Positions 1 to 60,569 of a DNA stretch of 60,569 nucleotides are shown in pieces. This DNA is from Negaprion brevirostris. Lineage: Eukaryota. The notes beneath the pieces were generated by a model, which ran no database searches, had not been told where the DNA came from, and saw only the letters and a program-made list of their open reading frames with translations. A program made the translations under genes and the position numbers. Each line of letters opens with the position of its first letter. The first letter of the stretch is position 1. The DNA is taken from positions 39,613,078 through 39,673,646 of the forward strand of contig JARDVH010000025.1 in assembly GCA_030324005.1 (NCBI GenBank), written 5' to 3'.

Positions 1-160
1 CTAGGCAGGCTCTGCTTACTCTTGCATCTGAGTCGCAAATGAACCTACCAATGGCATACAAACCACACTGCCTCCTTGAATCTGCAAATCTCTGGGGAGT
101 GATATCCCCCCCACCTTTAACACTCTCTAATGATCCTATACTGTTGATTTATTCTCCTCT

Positions 161-1143
161 GCTAGAGGGCTGGAGGACGCCTAATGTAGTTCCACTTTTT
201 AAGAAGGATGGTAGAGATGAGCCAGGGAACTACAGACCAGTGAGTCTCAGGTCAGTGGTAGGGAAACCGGGGGAAAATTCTGAAGCAGAGAATTAATTTC
301 CACTTGGAAAGCCATGGGTTGATTAGGCTTAGTCAGCGTGGCTTTCTCAGAGGGAGGTCATGCTTATCAGATTTCATAGAATCCCTATAGTGCAGAAAGA
401 GGCGTTTGGCCCACCCAGCCTGCACCGGTGACAATCCCACCCAGGTTCGATCCCCGTAACCCCACGTATTTATCCCGCTAATCCCCTGACACTAATGGGC
501 AGTTTAGCATGGCCAATTCACCCAACCTGCACATCTTTGGACTGTCAGACGAAGCCAGAGCACCCGGAGGAAACCCGTGCAGACATGGAGAGAATGTGCA
601 AACTCCACACAGACAGTGACCCAAGGCTGGAATTGAACCCAGGTCCCTGGCACTGTGAGGCAGCAGTGCCGCCCATACTGTAAAATATTCCAAAAAATTG
701 ATTGAATATGTGGATGAGGGGAGTGCAGTTGATATAATTTGTATGGATTTTAGCAAAGTCTTTGACAAGGTCCTACATAGGAGACTGATTGAGAAGGTTG
801 AAGCACATGGAATACAGGGAAACTTGGCAAGATGGATCAGAAACAGGCTTAATAATAAGACACAAAGGGTAATGGTAGAAGGTTGTTTGATGGAGCATTT
901 GAGCTATAAGGAGAGATTGGATATGCTTGCATTCTTTTCTTTGGAGTAGAGTAGGCAGAGGGGGAGCATGATTAAGATGTATAAGATTATGAGGGGTTGG
1001 GAAGAGATGAATTGGGAGGGGTCAATCACAAGGGGACATAATTTTAGAGTGAGGGGCAGGAGGGGTAGTTATTGTTAATGCAGACTAGATGGGCTGAAAG
1101 GCTTTTTCTGCACTATACAGATGTATAACTCTGTGTTATCTAT
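161..1143 (+). mobile_element. CR1-clade LINE ORF2 (reverse transcriptase) remnant, interrupted by a SINE and internally deleted
   Basis: Translates to WRTPNVVPLFKK..PGNYRPVSL and VDIICMDFSKVFDKVLHRRL..GIQGNLARWI, then jumps to the C-terminal LSYKERLD..FSLE motif and a CR1-type 3' end. Confidence 0.9.
375..674 (-). mobile_element. HE1-type V-SINE (tRNA-derived head, V domain, CR1-type tail) nested in the CR1
   Basis: Reverse complement reads GCACTGCTGCCTCACAGTGCCAGGGACCTGGGTTCAATTCC..GGGTTTCCTCCGGGTGCTC..TGCACTATAGGGATTCTATG. Confidence 0.92.
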
Positions 1144-2015
1144 GACTTTACCAGCTTCTGTATTTGCTTCTCAGTTTAAACTGGTACCTTCACTTTTCGT
1201 GCCACTGCTACCTGCAGTTTCCTGCTCTAACTGGTGGACCATGCCATTCTGTGCTCTCAGAACTCTCCATTGCTAATGTTATTTCCAACACTTTTTAAAT
1301 TAGTTTCAGTTTCTGCCAGTAACCTCCTCTGTTTGACCTGATGATTTACTCCACAGACAATTCGATCTCTCGGCATATCATTTTATGACGTGCTAAAGTC
1401 ACAGTGCTCCTCCATTTGCCCGAGCCTTGCTACGTAGATTGCGATGGTCTCCCCTAAGCCTCTCCCCATTGAACTGAATTTAAATCATTGCAAAATCATG
1501 GAGGGTTTTTGGTGGTACTGCCCTTTTACAAAGTCAATGATGTCTGCAAATGGGTTTGCATCAGGCTCATTTGACTATGGATCAATTTATAAGTTTGGGC
1601 CAACACATACTTAACAAAATTGTTTCTTCTTTCCCTCCTCAGTTCTGTTTGCTTTGAAGAAATATTCTAATCACTCAATATCCTGTAACAAATCTTCAGG
1701 AGAGGTGTCAAAGGCTCTACTAATGACAGGCCTCTCTGCAGCTCTTTTCAAATTTGCAAGCTTGACTTTGACTGGACCAGATTCTGTGCTGATGATCTTG
1801 TAGTTGCATTTGCTGCTCTTTACCCCATCGCTAGATGTAGTAGTTTGGCTCCACCAGTTAATAACAATCTATAGACATCTATTAATGAACAACAACTTTA
1901 TAGGGCAACGTAGGTTCAATCCTTCCAGACATGATTCTAAGATCTAACTGTGCGGACAAGGCCAAGAAGGTGGAGTGAAGCTTCAATTATTTTCCAGCTT
2001 GGTCAGTTCAGGTCA

Positions 2016-3152
2016 TGTGACCCTGTTAGAATATTGCCTTTTAAAGGGGCCAGACACCATAGATACAATGCTCCTTTACCCCCCAAAGCTTATTTTAACA
2101 ATTACACACAGATTTTAAGATTAACATGGATTACAAAGTACAATTTAAGATACAATGGTTTAATTAACACAAAGTCCCTTTAAACACACAAATTAGCTAT
2201 GGTTAAAGCTTCCACTCCACTTTTAACAGTGTATTCAGTATAGCTTTTACACCAGCCCCGTTAGGATTTCTTTGTTTTGAATGCTGTACAAACTGTTTAC
2301 AATTGCTTTAACTCTCGATTCCCAGACTGTTTTAAAAAGGCATCAAAGCTTTGATTTACCTCTGAAGTCTGCTATCCCACTTTAAATCTACTAACTGCAA
2401 AAGTGTCTTCAACTCAGAACACTTTGTTTACTCTTCCTTGAATTCTTCTAAACAATATCTTGGTTTCTGTTCTCACAGCTTCAGTTGTCTTAAGACATTT
2501 TTTCTGTCCCGAATCCCTGTTTATCTGGAAGTAACTGGTTCTTTAGGAAGGCAACCCCTTTGCAGCTCCTGTCCTGTCCAGCCTTTATTCTGACAGAGTT
2601 GAGAGGTGTTCACTCCCCAGTACCCTGTCTTCAACTACCATATATCCAGCTAAAACTAAAACTTAAAAGATTTAGGGAGAGCATGGTGGTACAACAGTTA
2701 GCACTGTTACCTCACAGCATCATGGACCTGGGNNNNNNNNNNNNNNNNNNNNNNNNNNNNNNNNNNNNNNNNNNNNNNNNNNNNNNNNNNNNNNNTCTCT
2801 CTGTGTTTGCGTGGGTTTCCTCCCACAGTCTAAATATGTGCAGGTTAGGTGGATTGGCCATGCTAAATTGCCTCTTAGTGTTAGGGGAATTAGTGGGGTA
2901 AATATGTAGGGTTACAGGGATAGAGCTTGAGTGGGATTGTTATCGCTGCAGACTCGGTGGGCTGAATGGCCTCCTTCTGCAGTGTTGAGATTCAATAATC
3001 CTATGATTCTACTTCCAACCTTACAAGGGCCTCCAGTTGCTAAGCAACCACTGCTACTTCTATTTATTTTTCACACTGTAACCCTTTCTAAGCACAATAG
3101 AATCACATATACAAACACTTTTGTCCAGCATGAATATAACTAAAGGTTTTAC
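2016..3152. mobile_element. possible solo LTR-like repeat containing a nested SINE
   Basis: TGT start, ACA end and LTR-like composition; no convincing TSD. Contains the palindrome GTTGCTAAGCAAC (RFX X-box-like) at 3036-3048. Confidence 0.3.
2674..3011 (+). mobile_element. HE1-type V-SINE spanning an N gap
   Basis: Head AGCATGGTGGTACAACAGTTAGCACTG, V domain GGGTTTCCTCCCACAGTC..GGATTGGCCATGCTAAATTG, tail GGCCTCCTTCTGCAGTG..CTATGATTCTA. Confidence 0.9.
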
Positions 3153-3166
3153 ACCCCAATGCAAAC

Positions 3167-3410
3167 ATAGAATCATAGAATAGTATCATAGAATCATTGA
3201 ATCCCGACAATACATAGAGGCCATTCAGTCCATCAAGTCTACACTGACTCTCTGACATAATATTTTACTCTTTCCCTCACTCTATCCCCATAACCCCACA
3301 CATTTTCCATGGCTAATCCATCCAACCTTGGGACACTAAGGGGCAATTTAACATGGCCAATCCACCTCAATTGCACATCTTTCGACTTTAGGAAGTAACT
3401 GGAGTACCCA
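3167..3410 (-). mobile_element. HE1-type V-SINE, 5'-truncated
   Basis: (CATAGAAT)n tail repeats followed by the V-domain complement GGGGCAATTTAACATGGCCAATCCACC. Confidence 0.8.
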
Positions 3411-4261
3411 AAGGATAAGGGATTTATCTGCAGTCATGCAGATTATTCCCTTAAAACTACCTTTGTTTTCCTAACATTTTGTGAATACCTCCATTAATGT
3501 TCTAATTTGAAGGATTGAGGCTTTTCTGAGACCCTGGGTTTGGACTCGCTGTTTTTGTCCAAAGCTATGACTGTTATCTGATGACAGATTCTGCAGTTTG
3601 AACTTAAACAATGTGCAAAACTTCTCAGGATGTTTCAGCAGCATTTAGTCGGCATTTAAGTTATTCATCAGCCTCCAACGTTATGTGTCTGGCTGTTTAA
3701 CAGATTTATTGGAAAAAGCTAGAGGGCTAATTTCAAAAGTTTTACTTAGCAAACNNNNNNNNNNAAACGTTTATGCCCAGTGAGAACAGAACAGGTTTGA
3801 GTGGGATGTCTGATTTAGAGACAATCTGATTTTCAGCCTGATTAGTAGACGATGCGTGCTAAGTCACAACAGGGGTTTTAGGTTTTTAGCAATACAGAGT
3901 GACAGTAAGACTGGGCATGAGTGAGAGAGAGAAAGCAAAAGATTCAGCACACAGAATTCAAATATGACTGTACTGGTGTCTCAGCTTTTATATATGAATT
4001 CAAATAGGATTTTCCCAAGGAAATTTCTTTTTTGCAGCTTTTCATCTTTTGCACTTTGGCATTTATTGCTACACAAGTAGGACTTGAAGAAGTAAATCGG
4101 GCAAGGACATCATTCACCCATCATCCATCCATCTAATTCTCATCTCCCAAAGCCATCAGGCATACAAAACAAAAATGGAACCAAATTGCCTATATATGGA
4201 CATAATTTCCCCTGTTTCCAATGATCTCAGACCATGTCACTCCAAAGCTGTCATTTTTTTT

Positions 4262-4510
4262 AAATTAATCTTTTCACAGGCTGTGGGCTTCACTAGCAAG
4301 GTCAGCATTTTTATCATCCATCCCTAATTGCCCTTGATATGGTGGTGGGAAGCCATCTTTTTGAACCATTGCAGTCCATGTGGTGTAGATATTCCCACAG
4401 TGCTGTTCCAGGAATCAAATCCTGCCACAGCGAAGGAACGACGATATTGTTCCAAGTCAAGATGGTGTAGGTCAGGAGGGGAACTTGCATCTGCCTTCAT
4501 CTTAAAGGCC
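4262..4510 (-). mobile_element. 3' end of a CR1/L2-group LINE (same tail type as the Deu-domain SINEs)
   Basis: Minus-strand translation WNSTVGISTPHGLQWFKKMASHHHIKGN, nearly identical to the copy at 48750-49245. Confidence 0.8.
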
Positions 4511-5435
4511 TCTGGATATGATGTCCAGTGGACTAGTGCCTCTTGCAATGTCTCCACATCCTAGGTATCTTGCAGTTTCAGTTGCCTCTTTGTCAGACAT
4601 TCAGGAACCCAATTGCTCTGATGTTGTCTGACTCTAGAACATCTGTCTGCTGCACCCAGATCATAGAAACCAATTTTGAATTCTCTCAAAACATTGAACC
4701 CAGATTCCACTGCAAAAATATCCTGGTACATTAGCTATCAGTTCCAACATTCCTGCAGTCCTCTTCACTTCTTCAGTGTGCCGGATGCACTTCTCAAAGA
4801 CTCATGGATTCCCATCCCTGCCACACTCCCAATTTCCAAATCCTGGGAAACTTCTTACCAATGTCACCACATTCCTTAAATTCCAAGCTGGAGTCCTATA
4901 TTCCAGAAGTCCTCAATTTTCTAAGAGTCTCCTTGTCTTCCTAGATAACAGTGCCACGCCAGATCCACAACCTTCTTTCCCCACTGCTAATGCATTCTAA
5001 TGCCTTCCAGTACCTCCACAATATATGACCTTATTCCTTTAGATTTCCCAAAACCAATAATTCCTCCCTTTCAGTGCTCCCAAACTTTCTGCACCTCTAT
5101 CCCTAGTGCTATCATCTCCTGATCCAATTCCACAACCCCAACCCAGTCCTGCCAAACAGTAACAACATGCTAAACCTTGCTGCATACCCTAGCTTTATAA
5201 AAGGTAAAAGATAAAAGTAGATTACCTAGGTGAAGGGATATGAAATAGTCAAGACCTCTGAATTACAGAAAAATTGATGGTCAGAAAATCCAATCCCCAG
5301 AATAATGGTTATTTTCTCAGAACGCCAGGTCACAAAAGGACCAGAAAATTTGACTTATTCAATTGCGGTTAATCAATGACCCTGATAATATAATGTCTGT
5401 TACCTGTCATAATACCACCGTTGTTACAAAGCAGC

Positions 5436-5610
5436 ATGGGTTAAATTTTCACCTTCACCGCCTGGGCATTTATCTGGTCCAGTGGGTCGCTTGCCTAGTT
5501 TTCATGCCATTGGAATCAACTAAATGAAAACGAAGCTGGTTCCAAATCAAGTGGGCGATCCACTCTGACGCATTACTGCCCAGAAGATGAAGGTGAAAAA
5601 TACCCTCCAT
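5436..5610. mobile_element. palindromic MITE-like element (PIF/Harbinger-like ends)
   Basis: Inverted arms TTTTCACCTTCA..CTGGGCA and TGCCCAG..TGAAGGTGAAAA; similar design at 22218-22410. Confidence 0.6.
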
Positions 5611-5802
5611 GTATCTGACTCAATTTCCACAACAGCATGACTCACCTACTATTAATATAAAACAACAAACATGCAACATAAGTTAACAACACAAACATGT
5701 CACTGATTGAGCTGTGGCTCTCGATTCTGTTCTTGAAACTTGTGTCAAATAAGTTTCCATGGGGTTAAATGAATCTCAATCTTTCCTTTCCTTTTTCCTA
5801 AT

Positions 5803-6136
5803 ATCATAGAATCATAGAACTCTACAGTGCAGAAAGAGGCCATTTGGCCCATCGAGTCTGCACCAACCACAATCCCACCCAGGCCCTACCCCCATATCCC
5901 TACATATTTTACACACTAATCCCTCTAACCTATGCATCTCAGGACACTAAGGGGCAATTTTAGCATGGCCAATCGACCTAACCTGCACATCTTTGGACTG
6001 TGGGAGGAAACCGGAGCACCAAGAGGAAACCCACGCAGACACGAGGAGAATGTGCAAACTCCACACAGTGACCCGAGCTGGAAATCAAATACAGGTCACT
6101 GGAGCTGTGAAGCAGCAGTGCTAACCACTGTGCTAC
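5803..6136 (-). mobile_element. HE1-type V-SINE, near full length
   Basis: Head, V domain and (ATTCTATG)n tail all visible on the minus strand. Confidence 0.93.
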
Positions 6137-6584
6137 TGGGATATTGTGTTGTAGTAACACAATAAGGAAAATTAATGTTTTTCTTTAACATTTATTTCGT
6201 AACCATCTCGTGAAGAACAATGTCCATGGAATGCAATATCTTTTTTCGGACACTACAGCAAAGGTCACATTTGCACAGGTGTGTTTTGTGGAATTCGATG
6301 TCTCTCAGAAGAGGGTCTGAAAATGCATTGCTGGTGTGTTACCAGCTAAATGTCCATTGCCAGTGGTTTGGCAAGGAAGAAGTCTGCCTTTTCTTCTTTC
6401 TGAACAGCAGAAGTTCCAAGAAGTGGAGACAGCAAATGAAGGATGAGTGAAACTGGGGGAAAAGTCTCAAAACAGGAATGAAAAATGTTTTGGAGTAAAA
6501 ATGACCTTTTTAGTACTCGAATCGATTACTTTTAAGGTGAGAAATATTATCAGTTAATGAAAAGGAATGAGAGGAGGGGAAAAA

Positions 6585-6666
6585 AACAAGAGTTAACGTT
6601 TCAGCTGCTGGGCTCTGATGGAAGGTCAGAAGAACTGAAATGCCTTTCCATCTCCAGGGACCTGCT
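6585..6666 (+). mobile_element. degenerate Penelope-like element remnant with a decayed hammerhead core
   Basis: AGAGTTAACGTTTCAG..CTGATGGAAGGTCAGAAGAACTGAAA..TCTCCAGGGACCTGC resembles the better-preserved copy at 40420-40560. Confidence 0.45.
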
Positions 6667-6879
6667 TCATTTGGTTACAGAGAGAAAGTGAAAAATAGAT
6701 CTTTTGGCAAGTAGTTGAGGAGGACCCAGAAAAGTCTGTCGACTGAACGACACCAATTGATAAAGAAAACAAATGAAATGGAGACAGACTAGGAATAATA
6801 ATATAAATTGGTGTTTATAAAGAGCTAGGGTGGGAAGCTGGAAATGCCTGACTTTAAAAAAAAAGAGTCGTTCTGCTCG

Positions 6880-7240
6880 AGGGGAGATCCTGAGAGCCAG
6901 CAGGGCGGGTGGTGGAGGCTTTAAGGTCACTGCTGGGAAAGGGGGACATGAGGCTCTGAGCGGCTCCGCCATCCATGGTCCAGCCCCGCTGGCTGAGCGT
7001 CACTCGCTCCTCCCCGAGTAAGCAGCAGTGAACAGAGGAGCTGGAGCTGCTTCTGCCTCTCTCTCTCTGCCCCTGCTCATCCACACCTACCTCACATGGT
7101 GTGTGTGTGTATGTGTGTGTCCTGTTCTCCCAGGCAGGGCTTCGTTATTTCAGCATACCACCCCCGCCCCCCCGCCAAATCCCCACCTCCCCGCTCGCAT
7201 GATTGTATAAATCTCCTAACTGAAAAAGGAAGCTACAAAC
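6880..7240 (+). promoter_or_regulatory. PDE7B: putative PDE7B promoter
   Basis: Local GC/CpG enrichment; GC boxes at 6903, 6964 and 7161-7176; CRE half-site CGTCA 6998-7002; (CT)n and (TG)n tracts 7056-7120; TATAAAT 7206-7212, about 270 nt upstream of the ATG. A TSS near 7235 is inferred only. Confidence 0.7.
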
Positions 7241-7379
7241 AGTGAGAGAAAGAAAATAGAAGCAACTGGCGGAGACTGTGTTTTCCTGGAGTCACTCGGG
7301 GGCTTGCCTCCGATTTTTTTTTGGTTTTTAAATTATTTGGGGAGGTGTGTATGCGTGTGTGAGAGCTTTGCCATCCTGG

Positions 7380-7499
7380 ATGCAGCTGCTGGATTGTGCA
7401 GCGCCAAGCTTCATGAGCAACCCGCACCAATTGGAGATTCCAAGGCATTCCAGGGTCACCAGACTGCCACTATGGTTAAATGTCTTGTTTAATGGTTGA
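7380..7499 (+). CDS. 39-aa upstream ORF overlapping the PDE7B start (MQLLDCAAPSFMSNPHQLEIPRHSRVTRLPLWLNVLFNG)
   Basis: ATG 7380, in-frame ATG 7413, TGA 7497-7499; open throughout and out of frame with PDE7B. Translation is not demonstrated. Confidence 0.55.
   Translation: MQLLDCAAPSFMSNPHQLEIPRHSRVTRLPLWLNVLFNG
7472..7492 (+). promoter_or_regulatory. 6-codon overlapping uORF (MVKCLV*) in strong Kozak context
   Basis: GCCACTATGG (A at -3, G at +4); its stop TAA 7490-7492 shares an A with the PDE7B Met5 ATG. Confidence 0.65.
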
Positions 7500-7500
7500 G
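7480..7500 (+). CDS. PDE7B: cAMP-specific phosphodiesterase 7B, coding part of exon 1 (MSCLMVE)
   Basis: ATG TCT TGT TTA ATG GTT GAG followed by donor GTACGT; matches the PDE7B N-terminus MSCLMVE(RCG) as I recall it; in-frame TAA directly upstream; phase 0 joins exon 2. Confidence 0.93.
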
Positions 7501-7943
7501 GTACGTATTGTGGAAGCTTCAAGGTGAGCAATAGACGAGTAAATATAAATTTGCCGTNNNNNNNNNNNNNNNNNNNNNNNNNNNNNNNNNNNNNNNNNNN
7601 NNNNNNNNNNNNNNNNNNNNNNNNNNNNNNNNNNNNNNNNNNNNNNNNNNNNNNNNNNNNNNNNNNNNNNNNNNNNNNNNNNNNNNNNNNNNNNNNNNNN
7701 NNNNNNNNNNNNNNNNNNNNNNNNNNNNNNNNNNNNNNNNNNNNNNNNNNNNNNNNNNNNNNNNNNNNNNNNNNNNNNNNNNNNNNNNNNNNNNNNNNNN
7801 NNNNNNNNNNNNNNNNNNNNNNNNNNNNNNNNNNNNNNNNNNNNNNNNNNNNNNNNNNNNNNNNNNNNNNNNNNNNNNNNNNNNNNNNNNNNNNNNNNNN
7901 NNNNNNNNNNNNNNNNNNNNNNNNNNNNNNNNNNNNNNNNNNN

Positions 7944-8091
7944 TGTATCTGCCTGGGTTTGGGGATGGAGGGTTGTATCTGCCTGGGTTTGGGGATGGGG
8001 GGTTGTATCTGCCTGGGTTTGGGGATGGAGGGTTGTATCTGCCTAGGTTTGGGGGTGGGGGTTGTATCTGCCTAGGTTTGGGGAGTGGGGG
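7944..8091. repeat. G-rich minisatellite, ~30-bp unit TGTATCTGCCTGGGTTTGGGGATGGAGGGT
   Basis: About five copies are visible; the array probably continues into the N gap 7558-7943. Confidence 0.93.
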
Positions 8092-10282
8092 AGGAGAGAG
8101 GATGATGTTGTTGCTGGTGGCTTTTTTGAAGGGACATGTGAATAGGTTGCTGTTGAAACGTGTGGATCGGCCCAGGTTTCCAGGGAACGCATCTGCCCAC
8201 TAACAAGATCAACAGATGAGTACTCTGTACAGAGCAGTGAGCTGACCCAGGCACTGGCTCTGGAGCTTTGCCTTGGCGCCAGTAGTTTTAAAGTCACGGT
8301 CGTGCTTGGCAATTGCCCCGACTGCCCCCACCCCCAGCTGCTAGTTTCTGCTAGCGCCCAGCCAGGCAAAGCACAGGCCACACATCAACGCGAACCGTCT
8401 CTCAGCTTTTCTCCTCCGCACCACTGTGCGAAATTTTTAACGTGTTTCGGTTGCTCTGTTAGTGCACTAAGTACTTACTTAGGGCGCTGTGTGATTTAAT
8501 GTAGGTTTAGTCTCTCAGACAAAAAAAACAACAGCATACCTAACAGTGATTCACACTAAAATTAATGTGCTTTTTCTTTGCTAACTGTGGAATATATTTT
8601 GTGTGTGATGCACCGANNNNNNNNNATTTTACAGGAGTGTGAATTACGAGAACAGTGACATAAACATAGCGAGGTATCTCTACCACATTTATAAACGTTA
8701 ACGGTTTAGAAACAATACCAACTCTTGCAATTTTTCTCTGTCGGGAGGTGTCCAGTACCAGTCGGTTTTGTGGATGAGGCAGAGTTAAATGAAGGGTGTG
8801 TTTCTCCTGTCTCTATTGAGATGAGACCACTGCGTGGGGTCCGGGCTAGGCAGTACAGTTTATACTAATTGCCTGACTCCAATTCTAATTCTCTCCGACA
8901 GAGAGCTCCGCACAGGCTGGTTTTATTCCTACATGCAGAGTGCTCAGCACTTCCTAAGCATTTAGGAAGCTCTTGATACATTTATGATCTGCCAAGGTGT
9001 ACTTTTAAAACAAGTTTTTGCGCTGTATTGCAATGGTCTATGCTATGGGGGTCTCTAACCCTAGTGATGTGAGAGTGCGGACTTTTCTGCACTCTCACTC
9101 AGTCCAGAGCTGCTTGTGAACGGAACTCTGGGATACTGGTGTCACTTTTGAACTGTTTCAGTGGTTTACATTATCTCTCCAGGTTGTTCGGTGCGGTAGC
9201 ATTTTGTGTGCATATAATGTTAATACTAATAGATATAATTTACTTTTTTAAAAACCTGAACATCTATGTCAACATTTAGTCGAGGTGGTGCATTATAGGT
9301 GATTGGGAAGCAAAATCAAATACTGAAATGGTACAGAGTAGCCTCGAATCACAAACCAATGGAATGCAGATTTGCTGCTGCCTTCTTGTTGTTAGCAATG
9401 TCAGCCACATTGCTGTGGGAAAGTGCCAAGTCTAGGCCAAACACAACTCCAAGAAGAACCAGGAACACTGGATGGGATAGTTGTCCATTGGACTAATCTT
9501 TTGTATTTTCAGGACTTACTCAGACTGCAACTGATAGCAACCCGCTGAGTATAGATAGTCTGGCGAGAAATGGTTGCTGACTGACTTGGGGTTTAGGGGA
9601 AGAAAGAAGAATGTTAAAATCTCAAAAATCTGCTTGTGTCATGTGCTTTCTGTTAGAATGGACTTAAATCCCAGTCTGCCGATGCCCATTCAATACTGCA
9701 CCATCTAACACAATGATCTACTGCTTCTTTGCTTGCGAGAAAATCTTGTTTAACTTGTGCCTGCAGCACTTGTGGGTTGTGTATCTTTCAAGTACAGTTT
9801 CAAACAAGATTTTTGCAGCCATCTTTTTACATATTTTGTAAGCTCTGCCTAACCATGGCAGTACTTCAAAATTACAACCTTAATCTAGCTGCAGTTTATT
9901 TAAAGAATCTTTATTTTCTCCTTCGTATAGTTGCTCCAAACATATTAGTTACCGAAAAGAGAGGTGGTTGTGAGTCACGTTTATTCAATAAGAAAGCTCA
10001 CCATTAAACAGTCAAATACTCGTTTAGTTATCGCTGTCAATAGTATTAAGAAATACCTGTAAAAAAAGAATATTAATTACTGCTGACAAATTCTGGAGGT
10101 GTGATCACTGTGAAATTGGTGTCAGAATTAAATTTCTTACATCACTTAGCAGCTATTGTTTGATAATAATGCATTGCACAGGTAGAAAATTTTGAATTCT
10201 CTTGAAGAAACCAGTCATGTTAATAACAAACCAGTGATTCTCAAACTGTTTGCCGTTGATTGTGGAAGTTTGCTAAGGGAAT

Positions 10283-10597
10283 AGCAATATAATGATTATG
10301 TTACTGAACTAGTAACCCAAACCCTCACGCTCATAATAAATATCCTGGTAGTTTGAAAATTCCAAATCAATTGACAAATAAAGGAACTAAAAAGCAGGCA
10401 ACCATGAAAGTGACTAGCTAGCTATTGGTATGTTGTAAACTCTCAACTGGTTCACGAATGTCCTTTCAGAAAAAAAAACTACTTTACCCAGCCTGTGTAG
10501 TTGACTCTTCTTTGGCCTCAGAGGTGGCTGAGCATTAGTTAAGGATGGGCAATACATGCTGATTTTGTAAGAGACATACCAAAGAAATAAATAAATA
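10283..10597 (+). mobile_element. old Deu-domain SINE (SacSINE1/AmnSINE1-like)
   Basis: AACTGGTTCACGAATGTCCTTT core and GGATGGGCAATACATGCTG tail, matching the copy at 13000-13628. Confidence 0.65.
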
Positions 10598-10635
10598 CGT
10601 TTTGGTACTCAATGTCAGCCCATCCAGATTGATTA

Positions 10636-10937
10636 TATGAACTAGGAGTAGGCCATTCAGCCCTTCGACACCTCCGTCATTCATTTTTCATCATGATTGA
10701 TAATCAAATTCAATGTCCTGATCCTCCCTTTCCCCCATTTGACTCCTTTAGCCCCAAGAGCTATATCTAATTTCTTCTTGAAATCAGACAACATTTTGGC
10801 CTCAACTTCTTTCCATGGTAATGAATTCTACACATTTGCCACCCTCTGGGTAAAGAAATTTCTCCTCACCTCAGTTCTAAAAGGTTTACCCCTCATCCTC
10901 AAACTATGACCCCGTGTTCTGGACTCCTCCACCATCA
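10636..10937 (-). mobile_element. CR1 LINE 3' end
   Basis: Minus strand encodes RRNFFTQRVANV.NSLP; closely similar to 51682-51985. Confidence 0.88.
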
Positions 10938-12999
10938 TAAACAGAGGGAGAGTAAAATTCCTGAAATCCATGCTTCAATAGAATGCTACAGTTCCAAATT
11001 CAGAACACCTCCCATTGCACCTGTGTGATTTATTTTATAATTTCCCAAACTGGCCATTTCTGTGACCTCTGAGTGAAAGTGTCAATTTGTATTGAATTAT
11101 GTGTAATTCTGTTCTATGCATCTGAACCCAATGGGAGCTGGACCAAGACTGAACAAACTCATTTCACATTGGTCCTCTAACCGTCATAACAAAGAGAAAG
11201 CCTTTTTCCTGATAGTTTGGGTAGAATTTGATTCCAAATCAAGGTACGTTCTGCCTCCAGTTCCTTAATGGAATTTGGTGTTGATATGATTTGTCTTTAA
11301 AATTCCCAAGGCAAAAGTCAGAGCTTTGGGAGAGTTATTTCCCATAATAGCTATCTGCAAATTTGAAGTATTTTGTTTAAGTTTTCCCGAATGTGTGAAT
11401 AATCAGTTTTTTTAAATGTCACAGACTTTTGCATGTAAATCTTGTGACTAATAAGTTTAATAGCCATGATGTGGAATAATCTTCCAGACCATTAATTTTG
11501 CTATTCCGACTAAATTTCTTTCCAAAAAATTGTATCATTATCTGCCTCAGGTGGATTTCTGCAACGCATTCAGATAAGTTTTCAGATTACAAGTTTAAAA
11601 GACTACAAAGCTTGTTTATATATAAAAGGAAGCTACAGCTACTTCCTTTCCCTCCCCCTTCACATGCGTACTTCCTGACATTATGACGTACTGTTTTGGC
11701 AACTGCCTTGCAGTCCAAAAATGTATTGGGACACACACAAAACACATTAGTTTGACACTGTGGTGTTATTCTTTGAACCTTTATGTAGTCTAACAAAATG
11801 TTGTAGGTCAGAAATTACCATTTCATCCTTTTGTTAACTAGATATATATCATTCGCATCTGAATTGGTTTCTACTAATTAATCAACTATATTTTCAGCCT
11901 AACAGAGGAATCTTCAAATCATCAGATTATTTTGCACGGTATGTCAGTAATGTTTGCCTGGACCAATAATAAACAAAACCTAGGCTAGGGATATTCAGAG
12001 TAAGAAACCTTATGGAACTGCACAATACAAGGGCCACAGCAGGTGGTTGTTGGCACAGAAACAAGAGTGTACGTGTCCACATGGTTCTTTTTCCCAAACG
12101 GGACAATGTAAAGGCATGGCTGATTTAATATGTGCGTAAAAAGAAGCACTTGAGATTTGACACAAATAATGTGGCTATTTTGTGGGAAATAAATTCAGAT
12201 TTTGTTATAACTCATGAAGGCAGATCAAAGGCAAACTTGTTATTATTGTACATGGCAATGTAGTAGTGTTGTCCAAGCATAAAAATGGAGCTTGTACCAT
12301 TGGCACTGAAAAATAAACAGATTTAATAATTTAAGAGCTGATCAACGAACCAATATTAAGAGTCAGACAATGAGAAAATTGATTTAAAATATCAATTTGC
12401 TGACATAAAGGTATGCCAATGAATTGTTACAGAAATAATCTTGGCTTTGTTAAAGGAATTGCTGCCTATGCGGTTACTTCTGTTCTTTAAAAACCTATTT
12501 TGTAAGATTATAATTATTATTCCACATAAGTTTTAATAAAATAGCAATACTTTTTGAAGATGTCTGCTGTCCCTCTAGCAATCCCAAAACCTTTGAACTG
12601 CCCTATTTCCATTTACTGTCTACATTATTGAAAGGTAAGCCACTGACTGCCAAAATAATTTCAGACTATTCATTGGGCGATGAAATCCTTGAAAGCCAAA
12701 TATCAAACAATAAAAAAAGCACAAATGAAGATGGCCCTATAAAATGACAGACTTCAAAGGATGATAAGTTACTGTGACCAAAGGAAAGGAAATCTATAGG
12801 CAGCCATTGGCGGCCCAACTGTGCCATCACAAAAAACAATAGATCAGGTCATAGGAAGTAAGACTGCTTGTTTTTAAAATTAACAGCTGGAGAAAAAAGT
12901 GCTGGAATGGTGCTATTCAAGCACTGTGGTGCATATGTTCATATACCGTATTCTATTAACATATTCTGGTCTAACAAAAAAGCATGCTGAAATATATGT

Positions 13000-13628
13000 G
13001 GGGAAGATGGTGGTGTAGTGGTAATATCACTGAATTGTAATCTCAGGCTAATGCCCTAGGGACGGAGTTTAAACCCTACCATGACAACTGGTGCAATTTA
13101 AATGCATTTAATAAATCTGGTGATGATGAACATGACAACTAACATTGGTTTGTTGCAATAAAAACCCATCTGGTTCACTAATGTCCGTAAAAAGTCTGAC
13201 AACACCAGGTTTAAGTCCAACCGATTTATTTGATAGTACACTCACTAGCTTTCGGGTTAGNNNNNNNNNNNNNNNNNNNNNNNNNNNNNNNNNNNNNNNN
13301 NNNNNNNNNNNNNNNNNNNNNNNNNNNNNNNNNNNNNNNNNNNNNNNNNNNNNNNNNNNNATCAAATAAATCGGTTGGACTTAAACCTGGTGTTGTCAGA
13401 CTTTTTACTGTGTTTACCCCAGTCCAACGCCGGCACACCCACATCATCACTAATGTCCCTCAGGGAAGGGAATCTGTCATCCTCACCTGGTCTGGCCTAC
13501 ATGTGACTGCAGACTCACAGCAACGTGATTCACTCTTAACTGCCCTCCAGAATGGCCAAGTAAGTAATTAGGGTTGGGAAACAAATGCTAGCCTTGCCAG
13601 TGGGGGCCATGTCCCATGAAAGAATGAA
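13000..13628 (+). mobile_element. Deu-domain SINE (SacSINE1-like) split by a Penelope-like insertion
   Basis: tRNA-like head GGTGGTGTAGTGGTAATATCACTG; core AAAAACCCATCTGGTTCACTAATGTCC|CTCAGGGAAGG..CTGGTCTGGCCTACATGTGAC; tail GTCCCATGAAAGAATG. Confidence 0.8.
13187..13446 (+). mobile_element. non-autonomous Penelope-like element with inverted arms, a 38-nt tail and a 12-bp TSD
   Basis: 13187-13234 and 13361-13408 are near-perfect inverted copies; TCACTAATGTCC is duplicated at 13175-13186 and 13447-13458; the centre lies in an N gap. Confidence 0.8.
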
Positions 13629-15008
13629 GAGAAAAGTGTATTTCCTTATGTTTAACTGTCTTCCATTGTCCAACACAGAAACAATTGCTTTTTCGTTCCC
13701 TTGAGCAGAGGCATGTTTCCTCACAATGTTACAGCATTGTATGCACATGTAAAAATGGATATTGCTTTACACATTTTAAAATATATTGTCATAAGTATTC
13801 CAGCCACTTCTTTAAAAAAAGCTGTTATATCAAACATGCAAATCACTTCTGTTCATTCTTCCTCAGTCTTGTCTGCTGATTTACAAGGGAAATTTGCAGC
13901 ATTGTTTGCTACTTAATCTGCGTGCATTTCTGACTATCTGCTTGCCTCAAATTCTCTTGATAAATGGAGAAACAGCTTTTACAGCAAAAAGTGGGATTTA
14001 TTTTAATATTGGTTTTGTGCATCTGGGATACTGGTTCTAATAGTTTCATAAATGTGAAAAAATCAGATTTTTAGTCGTAAAACTGGTCATTCAAAATGCA
14101 GAATATTAGATACCATTAAAATAATTCAGAACAATGTGAAACATGTGTCTTTTATTTTGCAGCTAATGCTCAGCAACAGATAGAGATCAAGATTTTTTTT
14201 AGGTTTTAAATACTGTTTTTCAACTACAAAGCCCAAAGAAAGGATATTGTCCTTTTGAATAAAGCAGATACCTTTTAAATGTAAAAGGAGGACTGAATAG
14301 CATAATGACCTTGAATGTTATTCTTTGACCCAGGAACCTGATTTCGAAAACAGTACAACTGATTGGAATTATATATTCCCTTTCTCTGTTAGCTATTTGG
14401 ATCTTAAATTGGATTGGTGTAATCTGAATCTAATTGTAGGTCAGTTTCATAAAATCAACCCTAATTTATTACTAATTGGAATAAAATTAATAGTTTTCCT
14501 CTGTAGTTCCAAGCTGCATGTGAGTTGGGAAGAGGTTACGTCGTTGTTGCAGGAGTATTCTAAATTCAGGGTTAAGGTATATTTGTTGAGGCAGAGTAGT
14601 CCAAGATTTATCAGCTATTTGACATATACAATTTCTGAACAGAAAGCACTTGTTGCGGCTGACCTCAAGTGCCAGAAATGCCAATATTTTCCTTCTGCCC
14701 ATGTCAATATGCCTGACCTTGAGAATATATTTCACTAAAATATTCATTGAAATGTAAATAAAAATCTAATCTTCACAATTTATATTTTACACCTGAAGTG
14801 ACCCACAATTTCCTGGAACAGCTTAATCTGTCACTTTAAATTGTTGTGTTTTGTAGCCTTTTCTCCCAGAAGTACACTCGCTGCAAGATGTCTTGGAAGT
14901 GTAAGCATAGTGGCATGGGCAGTGGTTTACCCAATCTGCATCAATTAAGGAGCAACTGATAATATTGGCGCAACCTTAGCCATAGAATTCCGAATTTCAA
15001 ACTCTGCA

Positions 15009-15325
15009 TTTTGATTTGATGTATTATTGGCACATTTATTGGTATACAGTGAAAAGTATTGATCCTTACGCTACACAAAGTATACCAGAAGAGAAGGAAA
15101 GGCGAAGGTGCAGAATAAAGCGTTACAGCCATAGCTAGGGTGTAGAGAAAGATCAACTTAATACAAGGTAGGTCCATTCAAAAATCTGATGGCAGCAGGG
15201 AAGAAGCTGTTCTTGAGTTGGTTGGTACGTGATCTCAGATTTTTGTATCTATTTTCTGACAGAAGAAGGTGGACAAGAGAATGTCCAGGCTGTGTGGGGT
15301 CCTTAATTATGCTGGCTGCTTTTCC
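15009..15325 (-). mobile_element. Rex1/Babar LINE 3' end
   Basis: Reverse complement matches the 3' part of the element at 35715-36447 (TNQLKNSFFPAAIR motif and tail). Confidence 0.82.
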
Positions 15326-15580
15326 ACTTATCTCACACTATTCTGAGCCTTGATCTGCTGGCCCTGTCTTGCAAAACTTCCCTTCGCCTCCCAGCAGCTA
15401 GAAGAGTTGCTGTCAGCAGCACTGCCAGCCCAAAGCTCTTCTGTTTCAGCCATGTTATTTTGATTCCAACCACAATCACACTTGTGCTCTCTGAGTGGAA
15501 CGATAACTTGTTAGAAATTAACTTAATTGTAACTCAAACTGATTTTGTCTTGAGGCCATTACATCTATTTAAGATAGAGG

Positions 15581-15706
15581 GGGTTGGGATTTTATAGCTT
15601 CACTTGTCCCAAAGCTAAAATCCCACCTGAAGTCAATGGATCTTTCCATGGTCAGCCCTTCGCCCACTTCAATTCCCCAGCGGGTAGGATGAGAAAATTC
15701 CAGCCA
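15581..15706. mobile_element. short MITE-like element (family shared with 45846-45973)
   Basis: Ends GGGTTGGGATTTTA and AAAATTCCAGCC; internal hairpin GGGATTTTA..TAAAATCCC; homologous to the reverse complement of 45846-45973. Confidence 0.65.
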
Positions 15707-15728
15707 TGGCTTTCATCTGATTAAAATG

Positions 15729-15760
15729 CTCAGGACTAAAACCTAAGTTTTAGTCCTGAG
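15729..15760. repeat. perfect 14-bp inverted repeat with a 4-nt loop
   Basis: CTCAGGACTAAAAC-CTAA-GTTTTAGTCCTGAG. Confidence 0.95.
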
Positions 15761-16127
15761 TTTAAGGTTAAAGTGCATCTTTTCTAAATAGACCATTATT
15801 AGAGATTATTGCTATTTTGGCGGAAAATTCACGAAAGGTCCACACTGTGATGTCTTCAATATCATTTTCCTTGCATTGATTCACTATGAACAAAACAAAA
15901 AGACTTTCCTAATAAAATGTTCCTTCAGATATGAAACCACATTCTTTAACATTGTTCCAGGTCAGGGTAGCACTGTTGATCAATGATGATATTGCTGCAA
16001 TCGTTAGAGATGACGTTGATTAAGGAGATCAGGATATTGGGATCGGTTTGGGTAGAGATGAGGAATAGTAGGGGAAAGAAATCAATAAAGGGATTTAAAG
16101 ACTCCCTACCAGTAACCACAATGTGGG

Positions 16128-16240
16128 GCATAGAACATAGAACATTACAGTGCAGTACAGGCTCTTCGGCCCTCGATGTTGCGCCGACCAGTGGAACCAA
16201 TCTAATGACCCTCTAACCTAAACTATTCCAATGTTATCCA
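16128..16240 (-). mobile_element. CR1-type 3' end running into a gap
   Basis: (CATAGAA)n tail followed by CAGTACAGGCTCTTCGGCCC. Confidence 0.7.
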
Positions 16241-16340
16241 NNNNNNNNNNNNNNNNNNNNNNNNNNNNNNNNNNNNNNNNNNNNNNNNNNNNNNNNNNNN
16301 NNNNNNNNNNNNNNNNNNNNNNNNNNNNNNNNNNNNNNNN

Positions 16341-16462
16341 ATGCTAAATTCTCCCTCAGTGTACCTGAACGTGCTCTGGAGTGTGGTGACGAGGGGAATT
16401 TCACAGTAAATCCATTGCAGCGTTAATGTAAGACTTACTTGCGACTTATAAATAAACTTTTA
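16341..16462 (+). mobile_element. V-SINE subfamily B (alternative tail), 3' part
   Basis: ATGCTAAATTCTCCCTCAGTGTACC..TTTCACAGTAA..GTAAGACTTACTTGCGAC..AAATAAACTTT. Confidence 0.85.
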
Positions 16463-17170
16463 ACTAACCAGCAATGTGCATCTGTGCCCGTGGTACCTTT
16501 TAACTTGATACCAACTTCACATTGTAAAAGGTACAAAATTGCTTTTAGAGATATGACAATCATTTTAAGGTGCTGGGAATGAATTATGTGCAGGGCACAC
16601 CTAAACATAACAAGTGAGAATAATTATGCTGCTCCAAAACTTCAATACCTTTTCTCCTGCAAAATGAGGCATCCCCACCTCTGAGTCTTACCTCTCCCAG
16701 TTTTCTTTAAATAACAAGAAGGTGATCTACATTCAAGGCTAAATTCCCCAATTCAGTGAGGTTTGAAGCCAGCACACTATTGTTCAAACAGGTTTTCAAA
16801 CTGGTGTCAGAATATATTGGTGGCAGCAAAAAGCGACCGGTCTTCTTTGATGTTCTGAAGACCAATGTGCAAACTGGAAAAGGGAATTAAATCTGTGAGG
16901 AATATAACTGCATTTTAATTTTTCCAAGTTGGTTTCTATGATTTCATCCCTGGTTAAATCAGAGCCACAACTTGTCTCCTTGGCACCTCACCAATGTGCC
17001 TCATGTGAATATGATGGGCACAGATATCACACATTTAAAGGTATTCCGGGGGACCATGTCTACAGCTGCTAAGCCTTAACTGGATCCAAGCCGGTTGCTG
17101 ATGTTGAACGAAAACACAGCAGTTTTCTTTGCTGGAGAGAGTTTATTGACTTGGCTCCCAGTCAACACGA

Positions 17171-17455
17171 GGGCGGCATGGTGGCACCATGGTTAGCTCT
17201 GCTGCCTCACAGCGCCAGGGACTTGGGTTTGATTCCCCGCTTGGGTTACTCTCTGCACGGAGTCTGCATATTCTCCCTGTGTTTGCCTGGGTTTCCTCCC
17301 ACAATCTGAAAGACGTGCTGGTTAGCACTGTGCATGCTAAATTCTCCCTCAGTATACCTGAACAGCCACCAGACTGTCACTAGTAGGGGATTTTCACGGT
17401 AATTTCATTGCAGTGTTAATGTAAGTCTATGTGTGACACTAATAAATAAACTTTA
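17171..17455 (+). mobile_element. V-SINE subfamily B, full length
   Basis: Head GGGCGGCATGGTGGCACC..GCTGCCTCACAGCGCCAGGGAC, V domain, tail GGGATTTTCACGGTAA..TGTGACACTAATAAATAAACTTT. Confidence 0.9.
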
Positions 17456-17579
17456 GTCCAACACACCAGAGTCCCAGCGTCTGCATTTATAAGTGTACAA
17501 ATACTCATCGCCTCTTTAACAATCTGTTTGCCTGCGATTAGACATTGACACTGTGATTAATAAGACATTGATGCAAAGT

Positions 17580-17788
17580 CGCTAAGCTCTGGAATTCCCT
17601 CCCTAAACTTCTGTACCTCTTGACTGTTACCTTTTGAAGACGGTTCTTAAAGCTTATTTCTATGACCAAACTTTTGGTCACCTGTTCTAGTATCTCTTTA
17701 CCTGATTTGATGTCAAATTCTGTTTGATGACACTCGGGTGCAACACCTTGGCACGTACTGGGGTGTTATATTAATGTCAGTTGTCGTT
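17580..17788 (+). mobile_element. L2-type LINE 3' end
   Basis: LWNSLPK and CTTAAAGCTTATTTCTATGACCAAACTTTTGGTCA motifs, ending TATATTAATGTCAGTTGTCGTT. Confidence 0.65.
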
Positions 17789-18289
17789 AAAAAGAGCAGC
17801 AGCACTAAGAGGGAGGATGCATAGAAACCCCACAACAGGAATTGTTGTTGAAGGTGTGGCATTCTGAAACCAGGCAAGATTCTGTCATCTGTCAGAAGCT
17901 TTGACTTCTTCCCTTGTTTTTCTCATGGGTTGAACAGTTCCCTTTGAATGTGCCTCTGCTGCTGTAAAAAAATTAAGATCAGTTGTGACAATCCAAACAG
18001 GGTGTTTCCCATAGTGAGTCAAAGGGGCACTGTATTCAGAAACATTTGTTTCAATGAAGCAATGCAAGATAATCTACTAGCCTGTGCATTTTCAATGTTG
18101 GGGAGAACATGTAGAGGCACGAGCGATGAAAGAAGGTGCCAGGGTCAACTGTGAAGCTTCTCTTTTTATATCTGGTGGTCTGTACAGTCATGGAAGTACG
18201 GGAGTGCTGCAGGAGAGTGCTGTGATTATTACTGCGGATCTGTTCCCAGACAAGCCACATTGCAGGAGGATGGGCATTGTGGTACCAGA

Positions 18290-18905
18290 ATAGTTGGAAT
18301 ATTGTGTACACTTCTGGGTGCCACAGCATAAGGAAGGATATGAATGCATTGGAGAGTGCAGCAGAGGTTTGCAAGAATGGTGCCAAGGATGAGAAACTTC
18401 AGTTATGAGGATAGAGGTTGGGACTGTTCTCCTTGGAGAGGAAAAGTTAAAATTAATTTATTAGTCACAAATAAGGCTTACATTAAAGCTGCAATGAAGT
18501 TGCTGTGAAATTCCCCTAATCACCACGCTCCAGCGCTTGTTCAGGTCAATTCACCGAAACAGAAGGCTAAGATGAGATTTGATAGAGATACTCAAAATCA
18601 CGAGGGAGCTGGACAGAGTGAATAGGGAGAAACTGTTCCCAATCATGAAAGGATCAAGAATGAGAGGGCACAGATTTAAGGTGGTTTGCAAAAGAAGCAA
18701 ACATGATGTAAGAAAATCTTTTTCACGCAGTGAATGTTGAGGTCTGGAATGCACTGCCTGGAAATGTGGTGGAGGCAGGTTCAATTGAGGCATTCACGAG
18801 GAAATTAGATGCTATTTGAATAGAAACAATATGGTGGGGTGTGGGGAAAAGGCAGGAGAATGGCATGATGCTCATTTGGAGATCTGGGTGCAGACATGAT
18901 GGGCC
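18290..18905 (+). mobile_element. CR1 LINE 3' part, with a subfamily B SINE tail nested at about 18446-18550 (minus strand)
   Basis: LEYCVHFWVP..RKDMNALE, SYEDR..LFSLER, then RRLR.DLIEILKI and WNALP motifs. Confidence 0.85.
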
Positions 18906-18993
18906 AAGAGGGGAGGGGGTGGCAGCACTGTTCAGGTGCTCACTATTTCCCTGCATTGTACCCAAGCATTATCGAGGAGCCCCTTCATCTCGT

Positions 18994-19170
18994 TAAAGTT
19001 TAAAGTTTCTTGATTATTGTCACAAATAGCCTTGCTTTAACACTGCGAAGCTACTGTAAAAATTCTCTAGGTGCCTGTTTGGGTACACTGAGGAAGGATT
19101 TAGCATGGCCAATGCACCTAACCAGTACGTCTTTCAGACTGTGGGAAGAAACTGGAGCATTGGGAGGAAA
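18994..19170 (-). mobile_element. V-SINE subfamily B, truncated
   Basis: AAAGTTTAAAGTTT..TTGTCACAAATAG..TTTAGCATGGCCAATGCACCTAACC..GTGGGAAGAAACTGGAGCA. Confidence 0.8.
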
Positions 19171-19241
19171 CATGTCTGTCATGGGGAAGGTGTTAAAATC
19201 GATCATTGAAGAGGTTATAGCTAGGCACTTAAGTAAGTTCA

Positions 19242-20600
19242 AGTTTTCCTCCTTGACCCCAAGGCAGTCCCTTGGGGTCAAGGATGACTTATTTCCACTC
19301 CAGGGAGGCGGCTGAATAATCTAATCCTGGAGCTGCAGATTCAACCACAGGTTTGGCAGGTAGTGTTTGATGAGTTGGGTGGGTCGTTCTGGATTCTGCA
19401 CTCTCTTTCTGCTCCTTGTACTTTGGCCTCTGTGTGCTCCACCCAGTGACATTCAAGGTGCTTGGCACCTTTGTAGCTGCTTCTTCTCCAGTTTGTAAGT
19501 TCTCAGGCAAGCAATTCCCATATGTCAATGGGAATGTTGCATTTATTTAGGAAGGCTTTCAGAGTGTCCTCGTTGCATTTCCTCTGCCCTTCTAGTGACA
19601 CTTGCCATTGCAGAGCTCGGAGTAGACCACTTGTTTCGGGAGTCTTGTGTCAGGCAATGTGGCCTGATCATCGGAGATAGTCGAGCATGACCAGTGCCTT
19701 GATACTGGGGACATTGGCCTGGGGGANNNNNNNNNNTGTTGGTGATATCTCTCCAGGGATTTGAGGTGTCTGCTGTACATTGTCCATGTTCCTGATGCAT
19801 ACCGGAGGGCAGGGATGATAGCTGCTCTGTAGACCGTGAGCTTGGTGCTGGATTTAAGGTCTCAGTCTTCAAATATTATTCCTCAGATGTTGGAAAAATG
19901 CACTGGCAGATTGGAGTCGATCCTGGATTTTATTGTCAATGTCTGCTTGCATCGAGAGGAGGATCCAGAGTTATGGGAAAAGATCCACTTGTCCAGGAAT
20001 GCACCATAGATCTTGATGGTTTGGGGGGTAGTTTTTGGTGGCAGGAGCAGGCTGGTCGAGAACCGTTGTTTTCTGGATATTTAGTCTACAGCCCAGTCTC
20101 CAATATGCCTTGGTGAGTACATTGATGGTTTGTAGCTCAGTCTCTGAATTTGCACACACGCTGGCATCTTCTGCATACTGCAACTTAATGACAGAGATTG
20201 GGATGGTCTTGTTTCTGGCAGCTGAACAATTTTCCGCTTGTCTGGTAGGTTAGCTTCACTCCAGTGGAGAGTTTCAGGGTGATGGGGTGGATTGTTACAA
20301 TGAGAAAGATGGAGAGAGTGTTGGTGCAACGACACAGCCCTGCTTGACCCCAGTTTGAACCCACATTGGGTCTGTGGTGATTATTGTTGGTGAGGATCAC
20401 AGCTTGCGTGTCATCGTGAAACAGGCAGAGATTGATTACAAATTTCTACTGAAGCCGAATTTGGGGAGGATGTTCCACAACTCCTTGTGTTTGACAGAGT
20501 CAAAAGCCTTTGCAAGACCCAAGAAGGCCATGTATAGAGGTTGATGCTGCTCCCTCAACTTTTCCTGGACTTGTTGTACACAAATACATTGTGCTTCTTG
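19242..20600 (-). mobile_element. RTE-clade (BovB-like) LINE, 5'-truncated and frameshifted
   Basis: QVQEKLREQHQPLYMAFLGLAKAFDSV..LWNILPKFG, QYAED (YADD box), LPDTRLPKQVVYSEL; 15-bp hairpin at the 3' end (19250-19284). Confidence 0.9.
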
Positions 20601-22217
20601 ATGGGCGGAAGGCGCTCTGAAACATAATCTTAGAAGGAGCATGAACTGTGCTTAATATTTATTTTGTAGAATTATTGCAACCAGAAATTCTGTGCTACTT
20701 TCCCCTCCTGCTAAACAGAACTCTTTATCAATAGTTTCATACACATGCTATGTAAATAAATCCCATTATGGTGATGTTAAAATGGGAGATATGGGAGGTT
20801 GATGATAGTGCTGGAAGTATTTTCTTCTGACTGTAAACAGTTAAAATATTTTAATAATTTTTGATTGAAACCTCCAAAAAAGGGACTAAAGTATGAATTG
20901 CAAAATAAAATGAATAGGTGGTCTCAACTGCTTTGATGTACTCCTAATATTGGAGTGCATAAATTTAAGATGTTTTATAAGGCTTCCCTGATAGCATTGG
21001 AAAAGCATTGTCTTATCCCCCAATTTCATGAAAAATACTAACCATTTTGCTGGATGCTGCGTGAATTTCCAAGATCTTCAAGTTCTGTAGCAATACACCC
21101 CCATATCTAAAGCATTTGACTGTTTTAATGATCAGGCCTTTGACTTGGTTTCTTAAAAGCTGTGTTACACTTATTTTATCTTGTTGATTAGAAAGTTTGG
21201 TTCTGTGATCTGTGGAATATATCCTTAGTTTGAAGCACGGGGCAGTGATAAGGGAGGGATAGGAGAGGTGGGGGAGGGGGGCTCCTGGATTGGGTGCACA
21301 CATTCTGGGATTGGCATGGTCTCACATTTGAACCCTGCCAAAAATTCTAAGACCTGTCCAATCTAGCAAGGAGATATCATGCAGCTGGTAGTCCAGTTAT
21401 AATGTTGGCAGTGGAGGATGAAATAGATAAAGGAGATTTGCAACTTGAAAGAGTGGGCATGTGTTGCTAGTTGACATTTGCCTTACTTACTAAGTCGTCT
21501 CCGACATAAATAGTTCAGTCCTGCTGTGCAGACAGCAATGGGTGAATGTCATGACCTATATTTTATAGTCTGTTTCAACTGTCATGGATGCCCTTTGTTC
21601 AATTAGCAATTTTCAATTACATGCCCAGGACTTCCATTCTCTCTGAAGTGTATAAATGCACCAAATGTTTGGTGATGGTGTATAGTGTGTGTCTTATCAT
21701 ATCCAATCCACTGCTTCTTTTAAGTGATGTCCTTCCCTGAGCACTAATGTGATGCCAGACTTCTTATTGCCAACTAGAACTTCATGGCATGTTGCTTCCA
21801 GTGTTGTTTATAAGCTGCGTATCATTGTATGCTGGCTACCAGCTTTGTTCCTCTGATTTGTCACTTCAGGCCATAGTGGGCAGACTCGGTTTGACAGATA
21901 TAGTAACACTCTGAAAGCTATTGGCTTTATGTGTTTTCCATTCTGTTGTAGCCTAGTTGAATGTAAAGCTGTGTGCATGGAAAGAGATGTCACCACTATA
22001 AAGGTTGAAGTCTACAAACAATGAGATCTAGGGAGAGATCTCACACCTAATTGAATCTCTCCCTGAAAGATTCCCGTAGATTGGACCACATGGACTCAAC
22101 AGCTTCATTGGGAACATTTCAGAGACAAACTCCCATCTATGAACTGAGAGAAAGAGAAAAGAAACATAATACTATGGTTGCAATATGGCAAAAGCTTTGA
22201 TATAGGTGAGATTATAA

Positions 22218-22410
22218 ATGGGGGTAAATTTAACCTAACATACCCATCAGGAAACTGACGAGGTTGTGTTGAATGCTGTTGTTAAACCCTGCCTAATCTC
22301 ACTTTTATTTGAAGTCAGCAGACAGAGTGTGATACTTGTGGAGCTGGATATCAAACTGGCATGTCAACTTTTTTATTCCCACCAATGAATTAAGTTAAAA
22401 TTACTCTCAT
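22218..22410. mobile_element. palindromic MITE-like element
   Basis: Terminal inverted repeats ATGGGGGTAAATTTTAAC and GTTAAAATTACTCTCAT. Confidence 0.6.
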
Positions 22411-22957
22411 TCTGAGTGCTGTGTCAAATATTTTGCTGAATAAAAAGTTTGCCATGATATTACTGAGATTAAGTAGAGAAAGGTACTAGCAGTGAAGTTG
22501 CACCAAATCAATGACCCCTCCCCTCTCCAACCCTCCCCCCACTTCAATGAATAATCTAACCATAATTTGAAGAGGATTGACTTGCTCTCCAGCAGCAACC
22601 AAGTCAAAGGTTGCCAAATGAGGCTTGACCAATTTCATGGTTGGGCCTTATTTCCATGCCATCAGCAAGCTACTTATTCAAACTGAGTGTTGAAAATTTA
22701 CTGGCTGCACTAAGAAGCCCATTCAGTATAAGAAGGTGAGGGAAATGGAGGTTAATTCATAGGAGGCCATATGGAGTTTTGCATTTTGGAGGCTAGCTTT
22801 TCAGCTTTGATGCAATTTTTACACCTGAAATGTACCTATGATTTTAAATGGTCTCTGCAAAAGTTCCTTTAAGAACCACAGGTAGGCCCTACTACAAAAT
22901 ATGCATGCTATTCCCATTGGTATTGAAGGCATTCCAAAAACTGAAGCCACTTCAGAG

Positions 22958-23228
22958 TGTGGGACGGAGATAAGGAGACATTTCTTCACCCAAAGAGTGG
23001 TGAGCTTGTGGAAATCATTACCATAGGAAGCAGTTGGTGCCAAAACATTAAATGTATTCAAGGGGCAACTAGATATAGTGCTCGGGATGAATAGGATCAA
23101 AGATTATGGGAAAAAAGCAGGATTAGGCTATTGAGTTGGATGATCAACCATGATCGTAATGAATGATGGAGCAGTTTCGAAGGGCCAAATGGCCTCCTTC
23201 TGCTCCTATCTTCTATATTTCTATGTAT
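22958..23228 (+). mobile_element. CR1 LINE 3' end
   Basis: EIRRHFFTQRVVSLWKSLP and 3' UTR GAAGGGCCAAATGGCCTCCTTCTGCTCCTAT..TTCTATG. Confidence 0.88.
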
Positions 23229-23939
23229 TTAAGAGTCAACCATATTGCTGTGTGACTGCAGTCACTAAGGCCAGGCCAAGTAAACATTGCAGGTTCTCTT
23301 CTGAATTTATATGTTTCTTGTTAAAAACTGATTTTAAATTTTGAAAAGATGGCATTTAGACTGATGGGTCTGAATTTTAGCACTAAGTTACTTGTGGAAG
23401 GAGGCTGCTGGAAGGTCATGAAACCAGAAGAATGGGTTTCCTGAATGTCCTGTAGAATTTACAACTGCTTTCTACTGCTTTAATGTTTTTCTGTGGATTT
23501 TCCATGCACAAGCAGCCTGACTGACAGGCTTGAGGCATTTAAGGCAGAAAACCTGCTCCACAAGACTGAAGCCAAAAGCTAGTAGATGAGTTAAGAGAAT
23601 GAGAGAGGCCATGCAGGGATTCTGATCTTGGAGGAGAGGCTTCCCATTGGAGTGGGGAAATTTAACCATTTTCCAGGGAAAAGGTGCAGAGTGATGGTAG
23701 TCTTTGGGTGGGGAAGTAGTGGTGGGAGATGGGGTGGACTGCAGAAATGTTTGCTGACCACTTCATTGGGTCTAGTTACAAGCCTGGTAGAGGTCAATAA
23801 CTTTAAGGTTTATTTACTTAAAAGTCAACTTCTGCTGTGACCAAAATTTGAGGTCGGTTTTACAATCAATCATTCCAAGTAAAATATAAAATACAAAAAA
23901 AAAAAAAAATCGATAGAAACAGCAGTAGAATAACATCCA

Positions 23940-24050
23940 CTGCTAGGAATCTCTGATGCCGCTGCAGTGAATGGAGTTTTGGCTAAGCGCCAAATTCTCC
24001 ATTCTCATTGACAGCGGGATGCGAATGGACAAGGTCGTAGAATCCTGCAC
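23940..24050. mobile_element. short non-autonomous DNA-transposon-like repeat (family shared with 54786-54916)
   Basis: GCTGCAGTGAATGGAGTTTTGGCTAAGCGCCAAATTCTCCATTCT matches the reverse complement of about 54820-54870. Confidence 0.6.
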
Positions 24051-24849
24051 ATTCTAACCTTCAGATTAGGATCTTTACATTATCAGGATTTAAAGTTTAA
24101 CAGTCATTAGAGTTTGTTCTTTGTCCTGATGGGATATATCACATGTACAATCTGAAAGGCAATGATTTTTGTTTATTGGGCAACTACATGTGCCGGTAGT
24201 GTCATCAGCTAGACAAGCTTAACTTCTGGGTTTCAGAGATTGAGTGGCAGGCTGCATTACGGTGGGGCACCATTGAAATTCTGAGTTTCATGGGTAGCAC
24301 ATCCATAAATGTGTCACCCCACAGCTTAAGGCTCTGCAGACAGATGGGGGATAAGTAACCTCCACATAGTCAAGGAGGGCCAGTCAGAAAATGCTGGAGT
24401 CCCTGGAGTGCACTTTGTCCCTAAACTAGTACTTGGTTCTGAAAATTGCACCTGCTAAACCACAATGATTTACCACCTACAAGAATTATTATTTTCTTTT
24501 TTCACTCATGTTAAATAGTTTAATTCCATCCTTACTTCTACGTATCACATTTTATGTTCACCAAAACAGACTAAACAACAGAAAATACTACAATAATGAA
24601 ATGGAGACCTTGAATTGAAGACCTTGATCTTCAATTGTAGACCATCTTAAATTACTTGGCTGGAATTACTGAGTTTCCATACACTTTCCATAATGGCTTT
24701 CTGCTACTATGTAATACAATGAAAATCTCTTACTATTTCAATTTTCTCATTTTTTCTCCTGTTTGTATGACAACCAAGCTGAGTTTTTTAAAAATGAAAG
24801 GACTTTATAATTTTCTAAGTTGCATAGTGGCACAACATTCCAGAAAATC

Positions 24850-25005
24850 ATGCTAGTTAGGTGCATTTGGCCATGCTAAGTTCTCCCTCAGTGTACCGGA
24901 ACAGGTGCCAGAATGTGGCAACTGGGGGATTTTCACAGCAACTTCATTGCAGTGTTAATGGAAGCCTACTTATGACACTAATAAATAAATTTTAACTTTA
25001 AAACT
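24850..25005 (+). mobile_element. V-SINE subfamily B, 5'-truncated
   Basis: GTTAGGTGCATTTGGCCATGCTAAG..TGACACTAATAAATAAATTTTAACTTTAAAAC. Confidence 0.85.
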
Positions 25006-26844
25006 TAATTAAAAGTAACTAATTGGTTGTTTTTAAGTATAATCTTTGTCATTTTGCAGACAAATTAACATGCAATCCTTCTGCATTTTCAATAATTTTT
25101 AATAAAGATGATCATTCTGTAAAAAGAGAAAGGCAACCAAAGACTTGATGAAAAAACACAGCTCAGTATTAATCATTGGAATTAGACACCAACAAAGATC
25201 GGCAGTGCTCACAGTCAGATTTGCAAATCACTGATGTAGAATTTGCAACAGGATATTAAATGCAGAAGTAGGTAATGTTCACCGTCTAACAATCCCATTC
25301 ACCACCAACTCAAATAACAGCAATCTTACTGCAGGGATTATGCCAACTAAATTGGGTTGGTTGGGTCATGGTTTTCACTGGATGAGAGATCTAGATTAAC
25401 CCAGAGAATCGCAGCTCTGTAAAACTGATGGATCGGACTCGTGTCAGGTGTTGAAATGTAAAGAAGCTGGAATAGGAAGGAGTCTGATCTACCCCAAACA
25501 CACTGTTTCGCTTTTGGTGGTGCAGGGGACAGATGCAACCAATCCCCTCTTGGGAGATCGGTTGGCCATTGAAGCTGCTTTCCTTAATTTCAGTTTTATT
25601 TAGAACTACGGGTGGCAGTTTTCCTAACCTTGACAAAAGCGGCAGCTCAGTGGGGGAAAGGATGGCTGAATCCATATGATCAGTGCTTTTGCAGCACTAA
25701 TTATGGGGTAGAAGGAGCAAGAGTATTTCCTCAAGGTTTTTACGAATGTTTAATTTTATGATTCATATTCTTGAGGGGTATAACTTAGTTTGGAAATTGG
25801 AAGCTTTATATGCAAGATAAATTAAAACACCTGATATGAGAAGTAGGTAAACAAACCTAATGTGAAATCAAATGAAAAGTTAACATATGGCTGTTTAGTA
25901 TGTCAATGTCGGTAGTAATAGAAACCAAATAATGGACTGCCTCTGAAATTCTTGTTAGAGATGGGATGTGTACAGCTGTTTCATTCAGTAATTTAAACTA
26001 TTCCTATGATTTCCCATAATAAAGTGAAGGTATGAGAATTAGAGGTAATTCATTTAAATCTCTATCTGGGGATCCCAGGTCTGCCATGTTGCTGTTAGGA
26101 TAGTTTGCAGGGAGGTGTATTTTGACTGAGTTTTACTTGAGTGATTTCTCACAGAATTAGTTGAAGATGGGGTCAGGAGTTAAAACATCTGGAACCAGCA
26201 GCAGCAGGTTGTTAGAAACCAGGGATTTTCTGATTTGGAATCACTATGCAAGAATACATTGAGGCCCATGCTTGAGCTGGGATATCTACAGTTGTGAAGT
26301 TTTGAAGTAGAGTTGGAAAGTTTAGCTAGCCGAGTGCTAATGGAAGGACCTCAAAAAATCTGATAGCTTGGAGCATAGTGGGAAGCTAGAATAGAATCAA
26401 AGTGAATTCCTGAGAGCTGTGGCACACCTTGGTTTGGCTCCCAGAAGAAATGAAGAAATTCATAAGATCCTGCAAAGTATTGGGGAATTCTTGAGTGGAA
26501 ATCAAAGTAGATTGAGGACTGTGCTATTAAAATTTTCAAGTTTTAAAGTACAAGTATATACAAAATATAATAAGTACTTGCTTTAGTTTTTGCACAGTAA
26601 AATACTTTGTTTAAAATGTGAAATTTTATGTACATTTTTCAGTTGATAGTTGAGAATTTAAATATCTGAAGAAATTTCATGTTTGGTCAACTGGACATTG
26701 TTGGCAAGCATCACCAGACTGTCACCCACAGACGCTATTGGCTGTACTTCCCCCTGGATTGCTGTGTTGAATTGACTAAGGTCCTCTCAGCCTGAGCTGA
26801 CCACTTGGCTTGGAAATTGTTATCAGCCCGAGAACCACCAGGTT

Positions 26845-28404
26845 GGTTATGTGACTGGTGAAATGATTGGTCTATGCAACATCCAGTCAAGTTCCTCTTT
26901 GACATTGGGTAGTAGAGGATGTGCTATCCTCCTGGGCACGAACAAACAGACTGGCACGGCATCTGGAAGCAGTGAAATGTGATATTTGTTTTTCAACTCA
27001 ATCAATCTTTGGAAGAATAGTAGAAATTCCTGGTGATATTCAGTCATGTTGTCCGGTGGAAGAATCTCTTTTACTTTATGTAGGACGCACAGTTGCATCC
27101 ATGCATTCCTGCTATGCAAAGAGATACTTGGATTATACAGAATACAGAAGATCTGTGCTATTTTGGCCCTTCTGGTATAGAATGGCCTTGAACTGACTTT
27201 TCACTTGTAGATTAGTTCCACCCAGATTTTGGAGGTTAATATTTTGATGTCTGGACAAGAAGCCTGTGGAGCCATGCTAAATGATCAGCCATTATGGATA
27301 CCCAGTGCCCAAATCAAACTTCTGGTGGGTTTGAAATCCTTTGACTGCTAAAGTCACCCCTAGACGTCTTGATAAGGTGTGTACTTCTTCCAGGAAGTTT
27401 GAAGTGGCACTTGTCATGTCTGTGTCCTGAGTGCACCATAAGCTGCAATTCTTCTGTTGTTTTTGCTGTTTGTTGGAGATTACAAATAAAAAGAACCACT
27501 TCAAATGCCCTGTTCTCCAACATGAGGCAGTCTGCACCCCTTGCTGGGCAGTCTTGTATTGTCTCTTTACACCACAGCAGAAACATTTCAAGATGGCTGA
27601 TGCATGGTTTCCCACTTTTTCAGTCAGTTTGGTGGGCTCCTGCCTAGATGGAGTTACTGCGCTTGGGCTTAAATGATGAGTGGTCCCTGCCAATGCCTTG
27701 TTGTGTCGGAGGTTGATAGACCAAATACACATTCTTGGACCGACCTGTTTGAGTGAGATTGCAATCATCTGTCATGGATTTCTGTTCGTGAGGACTGGCT
27801 AAGGCACATGAAGCTGTAAGGAGCAATTCATTAGATTCATTTGGTATGGACGATCTGTTCTGGAAATGTCTTTGGCCAGCAGTGGCATTCCAAGATGAAG
27901 TGAAAAACACATCAAAGGCTTTTCATACAGAGTCAAAGTCTGTGGGAATCTTATCAGCCACTTGGCTGAGAAGGAACTGAGCTGGAGTGTCTGCTCTTTG
28001 GTAAGGAGACCTGAGGCTCTCGGTACTTCAAAAAGTTATCACACCATGTCTTCCAATGCCAGCCTCTCCATGAGCCTTCAGTACTTCCAAATGGGCAGGA
28101 AGGGGCAGTGACTGCTTGTTCAATGCCACCATCACTACCCTTTTCTGTTAGCCTCCTGCATAGACACACTTACAGGATGTCAGTCTAATCAGGGATCATT
28201 ACTGGTTTGGGCCATGCATGTCTGTCAATGGCACTGACTCTTACACTGGTGTCACCACCACTGCCACCATGTCTCATGGACATGCTGGGTGTTTGAACAA
28301 AACAGTGAACTTGACATAGAATTAATCAATAACAGAGCTGAAAGCTAGGTCAAGGGATAAAGATCTTTGGGATCTTGTAAGCAGAGAGAAGTACCCCTCT
28401 GACA
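26845..28404 (-). mobile_element. degenerate Ty3/Gypsy LTR retrotransposon, 5' part (short LTR, PBS, gag, protease, start of RT)
   Basis: W..W...F..YR gag start; CPARGADC..GH zinc-knuckle remnant; KFDLGTG (decayed protease motif); YHISLLPDAVPVCLFVPRRIAHPLLPNVKEELDWML..IISPVT; TGTC..GACA-bounded segment 28270-28404. Confidence 0.85.
28256..28269 (-). promoter_or_regulatory. primer-binding site (tRNA-Leu-like) of the Gypsy element
   Basis: Minus strand reads ..GACA|TGGTGGCAGTGGTG directly after the LTR end, complementary to a tRNA-Leu 3' end (..CACCRCTGCCACCA). Confidence 0.75.
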
Positions 28405-28451
28405 TCTTAAGCACTCAAGGCAAAGGCCTACTTTGGTTCCACATATCTGAG

Positions 28452-28727
28452 ATGGCTTTTTCCACAGAAAGGTCTGGAATCACATGTAGGCCAGATCAGC
28501 TCAGGATGGTAGACTTCCTCCCCTAAAAGACAATAAGTGAACCAGATGAATTTTTATAACTGACAATGGTTTCATAAGCACTATTACAGAGCTCAGCTTT
28601 TTAATTCCAAATTTATTAACTAAATTTAAATTCCATCAAGACAGGATTTGAACCCAGACCCCAGGGTATTTTCCTGGGCATTTGCAATAGTAGTCCAGTG
28701 ATACTACCACCATGCCACTGCCTCCCC
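28452..28727 (-). mobile_element. Deu-domain SINE (SacSINE1-like)
   Basis: Minus strand GGGGAGGCAGTGGCATGGTGGTAGTATCACTGGACTA..GGGTTCAAATCC..CATCTGGTTCACTTATTGTC..CTGGCCTACATGTGATTCCAGACC. Confidence 0.8.
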
Positions 28728-29307
28728 TGGATTCGCCCTAATTTTTATTTGAGAATCAATATTTTGTATAGTTTCATGTATATATCCTGTCTCCTCTGTT
28801 ACTCAAATTGTTTAATTTAAATTACTGGATATTTCAAACATTTGGGTGCAAAGACAATCTTTTTATCGTATGTAATTAAGACATTACCTTATCTTCCTTC
28901 TGCCACCATTGAAACTATATGCAACCTTCAGCATACATGTATTTGCATATTTTTACTAAGGTCTGTGAAAGGAGGAAAAATGTTGTCAGTGTCTTCAGCT
29001 GGGTCATCAGTTAAGAAAATGTGTATATTTTAATTGTTAACAAGTTTTTTTTGTGCAATTGTAATAATAAAACATGATAGTTTACATTAATGGTTGAACT
29101 TGCACTAAATTATATTTCATTGTTTGCAGTATCTTTTTCCCTGAAGCTACTTTATTTTATTTTTTTCTATTTCCACGTCTTCACCTTACATAATCTGCAG
29201 GTGAAAAAGTGGTCCAAAAATCTGCTTCTCGGTCGTTCACCATCACCAGAAGGTTGCCAGAAGAACCTCCTGTCATCATATCCCTTTAATGTTCATTCTT
29301 TATTTCG

Positions 29308-29637
29308 ATAGGAGGCTAAGGGGAGAACTGATAGAAGTCTACAAAATTACGAGAGGCATACATAGGGCTGACAGTCTGAATCCAGAGTTGAAATGTCTAA
29401 CACTAGGGGTCATACACTTAAGGTGAAAGTTCAAACTGGATGTGAGGGCCAAGTCTTTTACACAGGTGTCTGGAACACGATGCTAGGGATGATGATAGGG
29501 GCAGATACAAAAGGGGCTTTTTGATAATGCAAGGAATACAGGGATACGGACCAAGGGCAAGCAGAAGGGATTCGTTTAATTAGGCATCATATTCGGCACA
29601 AAGGGCCTGTTCCTGTGCTGGACTGTTCTATGTTCTA
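29308..29637 (+). mobile_element. CR1 LINE 3' end
   Basis: RRLRGELIEVYKITRGI; tail GGGCCTGTTCCTGTGCTG..TTCTATGTTCTA. Confidence 0.85.
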
Positions 29638-30329
29638 ATCCTGGCCTCCACCTGGTTACTCCTGTAGCTGAAATCTATGACCTCTGAAGTGAATTAAAGT
29701 TGATGCTGTGGCTCTGTACAATGTAAATATGATGAGGCTGGCAAAAAGCCAAAATGTTGAACTCCAACTTTGTCACATTGACATTGTACAGAGCAACTTT
29801 TATGTAGAATCAGTATGTTATTGTCCTGGTTATGAAATCAGTCTCACTTGTGGGAGAGGGCTGGATTTCATAGTATCAATAGCAACCGACAAGCAATTGT
29901 GCAACTGTTGAAAGTGTGTTAAATGGGATTTTTCAGATTCTGGCAATGAACTTTTCTCATTAGCTGTGGAAAAAGCATCCTTGGGTGGGTTGAGCTCTCT
30001 TCCTGCTTTGGGTCTAATAAAATAATGGCCGTTGGTAACCAACAACAGCTGTTTGCAGTGATTTAGTAGCACTATCTCATTAAACTTACAACTGTGATAA
30101 CAAATAGATTTCTTTGATTCAATAGCCTGGATTTTCTGTTTGATGTTTGTGCAATGTTTAAATGATTTAAAGCACATAAATGTTGCTGTCATTGTTATAA
30201 TAATAAAAAGTGCTGGTCAGAAAATCTTGGCTGGAAGTTATGGCCCTGAAATTCCATGGATCCCTCTTGCACGCCCACCGTAACTGTGACAGCTGTTGGC
30301 ATTGGGCTGAATTCTCCAGACTTCGCGGT

Positions 30330-30660
30330 TTGGGAAAGTAGAGGGAAACCTTGTCTAAACTGGCTAAGGCTCCTTTGTCAACACCTTCCAAAACTGTGAT
30401 CTCTACCACTTAGAAGGACATGGGCAGCTGATACATGGGAGCACCACCACTTGTAAGTTCCCGTCCAAGCCACACACCATCCTGACTTGGAAATAGATCG
30501 CTGCGCATCCACTGTCACGTGGTTAACATCCTAAAACTCCCTCCCTAACAACACTGTGGGTGTGCCCACAGCACACAGGCTTCAGCAGTTCAAGAAGGTG
30601 GCTAAGCACAACTTTTTAAAGAACAATTAGCCTGGCCTTGCCAGTGATGCTGATATCTCA
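30330..30660 (+). mobile_element. 3' end of a CR1/L2-group LINE
   Basis: NSLPNNTVGVPTAHRLQQFKKVA; same family as 4262-4510 and 48750-49245. Confidence 0.8.
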
Positions 30661-32129
30661 AACTCTGAGGCGCCCCTGCTTTCAAGCAGTTATCCTGAAC
30701 TGGCACCCCTCACAGGACTTGGTCACTTTTTCATCATCATTTTGGGCCACACCCTCTGCACCTCCTTCTCAAGCAGCACTCACTTCTCCTGGTAGGACTT
30801 CTTCCTATACATTGCTGCAGACCAATTAGGCTTCCTGTTTGTCTCATCTGCCTGCAGGCTATAATTGGATGGCAAACACGAAGGTGGTCAGTTATGAGGC
30901 CTACTCACATAAAGTTGCAATCTGGACCTACATGGATTCCCAATATTTGACTCGCTAGAGGTTTAGCCAGTTTACCACCAAAGTTATGATAAAGGACCAT
31001 GAAATTTCACAGACTGCATGAATAAAAGATGACATTGGGTGAAGTTTCCCATTCTGGATACGGAGTCTGGTGATGGGCAGGAAAGTGAATGAGTGTGATT
31101 CAGGCTGGGCAATGGGATGAACACGCATAATCTTCTGCTTTTCAGCATCAGTGGGGAGCTCTGCAAATCTTGTGTCATTTGCCCACCATTATCTCATGGG
31201 GCCAAAGGTCCTGGCTCCAGATCTAAAGTGCACCTGAACAGACATTCACTCATTGCCGACCAGGAATTTCACACTATTCCTCCAGAGTCCTTACAGCCAC
31301 AGCTCATACTGGAGAAGCTTGCATCTGTGTGCAAGCAAATGCCAGGCTATAAGAGGGTACCTGCAGCATTGCCCTGCACCCATCTCTTGATCAGAGAACC
31401 ATCGGTAATCCACCCATGATCAAGTCAATGGTCCCAGTTCCAGAGATCAATGTTCACCAGCCTCTTGACCTTATAGAAGAACCACTGCATTTACTGCTCA
31501 GGCCTGGATCCTCATGTCCCTATTACAACCAGCAACTGGTCCCCCTCCTCTATATCTAGGTGAGAGCCATTACTAAGGCAGTGTTGCCTACATCTAACAT
31601 CAGACACCTCACTGTACGCATGAAAGAATTGAAGTGATACATGAAGTGAGCATGTCCTTTACAGATTTCCCACCATCTCCAAACCAGCAGGCAATTAGTA
31701 TTCTCTTCACCTGACCTCTGTATAGACACGCCATTCCCAAGCTACTGCTTCTGGAGAATCAGAGATTGGTGCTCCTGCTATTCGTACATGACTGCATATG
31801 GAGACACATTGCTCTTTGTCCAGGGTGATGAGAGCCTTGTAGAGAAAGCTGCAATCAGACATTCATCTCCACAACCCTCAATTCTATAGAGAGACCATTG
31901 CCTTGGCAGCATTGAAAGACTAACCGCATGAAACCTTGTCAGCCAGGACCATTCACCCCGGAGGATGGAAGTTTGGAGTCCCCCCCACCAGTTATGTTCC
32001 TTGAAGGCATCCATCTCCCTCCCTCCCTTCATCACTGCCTCTGACTACAGCCGATGGCAAATGGCACATTGGTCCCTATATGGTTCAGACGATGGCCATC
32101 CCAATGGAACAGCTCCCTCTTCCCCTAGT

Positions 32130-32490
32130 ACTGGCCCTTGTACCTCATTTCTTCCATATCAACCTTTGATCTGGATATCCAATCCCTGATCCTATTTACC
32201 ATCTGCAATTTGTTGGTAGCTTCACTACTAATCCAGATGTTTCATGGTTCCGCTTTCTAATTTAATCCCTAGCTGCTCATAGTCCCTCAGTGTAATTTCT
32301 TTCTTACTCCTTCCTATGTCCCCAAATGGACAGTGACAACTGGATCTTTCCCTCCCACTCCAGCCCTGAGGAGATATTCTTAATCCTGGCACCAGGCAGG
32401 CCACACAGCCTTCAGGACTCACACTCTGGGCTGCAGAGAACATCTATCCCCCGAACTATACTGTCTCCTACTACAATACAATTACGTTCA
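32130..32490 (-). mobile_element. CR1 ORF1 fragment (SGNH/GDSL esterase-like domain)
   Basis: Minus strand IVVGDSIVRGID..LPGARIK..DPVV.VH.G..DIGR..LRDYEQLG.KL, with frameshifts. Confidence 0.82.
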
Positions 32491-33501
32491 TTTTTACTCA
32501 CTGTTGACATCAAAGATATGACAGTATGGTGTATGTCATGTGGTTATGTGACATTTAATTCTGTTGCCAGGTGACTGAGAGGCTCATATTTCCCTACTAC
32601 TGATGGTTAGGCAATCTGAGACTCCATTGATCTCCAGCCCCTCGTTCTCTATAAATGCTGGTTATCAATATATTTACATTTTATTCCTCTTCATTGAAGG
32701 NNNNNNNNNNNNNNNNNNNNNNNNNNNNNNNNNNNNNNNNNNNNNNNNNNNNNNNNNNNNNNNNNNNNNNNNNNNNNNNNNNNNNNNNNNNNNNNNNNNN
32801 CTTCATTGAATGCCTCAGTGCACCACAATGCCTTTACCAGTTTGCTCATCTTCCCAGCAGTCCCTGCTCTCATTTCAAAAAAGTGCCAGAAGCTTGAATC
32901 TGTTAAACATTTGCAAGGGAAGCTCCCCCATTGTGCCCTTCTGGATTTTCATACCTGCCTTACTTGCCACAACATTCTTTCCCTGGCCATAGATCAAAGT
33001 TGAAGTACCTCGTCTACAGGGTGTGACTGCATCCTATTGCATCAGCCAAAAGTTATTCTGGCTTAATATTGAATCATCCAAAAGTTATTAACATCATGTT
33101 TGAGTTTTACCAGTTTGTCTCCCCAGAAGTTTTGGTTTCCAATCTCAGTTTCAATCTTCACTTCCTTAAAAATTGCAAGGGTTAGTGTCCTTTCCCAGGC
33201 TGGACTTTTGTGGCAGACCTGTCGTGGGTGGCACGGAAAGTTCAGGGAGGCAGCCAAATGGTCATTGACTTTGGAGCAGGAAAATTCCAGCCTCAGTTCA
33301 TCCTTGCAATTTCAAAAACTATAAAGTACATATTCCATCTACAGAGCCTTTAGGGTTTTTCCTTACAAATCTTTCGTAATTAGAGTTCTCGGTATTCAGT
33401 GCTTGAGAAAATTAACCTTGTACTTTGTAAAAATCCAAAGAGGACCTTGTCCTTAAAGATCTACATTATTGAGCTAAACTAAAAGATTTTTCTCTTTACA
33501 G

Positions 33502-33562
33502 AGGTGTGGAGCTATCTCATTTGATGGTGCTGATCAGAATGCCCTATGTGTTCGCATGCTAG
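33502..33562 (+). CDS. PDE7B: PDE7B coding exon 2 (RCGAISFDGADQNALCVRML-G, 61 nt)
   Basis: Acceptor TTTACAG and donor GTAAGA, phase 0 to phase 1. Aligns with mammalian PDE7B RCGEILFENPDQNAKCVCMLG and PDE7A [21 protein letters not shown] as recalled. Confidence 0.94.
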
Positions 33563-35194
33563 GTAAGACTCATCCTTTTTGAAAGGTATTTACGAGCCCA
33601 ATGTGTAGAAATGATAATGTTTCATCTGAATTTGGTTCATTTTTCTTTTGTATACATATAACTTTTCCTATCTTGCCACCAATGTCTGCATGGGTTTACT
33701 GATGAACTCAAGACTGTCATTGGTTCCAATTTCTGTTCCAGCTCAGTGTTCCATTATTGGTCACTGCAGCTGTGCACATCAAAGGAGCAAACTAGCCAGC
33801 CTTCCTGCTCCAGATAGTTACCCAGTACTCATCTTGGAAAGTGTGTGCGCGCCCATCGGTATGTGTCTGATAAAGATACAGTTAGCTTAATCATCAGGTC
33901 AGAAACCTCCATGGTTCACCATGAAACTAAATCTCGTGCTTGCTCCAGAAAAATTAATATGGGTAAATTATATGTTCCCTGGCCAGCAGGTTTATAGATG
34001 CAAGGTGGCTGTAAAACTTTTTGGATGGCCTTCTTGCTGGTTCCTTCCTAGCCTGGCCAACTGTTGATCACTTCAGGGATATTTGCCACGCAGCCTCAAG
34101 TTTCAGATTGCCTTCTCCAGCAGCCTCCTTTTAACATTGGGCACTACCCCAAAAGGTCTGGCCCCTGCAGATGTTCCCTCCCACCCTGGCTGTCTTCACA
34201 AATACCCCTGTCTATTCTGCCCAACTGCTGGGTCTTCTCACCCCTCCGAGGCTTCCACACTTACCTTTACTGAATTCCTGAGATTTTTGGGAGCTGCTCC
34301 TAGTCCCAGTTCTGTCCACTGCAGCATTTAACACTGCTAGAATTAGAGAGCTGCCGGCCTATCAGATTGGCTGGCAGCTCTGTAAGGTGGGCTGGTCTCC
34401 TGAGTGAGGGGCAGATGCCCTGCCTCCAGCCAATTAACACCCACAAAATCATTAAATAGCTATGGGGAAGGCAGTATTGGCGGGTATGTGTTTACCACCT
34501 ACTCCTCCATTCTAAAGATTCTAGTCCAGTGACATTCTGTCAGATCATCATAATACCAATTCACTAATATCCTTCAGGGAACAAAGCTTGCCACCCTTGT
34601 CTGGCATTGGCCTGCGTTTAGCTCCATTTCCCCAACATATTGGTGACTTTGTCCTCAGGAAGTACAGGGATAAACAATAAAGGCTGCCTTGTCTGCCTTG
34701 CCACATTCCAAGAATAAAAGATAAAAATGTGTTGTGCCATGCTGGAATAGGCAATGACTACTGACTGCACCCAATCATCAAGAGACAAGTTGGGTAAGAC
34801 ACTAGATGCTTGTTGAGATTCATTGAATTAAATATTCTCAGAAATAAAGCAAATAAAAACAATAGTTTTCTAATTACAAATGCATACTATTCACCACAGG
34901 AGATTAGTTAGTACTCCAGTAACAGAGTGAAGATTATACCGTCAAACCTTTAACTCAAAGCACAAATGTAGCTTGTGGTGTTAGATCCCATGTTCAAAAA
35001 GGTGAGCAAGTCATATGTAATATTTTGCATAACTTAACATTATCACTATTTCCTACTAAACTCTGACAAAAATAAGTTAGAGCCCATGGCTCTGAAAGTG
35101 ACAGCAGTCATTATGTTTCTGGATGTTCTTAGATTGATTAAAAAACTTGTTTGTTAAATGTTGATGTGGACCTCTGTCAGTGAACTTAGAGCAG

Positions 35195-35535
35195 ATACAG
35201 CTGAGGAGATGTGACAGGGGTTCATAATATCATGAAGGGTTTATGTGGAGTAAATATAGCAAAACTGTTTCCAATGGCTGAAGGGTAAATGACCAGAGGA
35301 CACAGATTTAAAGTGATCAGCAACGCAACCAGATTGGCCATGAGGTGAAACTTTTTTAGACTGAATTAGGATTTGAAATACACTGCTATGTAGGATGGTA
35401 TAGATTCAGATGAGAATTTGATAAATGCTTGAAGGAGAAGAAATTGCAGACATTTAGAAACGGAATGGGGCTAATCGGATTGCTGTTTGAAAGAACTGAT
35501 GCAGGTTGGATGGATTGAGTGCTATTCTATGATTG
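35195..35535 (+). mobile_element. old CR1 LINE 3' end
   Basis: LEQIQLRRCDR..IMKG..KLFPMAEG..TRGHRFKVI-like motifs; tail TATTCTATGATT. Confidence 0.7.
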
Positions 35536-35714
35536 AGTGTAATGATGCAGGCTCATGTGCTGTCTCCCGATGTTTCTATTATGAATGTCAATACTGAAGG
35601 TGCATCAAGAAATGAAGTAGAACAATCCCAAATCGTTGTACTAAGGTTTAGGCAAATGATTGATATTTAGATCTTGTTTATTCTGTTTTGTAGTGGGGTT
35701 TATGGGGGTTTTGT

Positions 35715-36447
35715 GGGTCAAATAATGATAAGACGGTGTACAGAAATGAGATAGAGAATCTGGTGAACTGGTGCGGTGACAATAATCTCTCCCACAATGT
35801 CAACAAAAAGGAGATAGTTATCGACTTCAGGAAGCATCGAGGACAACAAGCCCCTGTCTACATCAACAGAGAAGAAGTAGAAATGGTCGAGAGCTTCATG
35901 TTTTTAAGTGTCCAGATCACCGACAATCTGTCCTGGCCCACCAATGTCTCTACTTTCTCAGAAGACCAAAGAAATTTGACTTATTTATGACTCACCAACC
36001 TTTACAGGTGCACCATAGAAAGCATCCTTTCTGGTTGTATCACAGCTTGGTATGGCTCCTGCTTTTTCCAAGACCCCAAGAAACTACAAAAGGGTTGTGA
36101 ATGAAGTCCAGTCCATTACTCAAACAAGCCTCCCACCCATTGACACTGTCTACACTTCCCGCTGCCTCAGAAAAACAGCCAGACATTGTCTTCCACCTTC
36201 CGTCAGGCAAACATACATATGTCTGAGGACACGTACCAATCAACTGAAGAACAGCTTCTTCTGTGCTGCCAGACTTTTGAATATATTTACTTAGCATTAA
36301 ATTCATCTTTCCCTACACCCTGACTGACTGTAACACTACATTCTGCACTCTTCTTCTCTATGAACAGTATGCTTTGTCTGTATAGAGCGCAAAAAACAAT
36401 ACTTTTCAATGTGTCCTAAAACATGTGACAATAATACATCAAATCAA
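35715..36447 (+). mobile_element. Rex1/Babar LINE, 3' portion
   Basis: YRNEIENLVNWCGDNNLS.NVNK.KEIVIDFRK..VESF.FL.VQITDNLSW and LYRCTIESILSGCITAWYG; tail TTTTCAATGTG..CATGTGACAATAATACATCAAATCAA. Confidence 0.9.
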
Positions 36448-37035
36448 GTGTGTCAGGCTGGAGCTGCAGAAACTTAGTGCAGTGGAGCAAAAGCAGCAAG
36501 AGATGCAGTGTGTTTACTTGGACCTGTCAACCAGGCATTTGCACAGGAACAATTGTTGATAAATGCTTGACACATAACCTCAGTTATTCCAGCCACAAAG
36601 AGGATTTATTTGGTTTTGAATTATGTGCTACATTCACCTAGAGAGGAATGGTCCTATTCCTGGAAAACACTACATAAATCAAAACTACTTATACTGAAGC
36701 AAGTTTTCCCATTTAAATATCTCTTGGGAGATGAATTCACAATTAACTCATGATTTTCAACCCCAATGCTTAACATAAACTTAGACTTGCAACTTACATA
36801 GAAGCCAAAAATAAACAAAACAATACATAATACCCAAACAATTGCTCTCTCATGTTGTTAACCAAACTCTTAGGAGGCGACTTTACCATTTGTTTTTCTA
36901 AGTGCTGGGTGGACAGGATTTAGATCCATTTTTTGNNNNNNNNNNNNNNNNNNNNNNNNNNNNNNNNNNNNNNNNNNNNNNNNNNNNNNNNNNNNNNNNN
37001 NNNNNNNNNNNNNNNNNNNNNNNNNNNNNNNNNNN

Positions 37036-37676
37036 ACCTCAGGAAAGCAGCATGCATAATCAAGGACCCACCCACCCCAATCCAGGACATGCTCTCTTCC
37101 ACCTTCTTCCATGGGGAAAAAGATCTAAAAAGCTTGAGATCACCCCAATAGACTCAAGAACAGCTTCCTTCCTCCTGCCATCAGGCTTTTGAATGGTCCA
37201 ATCATGTATTAAGCTGATCTTTCTCTACATCCTAACTGTAACTGCAACACCATATTTTGCACTCTCTCCTTTCTTTTCCCCTGTGTACGGTAAAAGTAAA
37301 AGTTTATTTATTAGTCACAAATAGGCTTGGTAGCACTGCAATGAAGTTACTGTGAAGCTCTCCTAGTCGCCACACTCCAGTGCCTGTACGAGTACAGTGA
37401 GGGAGAATTTAGCATGGCCAAAACACCTAACTAATTTACATCTTTGGACTGTGGGGGGACATTGGAGCACTTGGATGAAACCCACTTTTACACGGAGAGA
37501 ATATGCAAACTCCACACAGTGGCCCGAGCCAGGAATCGAACAGGGGTCCCTGGCACTGTGAGGCAGCAGTGCTAACCATTGTGCCACCATGCCGTCCTGG
37601 TGGTACAGTGGAATGCTTTATCTGTACAGCAAGAAACAAGGCTTTTCACTATATCCATGTGACAATTATAAATCAG
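37036..37676 (+). mobile_element. Rex1/Babar LINE 3' end interrupted by a SINE
   Basis: LRKAACIIKDP.HP.PGHALF.LLP.G; the tail resumes after 37600 (GCTTTTCACTATATCCATGTGACAATT). Confidence 0.82.
37291..37597 (-). mobile_element. V-SINE subfamily B, full length
   Basis: Minus strand GGACGGCATGGTGGCACAATGGTTAGCACTGCTGCCTCAC..TTTGTGACTAATAAATAAACTTTTAC. Confidence 0.9.
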
Positions 37677-39449
37677 ATGTATGTTATTATTTCATCTTTC
37701 AGCACAACTGCAGTGTATGAACCTTGTAATTAGAATGGAGGCAGATGTGTGTTGCTGTCCGTTTATATTGGTCCCCACTGGCACTAGCGTGAGACCCACA
37801 CCTTAAAGCAAGTTTTGGTTACACAAACAGAAATAATAGAAGAATTACGTGGGTAGTTTGTGGCAAATCAGCTGGATTTTGGAGTGTATCTGGCTTCTGT
37901 TTACAAATATGAGCAAGGAATTAGATCGTAACTACAACTTGTCACAGTTTCTAACCAATAAAAAATTCTGAATGCAATCAAAAATAAAATACAGCTTGAA
38001 CTATCAAGGAAATATTCCAAGCGTGGTACCATGTTATCAATTAATATGGACATTGCTGTTTAATGACCGGCGATTATTCCATTTATATGGTCTATTAAAA
38101 AAGTATTCCTATTGAAAGGCCATGTTGCACAAAGCACACACTGCTCCCAAACTGGAAAGGGCTGGAATCCACAGATAGGATTTGACCCTGTATGTGTAAA
38201 TTTTAAAATACTTTTCCTGTAATAGCTTAAGGCCCCATAACCGAAATAATTCAAAACCGCGTATGGCACCATGATAAAGCTGTTAACACAGAACTGAATA
38301 GTCTGCCCCTTATCCCAGCAGTGCACTGATGTGCAGCTAGTCTTGGGTTTTTGCTAATCTTTTAATCCTCTCAAAGGCTGTTCCTCCCCTCTGCATGGTG
38401 ACATTATTTCTTCTCATTTTGTTAACTTTCTTTTGGTTCAATTTATAGCCTCTTGCTTTCAGGGTCTGTGTGTGTCAATGCAACGTATCAGAAAGTGGGA
38501 ACCACACATCGGAACTCTGCATACCTTGCGAATGGTCGTCACACAGTCATTCTCAAACTGACACCGTAAACCGAACGCAGCAGCTATTTGCTCTGAACAG
38601 AATTCAGAAGGGGAAACATCACTACCTTCCACGCCAAGGTGATTCCTGATCGAGGTGACTCGAATCAGACAGCTGCCAAAGAAATCAGCAGTGCATAAAC
38701 TGTGCATAGGCAATCCAGTGCCATCCAGTGCATTAAATGGAGACTGACAGAGGTTTAGCTTGGAACAAACAAATTTCAGCTGAATACAAATCAGCCAGTG
38801 CATGAGAAAACATGAGATAAACGTTTAGAGATGACTCAAGATTGGAGATGTGTGAATTAGAGTGAGTAGTTATCCACTTGTGCATCGGCAAGGTGAGAGG
38901 GTCGTCACCAAGTCGAGTCTATAATCCTTTTTATTTTAAAACTAGGCATCAGATTTGATTGCCAACCTGATGTCCTTGCACCCATCCAGCTTTTGAAAAC
39001 TACCTCGGTAACCATACGGAAAAGCCCTGAAGCATGAACCTCTTAACTCCTTCACTCCTGACAGCAGCTGATCCCTACACTTGTGCAACAATCTTCTGTG
39101 TCACTTACTCTGGCTACTGCAGGCAAAGGAGCTGAAGGAACCAGTTTGATAAAGAGAGAGCAGGACCAGACTCTGCCATGGTAATGATGGCCAAACTGTC
39201 CTTGTTTGCCATTATCACGCCTAAAACTGATGGCAACATCTGGAGCCTGCACCTGTTCAGTTAAACGTAGAAGTTACTGTCAGTGACGCTTCTCGACAGG
39301 TTGCCAAAGTGTTGAGGGCCCCAGACTGCAATCAATTAAAAATCACTTAAGTCACCCAACCTTTTGCAGGATTTAATCTCATTATCAAAGTCCTTGAACT
39401 AGTTACACATAGTTGAATGGCGCAGAGCTAGGTTGTTAGTGACATACTA

Positions 39450-39726
39450 TGGGTGGCACGGTGGCACAGTGGTTAGCATTGCTGCCTCATAGAGCCAGAG
39501 ATTTGCTGGTTTGGGTCACTGTCTGCATTGGTTTCCTCCGGGTGCTCCAGCTTACTCCCGCAGTTCGAAAGACGCACTAGTTAGGTGCATTAGCCATGCT
39601 AAATTCTCCTACAGTGTACTCAAACAGGCACCAGAGTGTGGCGACTAGTGGATTTTCACAGTAACTTCATTGCAGCGTTAATGTAAGCTTATTTGTGACA
39701 CTAATAAATAAATTTTGAACTTAAAC
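39450..39726 (+). mobile_element. V-SINE subfamily B
   Basis: GGGTGGCACGGTGGCACAGTGGTTAGCA..GGATTTTCACAGTAACTTCATTGCAG..TGTGACACTAATAAATAAA. Confidence 0.9.
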
Positions 39727-39914
39727 TATGTTCATAATTACTGTTGACAAACTTGGCTGACCCTAAACAACTAACTTACTATTTGAGTAATGGAAAATAT
39801 CTCCATTATGATAGACTATCCCATTTACTTTTAAAATTATATTAATATCTTAACTTGTACAATTTCTCAGCTCCTACCTTAATTCAGTTTCATATAATGC
39901 GCATGTCCTAATGG

Positions 39915-40217
39915 ATGGCAAGTTGGCACAGTGGTTAGCACTGCTGCCTCAGCGCCAGGGACCTGGGCTCAATTCTGATGTCAGGTGAAAGTCTATCTGA
40001 AGTTTGCACATTTTCCCTGCATCTGCATGAGATCCTCTGGGTGCTTCGGTTTCCTCCCACAGTCCAAAGGTGCGTAGGTTAGGTGGATTGGCCATGCCAA
40101 ATTGACCCTCGTGTCAGAGGGATTAGCAGGGCAAATTCATGGGATTGTGGGAATAGGGGTTGGATTATGGTCAGTACAGATTTGATGGTCCAAATGGCCT
40201 CCTTCTGTACTATAGGG
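39915..40217 (+). mobile_element. HE1-type V-SINE with its tail cut at TAGGG by an LTR
   Basis: Ends GGCCTCCTTCTGTACTATAGGG; the expected ATTCTATG continuation is found inverted at 40856-40888. Confidence 0.88.
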
Positions 40218-40343
40218 TGTTAGAATGTAACCAGTGACAAATATGTATTGGATGACCAATGGGAATAAGATGCAAGAGTCAGCTGATCCAGTAGAACAGG
40301 GAACCAATCACAGAGTGATGTAAGTCAGCTGACCAACTGAATC
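40218..40343 (+). mobile_element. 5' part of an LTR (inverted copy of 41061-41197)
   Basis: TGTTAGAATGTAAC..ACCAATGGGAATAAGATGCAAGAGTCAGCTGA..GTCAGCTGACCAACTGAATC. Confidence 0.75.
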
Positions 40344-40419
40344 CTGTTGAGATAATTGTTGCTTTGGAAACTCAGCCAATCGTTCATCACAGAGGGAATT
40401 GTCAACAATTGTTAGAGCT

Positions 40420-40560
40420 CAAGACCCTCTGACGAAGGGTCATCTAGACCCAAAATACTGGCTCTATTCTGTCTCCACAGATGCTGTCAGACCTGTTGAG
40501 ATTTTCCAGTATTTTTCTGTTTTTGTTTCAGATTCCAGCATCCGTAGTGTTTTGTATTTA
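40420..40560 (+). mobile_element. Penelope-like element 3' remnant with a minimal hammerhead-ribozyme relic
   Basis: CTGACGA-A-GGGTC-ATCTA-GACCC-AAAA, followed by TCTCCACAGATGCTGTCAGACCTGTTGAG..CAGATTCCAGCATCCG. Confidence 0.7.
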
Positions 40561-40627
40561 ACAAAGTTGAAAGTAAAATGCATCGATTGACCATCACTTC
40601 TAATTATATTTTACACAGAATTGAAAT

Positions 40628-40810
40628 GATTAGAATCCTTCCAGTGCAGAAGGAGCTCATTTGGCCCCCAAGTCTGCAAAGAGCATCCCACCCAGCCCAC
40701 CCCACCCCACCCTCCTTCCCCATCCCCACAACCCAGCATATATACCGTAGCTAATTCACCTAATCTTCACGCTAGAGGTAATTTTTAGCATCTAATGCAC
40801 ACATCTTTGC
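40628..40810 (-). mobile_element. HE1-type V-SINE, 3' part
   Basis: TAGAATCCTTCCAGTGCAGAAGGAGCTCATTTGGCCC..TTTAGCATCTAATGCACACATCTTTG. Confidence 0.75.
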
Positions 40811-40888
40811 ATCTAAATTGTAAAGAAATACACTGATTAAGGCCTTAACGCAGGTTCATAGAATGGTAGAATCATCAGAGAATCCCTA

Positions 40889-41197
40889 TGTTTCTTCAGA
40901 AGGAACTCCTCAAAATGCAGCAAATAAAACAATAACAAAACTTATTCCAACTTATAAATCAAAGGAAGGGTTTAATAAAGAAACATCATTACTTCAAACT
41001 TGGGACCTCACCATGGGCCACTCCAAGCTCCCTACAATTGTACATAGTTCCTTATTTATAGTGAATCAGCTGGTCAGCTGACTATTACAGCACCCTGTAA
41101 TTGGTTTCATGGTTTACTGGGTCAGCTGACTCTTACATCTTGTTCCCATTGGTCATATTACATCCAATACAAAGTTGTCAGCAGTTACATTCTAGCA
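40889..41197 (-). mobile_element. solo LTR (309 bp)
   Basis: Minus strand TGCTAGAA..GAAACA termini, two CCAAT boxes, TATAAATAA and ATTAAA in the expected order. Confidence 0.75.
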
Positions 41198-41969
41198 ATA
41201 GGAGTGTTAATTATATTCAAATGTATGTTAATGTATTAAAATGTGACCCTGGTGAGGGACGATAAAGGTCCGATATCATGCTCTAGCCATGTGAGATTTC
41301 TGGATTTGGCCAGTTCTTGAGTTCCCATCGCATGGAGAGAGTGGGCTCAAGATCCTGCTCTATGTTCCTCCCTCTGTCAGAATACTGATTTTGATGCAAA
41401 AAGTGTGAGCCACAGTGCCAACAGTGACTTTCACCTGCTTTTCACTATGTCCAAATGCTCTTAATCTTTTACTTCAGTTCTGTGGAACCTCTGCCAAAAC
41501 CCAGTACCACTCATTAACAAACCTCTACCTCCAGGCAAAACTATAGCTCATGTAAATTTATGAATTTATTCCAATTCTCATGCTGTACCTGTACACATAA
41601 GTTTGTACTTGCAGTTGAACCCAAATAAAATACTGACCTGTACCACTTTCCATCTTTAACTTACTGTGCATGAAAATTTAATTTTGAAACGACTGAATAG
41701 TATTTATACAATGAAAATACAATTATAGGAATTTCAATTTTAGACTTCTTAGGCTTTCAGCTGTGTGTTCTGGACTTCCATTTTACTGGCAAAGAAACCT
41801 TGAGAATTTTGAAGCCCTGACCTCATTTTAAGTGTGACAACTAGGTGAGGTGCAGGAGACCCCCAAGCAGGCATGGTAGCGCAGCTTGCCAGACGAAGGC
41901 CTCAAGATGGGGCTCAGCGGTTGTGCAGTGTGGAGGCTTCAGGGTAAAATTGGCTCAGGTTATTCTTCT

Positions 41970-42297
41970 GGGACAGCACGGTGGCACAGTGGTTAGCACT
42001 GCTACCACACAGCACCAGGGACCCAGGTTCAATTCCCGACTTGGGTCACTGTGTGTTTTGAGATTGCACATTCTCCCCGTGTCTACATGAGTTTCCTCCG
42101 AGTGCTCCGGTTTCCTCCACAGTCCAAAGATATGCGGGTTAGATGGATTGGCCTTAGTGTTAGGCAGACTAGCCAGGGTGGCATGACTAGCTAGCATGGG
42201 GTTATGGGGATAGGACCTGGGTGGGATTGTGGTCAGTGCTGACTCGATGCGCTGAGTGGCCTCCTTCTGCATTGTAGGGATTCTGTGATTCTGTGTC
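41970..42297 (+). mobile_element. HE1-type V-SINE, full length
   Basis: GGACAGCACGGTGGCACAGTGGTTAGCACTGC..GGTTCAATTCCC..TGTAGGGATTCTGTGATTCTGTG. Confidence 0.93.
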
Positions 42298-43123
42298 TCT
42301 GCAGAGCTGTCCTGCAATTCACAAAGGTGAATCTGTGCACAGCTATAGCAGGATTCTGTGGTTTGATCACCTGGGCTGCGCTTGTACTACGATAGGCTTG
42401 ATAGGCAGTCTGGGGCCAATCCATAGTACAAGACCCTAATTGCCACATTGTATCATGTCTGAAACAGACAAGAAATTTGGTCAACTAGTGTTTGGTCCCA
42501 TTCAAAATGGAATTGGTGACACCATGCTGTTAACAGGCCAGTAAAAGTGCTGATCCTGTTTTGAAGAACATTAACAGCCTGTTAATCACAGGCAAATTAA
42601 GGAAGTCAAAACCTATCATGAAGATTGCTAAAATTGAAGAGTGAAATAGACAGAGAGCAAGAGAATGGGAAGGCAGGTAAAGTCTTTGGAATTAACATTC
42701 TGACCAGAGGACTGCAGTATGTTAGAAAAAAGATTAAATACTTTTTTGTAAAAAATTATGGTAAGCTTGATTGGAGCAAGAGACTGAAGGCAGAAAGGTC
42801 AAGGTGGAAAGGATCTGTCATATGGGAATCAGGATCACAGAATGAAGACATTAAGCAAAGTAATTACCCAAGTATCATTCCCAGCACTTTCTGCTTTTAT
42901 TTCAATTGTTTGCAGTATTTTTTTTAAAAATTAATGTTGGAACCTGCACTCTTCCAGAACTGTAGATGGTGCTGTTGCAAAATAACCATGTTCTTCAGCT
43001 GCCAAAGTAAAAGCACATAATGAGGGACAGAAGAAAGCTGAAAAACCAAGAGCAAATATGGAATAAGGAGGAAAACGGTGATGAGGGCAGTGTAACACCA
43101 GCTGCTCATATTATTGCCCGGAA

Positions 43124-43305
43124 TGGGTGGCACAGTGATTACCACTGCTGCCTCACAGTACCAGGGACCCGGATTCCATTCCGGCCTTAGGCGACTGTTG
43201 GTGTGGAGTTTGCATGTTCTCCCCATGTCTGCGTACATTTCTTCTGGGTGCTCTGATTTCCTCCCACAGTCCAAAGATATGAAATTAGGTGGATTGACCA
43301 TGCTT
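43124..43305 (+). mobile_element. V-SINE head and V domain (tail missing)
   Basis: GGTGGCACAGTGATTACCACTGCTGCCTCACAG..CCCACAGTCCAAAGAT..GGATTGACCATGCT. Confidence 0.85.
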
Positions 43306-43404
43306 AGGCCACAGCAAACATGCATTGTAATAATCTTGCCCAATAGGGGAGTTCATACACCAGTAAGCCCATGGGGAGATCTATTGATGTCCTTCATGGC
43401 CACA

Positions 43405-43697
43405 ATAACACACATCAATGATTTGGAGGAAGTAAAGTGGATAAACGTGTTATCCACTTTGGATGGAGAAATAAAACAGCTGCGTATCATTTAAATGGTG
43501 ATAGATTGGGAAATGTTGTCATACAGAGGGACCTGAGTGTCTTAGTACACCAGTCACTGAAAACAAGCATGTGGTAGGCAAAAAACAAGTAGTCAGGAAG
43601 GCAAATGGTATGTTGGCCTTCATTGCAAAAGGACTTGAATACAGGAGCAAGGATGTCTTAATGCAGCTGTACACGGCCTTGATTAGACCACACCTGT
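43405..43697 (+). mobile_element. CR1 RT internal fragment
   Basis: INDLEE, QRDL.VLVHQSLK, VRKANGMLAFIAKGLEYRSKDVLMQLY..LIRPHL. Confidence 0.85.
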
Positions 43698-45845
43698 CAA
43701 AGATAAGGAAAGATTGTAGATGACTTTAAGAGGCAGTTTGCTGTGAGCTCAGCACTAGCTCCATTAATCATTATATTGTCCAGTACTAGGTTTGTTTTGT
43801 GAACTAGGCTGGCGAGAGCATAGAAACGTCTGTACCATTTGGTCACCAAGGATAATGAGGCAAATTGTGACACTCCCTATTCCTGCTTTCTGTTGAGTTC
43901 ATCTCCAGAACAAGAATCAAACATGGGATTTTTAAATCTTTAAATAATTGACTTCATTCTTAATGCCAGTGCACAAGATCTGCAGCCATGATGGTATGTC
44001 CAGCCATATGTGCATCTCTCCTCTGAGGTCTCCGATCCCTCTTTTCCTTCTCCCTAATCCGCGGATGCCAAAAGCCCCTCCTGAATATCAGACAGCCTCA
44101 CAGTCTAGCTGACTATCACCAGGAAACAGAGATAACAAAAATTACTCCAATCCTGCCATTGAATTGGGCTGGAGCTTGGGGAAACTGAAGCAGTCACCCC
44201 TCTCCCACCTGGCGTCCAAACTAAGACCCAGCCAATTGTGATTTTGTTGCATTAAATTCATGGACAATTATGTTGAATGATGAGAGACATTCCATTATTT
44301 TGTTGTTTGGGTAAAATACTGAAGAATTGTATTTCAGTGTAATTTCAAAGGTACCTAGCCCTGAGTAGCCATAGTGCTTGCCAATCCAATCTTTAGGCTC
44401 CTTTTAAGATGCAAATCCTTGTGATCCACATTGGATCCCCATTGCTGTGCACCCACTGACCAGTTTTACTGGTGGTGGAGCTGCAGAGATAAGTTTCACA
44501 CTCATCTCATGGGGCAAGAGCCCGACAGAAATCAACTTGGCGATTATAAATAACCGGGGCTGCTTGGTTTTATAGTCTGCCTGAACGTGACATCAGTCAT
44601 TGAGCGTGAGTCGAGTGATTGAGGGGTTCACCTGCTTTTCCACTCCGGGCTGCAAAATGAATTGGATTTCTCCCACCATATCCATTTGTCTTTTTGTTTT
44701 GTGTGAGCTTTGCAGATGACAACTCTCACCTACTATTAATTGAGATAAATGGAAATGCATCTTTCACTCTCCTTTTCCTGAAGCACCATTATTCGATGTG
44801 AATGGAACATATCTGCTTGTTTGGAAGGAAGCTTCTGTGGAAGAATCATTCAAAGAGGATTCTGAGCAGGTTTCTCTTAACATATAAAATGTATGGCGCA
44901 NNNNNNNNNNCAGAAAAATAGAAATATATTGCATAAGGAATCATGTTGTATGAAAGGTACATTTCTGTTGAAAACAAAACTGAACTGTCTTGAAAACATT
45001 TAAATATAAAAAATTTGGAGAGTGCTGCATATTCTATGTTGCGTGCTGAATAAAATTGCACACAAGTCAGCACATGCGTAGGTGAGGAGCAGAGCTGAGC
45101 TGTGAATGATGGCTGATACTGCAGCTGCTCTTTGATATGAGGCAGATTGCCAGACAGACTACATGCTAATTTATCCTTATTCCACTTTGAGAGGAGGAAT
45201 GGAAAGTGAGATCATGAGCACCAGGACTGCGTGGGTAGGTTATAGGTTAATCAAACACTACTTAAAGAGACAGCCTCAATAATGATAAAAGCTAACTAAA
45301 GTTATCACAGCAGCCTGTTGGTGTCACAGCAGATTTCTGGTATCACGGCAGACTGTTGGTCTTTTAATCTGTAGTTTAACTTTGAGCGGGAGAGCTGAAT
45401 GACATCTTCAAAGGACTATGCCATGATCCAAATGACAGGGATTTCAATACAGAAATGATTGCTCTCAAATGCCAGCAAACATTTGCATGGTTATTTCTAT
45501 TTGTCAGGTTTACTTTGCTTTTATAAAGGTGCATTAGGTATAAATTTAATTTGAGCAGTCATGCAAAATGTGCGATAAGAAATCATCAAGGAAAAAATAA
45601 ACAGGCAGAGTAGAAAATAGGCCACTGAGTCGCTATCATCAAGTTTGCTTTATTGCCCAAGGCAAATTTCTAACCTATTATCCTCAGTTTTTAAGGAAAA
45701 GAATAATATCTGTATGGTACATTTCAACTCTTATCTTCACATAAAATAAATGTGCCATAACAGAGTGGACCTGCACTCCTTTTCCTAATGAGTAATGGGA
45801 GTTCATGAATAATTGAGAATTCTCAAATCTTTGTCTTGCAAACAT

Positions 45846-45973
45846 GGCCTGGAATTTTACTACCTGTCCTGCCCCGATTCCAGGACGGGCGAGGCTTGCA
45901 GATCGGAATTCTCTGTTGGCCTCGGGCGGGATTTTATGAGCCTCACCCGAGTGAGGTCATAAAATCCCATCCG
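45846..45973. mobile_element. short MITE-like element
   Basis: GGCCTGGAATTTTAC..GGGATTTTATGAGCCTCAC-CCGA-GTGAGGTCATAAAATCCC; inverted homologue of 15581-15706. Confidence 0.7.
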
Positions 45974-47723
45974 GGGTGTCAATGTCACAGACACAGGTAA
46001 CAAGATAAACAGTCTGCAGGTTTGTACACCAAGGCAAAAAACATGAAATACAAATGACAGAAGATGCTGTGTAATGGGGTGATATATTACACAAGACCTT
46101 GTCCTCTCAAAGTTCTGCTATAGATAATGGAATTCCATGGTGAATGGAACCAAGGGAATTCACGAGTATATCAGATATTCATTTATTTCCAAAGCTTATA
46201 GACCATTTAAGATCTTTTTCTCCACCTAACTCTGTCCTGTTCTTTGTGTTTGTTTTGAACAAATAAAAATAAGCTTTACTATATAAGTTCAGAAAGATTA
46301 AACAATTCACTATATCTTTCTTATACTTTAACATTCAGGGTAAGTATGAGGTATCTGTGATTTAACAGGTGAACTGTGGTCAGACACATCACACTACACA
46401 AAAGATGACAGTTGAGACCAAACCCAATTGCATGGATTTCTCAACAACCCACCCAGACCGTTGTCTCATTGTGGGCCAACCAAACCTCTGAAACTCTATC
46501 TTTCTCACGTCTGAAGATCCACATTTCCACATCTGAAGATCTTGCCTTGGATTCTCTCCAAAAATCAGTCCGACTAGGATGTCTTTAACAATGGCAGGCT
46601 TTCAATCTCGCCTTCTAAGATTCTTTTCCCCTGATTTCTGATCACACTCAAGCTTCACTTTCTGCACACAATGTCAGGTGTTTCGCCGTGCCAAGCAGAA
46701 CATCATTGCTCCAAAGAGGTACCTTTGCATCAAAGACTTGCAGCACAGTGTCACCAACCTTTGGCTGTATTTTTGGATCTTAAGGGCACTTCTCATGTCC
46801 ACTTCACTCAGAAGTCTGCTCCTTGCAGCTCCTTCTTAAATTCTTACTCTGCTGCTTTCCTTAACTTCACTTAAGGGAACTTAGTCTTGACTCCTGGTTT
46901 GTGCTTTACTGGAGACAATCTTTTCGGACCTCTGAGTGTCCCCCTGCTGCTTTGGGACCAGCTCCCTGCCTGCCTCCTGTGCCCTGCTCGCTGTGGCACA
47001 TACAAACATGAACAACATTCCCAGCTGGCACATGCACAAGGAGGCCAAGATCTAATGGGAACTGGAGTTCCTGACATCTGAAATTTAAACTAAGGTAAGT
47101 ATTTGAGTTTCTTAACATAAGCTGCAGACGGCAGCTGTTTCAGATGTTTACAGGTTTATAGAGAGTGAAATGTGGGAGGTTTTCACTGTTACAGGGGGAG
47201 CATACCCCATCATAATCAATTCTCTTCATGATAAAAAATGATCTTCAATTTATGCCCACTGATTACTTACTGACCTGACCAAAGCTCTTCATAATTTTGA
47301 GCATTTCTGACAGAACATCACTTGCTTTTCTGTGACTCTTTTCAAAGGGGCAGTTTCTTTAATCTGTTGCCATACTTTAAGCTTCTCATCCCAGATACCA
47401 TTTTAGTGAATCTCTTCTGAACCCTCTCCATGGTCTTGGCATTATTTAAAAATATGTAACCAATGACTCATATAGTTGAAGGATTTCTTTGCTTTTGTGT
47501 TTTGCCCTTCCCAGGACTTTTTGTGTTTCTATAAAAGCTTTATCAAATTCTTCCATTTTTAATGATTTAAAATGTGCCTGAACCCCCGGAGTCTGAGAGT
47601 TCCTTTTGAATCTTCATTTAGAACACATTTCCTTCCCTTTGGATGAATATTCGTCTGGGTGGGGAGATACATTTTGGTGCACTAATGGCCGCTGTTAGTG
47701 ATCAGATCAGAAACTCCAGGGTA

Positions 47724-48500
47724 TGTTATGAAGTTAGATTAGACTCCAATTTTTATTTTGGCATTAGTGTGAGCATAAGATGTTCTGCTCTAGTTATGAT
47801 TCTAATGACCCACTAGGTAGCTTTTATTAAAATAAACTTTATTTAACAACGCAGTTAACATGTAACAAAAATAATTAGCATAACTTACCAACTGAAATAC
47901 TTGAACATAACAAGGTACAATTCTGAACTGCTAGCTATTTCTATTAGTTTCAATTTAAGCAATATATCAATAGATGTAAATTCCTGTTCAGAGTCAGTTT
48001 GCAAGACACACAGGCTTACGTGAATTCCCAGTCCTCCAACCTTTTAACCACCCTTGACAGAGGTACAGAGAGACAACAGTCTTCTGACTCTCAGACTGCA
48101 GCCTCCAAAGGAAAATCGACCTTCACATAGCACACTGCAGTCAGTAAGAGAAGGAGAAAACACCTCTTGCACACAGAGAAAAGCTGCTGTTCCTTTTAAA
48201 ACTCAAGCTGCAACTGCCTGCTTTTTTTTCCCTATGAGCATAACTCCATCCATTCATGTTTTTCTTCTTGTCAATCAACTTAATCAAACCCTACTCAGAA
48301 AACCCCAGGGACAATCCTAGCATAATAAAACTGCATTAGCCCATATTAAAACCAACAGTCGAATAATTAAGAGCAATTAACTTCTGCAGGTGAGCTGCTG
48401 ACTGTAGACAATTGGCACCATAATCAGAGCTCAAGCATAAACACACCCTTCACCAAAAACATGACATAAATACATTTCTTAAAGACACAGTGTTATTACA
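47724..48500. mobile_element. possible solo LTR
   Basis: TGTTATG..TATTACA termini; CCAGG at 47716-47720 and 48501-48505 is an imperfectly placed TSD candidate. Confidence 0.4.
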
Positions 48501-48749
48501 CCAGGCTTAGTTTTTCTTGGTCATCATCCTGAGCCCAAGCAGTTTTCCTCTGGCATTTTTGTGGATCAGGAATGACTTGCCCAGGCTGAGGTTAGCTTCC
48601 CATTGTAAACGGGAAATAAAAATCGGATTTCCTCCTGCACACTGTTTTTTTGTCTGGTGGGTTTTGGAAACCCACTAAAAGCATGCAAGAAAATAGAAAA
48701 TCTACTGAGGAGTCAGAAACATTCTGTCAAGTAAATCTATCGTTTTAAA

Positions 48750-49245
48750 TTATTTTATTTATTCTTTCACGGGATGTATGTGTCGCTGACTCGGCCAGCA
48801 TTCATTGTCTATCCCTAATTGCCCTCGAGAAGGTGATGGTGAGCTGCCTTCTTGAACTGCTGCAGTCCATGTGGTGTAGGTAAACCCACAGTGCTGTTGG
48901 GGATAGAGTTCCAGGATTTTGACCCAGCAACAGTGAGGAAATGACGATATATTTCGCAGTCAGGATGATGAGTGATTTGGAGGGGAACTTCCAGGTGGTG
49001 CTCTTCCATCTATCTGCTGCCCTTGTCCTGCGTGGTGGTAGAAGTCATGGGATTGGAAGGTGCTGTTGAAGACTCCTTCGTGAGTTGTTGCAGTCTATCT
49101 TGTGGATGGTAGGCACTGCCACCATTATTTTTTAATGATGGAGGGAATGAATGTTGATGGATCAAGCAGGTTAGTTTGTCCTAGATAATGTTGAGCTTCT
49201 TGAGTGTTATTGGAGGTGCACTCATCCAGTCAAGTAGAAAGTATA
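48750..49245 (-). mobile_element. 3' portion of a CR1/L2-group LINE
   Basis: VAGSKSWNSIPNSTVGLPTPHGLQQFKKAAHHHLLEGN and tail GGGCAATTAGGGATAGACAATGAATGCTGGCC. Confidence 0.85.
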
Positions 49246-49269
49246 CTCCAGGTGTAATCTCATTAAGGC

Positions 49270-50130
49270 TCTATATAATTGAGTATAGCAGTCAAGACAT
49301 CTTGACTCCTATACTCAAATCCATTTGCAGTAAAAGCCAACATACCATTTGCCTTCTTAATTATTGGCTGCATCTGCATGTAGCTTTCAGTGATTCGTAA
49401 ACAAGGATACCCAAGTCCCTTTGAAGGTCAACACTTCCCAGCCTCTCATCTGTGTGAAATATTCTGTATTTCTGTCCTTCGTGCCAAAGTGGATAACCTC
49501 ACCATTCTCCACATTGCATTCCATTTGCCAACTTTTTTCCCACCTGCAGCCTCTCAAAATCCTCTTGAAATGTCTTTACATCCTCCTCATGACTCACAAT
49601 TCCACCTAGCTCTGTGTCATATGCATACTTTATGTTACCTTTAATTTCCACTTCCAAATCATTGATATGTATTGTGAATTTCTCAGCCCAAGCACTGATT
49701 ATTCAGGTGTCCAACGAGTCACAGCTTGCCAATCTGGAAATGACCCATTTATTTCTACTCTCTGTTATCTGCCTATTAACCCATTCTCAATTCATGTCAG
49801 TATTTTCAGCCCAATTTCATGTGCTCTACTTTTGTTTACCAACCTCTTGTGTGGGACTTTATCAATACCTTTCTAAAAATCTGGACTTTCCAGTTCCCCT
49901 GAAGTGTATTTTCCGGCTAACATCTGTCATTTCCCCATTCCTCTTCTTTCTTAAATAGTGGGGTTACATTTGCCACCTTCCAGTCTGCCAGAACCATTCT
50001 AGGGTCTAAAGAATTTGGAAAGATGATCACAGTGCATCTACAGCCACCTCTTTCAACATTTTGAAATGTAAATCATCAGGTCCAGAGGGTTTATCGACTT
50101 CAAATCCCATTAATGTCCCTAGTACTATTT
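49270..50130 (-). mobile_element. CR1 ORF2 fragments with internal deletions
   Basis: Minus-strand pieces LMGFEVDKPSGPD, WKVANVTPLFKK, WQAVT..P..SVLG, IKKANGMLAF..GFEYRSQDV. Confidence 0.8.
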
Positions 50131-50187
50131 ACTAGTATTAACGTTTATATAAAATATTTAATTTGTATTTACATATACATATATACT

Positions 50188-50537
50188 ATGGAGTGGCATG
50201 ATGGCACAGTGGTTAGCACTACTGCCTCATAGCACCTGGGGCCCCGGTTCGATTCTAGCCTTGGGTGACTGTCTGTGTGGGGTTTACATGTTCTTTCCAT
50301 GTCTGCGTAGGTTTCCTCCCATAGTCCACAGATGTACAGGTTATGTGGAATGGCTGTGCTAAATTGCCCCTTACTGTCCCAAGGTGTGTGAGTTAGGTGG
50401 ATTAGCCATGGTAAATGCCCAGGGGTATGGGCATAGGGCAGCTATGCACCTAGGCACAATGCTCTTTCAGTTGAGTTGGTGCAGACTCATTTGGGCTGAA
50501 TGACTTCCTTCGTATGTAGGAATTCTATGGTTCTATA
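50188..50537 (+). mobile_element. HE1-type V-SINE
   Basis: GGCATGATGGCACAGTGGTTAGCACTACTGCCTC..GGTTCGATTC..TGTAGGAATTCTATGGTTCTAT. Confidence 0.9.
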
Positions 50538-51504
50538 ATGTATGATAAAATATGTTATATATGATAGGCATTTAAATATTTAAGTATGAATATTTACTAA
50601 TATTATTAACATTTAAATTGGGAATGTGCAGTGGAATTGTAAATTTGATTTAAAATTCATTACTGGATCTCCAAGACAAATAATCTTTCTGGTGTTCATC
50701 GTGGGCCAAGAGGTGCTGGAGTGCTACCCTTGAGTCTGTGAGAAAGCTTTTGATCTACCTCAACCCTTCATCTCCCACCGCTTACCCGCCCTGTGACCAC
50801 TAATAAGCAACCATCCCTTGCCAACCAAAATGTACTCTCCTCACCCTGTAATGCCAATTGTCTGCATGCAGAAGCCACTGTGGTCAACTTTACACTTTCT
50901 CTCAATTGCCGAGGACTGTTCCCAAGGCTGTGATCTCATGCCACTGGCATTCTCTCCTGTTCACTGGCTAAGCTGTTCATTTGGCTGGTTGCCAGTGAAA
51001 AATGGAAGAAAAAGTGATAGAAATCCCGCTGTTAAACTTGGCAAAGCATTTGCTTTCTCTGCCATGCAGGGTTTGTCTGTTGTTTGTGGCCTTCACTGCA
51101 CCCTCCCTATCTGTCCATAAATTTCCTCCAATATTTCTTCTGATGTGCAAGTGTCATTGCAATGATCTGATCACTAAAATTGATGAATATTTGATTCATT
51201 TAGAATGCATCGAATTACCATTTAATTTGTCATTTTAAAGTCAGACTGCAGTTTGATTTTCATTACCAGCAACTGTTGGCCTCTGTAAAAAAGCCTTAAA
51301 TTGAACATGATGGTCAACAACCAGGAAAGAGCAATTGAAATGGAGAGAGGAAACATGATAAACTTACTTTTTGATAGTAAGAGTGGTGGAGCATTTAAAT
51401 ATTTAACTTACACAATAAAGCAATCCAAAACATCTTCAATTCATAAGTCCCACAGACACAGTTCTGGTCAGATAACGACCTGCAATACAGATCACTGAAA
51501 TCTA

Positions 51505-52163
51505 GAATAGGATAGAGTGTAGAAGGAGGTCATTCAGCCCATTGAATCTGCAACCATTCTCTAAAAGAGCATCTTATGCGTGAAACCACATCCCTGTCCT
51601 ATCCACATAACCCCGTGCATTTATCATGGCTAATCCACCTAACTTACACATCTTTGGACACCAATGGGCAATTTACATGGAAACTAAAAGCAGGAGTAAG
51701 CCATTAGTCCTTCGAGCCTGCTGCGCCATTCATCTTGATCATGTCTGATCAGCAAATTCAATATTCTGATTCCCCCTTTCCTCCCATATCCCTTGATCCT
51801 ATTAGCCCCAAGAGTTATATCTAATTTCTTCTTGAAATCAGACAACGTTTTGACCTCAACTACATTTTGTGGTAATGAATTCCACACATTCGCCGCTCTC
51901 TGGGTGAAGAAATTTCTTCTCACCTCAATTCTACCCCTTAACTTCTAGTTCTGGACTCCCCCACCATTCGGAACATTCTTTCTGAATTTAGCATGACCAT
52001 TCCATCTAATCTGCACACCTTTGGAGTGGGGGAGGAAACTGGAGCACCCAGAGGAAATCCACGCAGACATGGGGGAGAATATGCAAACTCAGATAGTCAG
52101 ACCCAAGGTCAGAATCAAGCCCGGATCCTGGCGCTGTGAGGCAGCAGTGCTAACCACTGTGTC
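51505..52163 (-). mobile_element. HE1-type V-SINE split by a CR1 3' end
   Basis: Tail part 51505-51680 and head part 51985-52163; AATTTA(G)CATG occurs on both sides of the insert. Confidence 0.82.
51682..51985 (-). mobile_element. CR1 LINE 3' end
   Basis: RRNFFTQRAANVWNSLPQNVVEVKTLSDFKKKLDITL..IKGYG. Confidence 0.9.
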
Positions 52164-54785
52164 ACATTCCGCTCCTATCTACAAACTGAAAGGAAATTTT
52201 ACATAAAACCCACAGTTTTTTTTCTAAAGTTGAGCAAGATTTGACTCAATATGCAGTCCAAGAAAAACAAACTTTAGAGCTCTAGCTCTAGCTGTATCAG
52301 AAGCCCTGAGAGAAGAGTACAAGTACAGAAATGCACCAGGGGTCCATCTAAAAGAATCTGTAATTCGCTGTTTCAATGGGCAACAGTTTGTAGCATCTGA
52401 TGGGGATTTATCTTCCGTATTGCTTCAGTGCATTAATCCTCAAAAATGATCGGGAAAAAAGAAACCAGTAGCGTGAGTCTCTCAACCAGGGAAACATAAT
52501 GAATATATTAATTGGCTGTACAGCAACAGAACTATCGATTACTCCTTACAATCATACAACTATATCAGCAAAAAGAACAAGCTTTTAATGACAGCTGCCA
52601 TTATCTAATTTTTTTGACATATTAGTGTTTGCAAAGAAAAATTGAAAACAGCTCCAATTCAGGATTTTTATTCCAAACATATCTGAGAATGTGGCTTGTC
52701 TGTGGAACAAAGGAAGTGCAGTGAACAGTGTCTGTGCAACTTCTAATTCACTGCCATGATCCAATTCTCAGTAGAAACGCAGGAAAATAAGGGGCTAGTT
52801 AAGAGGCTGGAGGGGTGGGGGGCACAAAAATTCCCACCACTGACTGGTCTGCTGATTTGCCAGCCTCGTCCCTGCTTGGAATTTTCACAAAAGCAGGATA
52901 GAGATTGGAAGAGCTACCAGCCCACAAACGGCAGGTAGCCAAGTGAAGTAGGTTTGATGGCCCTTCACAGAGGCCTATGGGAAAATTCTAGTCAGTCTGT
53001 GGGACCTAGCAGAATAGGGAACAGGCCAGCTGGCTGGAGGTGGCTTCCTAATGCAGACCAATGGCCAAGACTACAGGCAGGCTTCGAAACCCCTTCTGCC
53101 TGCCTGCCACAGTTGCAACTGTGCGGGGGATTCTGGCTGCTAATACCATTTTTTAAATTCTTTTAAAAGTTGTAGAAAGAGTGCCTCTCAAGATGGAGGG
53201 GCCCTTTCTCTTTTACCCAAACTGAAGGCTGTTGCTCCATCCAAGCTGAGAGTGGCAATGTGGGTGGGGGTTTTCTTCCAGCTTTGAGATTTCGCCTACA
53301 GTCTTTAATGAGGTGAGAAGCCCGCCACTGGCCACTAATTATAAGCAGACTGTTTTCCACACAAAGTAGGGGCTGGCCCCTATTTGATCCCATCGTCAAG
53401 GTCCCAACCCAAAGTTCTGCCACTGAGTGAGTTAACAGCTATTGGCTCACATGATGGCAGGAATTACAATTTCTGTCAACACTCTAGCTGTTGCATGAAA
53501 ACTTAAGTCAATACGTTAGCATAAGAAATATTCGACCCATAAAGAGTATAGTGAAATGTACCTTCTCACCCTCCTCAACCACTTGGCAGCCCTTGACAAT
53601 CAACCACACCATTCTCCTCTACCAGTAGTTCTCCTGTACTCTATTGTCCAGGTGAGTGGCACTGCCATTGCTCGGTGTACTTATGGAAGACTTTTCCCCA
53701 GAATTTTAAATGGGCAGTGTCCATAGTCAATTCTGTGGAAGAAGCAGAATTCATGTGTCGAATATCTTTGCACATTCAATGCTCCTTCATCTACAAGTTT
53801 TAAATATTAATGCTTTGCTATTTCTGCTCCGCTCTCTAAGACACAACTCTCTGTAATAAATGTGCAGTGGCCAGCAAGATTTTTCTTGCAGGAATACTTT
53901 GTGTAACTTAAAAAATGTTTAAAGCAGTATCTGTGTCGTGATTAATGAAAAATAAGAGAAATTTTTTAGTCCTTCTATTCTTTAAGTCCTTCTATTCAGC
54001 GCTTAGGATTTGATGAAAGAGCGAAGATATCGACTACAATATTTCAAAAACTGAAGTGGACATATTGAAGTTTGTTTTATACCTTTAATCATTATTAGGA
54101 AAGTGCAAAAAGTCTGTTCCCTCCAGTGGAACAATAGTTGATGGGAGAGAAGACTGGGAAGAGAATTCTTTGCAACTCAATGCATTATTACACAGAAGTG
54201 TTTGTTTCCCTCCAGCACATTGTGCTTTATCCTTCTTTCATACATTTCACAGTTCCTTTTGGAATGTCAAAGGGATGTTGTTTCCTCAACACTCCTTCAC
54301 CACAACACAGGGGCAGTTGAGGTTACATAAAGATTTGACTAACAGGGACAAACCTTTCAAATTTGGTACAGATAGAAAGGAAAGCCAAAAGCTTAGTTAA
54401 CTGTATTGCAGTGGGTAAATTCAAGCAAGATTCTTAAAAATCTGCATTACAGTGCTGTTGTTAGAGCGAAATGTGGCTTGGTGCCAGAGCTTCAAGTGAA
54501 AGGCAGCTCTGAGCTGGATCTGTTGGACTGCCTGTTGGGTGCTGATTTATTCAGCGGGTCAGAGGAGGTTTATGTGGAGCATATCACTGGCTTGAACCAG
54601 TTGGGTCGTCGGACATTTTGTGCTACACGTTCTATGTAACTCTAAGTGGATGTGTTTTANNNNNNNNNNGGTTAAAATAAGGAGCAATTTTAGCAAATAA
54701 TTAATTGTGTCAGAGTAGTGGTATTTTGCAGATTCCTTCTTGATTGGATTTTATTGACGTTCAAGAGGTGCTTATTTTGAATTAT

Positions 54786-54916
54786 TGACCGAAATTCTCC
54801 GACGTCCAGTCATCGCTGCCAGCAAGAATGGAGAATTTGGCGCTCAGCAAAATCTTCATTCACAGCAGCAGGACTGGATAATCCCAGCCACGGACGAGGT
54901 CAGAGAATTCGAGCCA
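54786..54916. mobile_element. short MITE-like element
   Basis: Ends TGACCGAAATTCTC and GAGAATTCGAGCC; core shared with 23940-24050. Confidence 0.65.
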
Positions 54917-55886
54917 TTTTTTATGCTGTAGTTTTGGTGGGTTTTTTTTAAGTAGCTGCAAATGAAAGAGAGTGCGTATCTTAGATTGGCACATATCCTT
55001 CGTGTTTTTGCTGTACCAAGGACCCTGGAATCTGAGCACAGGCATTATTTAAGAAGGTTACCAAGGAGTTGAATGTCACTGCACATTCAACACAAAAGTT
55101 TCTGCTGCAAAATGCTGCAACCACAACAGAGATGATACGAAGAATACCAGTCTTGAATAGGTTTTAAAATTCAAAGTTAGGTTGAAAATGGAAAGCAAGC
55201 AAAGAGCTGTTGCCTAGTTACTGGTATGTGCCTGCCTGTTTACAAGATGTACAATCTTTGGAATCTTCCAAAGTTTAGAGAAAGATATAAGTAGGAAAGT
55301 AGAAAAATGGCTCACAAGCAACAAAAGAAAGCTTTTTTTCTGAACAAGGACAGATTTTTCATGGTGAAGCACGAAGTGAAAGCAATTTGGGTCATACCTG
55401 TGGTAATTTAATAACTTTTTTTTAATTTGCTGAAGTTAAAGGAAAATTTATTCTAATGAGGCAAGTTTATGATTTAAATAGGCCAACGTCTGAAAAATTC
55501 ATAGTGAAGAGTTTGCGCCTCAGGGAGATCATATATTTTTCTAATAAAGAAATTCGTCCAGTTTTTTTTATCGAAATAGTAATTCACCCATAATTGTGTC
55601 TTCCACCTCCTCATGCTCCATACTCCAAGCTCAACTGGCACTTTCAGCTTGCCTATTTTTGCTGTCTGCTGGCTGAACTAAACCCATTGCAAGTCGGTGA
55701 ATGATTTTATGTTGTCAATACTAGGACCATATGGGAAGAACACATCTGATTGGGAAGCTGATTCATGTTGCTGAAAAGTGCCAATTAGAAATAGCAAAGC
55801 TGGTACAGTTAAAGGTTCTAGTGAAGTTCATTTCATTTACTCACTTTAAAGCTGATTCATTCACAACTTGGAATATCAGGATTATT

Positions 55887-56082
55887 TCATAAAATCCCTA
55901 CAGTGCAGAAGAAGGCCATTTGGCCCATCGAGTCTGCTACCAACCACAATCCCACCCAGGCCCTATCACCATAATCCCATGCATTTACCTTATCTTGTCC
56001 TCTTGACACTTGATACTTTAGCATGGCCAATCCACCTAACCTGCAGATCTTTGGTCTGCGAGAGGAAACCAGAGCACCCAGA
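55887..56082 (-). mobile_element. HE1-type V-SINE, 5'-truncated
   Basis: AATCCCTACAGTGCAGAAGAAGGCCATTTGGCCCATCGAGTC..GAGGAAACCAGAGCACCC. Confidence 0.88.
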
Positions 56083-56297
56083 ATTGTTTTTTTACACAAT
56101 TTGTTTTCCTTCTCATTTTCATTGGCGATTGCGCCTTTCTCACTATTAAACTATTTGACAATGGTATTTACTACATCCATACACAGTTCAAGAAGGCTTG
56201 GTGTGAAATATTTGACTGAGTTTATATAGACTACTGGGTTGTGTTCATCTAATCTATTTCCTGTCAAATTTGTTTGCTTTGATTTCCTTCCATCCCC

Positions 56298-56975
56298 CCC
56301 AATAGTAGAGGGTAATGCGGAGGTTGTTGGAAAGGAGGAACTTAAAACAATCGCCATCACAAGGGAAAACAAAAAAGTACCAAGCAGACTATTGGGATTA
56401 AAGGCAAACAGGTCCGCAGAGCCTGATGACCTGCATCCTAGGGTCTTAAAAGAAGTAGCAGCAGAAATATTGTAGGCATTGGTCAGAGGGATAAAGAGGC
56501 AATCTATTATCTAAATGGAGAGAAACTTCAAAATGCTTCTGAGCAGAGGGATCTGGGTGAACTTGTGCATGAATTGCAGAAAATTAGTTTGCACATACAG
56601 CAGGTAATAAGGAAGGCAAATGGAATTTTGGCACTCATTGCTAATGGAATAGAAAGAATGGAATGGAAAGTAGGAAAGAGTTGCTACAACTGTATAAAGT
56701 ATTGGTGAGACTGAATCTGGAGTGCTGCGCACAGTTTTGGTCCACTTACTTGAGAAAGAACATAAATGCATTTGAGGTGGTTCAAATAAGGTCCACTAGT
56801 TTGATTCCAGGGATAAACGAGTTATCTTCTGAAGTGAGACTGAGTAGTTTAGACCTATAGTAGTTTCAGTTTAGAAGAATGAGATGAGATCTAACTGAGG
56901 TATGTAAGATGCTAAAGGGAATTGACAGGATGATGTAGAGTAGATGTTTCCCCTTATTGGACATTCTAGAATGAG
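56298..56975 (+). mobile_element. CR1 ORF2 remnant with a large internal deletion
   Basis: LLGLKANRSAEPDDLHPRVLKEVAAEI is followed almost directly by QRDLG..KANGILA..LLQLYKVLVRLNLECCAQFWSTYLRK; a 3' piece resumes at about 57560-57770. Confidence 0.85.
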
Positions 56976-58679
56976 GAACTGCCCAGTGCTGAAGTGGGCC
57001 TTCAGTGCTCTGGGACTGTATCTCTGTTGTAATAACAGTAATTAACTACTCTGGACCTCACCCTTTGCAGCCACTCACTGCCTATTCACTCTCTATGCTT
57101 CATGCATGCCCTCATCTACCCTCTCATGGGCCCTCATTCCCTCTATGTCAACTTGTTGGCTCTTCTTGTCTTCCAGGCCAACGTATGCCCCTTTCCACAG
57201 CTCCAAGATGCCTCATTCTTCTTATAATCCGATGCCAAACCATAACCCCACCACCACTCTTCCCCCTGGCTCCTTAAAGCCTCGTGCTAATTTAGTGCCA
57301 ACTTATTGCAGCCCATTCCCACACATATCACCCTTTGCCCTCACAACCTGTATGCAAATTCATCTAATATCCAACATAAGCATACCTCAGAAGTCATGCT
57401 GAGGTAAAACAAAGTCCCAAGTATCTATTTAAAAAGTTGTTAAAAGCTCATTCCAGATATTTAAATCATTTCAAGTACTTAAGCCTTTAAAAAAAACAAA
57501 ACTTTGTATTCATGATCCCAAAAAGGCAGCTAATCCTTTTATAGCCTCTTGGTACTGTTAGTTTCCTCCTGTAGGGCAATCCAGAACAATAGGTCATAGT
57601 TTTAGGATAAGGGGTAGCAAATTTAAAACAGATGAGGAGAATTAACTTCTCTCAAAGGATGATATGTGGAATTAACTACCTCAGAACATGGTGGATGCCG
57701 AGACTTTGAATAAATTTAAGGAAGAGATGGACAGGCAGGAAAATGGAGTTGAGGTTGAGATGAGATCTCCATGTTTATTATTACTTTTTTAAGAGTTTAT
57801 TTAATTGGCTAGATAACTCTTAATTGTGCATGTAGCCTATATTTGATGCTGGAATTCTGCCTTTTGTTATATATACGATAAGTTATGGCTAATTACCTAT
57901 GGCTAAAATAATGTTGGTGGTCTGTGCCAAGGAGGTCAATGGTTTCCCCCAGCTAAAGATTTTACCTCTGAAGTAGCTTCTCTAAAACTTATTTATTTTC
58001 TACCAACCTGAACCTATTTGGATCCCCTGACTTCAATCCTTACTAAGACACTCATCATTAAATGTCTTGTATACTTCCTACAACTTTGTTATTATTATTG
58101 ATTTGCAAAATCTTGTTTCGGGTATCTGGTATAAATTAGTACTTTGATTTTCATAATATTACTACCCTGCAAGTAGTGTAGTTTTGACCTTGTATTTGTT
58201 TGTGTTTATATTTCTGTGTTTTTGTCCCTGCAGAATGAAATTCATAAATTAACAAAGAAAAGACATTTTTGCTTCATAATGATTGTTGCGGTGATTTAAT
58301 CTGGGTTGATAAGTATTAAGATCTGTGTATACTTCACTTTTCCCATACATTTGTCCATAGGACAGAGCGCCTTGATTTGCAAATATTTTTGAGTTTACTT
58401 TAAAGTAGTTGGATCTCCTGTGGTTGACTGTCTGCATGCACACTATAATATGTTTTTAGAANNNNNNNNNNNNNNNNNNNNNNNNNNNNNNNNNNNNNNN
58501 NNNNNNNNNNNNNNNNNNNNNNNNNNNNNNNNNNNNNNNNNNNNNNNNNNNNNNNNNNNNNCTAAACACAGTTTACTATTCAACAAAATGTTCTTTCACT
58601 TTTTTTAATGAATATCTCACTTGTCGCAAATGCAAGGCTTGCAAAGTTCCTCGACATTTTCAGATGGCTTTTTTTTTGG

Positions 58680-59350
58680 AAAATTTACAAGTTGCACCCA
58701 TCTAAATACGTTACTGCCTCTTCTCCCGTGCTCAAATCTCTGGTTTTACAAATTCAGGTGGTCTAGAGGCTTGATAATTCTTCCAGATCTTGTTCTGGTC
58801 ATTTGTAGGAGTGGTAGACTTTGTTGAATTGGACAACTTTGTTGATTCAGTGTTTGAGTTTGTGTTTCTGGCACTTGGCACAAATTTTCCACTCCCCAGA
58901 GTTAAACTTTCTTTGTAAACTCCCCATCTATTGGCTTGGAGACCACTAGTTTGTCCTGTTCTTTCTGGAGGGAGTGTTAACTCTGTCCAGTCATGGTAGG
59001 AACCTTGTTTTCCTTTTTCCATGTTGTCCACCATGATCTCTGTGGGAGTTGAAGATGGCCAACACTTTTGTTTGGATGTTCCCCATCAGTGGGCTCACCA
59101 TGCAGCTTGGCTTTAATTGTGACAATGTGTTCCTACATGTGTCTCTGTGCCTTATTGAGGTGTGCTCTGGTGAGTTGATGATCACAAGTTTCTCACTCCA
59201 ACATTGTTGTGCAGCTTTGTGCACTGGCTGAAGGTTGTTATGTTCATGCTATGATGTCTACAGTTAATATGGTAGCCATCTTTGACACTTTGGTTTGGGG
59301 CTCATTTTTCTGTTGCTGGTCAATTTTTTGTGTGTCTTCCACTTGAGGTA
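58680..59350 (-). mobile_element. highly degenerate Ingi/Vingi-like LINE, 3' part
   Basis: Frameshifted minus-strand motifs in the expected order: HT.KIDQQ, WLP, TLPP..W..ANR, PEQDLE, DL..GEEAVTYL. Confidence 0.45.
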
Positions 59351-59522
59351 CAGTAGGTTTGGTTGCTTTGATCAAAGAGGAGTTTCTGCCGCCCGCAAAG
59401 AAATTGGACAAACCAGCTCTGCAAAGAGTGAAGATAATTCAGAGCTGAAGTCCCAGTTGAGAGTTTCTTGACTGGTGGGCCTCTTGGGAACTTGCAGTTC
59501 CTTATTTTTGATGCCTGAGGTT

Positions 59523-59660
59523 ATAGATTCATAGAAACAGACCCTTCGGCCCACCACGTCGATGCCCCTCATCAAATACCAATCTATATTTATCCCATTT
59601 ACCAGCATTTGGTCCATAGCCTACTGTGACTTGAAGTCCAATTGCTTCTTAAATGTTGTG
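59523..59660 (-). mobile_element. CR1 LINE 3' end
   Basis: ATAGATTCATAGAAACAGACCCTTCGGCCCACC..GTCCAATTGCTTCTTAAATGTTG. Confidence 0.75.
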
Positions 59661-59689
59661 AGAATAGCTTCCTCCAGGAGGCAGTAACT

Positions 59690-60458
59690 GAAGGTGATCT
59701 GTATTAGTAGGGAAAAGGTGTTGGGACAACTAATAGGGCTGACGGCTGATAAATCCCCAGGGTCTGATAATCTACATTCCAAAGTACTTAAGGAAGTGGC
59801 CCAAGAAATAGTGGATGCATTGGTGGTCATCTGCGAAGATTTAAAGACTCTCTTGAACAGTTCCTACAGTTTGGAGGATAGCTGATGTAACCCCACTATT
59901 TAAAAAGGGAGGTAGAGAGAAAAAAGGGAATTACAGATCAGTAAGCCTGACATCAGTAACGGGGAAATTTTTAGAATCCATTATCAATGATTTTACAACA
60001 GAATGCTTGGAAAACAGTGGCTGGATTGGATAGAGTCATGATGTGGATGTGCCTGCGTTGGACTGGGGTAAACCTGGTGTTGTCAGACTTTTTACTTGGA
60101 TAGAGTCAGCATGGATTTATGAAAAGGAAATCATGCTTGACAAAGCTACTGGAATTTTTTGAAGATGTAACTAGTAGAGTTGAAGAGGGGGAGCCAAGGA
60201 TGTGGTTTACCTGGACTTTCAGAAGGCTTTCAACAAAGTCTGACATTAAAGATTAATCTATAAAATTAAAGTGCATGGTATGGGGGTAATGTATGGAGGT
60301 GAATAGAAAACTGATTGGCAGACAGGAAGCAAAGAGTTGGAACAAATGGGTCTTTTTCCGAATGGCAGGCAGTAACTGGTGGGGTACCACAAGGATCAGT
60401 GCTGATACCCTAGCTATTCGCTATATACGTATGAATGATCTAGATGAGGAGGTAAATG
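59690..60458 (+). mobile_element. CR1 ORF2 (RT) fragment
   Basis: DKSPGSDNLHSKVLKEVAQEIVDAL, VTPLFKKG..NYRSVSLTS, QHGFMKRKSCLT.LLEFFEDV, VYLDFQKAF, GVPQGSVL..MNDLDE. Confidence 0.92.
60039..60095 (-). mobile_element. 57-bp collapsed copy of the Penelope-like element, with a 13-bp TSD
   Basis: TTGGATAGAGTCA duplicated at 60026-60038 and 60096-60108; the insert equals both termini of the 13187-13446 element fused at TAAAC. Confidence 0.85.
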
Positions 60459-60569
60459 TAATGGGGGCGATTTTTCAATGCGTGTCCAATGGGCAGAAAA
60501 ACAGGATTCTTTTCCACCCTTTATTTGATGATCTGAGTCTCGATTATTTATGGCACTCTGTATAATACA

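Follow-up and report, generated by a model that had tools for sequence, protein, structure and literature searches.

A conserved overlapping upstream open reading frame in the PDE7B leader of Negaprion brevirostris, a probable brake on translation

Described upstream ORFs and the layout of the PDE7B leader

ATF4 is induced by stress through a mechanism in which a short upstream open reading frame (uORF) in strong context, located well upstream, licenses delayed reinitiation. The leader of PDE7B resembles that of ATF4 in that a long out-of-frame uORF overlaps the main start and, in published human data, carries a ribosome load above that of the main ORF. Unlike in ATF4, no conserved short uORF in strong context was seen well upstream, and the 3-codon ORF at 7351 in the sequence analyzed here is weak. 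The inhibitory, stringency-sensitive uORFs of Hoxa1/a9/a11 and eIF5 described in Ivanov 2022 (PMC8892498) have conserved upstream AUGs in poor context, as does PDE7B, but PDE7B combines weak upstream AUGs with a strong proximal upstream AUG and a weak main AUG. With the CPuORFs reported in Takahashi 2020 (PMC7530721), the PDE7B uORF shares a length between 20 and 99 codons, a conserved peptide and a C-terminus that is its most conserved part; it differs from them in not showing a low Ka/Ks, as judged from three DNA sequences in which the synonymous sites are themselves constrained.

The closest system is the orthologous uORF of human and mouse PDE7B, which is already known: published tables list the human/mouse pair as conserved and its human member as translated. 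The pair NM_018945_2 / NM_013875_1 is among the 204 human/mouse uORF pairs in the table of Crowe 2006 (PMC1402274), and both orthologues have 39 codons, are colinear with the sequence studied here and keep both Mets, the same overlap and the same spacing. The tables of Ji 2015 (PMC4739776) contain PDE7B:NM_018945:chr6:+:203:322, a human ORF of 120 nt; they class it as an overlapping uORF that is translated and has a conserved mouse counterpart (Ka 0.0455, Ks 0), and place it in a sheet of uORFs translated more than threefold more efficiently than the main ORF. Both sets of tables deal with human and mouse only and are without gene-level analysis, and their rows do not give the mini-ORF at 7472 or the stop-start on Met5 that are described below. 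The original prediction had called the ORF unannotated, which is correct for the reference annotation only, since these two tables list it; the human peptide that it had given matches, by eye, the human row of Crowe 2006. The suffix _2 of that human entry implies another upstream human uORF, unpaired with mouse.

Dataset S1 of Ivanov 2022 (PMC8892498) lists 394 genes in which a poor context of the main AUG is conserved, PDE7B among them, the criterion being that the poor context is kept in 90% or more of those placental mammals that were examined, and the bases flanking the main AUG are the same in our sequence as the human bases listed there. PDE7B is not in the file of 122 obligatory cases of that paper and appears in its other files in the background list only. 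In the 7,264-ORF human table of Sandmann 2023 (PMC10032668), searches by name, id and peptide gave no row for PDE7B. In 9 of the 16 files of Mackowiak 2015, where overlapping ORFs are filtered by design, the only entry was a main-frame mouse row that is truncated, and PDE7B is wholly absent from 11 of the 14 files of Ruiz-Orera 2024. No functional study of the PDE7B uORF was found in the literature searched, which lay outside subscription journals. What is added here is the depth of conservation, the missing peptide-coding signature, and a 6-codon ORF that opens in strong context and ends in a stop-start on Met5.

The window, that is the whole stretch of 60,569 nucleotides that was analyzed, contains the following elements.

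7164..7211, + strand: predicted promoter, with a GC box at 7164 and TATAAA at 7206 (motif positions)
7351..7362, + strand: 3-codon uORF in poor context, within a GT-rich run
7380..7499, + strand: 39-codon overlapping uORF (frame A); its AUG has a poor context (-3 T, +4 C); orthologues in human and mouse, the human one listed as translated
7413..7415, + strand: second in-frame AUG of frame A, giving a 28-codon form, in poor context (-3 T, +4 A)
7480..7500, + strand: PDE7B coding sequence within exon 1 (7 codons); the main AUG has a poor context (-3 T, +4 T)
7501..7506, + strand: splice donor of intron 1, GT at 7501, phase-0 fit to exon 2
33502..33562, + strand: PDE7B exon 2, 61 nt, in which the next in-frame Met is codon 26

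Direct reading confirmed the 39-codon frame, its second Met at 7413, the overlap with the PDE7B ATG, the terminal TGA and the donor spacing, all of which had been predicted. Translation of 7380-7499 gave 39 residues and TGA, identical to the predicted sequence, and the TGA (7497-7499) is followed by G 7500 and the donor GT at 7501, so that the stop lies one base before the donor. The AUG of frame A is 5' of the main start and out of frame with it, and its stop is 3' of the main AUG, which makes it an overlapping uORF. The distance from the uORF start to the main start is 100 nt in the window (7380 to 7480) as it is in human, and both context bases of AUG 7413 are identical in human and mouse (by eye, from the Crowe 2006 row). 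Within the PDE7B frame, Met5 corresponds to the AUG at 7492 (-3 T, +4 G). An in-frame stop stands immediately 5' of the main AUG and rules out an N-terminal extension of PDE7B; splicing of frame A into exon 2 was ruled out on inspection, as the stop lies 5' of the donor. An assembly gap of 386 nt (7558-7943) begins 57 nt into intron 1 and is followed by a short G-rich tandem repeat (7944-8080).

The identity of the gene was established from its exons. The 7 codons of exon 1 are the N-terminus of mouse Pde7b, as given in a row of a published supplement, and exon 2 was picked among 5 pattern candidates by its likeness to the same mouse row. Exon 3 and the catalytic exons (PF00233, PDEase_I) are on the same strand of the same contig (C25), 73-115 kb downstream. 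From the promoter motifs, a predicted start site would lie near 7235-7240, upstream of all start codons in the 7351-7492 cluster. Frame A is within the mRNA leader in the human and mouse RefSeq mRNAs and, judging from these motifs, would be so in Negaprion brevirostris too. In a look for expression in this species, contigs from 4 of 4 runs gave no coverage of the uORF, a blank that does not prove its absence. The rodent PDE7B promoter is cAMP-responsive. A half-CRE (CGTCA) is present at 6998, 5' of exon 1, and no full CRE palindrome with at most one mismatch was found in the L001 locus.

Conservation of frame A and its coding signature

Out-of-frame ATG ORFs starting at least 99 nt upstream cross 136 of 1451 sampled points of the window (9.4%). 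Such an overlapping ORF is ordinary in a single genome, and it is the conservation that exceeds chance. DNA was compared by eye for three sequences (window, human and mouse). The window and human are identical at 96 of 117 nt, with no indel, and share 27 of 39 residues. The 21 differing nucleotides are all in codons 2-28, are distributed 6/9/6 over the codon positions and represent about 6.5 synonymous and 14.5 nonsynonymous differences, so that nucleotide identity over codons 1-28 is 75%; none falls in the last 33 nt of frame A (P = 4e-4). Human and mouse differ at 4 of 117 nt and all four differences change an amino acid, which agrees with the Ks of 0 in the Ji 2015 table. Human and mouse both retain the start, the frame and the stop, with the same length and both Mets in each row. 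The predicted maintenance of frame, Mets and stop as far as human was thus borne out, and a check of human and mouse for frame-breaking indels, internal stops and lost ATGs found none. For 21 substitutions, the probability of keeping both AUGs and the open frame was 0.10; for a rough 35 it was 0.014, with an ascertainment bias. Retention of these features beyond nucleotide conservation is suggestive, not strong.

A coding signature was not apparent. In simulations of 21 random substitutions, the observed numbers were unexceptional, both for synonymous-only codons (P = 0.26) and for amino-acid changes (P = 0.50). A crude pooled omega, calculated from raw differences in two comparisons that share the human lineage, was 1.11 (95% range 0.48-2.94), and an omega of 0.2 was rejected by likelihood in each comparison (P = 0.013 for human-mouse, P = 0.002 for window-human). 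Synonymous and nonsynonymous sites are both constrained (pS 0.29, pN 0.25); as synonymous sites are only 29% diverged, the RNA letters themselves are constrained. The original prediction had offered a conserved micropeptide or a translational switch and had named dN/dS as a check on the former. The ratio gave no support to peptide selection (human-mouse Ka 0.0455 with Ks 0, pooled omega as above). The ribosome-gating half of the proposal was supported, the human frame being listed as translated, and the micropeptide half was not, as Ks, simulation and likelihood all lacked a coding signature.

Searches of public protein collections returned six proteins containing frame A (P0002-P0007), all gap-free and matching the window at 27-28 of 39 residues. 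They were found as open frames and are hence uninformative on frame retention. At the stop position each of the six has W, after which the sequence is unrelated; they are most likely vertebrate PDE7B exon 1/intron 1 genomic DNA mis-called as protein, with TGA read as Trp, and we discounted them as evidence for a real protein, gene-caller artefacts being the most likely explanation. A further hit, P0008, is a repeat protein that matched by chance and was dropped before rows were counted. In the 7 rows formed by the window and the six homologues, 24 of 39 columns are invariant and the second Met (7413) is present in every row. Position 15 holds four different residues, and S/L, S/P and K/E changes also occur. 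The single change within the block of the last 33 nt among the six homologues is L31V in P0006, at a first codon position. The -3 T of AUG 7380 is implied in P0002.

We considered the possibility that the 39-residue peptide itself is selected, either as a cis-acting ribosome-arrest peptide or as a trans-acting micropeptide, and we regard this as unlikely. The invariant columns and the absence of indels are what such a peptide would leave, conservation peaks at its C-terminus, as it does in known arrest uORFs, and the high ribosome density on the human frame could reflect stalling. An omega near 1 with both classes of sites constrained is moreover compatible with the peptide being selected in addition to the RNA. 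Yet there is no excess of synonymous change, and the variability of position 15 and the nature of the other replacements fit poorly with a selected peptide. The invariance of the C-terminus is shared by its synonymous sites and falls where AUG 7472, the main frame and the donor lie. Family searches were also negative: the protein search gave no homologue of 22-70 aa, none of the 2 homologues tested had a Pfam family, and a search of the Atlas with the peptide gave no usable match. In the searches made, frame A thus had neither the known family nor the annotated homologue of a stand-alone microprotein.

A cluster of start codons as a probable brake on PDE7B synthesis

The invariant block at the end of frame A contains more start codons than the main one, as well as the end of an additional frame.

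7472..7492, + strand: 6-codon overlapping ORF in the third frame; its AUG has a strong context (-3 A, +4 G) and precedes the main AUG by 8 nt
7376..7492, + strand: candidate third frame (frame B), 38 stop-free codons opened by a CUG whose context is strong (-3 A, +4 G)

AUG 7472 and its context, the main AUG and Met5 all lie in the last 33 nt of frame A, and codons 29-32 of frame A are the strong context of AUG 7472 read in another frame. AUG 7472, which the original prediction had overlooked, accounts for a large part of the invariance at the C-terminus; the L31V replacement of P0006 would leave this AUG, its -3 A and its +4 G intact. The 6-codon ORF is identical in human and mouse (by eye, from the Crowe 2006 row). 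Its TAA (7490-7492) shares one base with the Met5 AUG at 7492, in human and mouse as in the window, so that the stop and start codons overlap. Termination-reinitiation elements are recognized by an upstream ribosome-tethering motif or by a downstream start that depends on termination ahead of it. The 6-codon ORF was not found in the published tables searched, which is a weak blank; the catalogue of 7,264 human ORFs reportedly has a lower length limit of 16 codons.

The explanation that we favor, with a probability of roughly 0.62, is that frame A is a conserved leaky-scanning brake on PDE7B synthesis and its peptide a by-product, the repression itself being deduced from the layout and one Ribo-seq study. 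The cap would lie upstream of all start codons, as the TATA-like box at 7206 and the GC box at 7164 suggest. Ribosomes starting at AUG 7380 or 7413 would end at 7497-7499, beyond both Met1 and Met5, and would yield no enzyme. Those leaking past the weak starts would come upon AUG 7472, which is strong, ahead of the weak main AUG at 7480. Synthesis of PDE7B would be left to the minority winning the competition between 7472 and 7480, 8 nt apart, or starting or restarting at Met5, and the net outcome would be a low, tunable output of PDE7B. Gu 2021 and Li 2022 describe competition between closely spaced AUGs, within about 17 nt of each other; as an upstream AUG inhibits less when it is near the main AUG (Gu 2021, Li 2022), some ribosomes are expected to start at 7480. 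Selection would then bear on start codons, contexts, spacing and open frames, i.e. on RNA letters, more than on amino acids.

The direct basis for a brake is a layout found identically in human and mouse, together with a ribosome occupancy in human more than threefold above that of the main ORF, in one study. Several observations weigh the other way. The human table of 7,264 ORFs (Sandmann 2023, PMC10032668) does not contain the ORF, and nucleotide conservation by itself makes it only mildly unlikely that the AUGs and the frame would be retained (P = 0.10). A brake also leaves the 75% identity of codons 1-28, beyond the two AUGs, without an account. Structure in the leader does not seem to contribute, as no stable RNA structure was found in 7330-7461 (z +1.2).

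The start codons at 7380, 7413 and 7480 are all in poor context, the arrangement of a stringency-controlled leader. By analogy with the genes in Ivanov 2022 (PMC8892498), it is plausible that the PDE7B leader would respond to eIF1 and eIF5, and the direction of this response is not obvious because the inhibitory and the productive starts are both weak. In a bolder version of the brake, the start codons of three frames would form a switch, conserved to the letter from a distant vertebrate to mammals: the long uORF would set the throughput, AUG 7472 would catch most of the leakage and the stop-start would hand ribosomes to Met5. Much PDE7B would then arise by termination-reinitiation under stringency control, as a form without residues 1-4, including Cys3. 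We consider this elaboration quite improbable.

PDE7B degrades cAMP and is discussed in reviews as a drug target. If ribosomes are mostly spent on the uORF, the level of PDE7B mRNA would be a poor guide to the level of the enzyme. Variants in the leader could alter cAMP signalling, and blocking the upstream AUGs could raise the enzyme, if the brake is real. The focus shifts from the peptide to the cluster of start codons.

Another explanation is that the conservation is not translational at all but reflects a promoter-proximal DNA element, or an RNA-binding or splicing signal belonging to a first coding exon that is short; that the frame is open and translated would then be incidental. The equal constraint on synonymous and nonsynonymous sites would be expected in this case, and so would a retention of AUGs and frame that is only marginally improbable under plain nucleotide conservation. 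The stretch is also suitably placed, 170-290 nt downstream of the TATA-like box and adjoining the donor. Yet its most invariant letters are start codons and their contexts, and a frame that carries more ribosomes than the main ORF in human is hardly neutral for output. An Rfam search of 6900-7461 gave 2 matches, both far under the gathering score, hence no family at that threshold. On balance, a purely non-translational origin appears rather improbable.

Frame B might instead be the selected unit, as a CUG-initiated 38-codon ORF (7376) joined to the strong AUG 7472 and the stop-start on Met5, frame A being secondary. Both of its starts are in strong context and, from 7382 on, it is also stop-free in human and mouse (by eye). 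Of the four differences between human and mouse, three are silent in frame B (by eye), and 8 of 13 amino-acid changes among the six homologues fall at position 2 of frame-A codons, which is the third position in frame B; this count, however, registers only changes that alter frame A. The pooled omega for frame B was 0.55 with a range (0.26-1.25) that includes 1, and the position bias was not significant (P = 0.29). The tables of Ji 2015 (PMC4739776) list frame A and no frame-B ORF for PDE7B, and none of 54 protein candidates matched frame B in a protein search. We think it very unlikely that frame B is the primary target. Finally, an action mainly through nonsense-mediated decay of the mRNA is hardly credible: although the uORF stop is upstream of all later exon junctions, with many exons downstream, and uORF-linked decay is described in general terms in Crowe 2006 (PMC1402274), decay requires no conserved length or sequence and is compatible with a brake.

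The PDE7 paralogue

A separate PDE7 paralogue was found on the minus strand of another contig (C59, 64.89-64.98 Mb, L016-L035), with 67% identity over one exon; from its N-terminal motifs, we take it to be PDE7A. No uORF-like sequence was found in the 200 kb examined near this paralogue, and no second copy of the uORF in the genome itself (best other match E 4.2). Five upstream ATGs are within 500 nt of the first start of the paralogue, none of which opens an ORF overlapping that start. Sandmann 2023 (PMC10032668) lists a 6-residue uORF, conserved in vertebrates, in another human PDE7A leader; a motif search of the C59 paralogue, of which the intron concerned contains 13% N, did not find it. 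Exon 2 of PDE7B (33502-33562) is about 70% identical in DNA to the exon of the C59 paralogue, and its start resembles the paralogue more than mouse Pde7b, so that, from sequence likeness, it may keep the ancestral state. It contains three out-of-frame ATGs ahead of the in-frame Met26.
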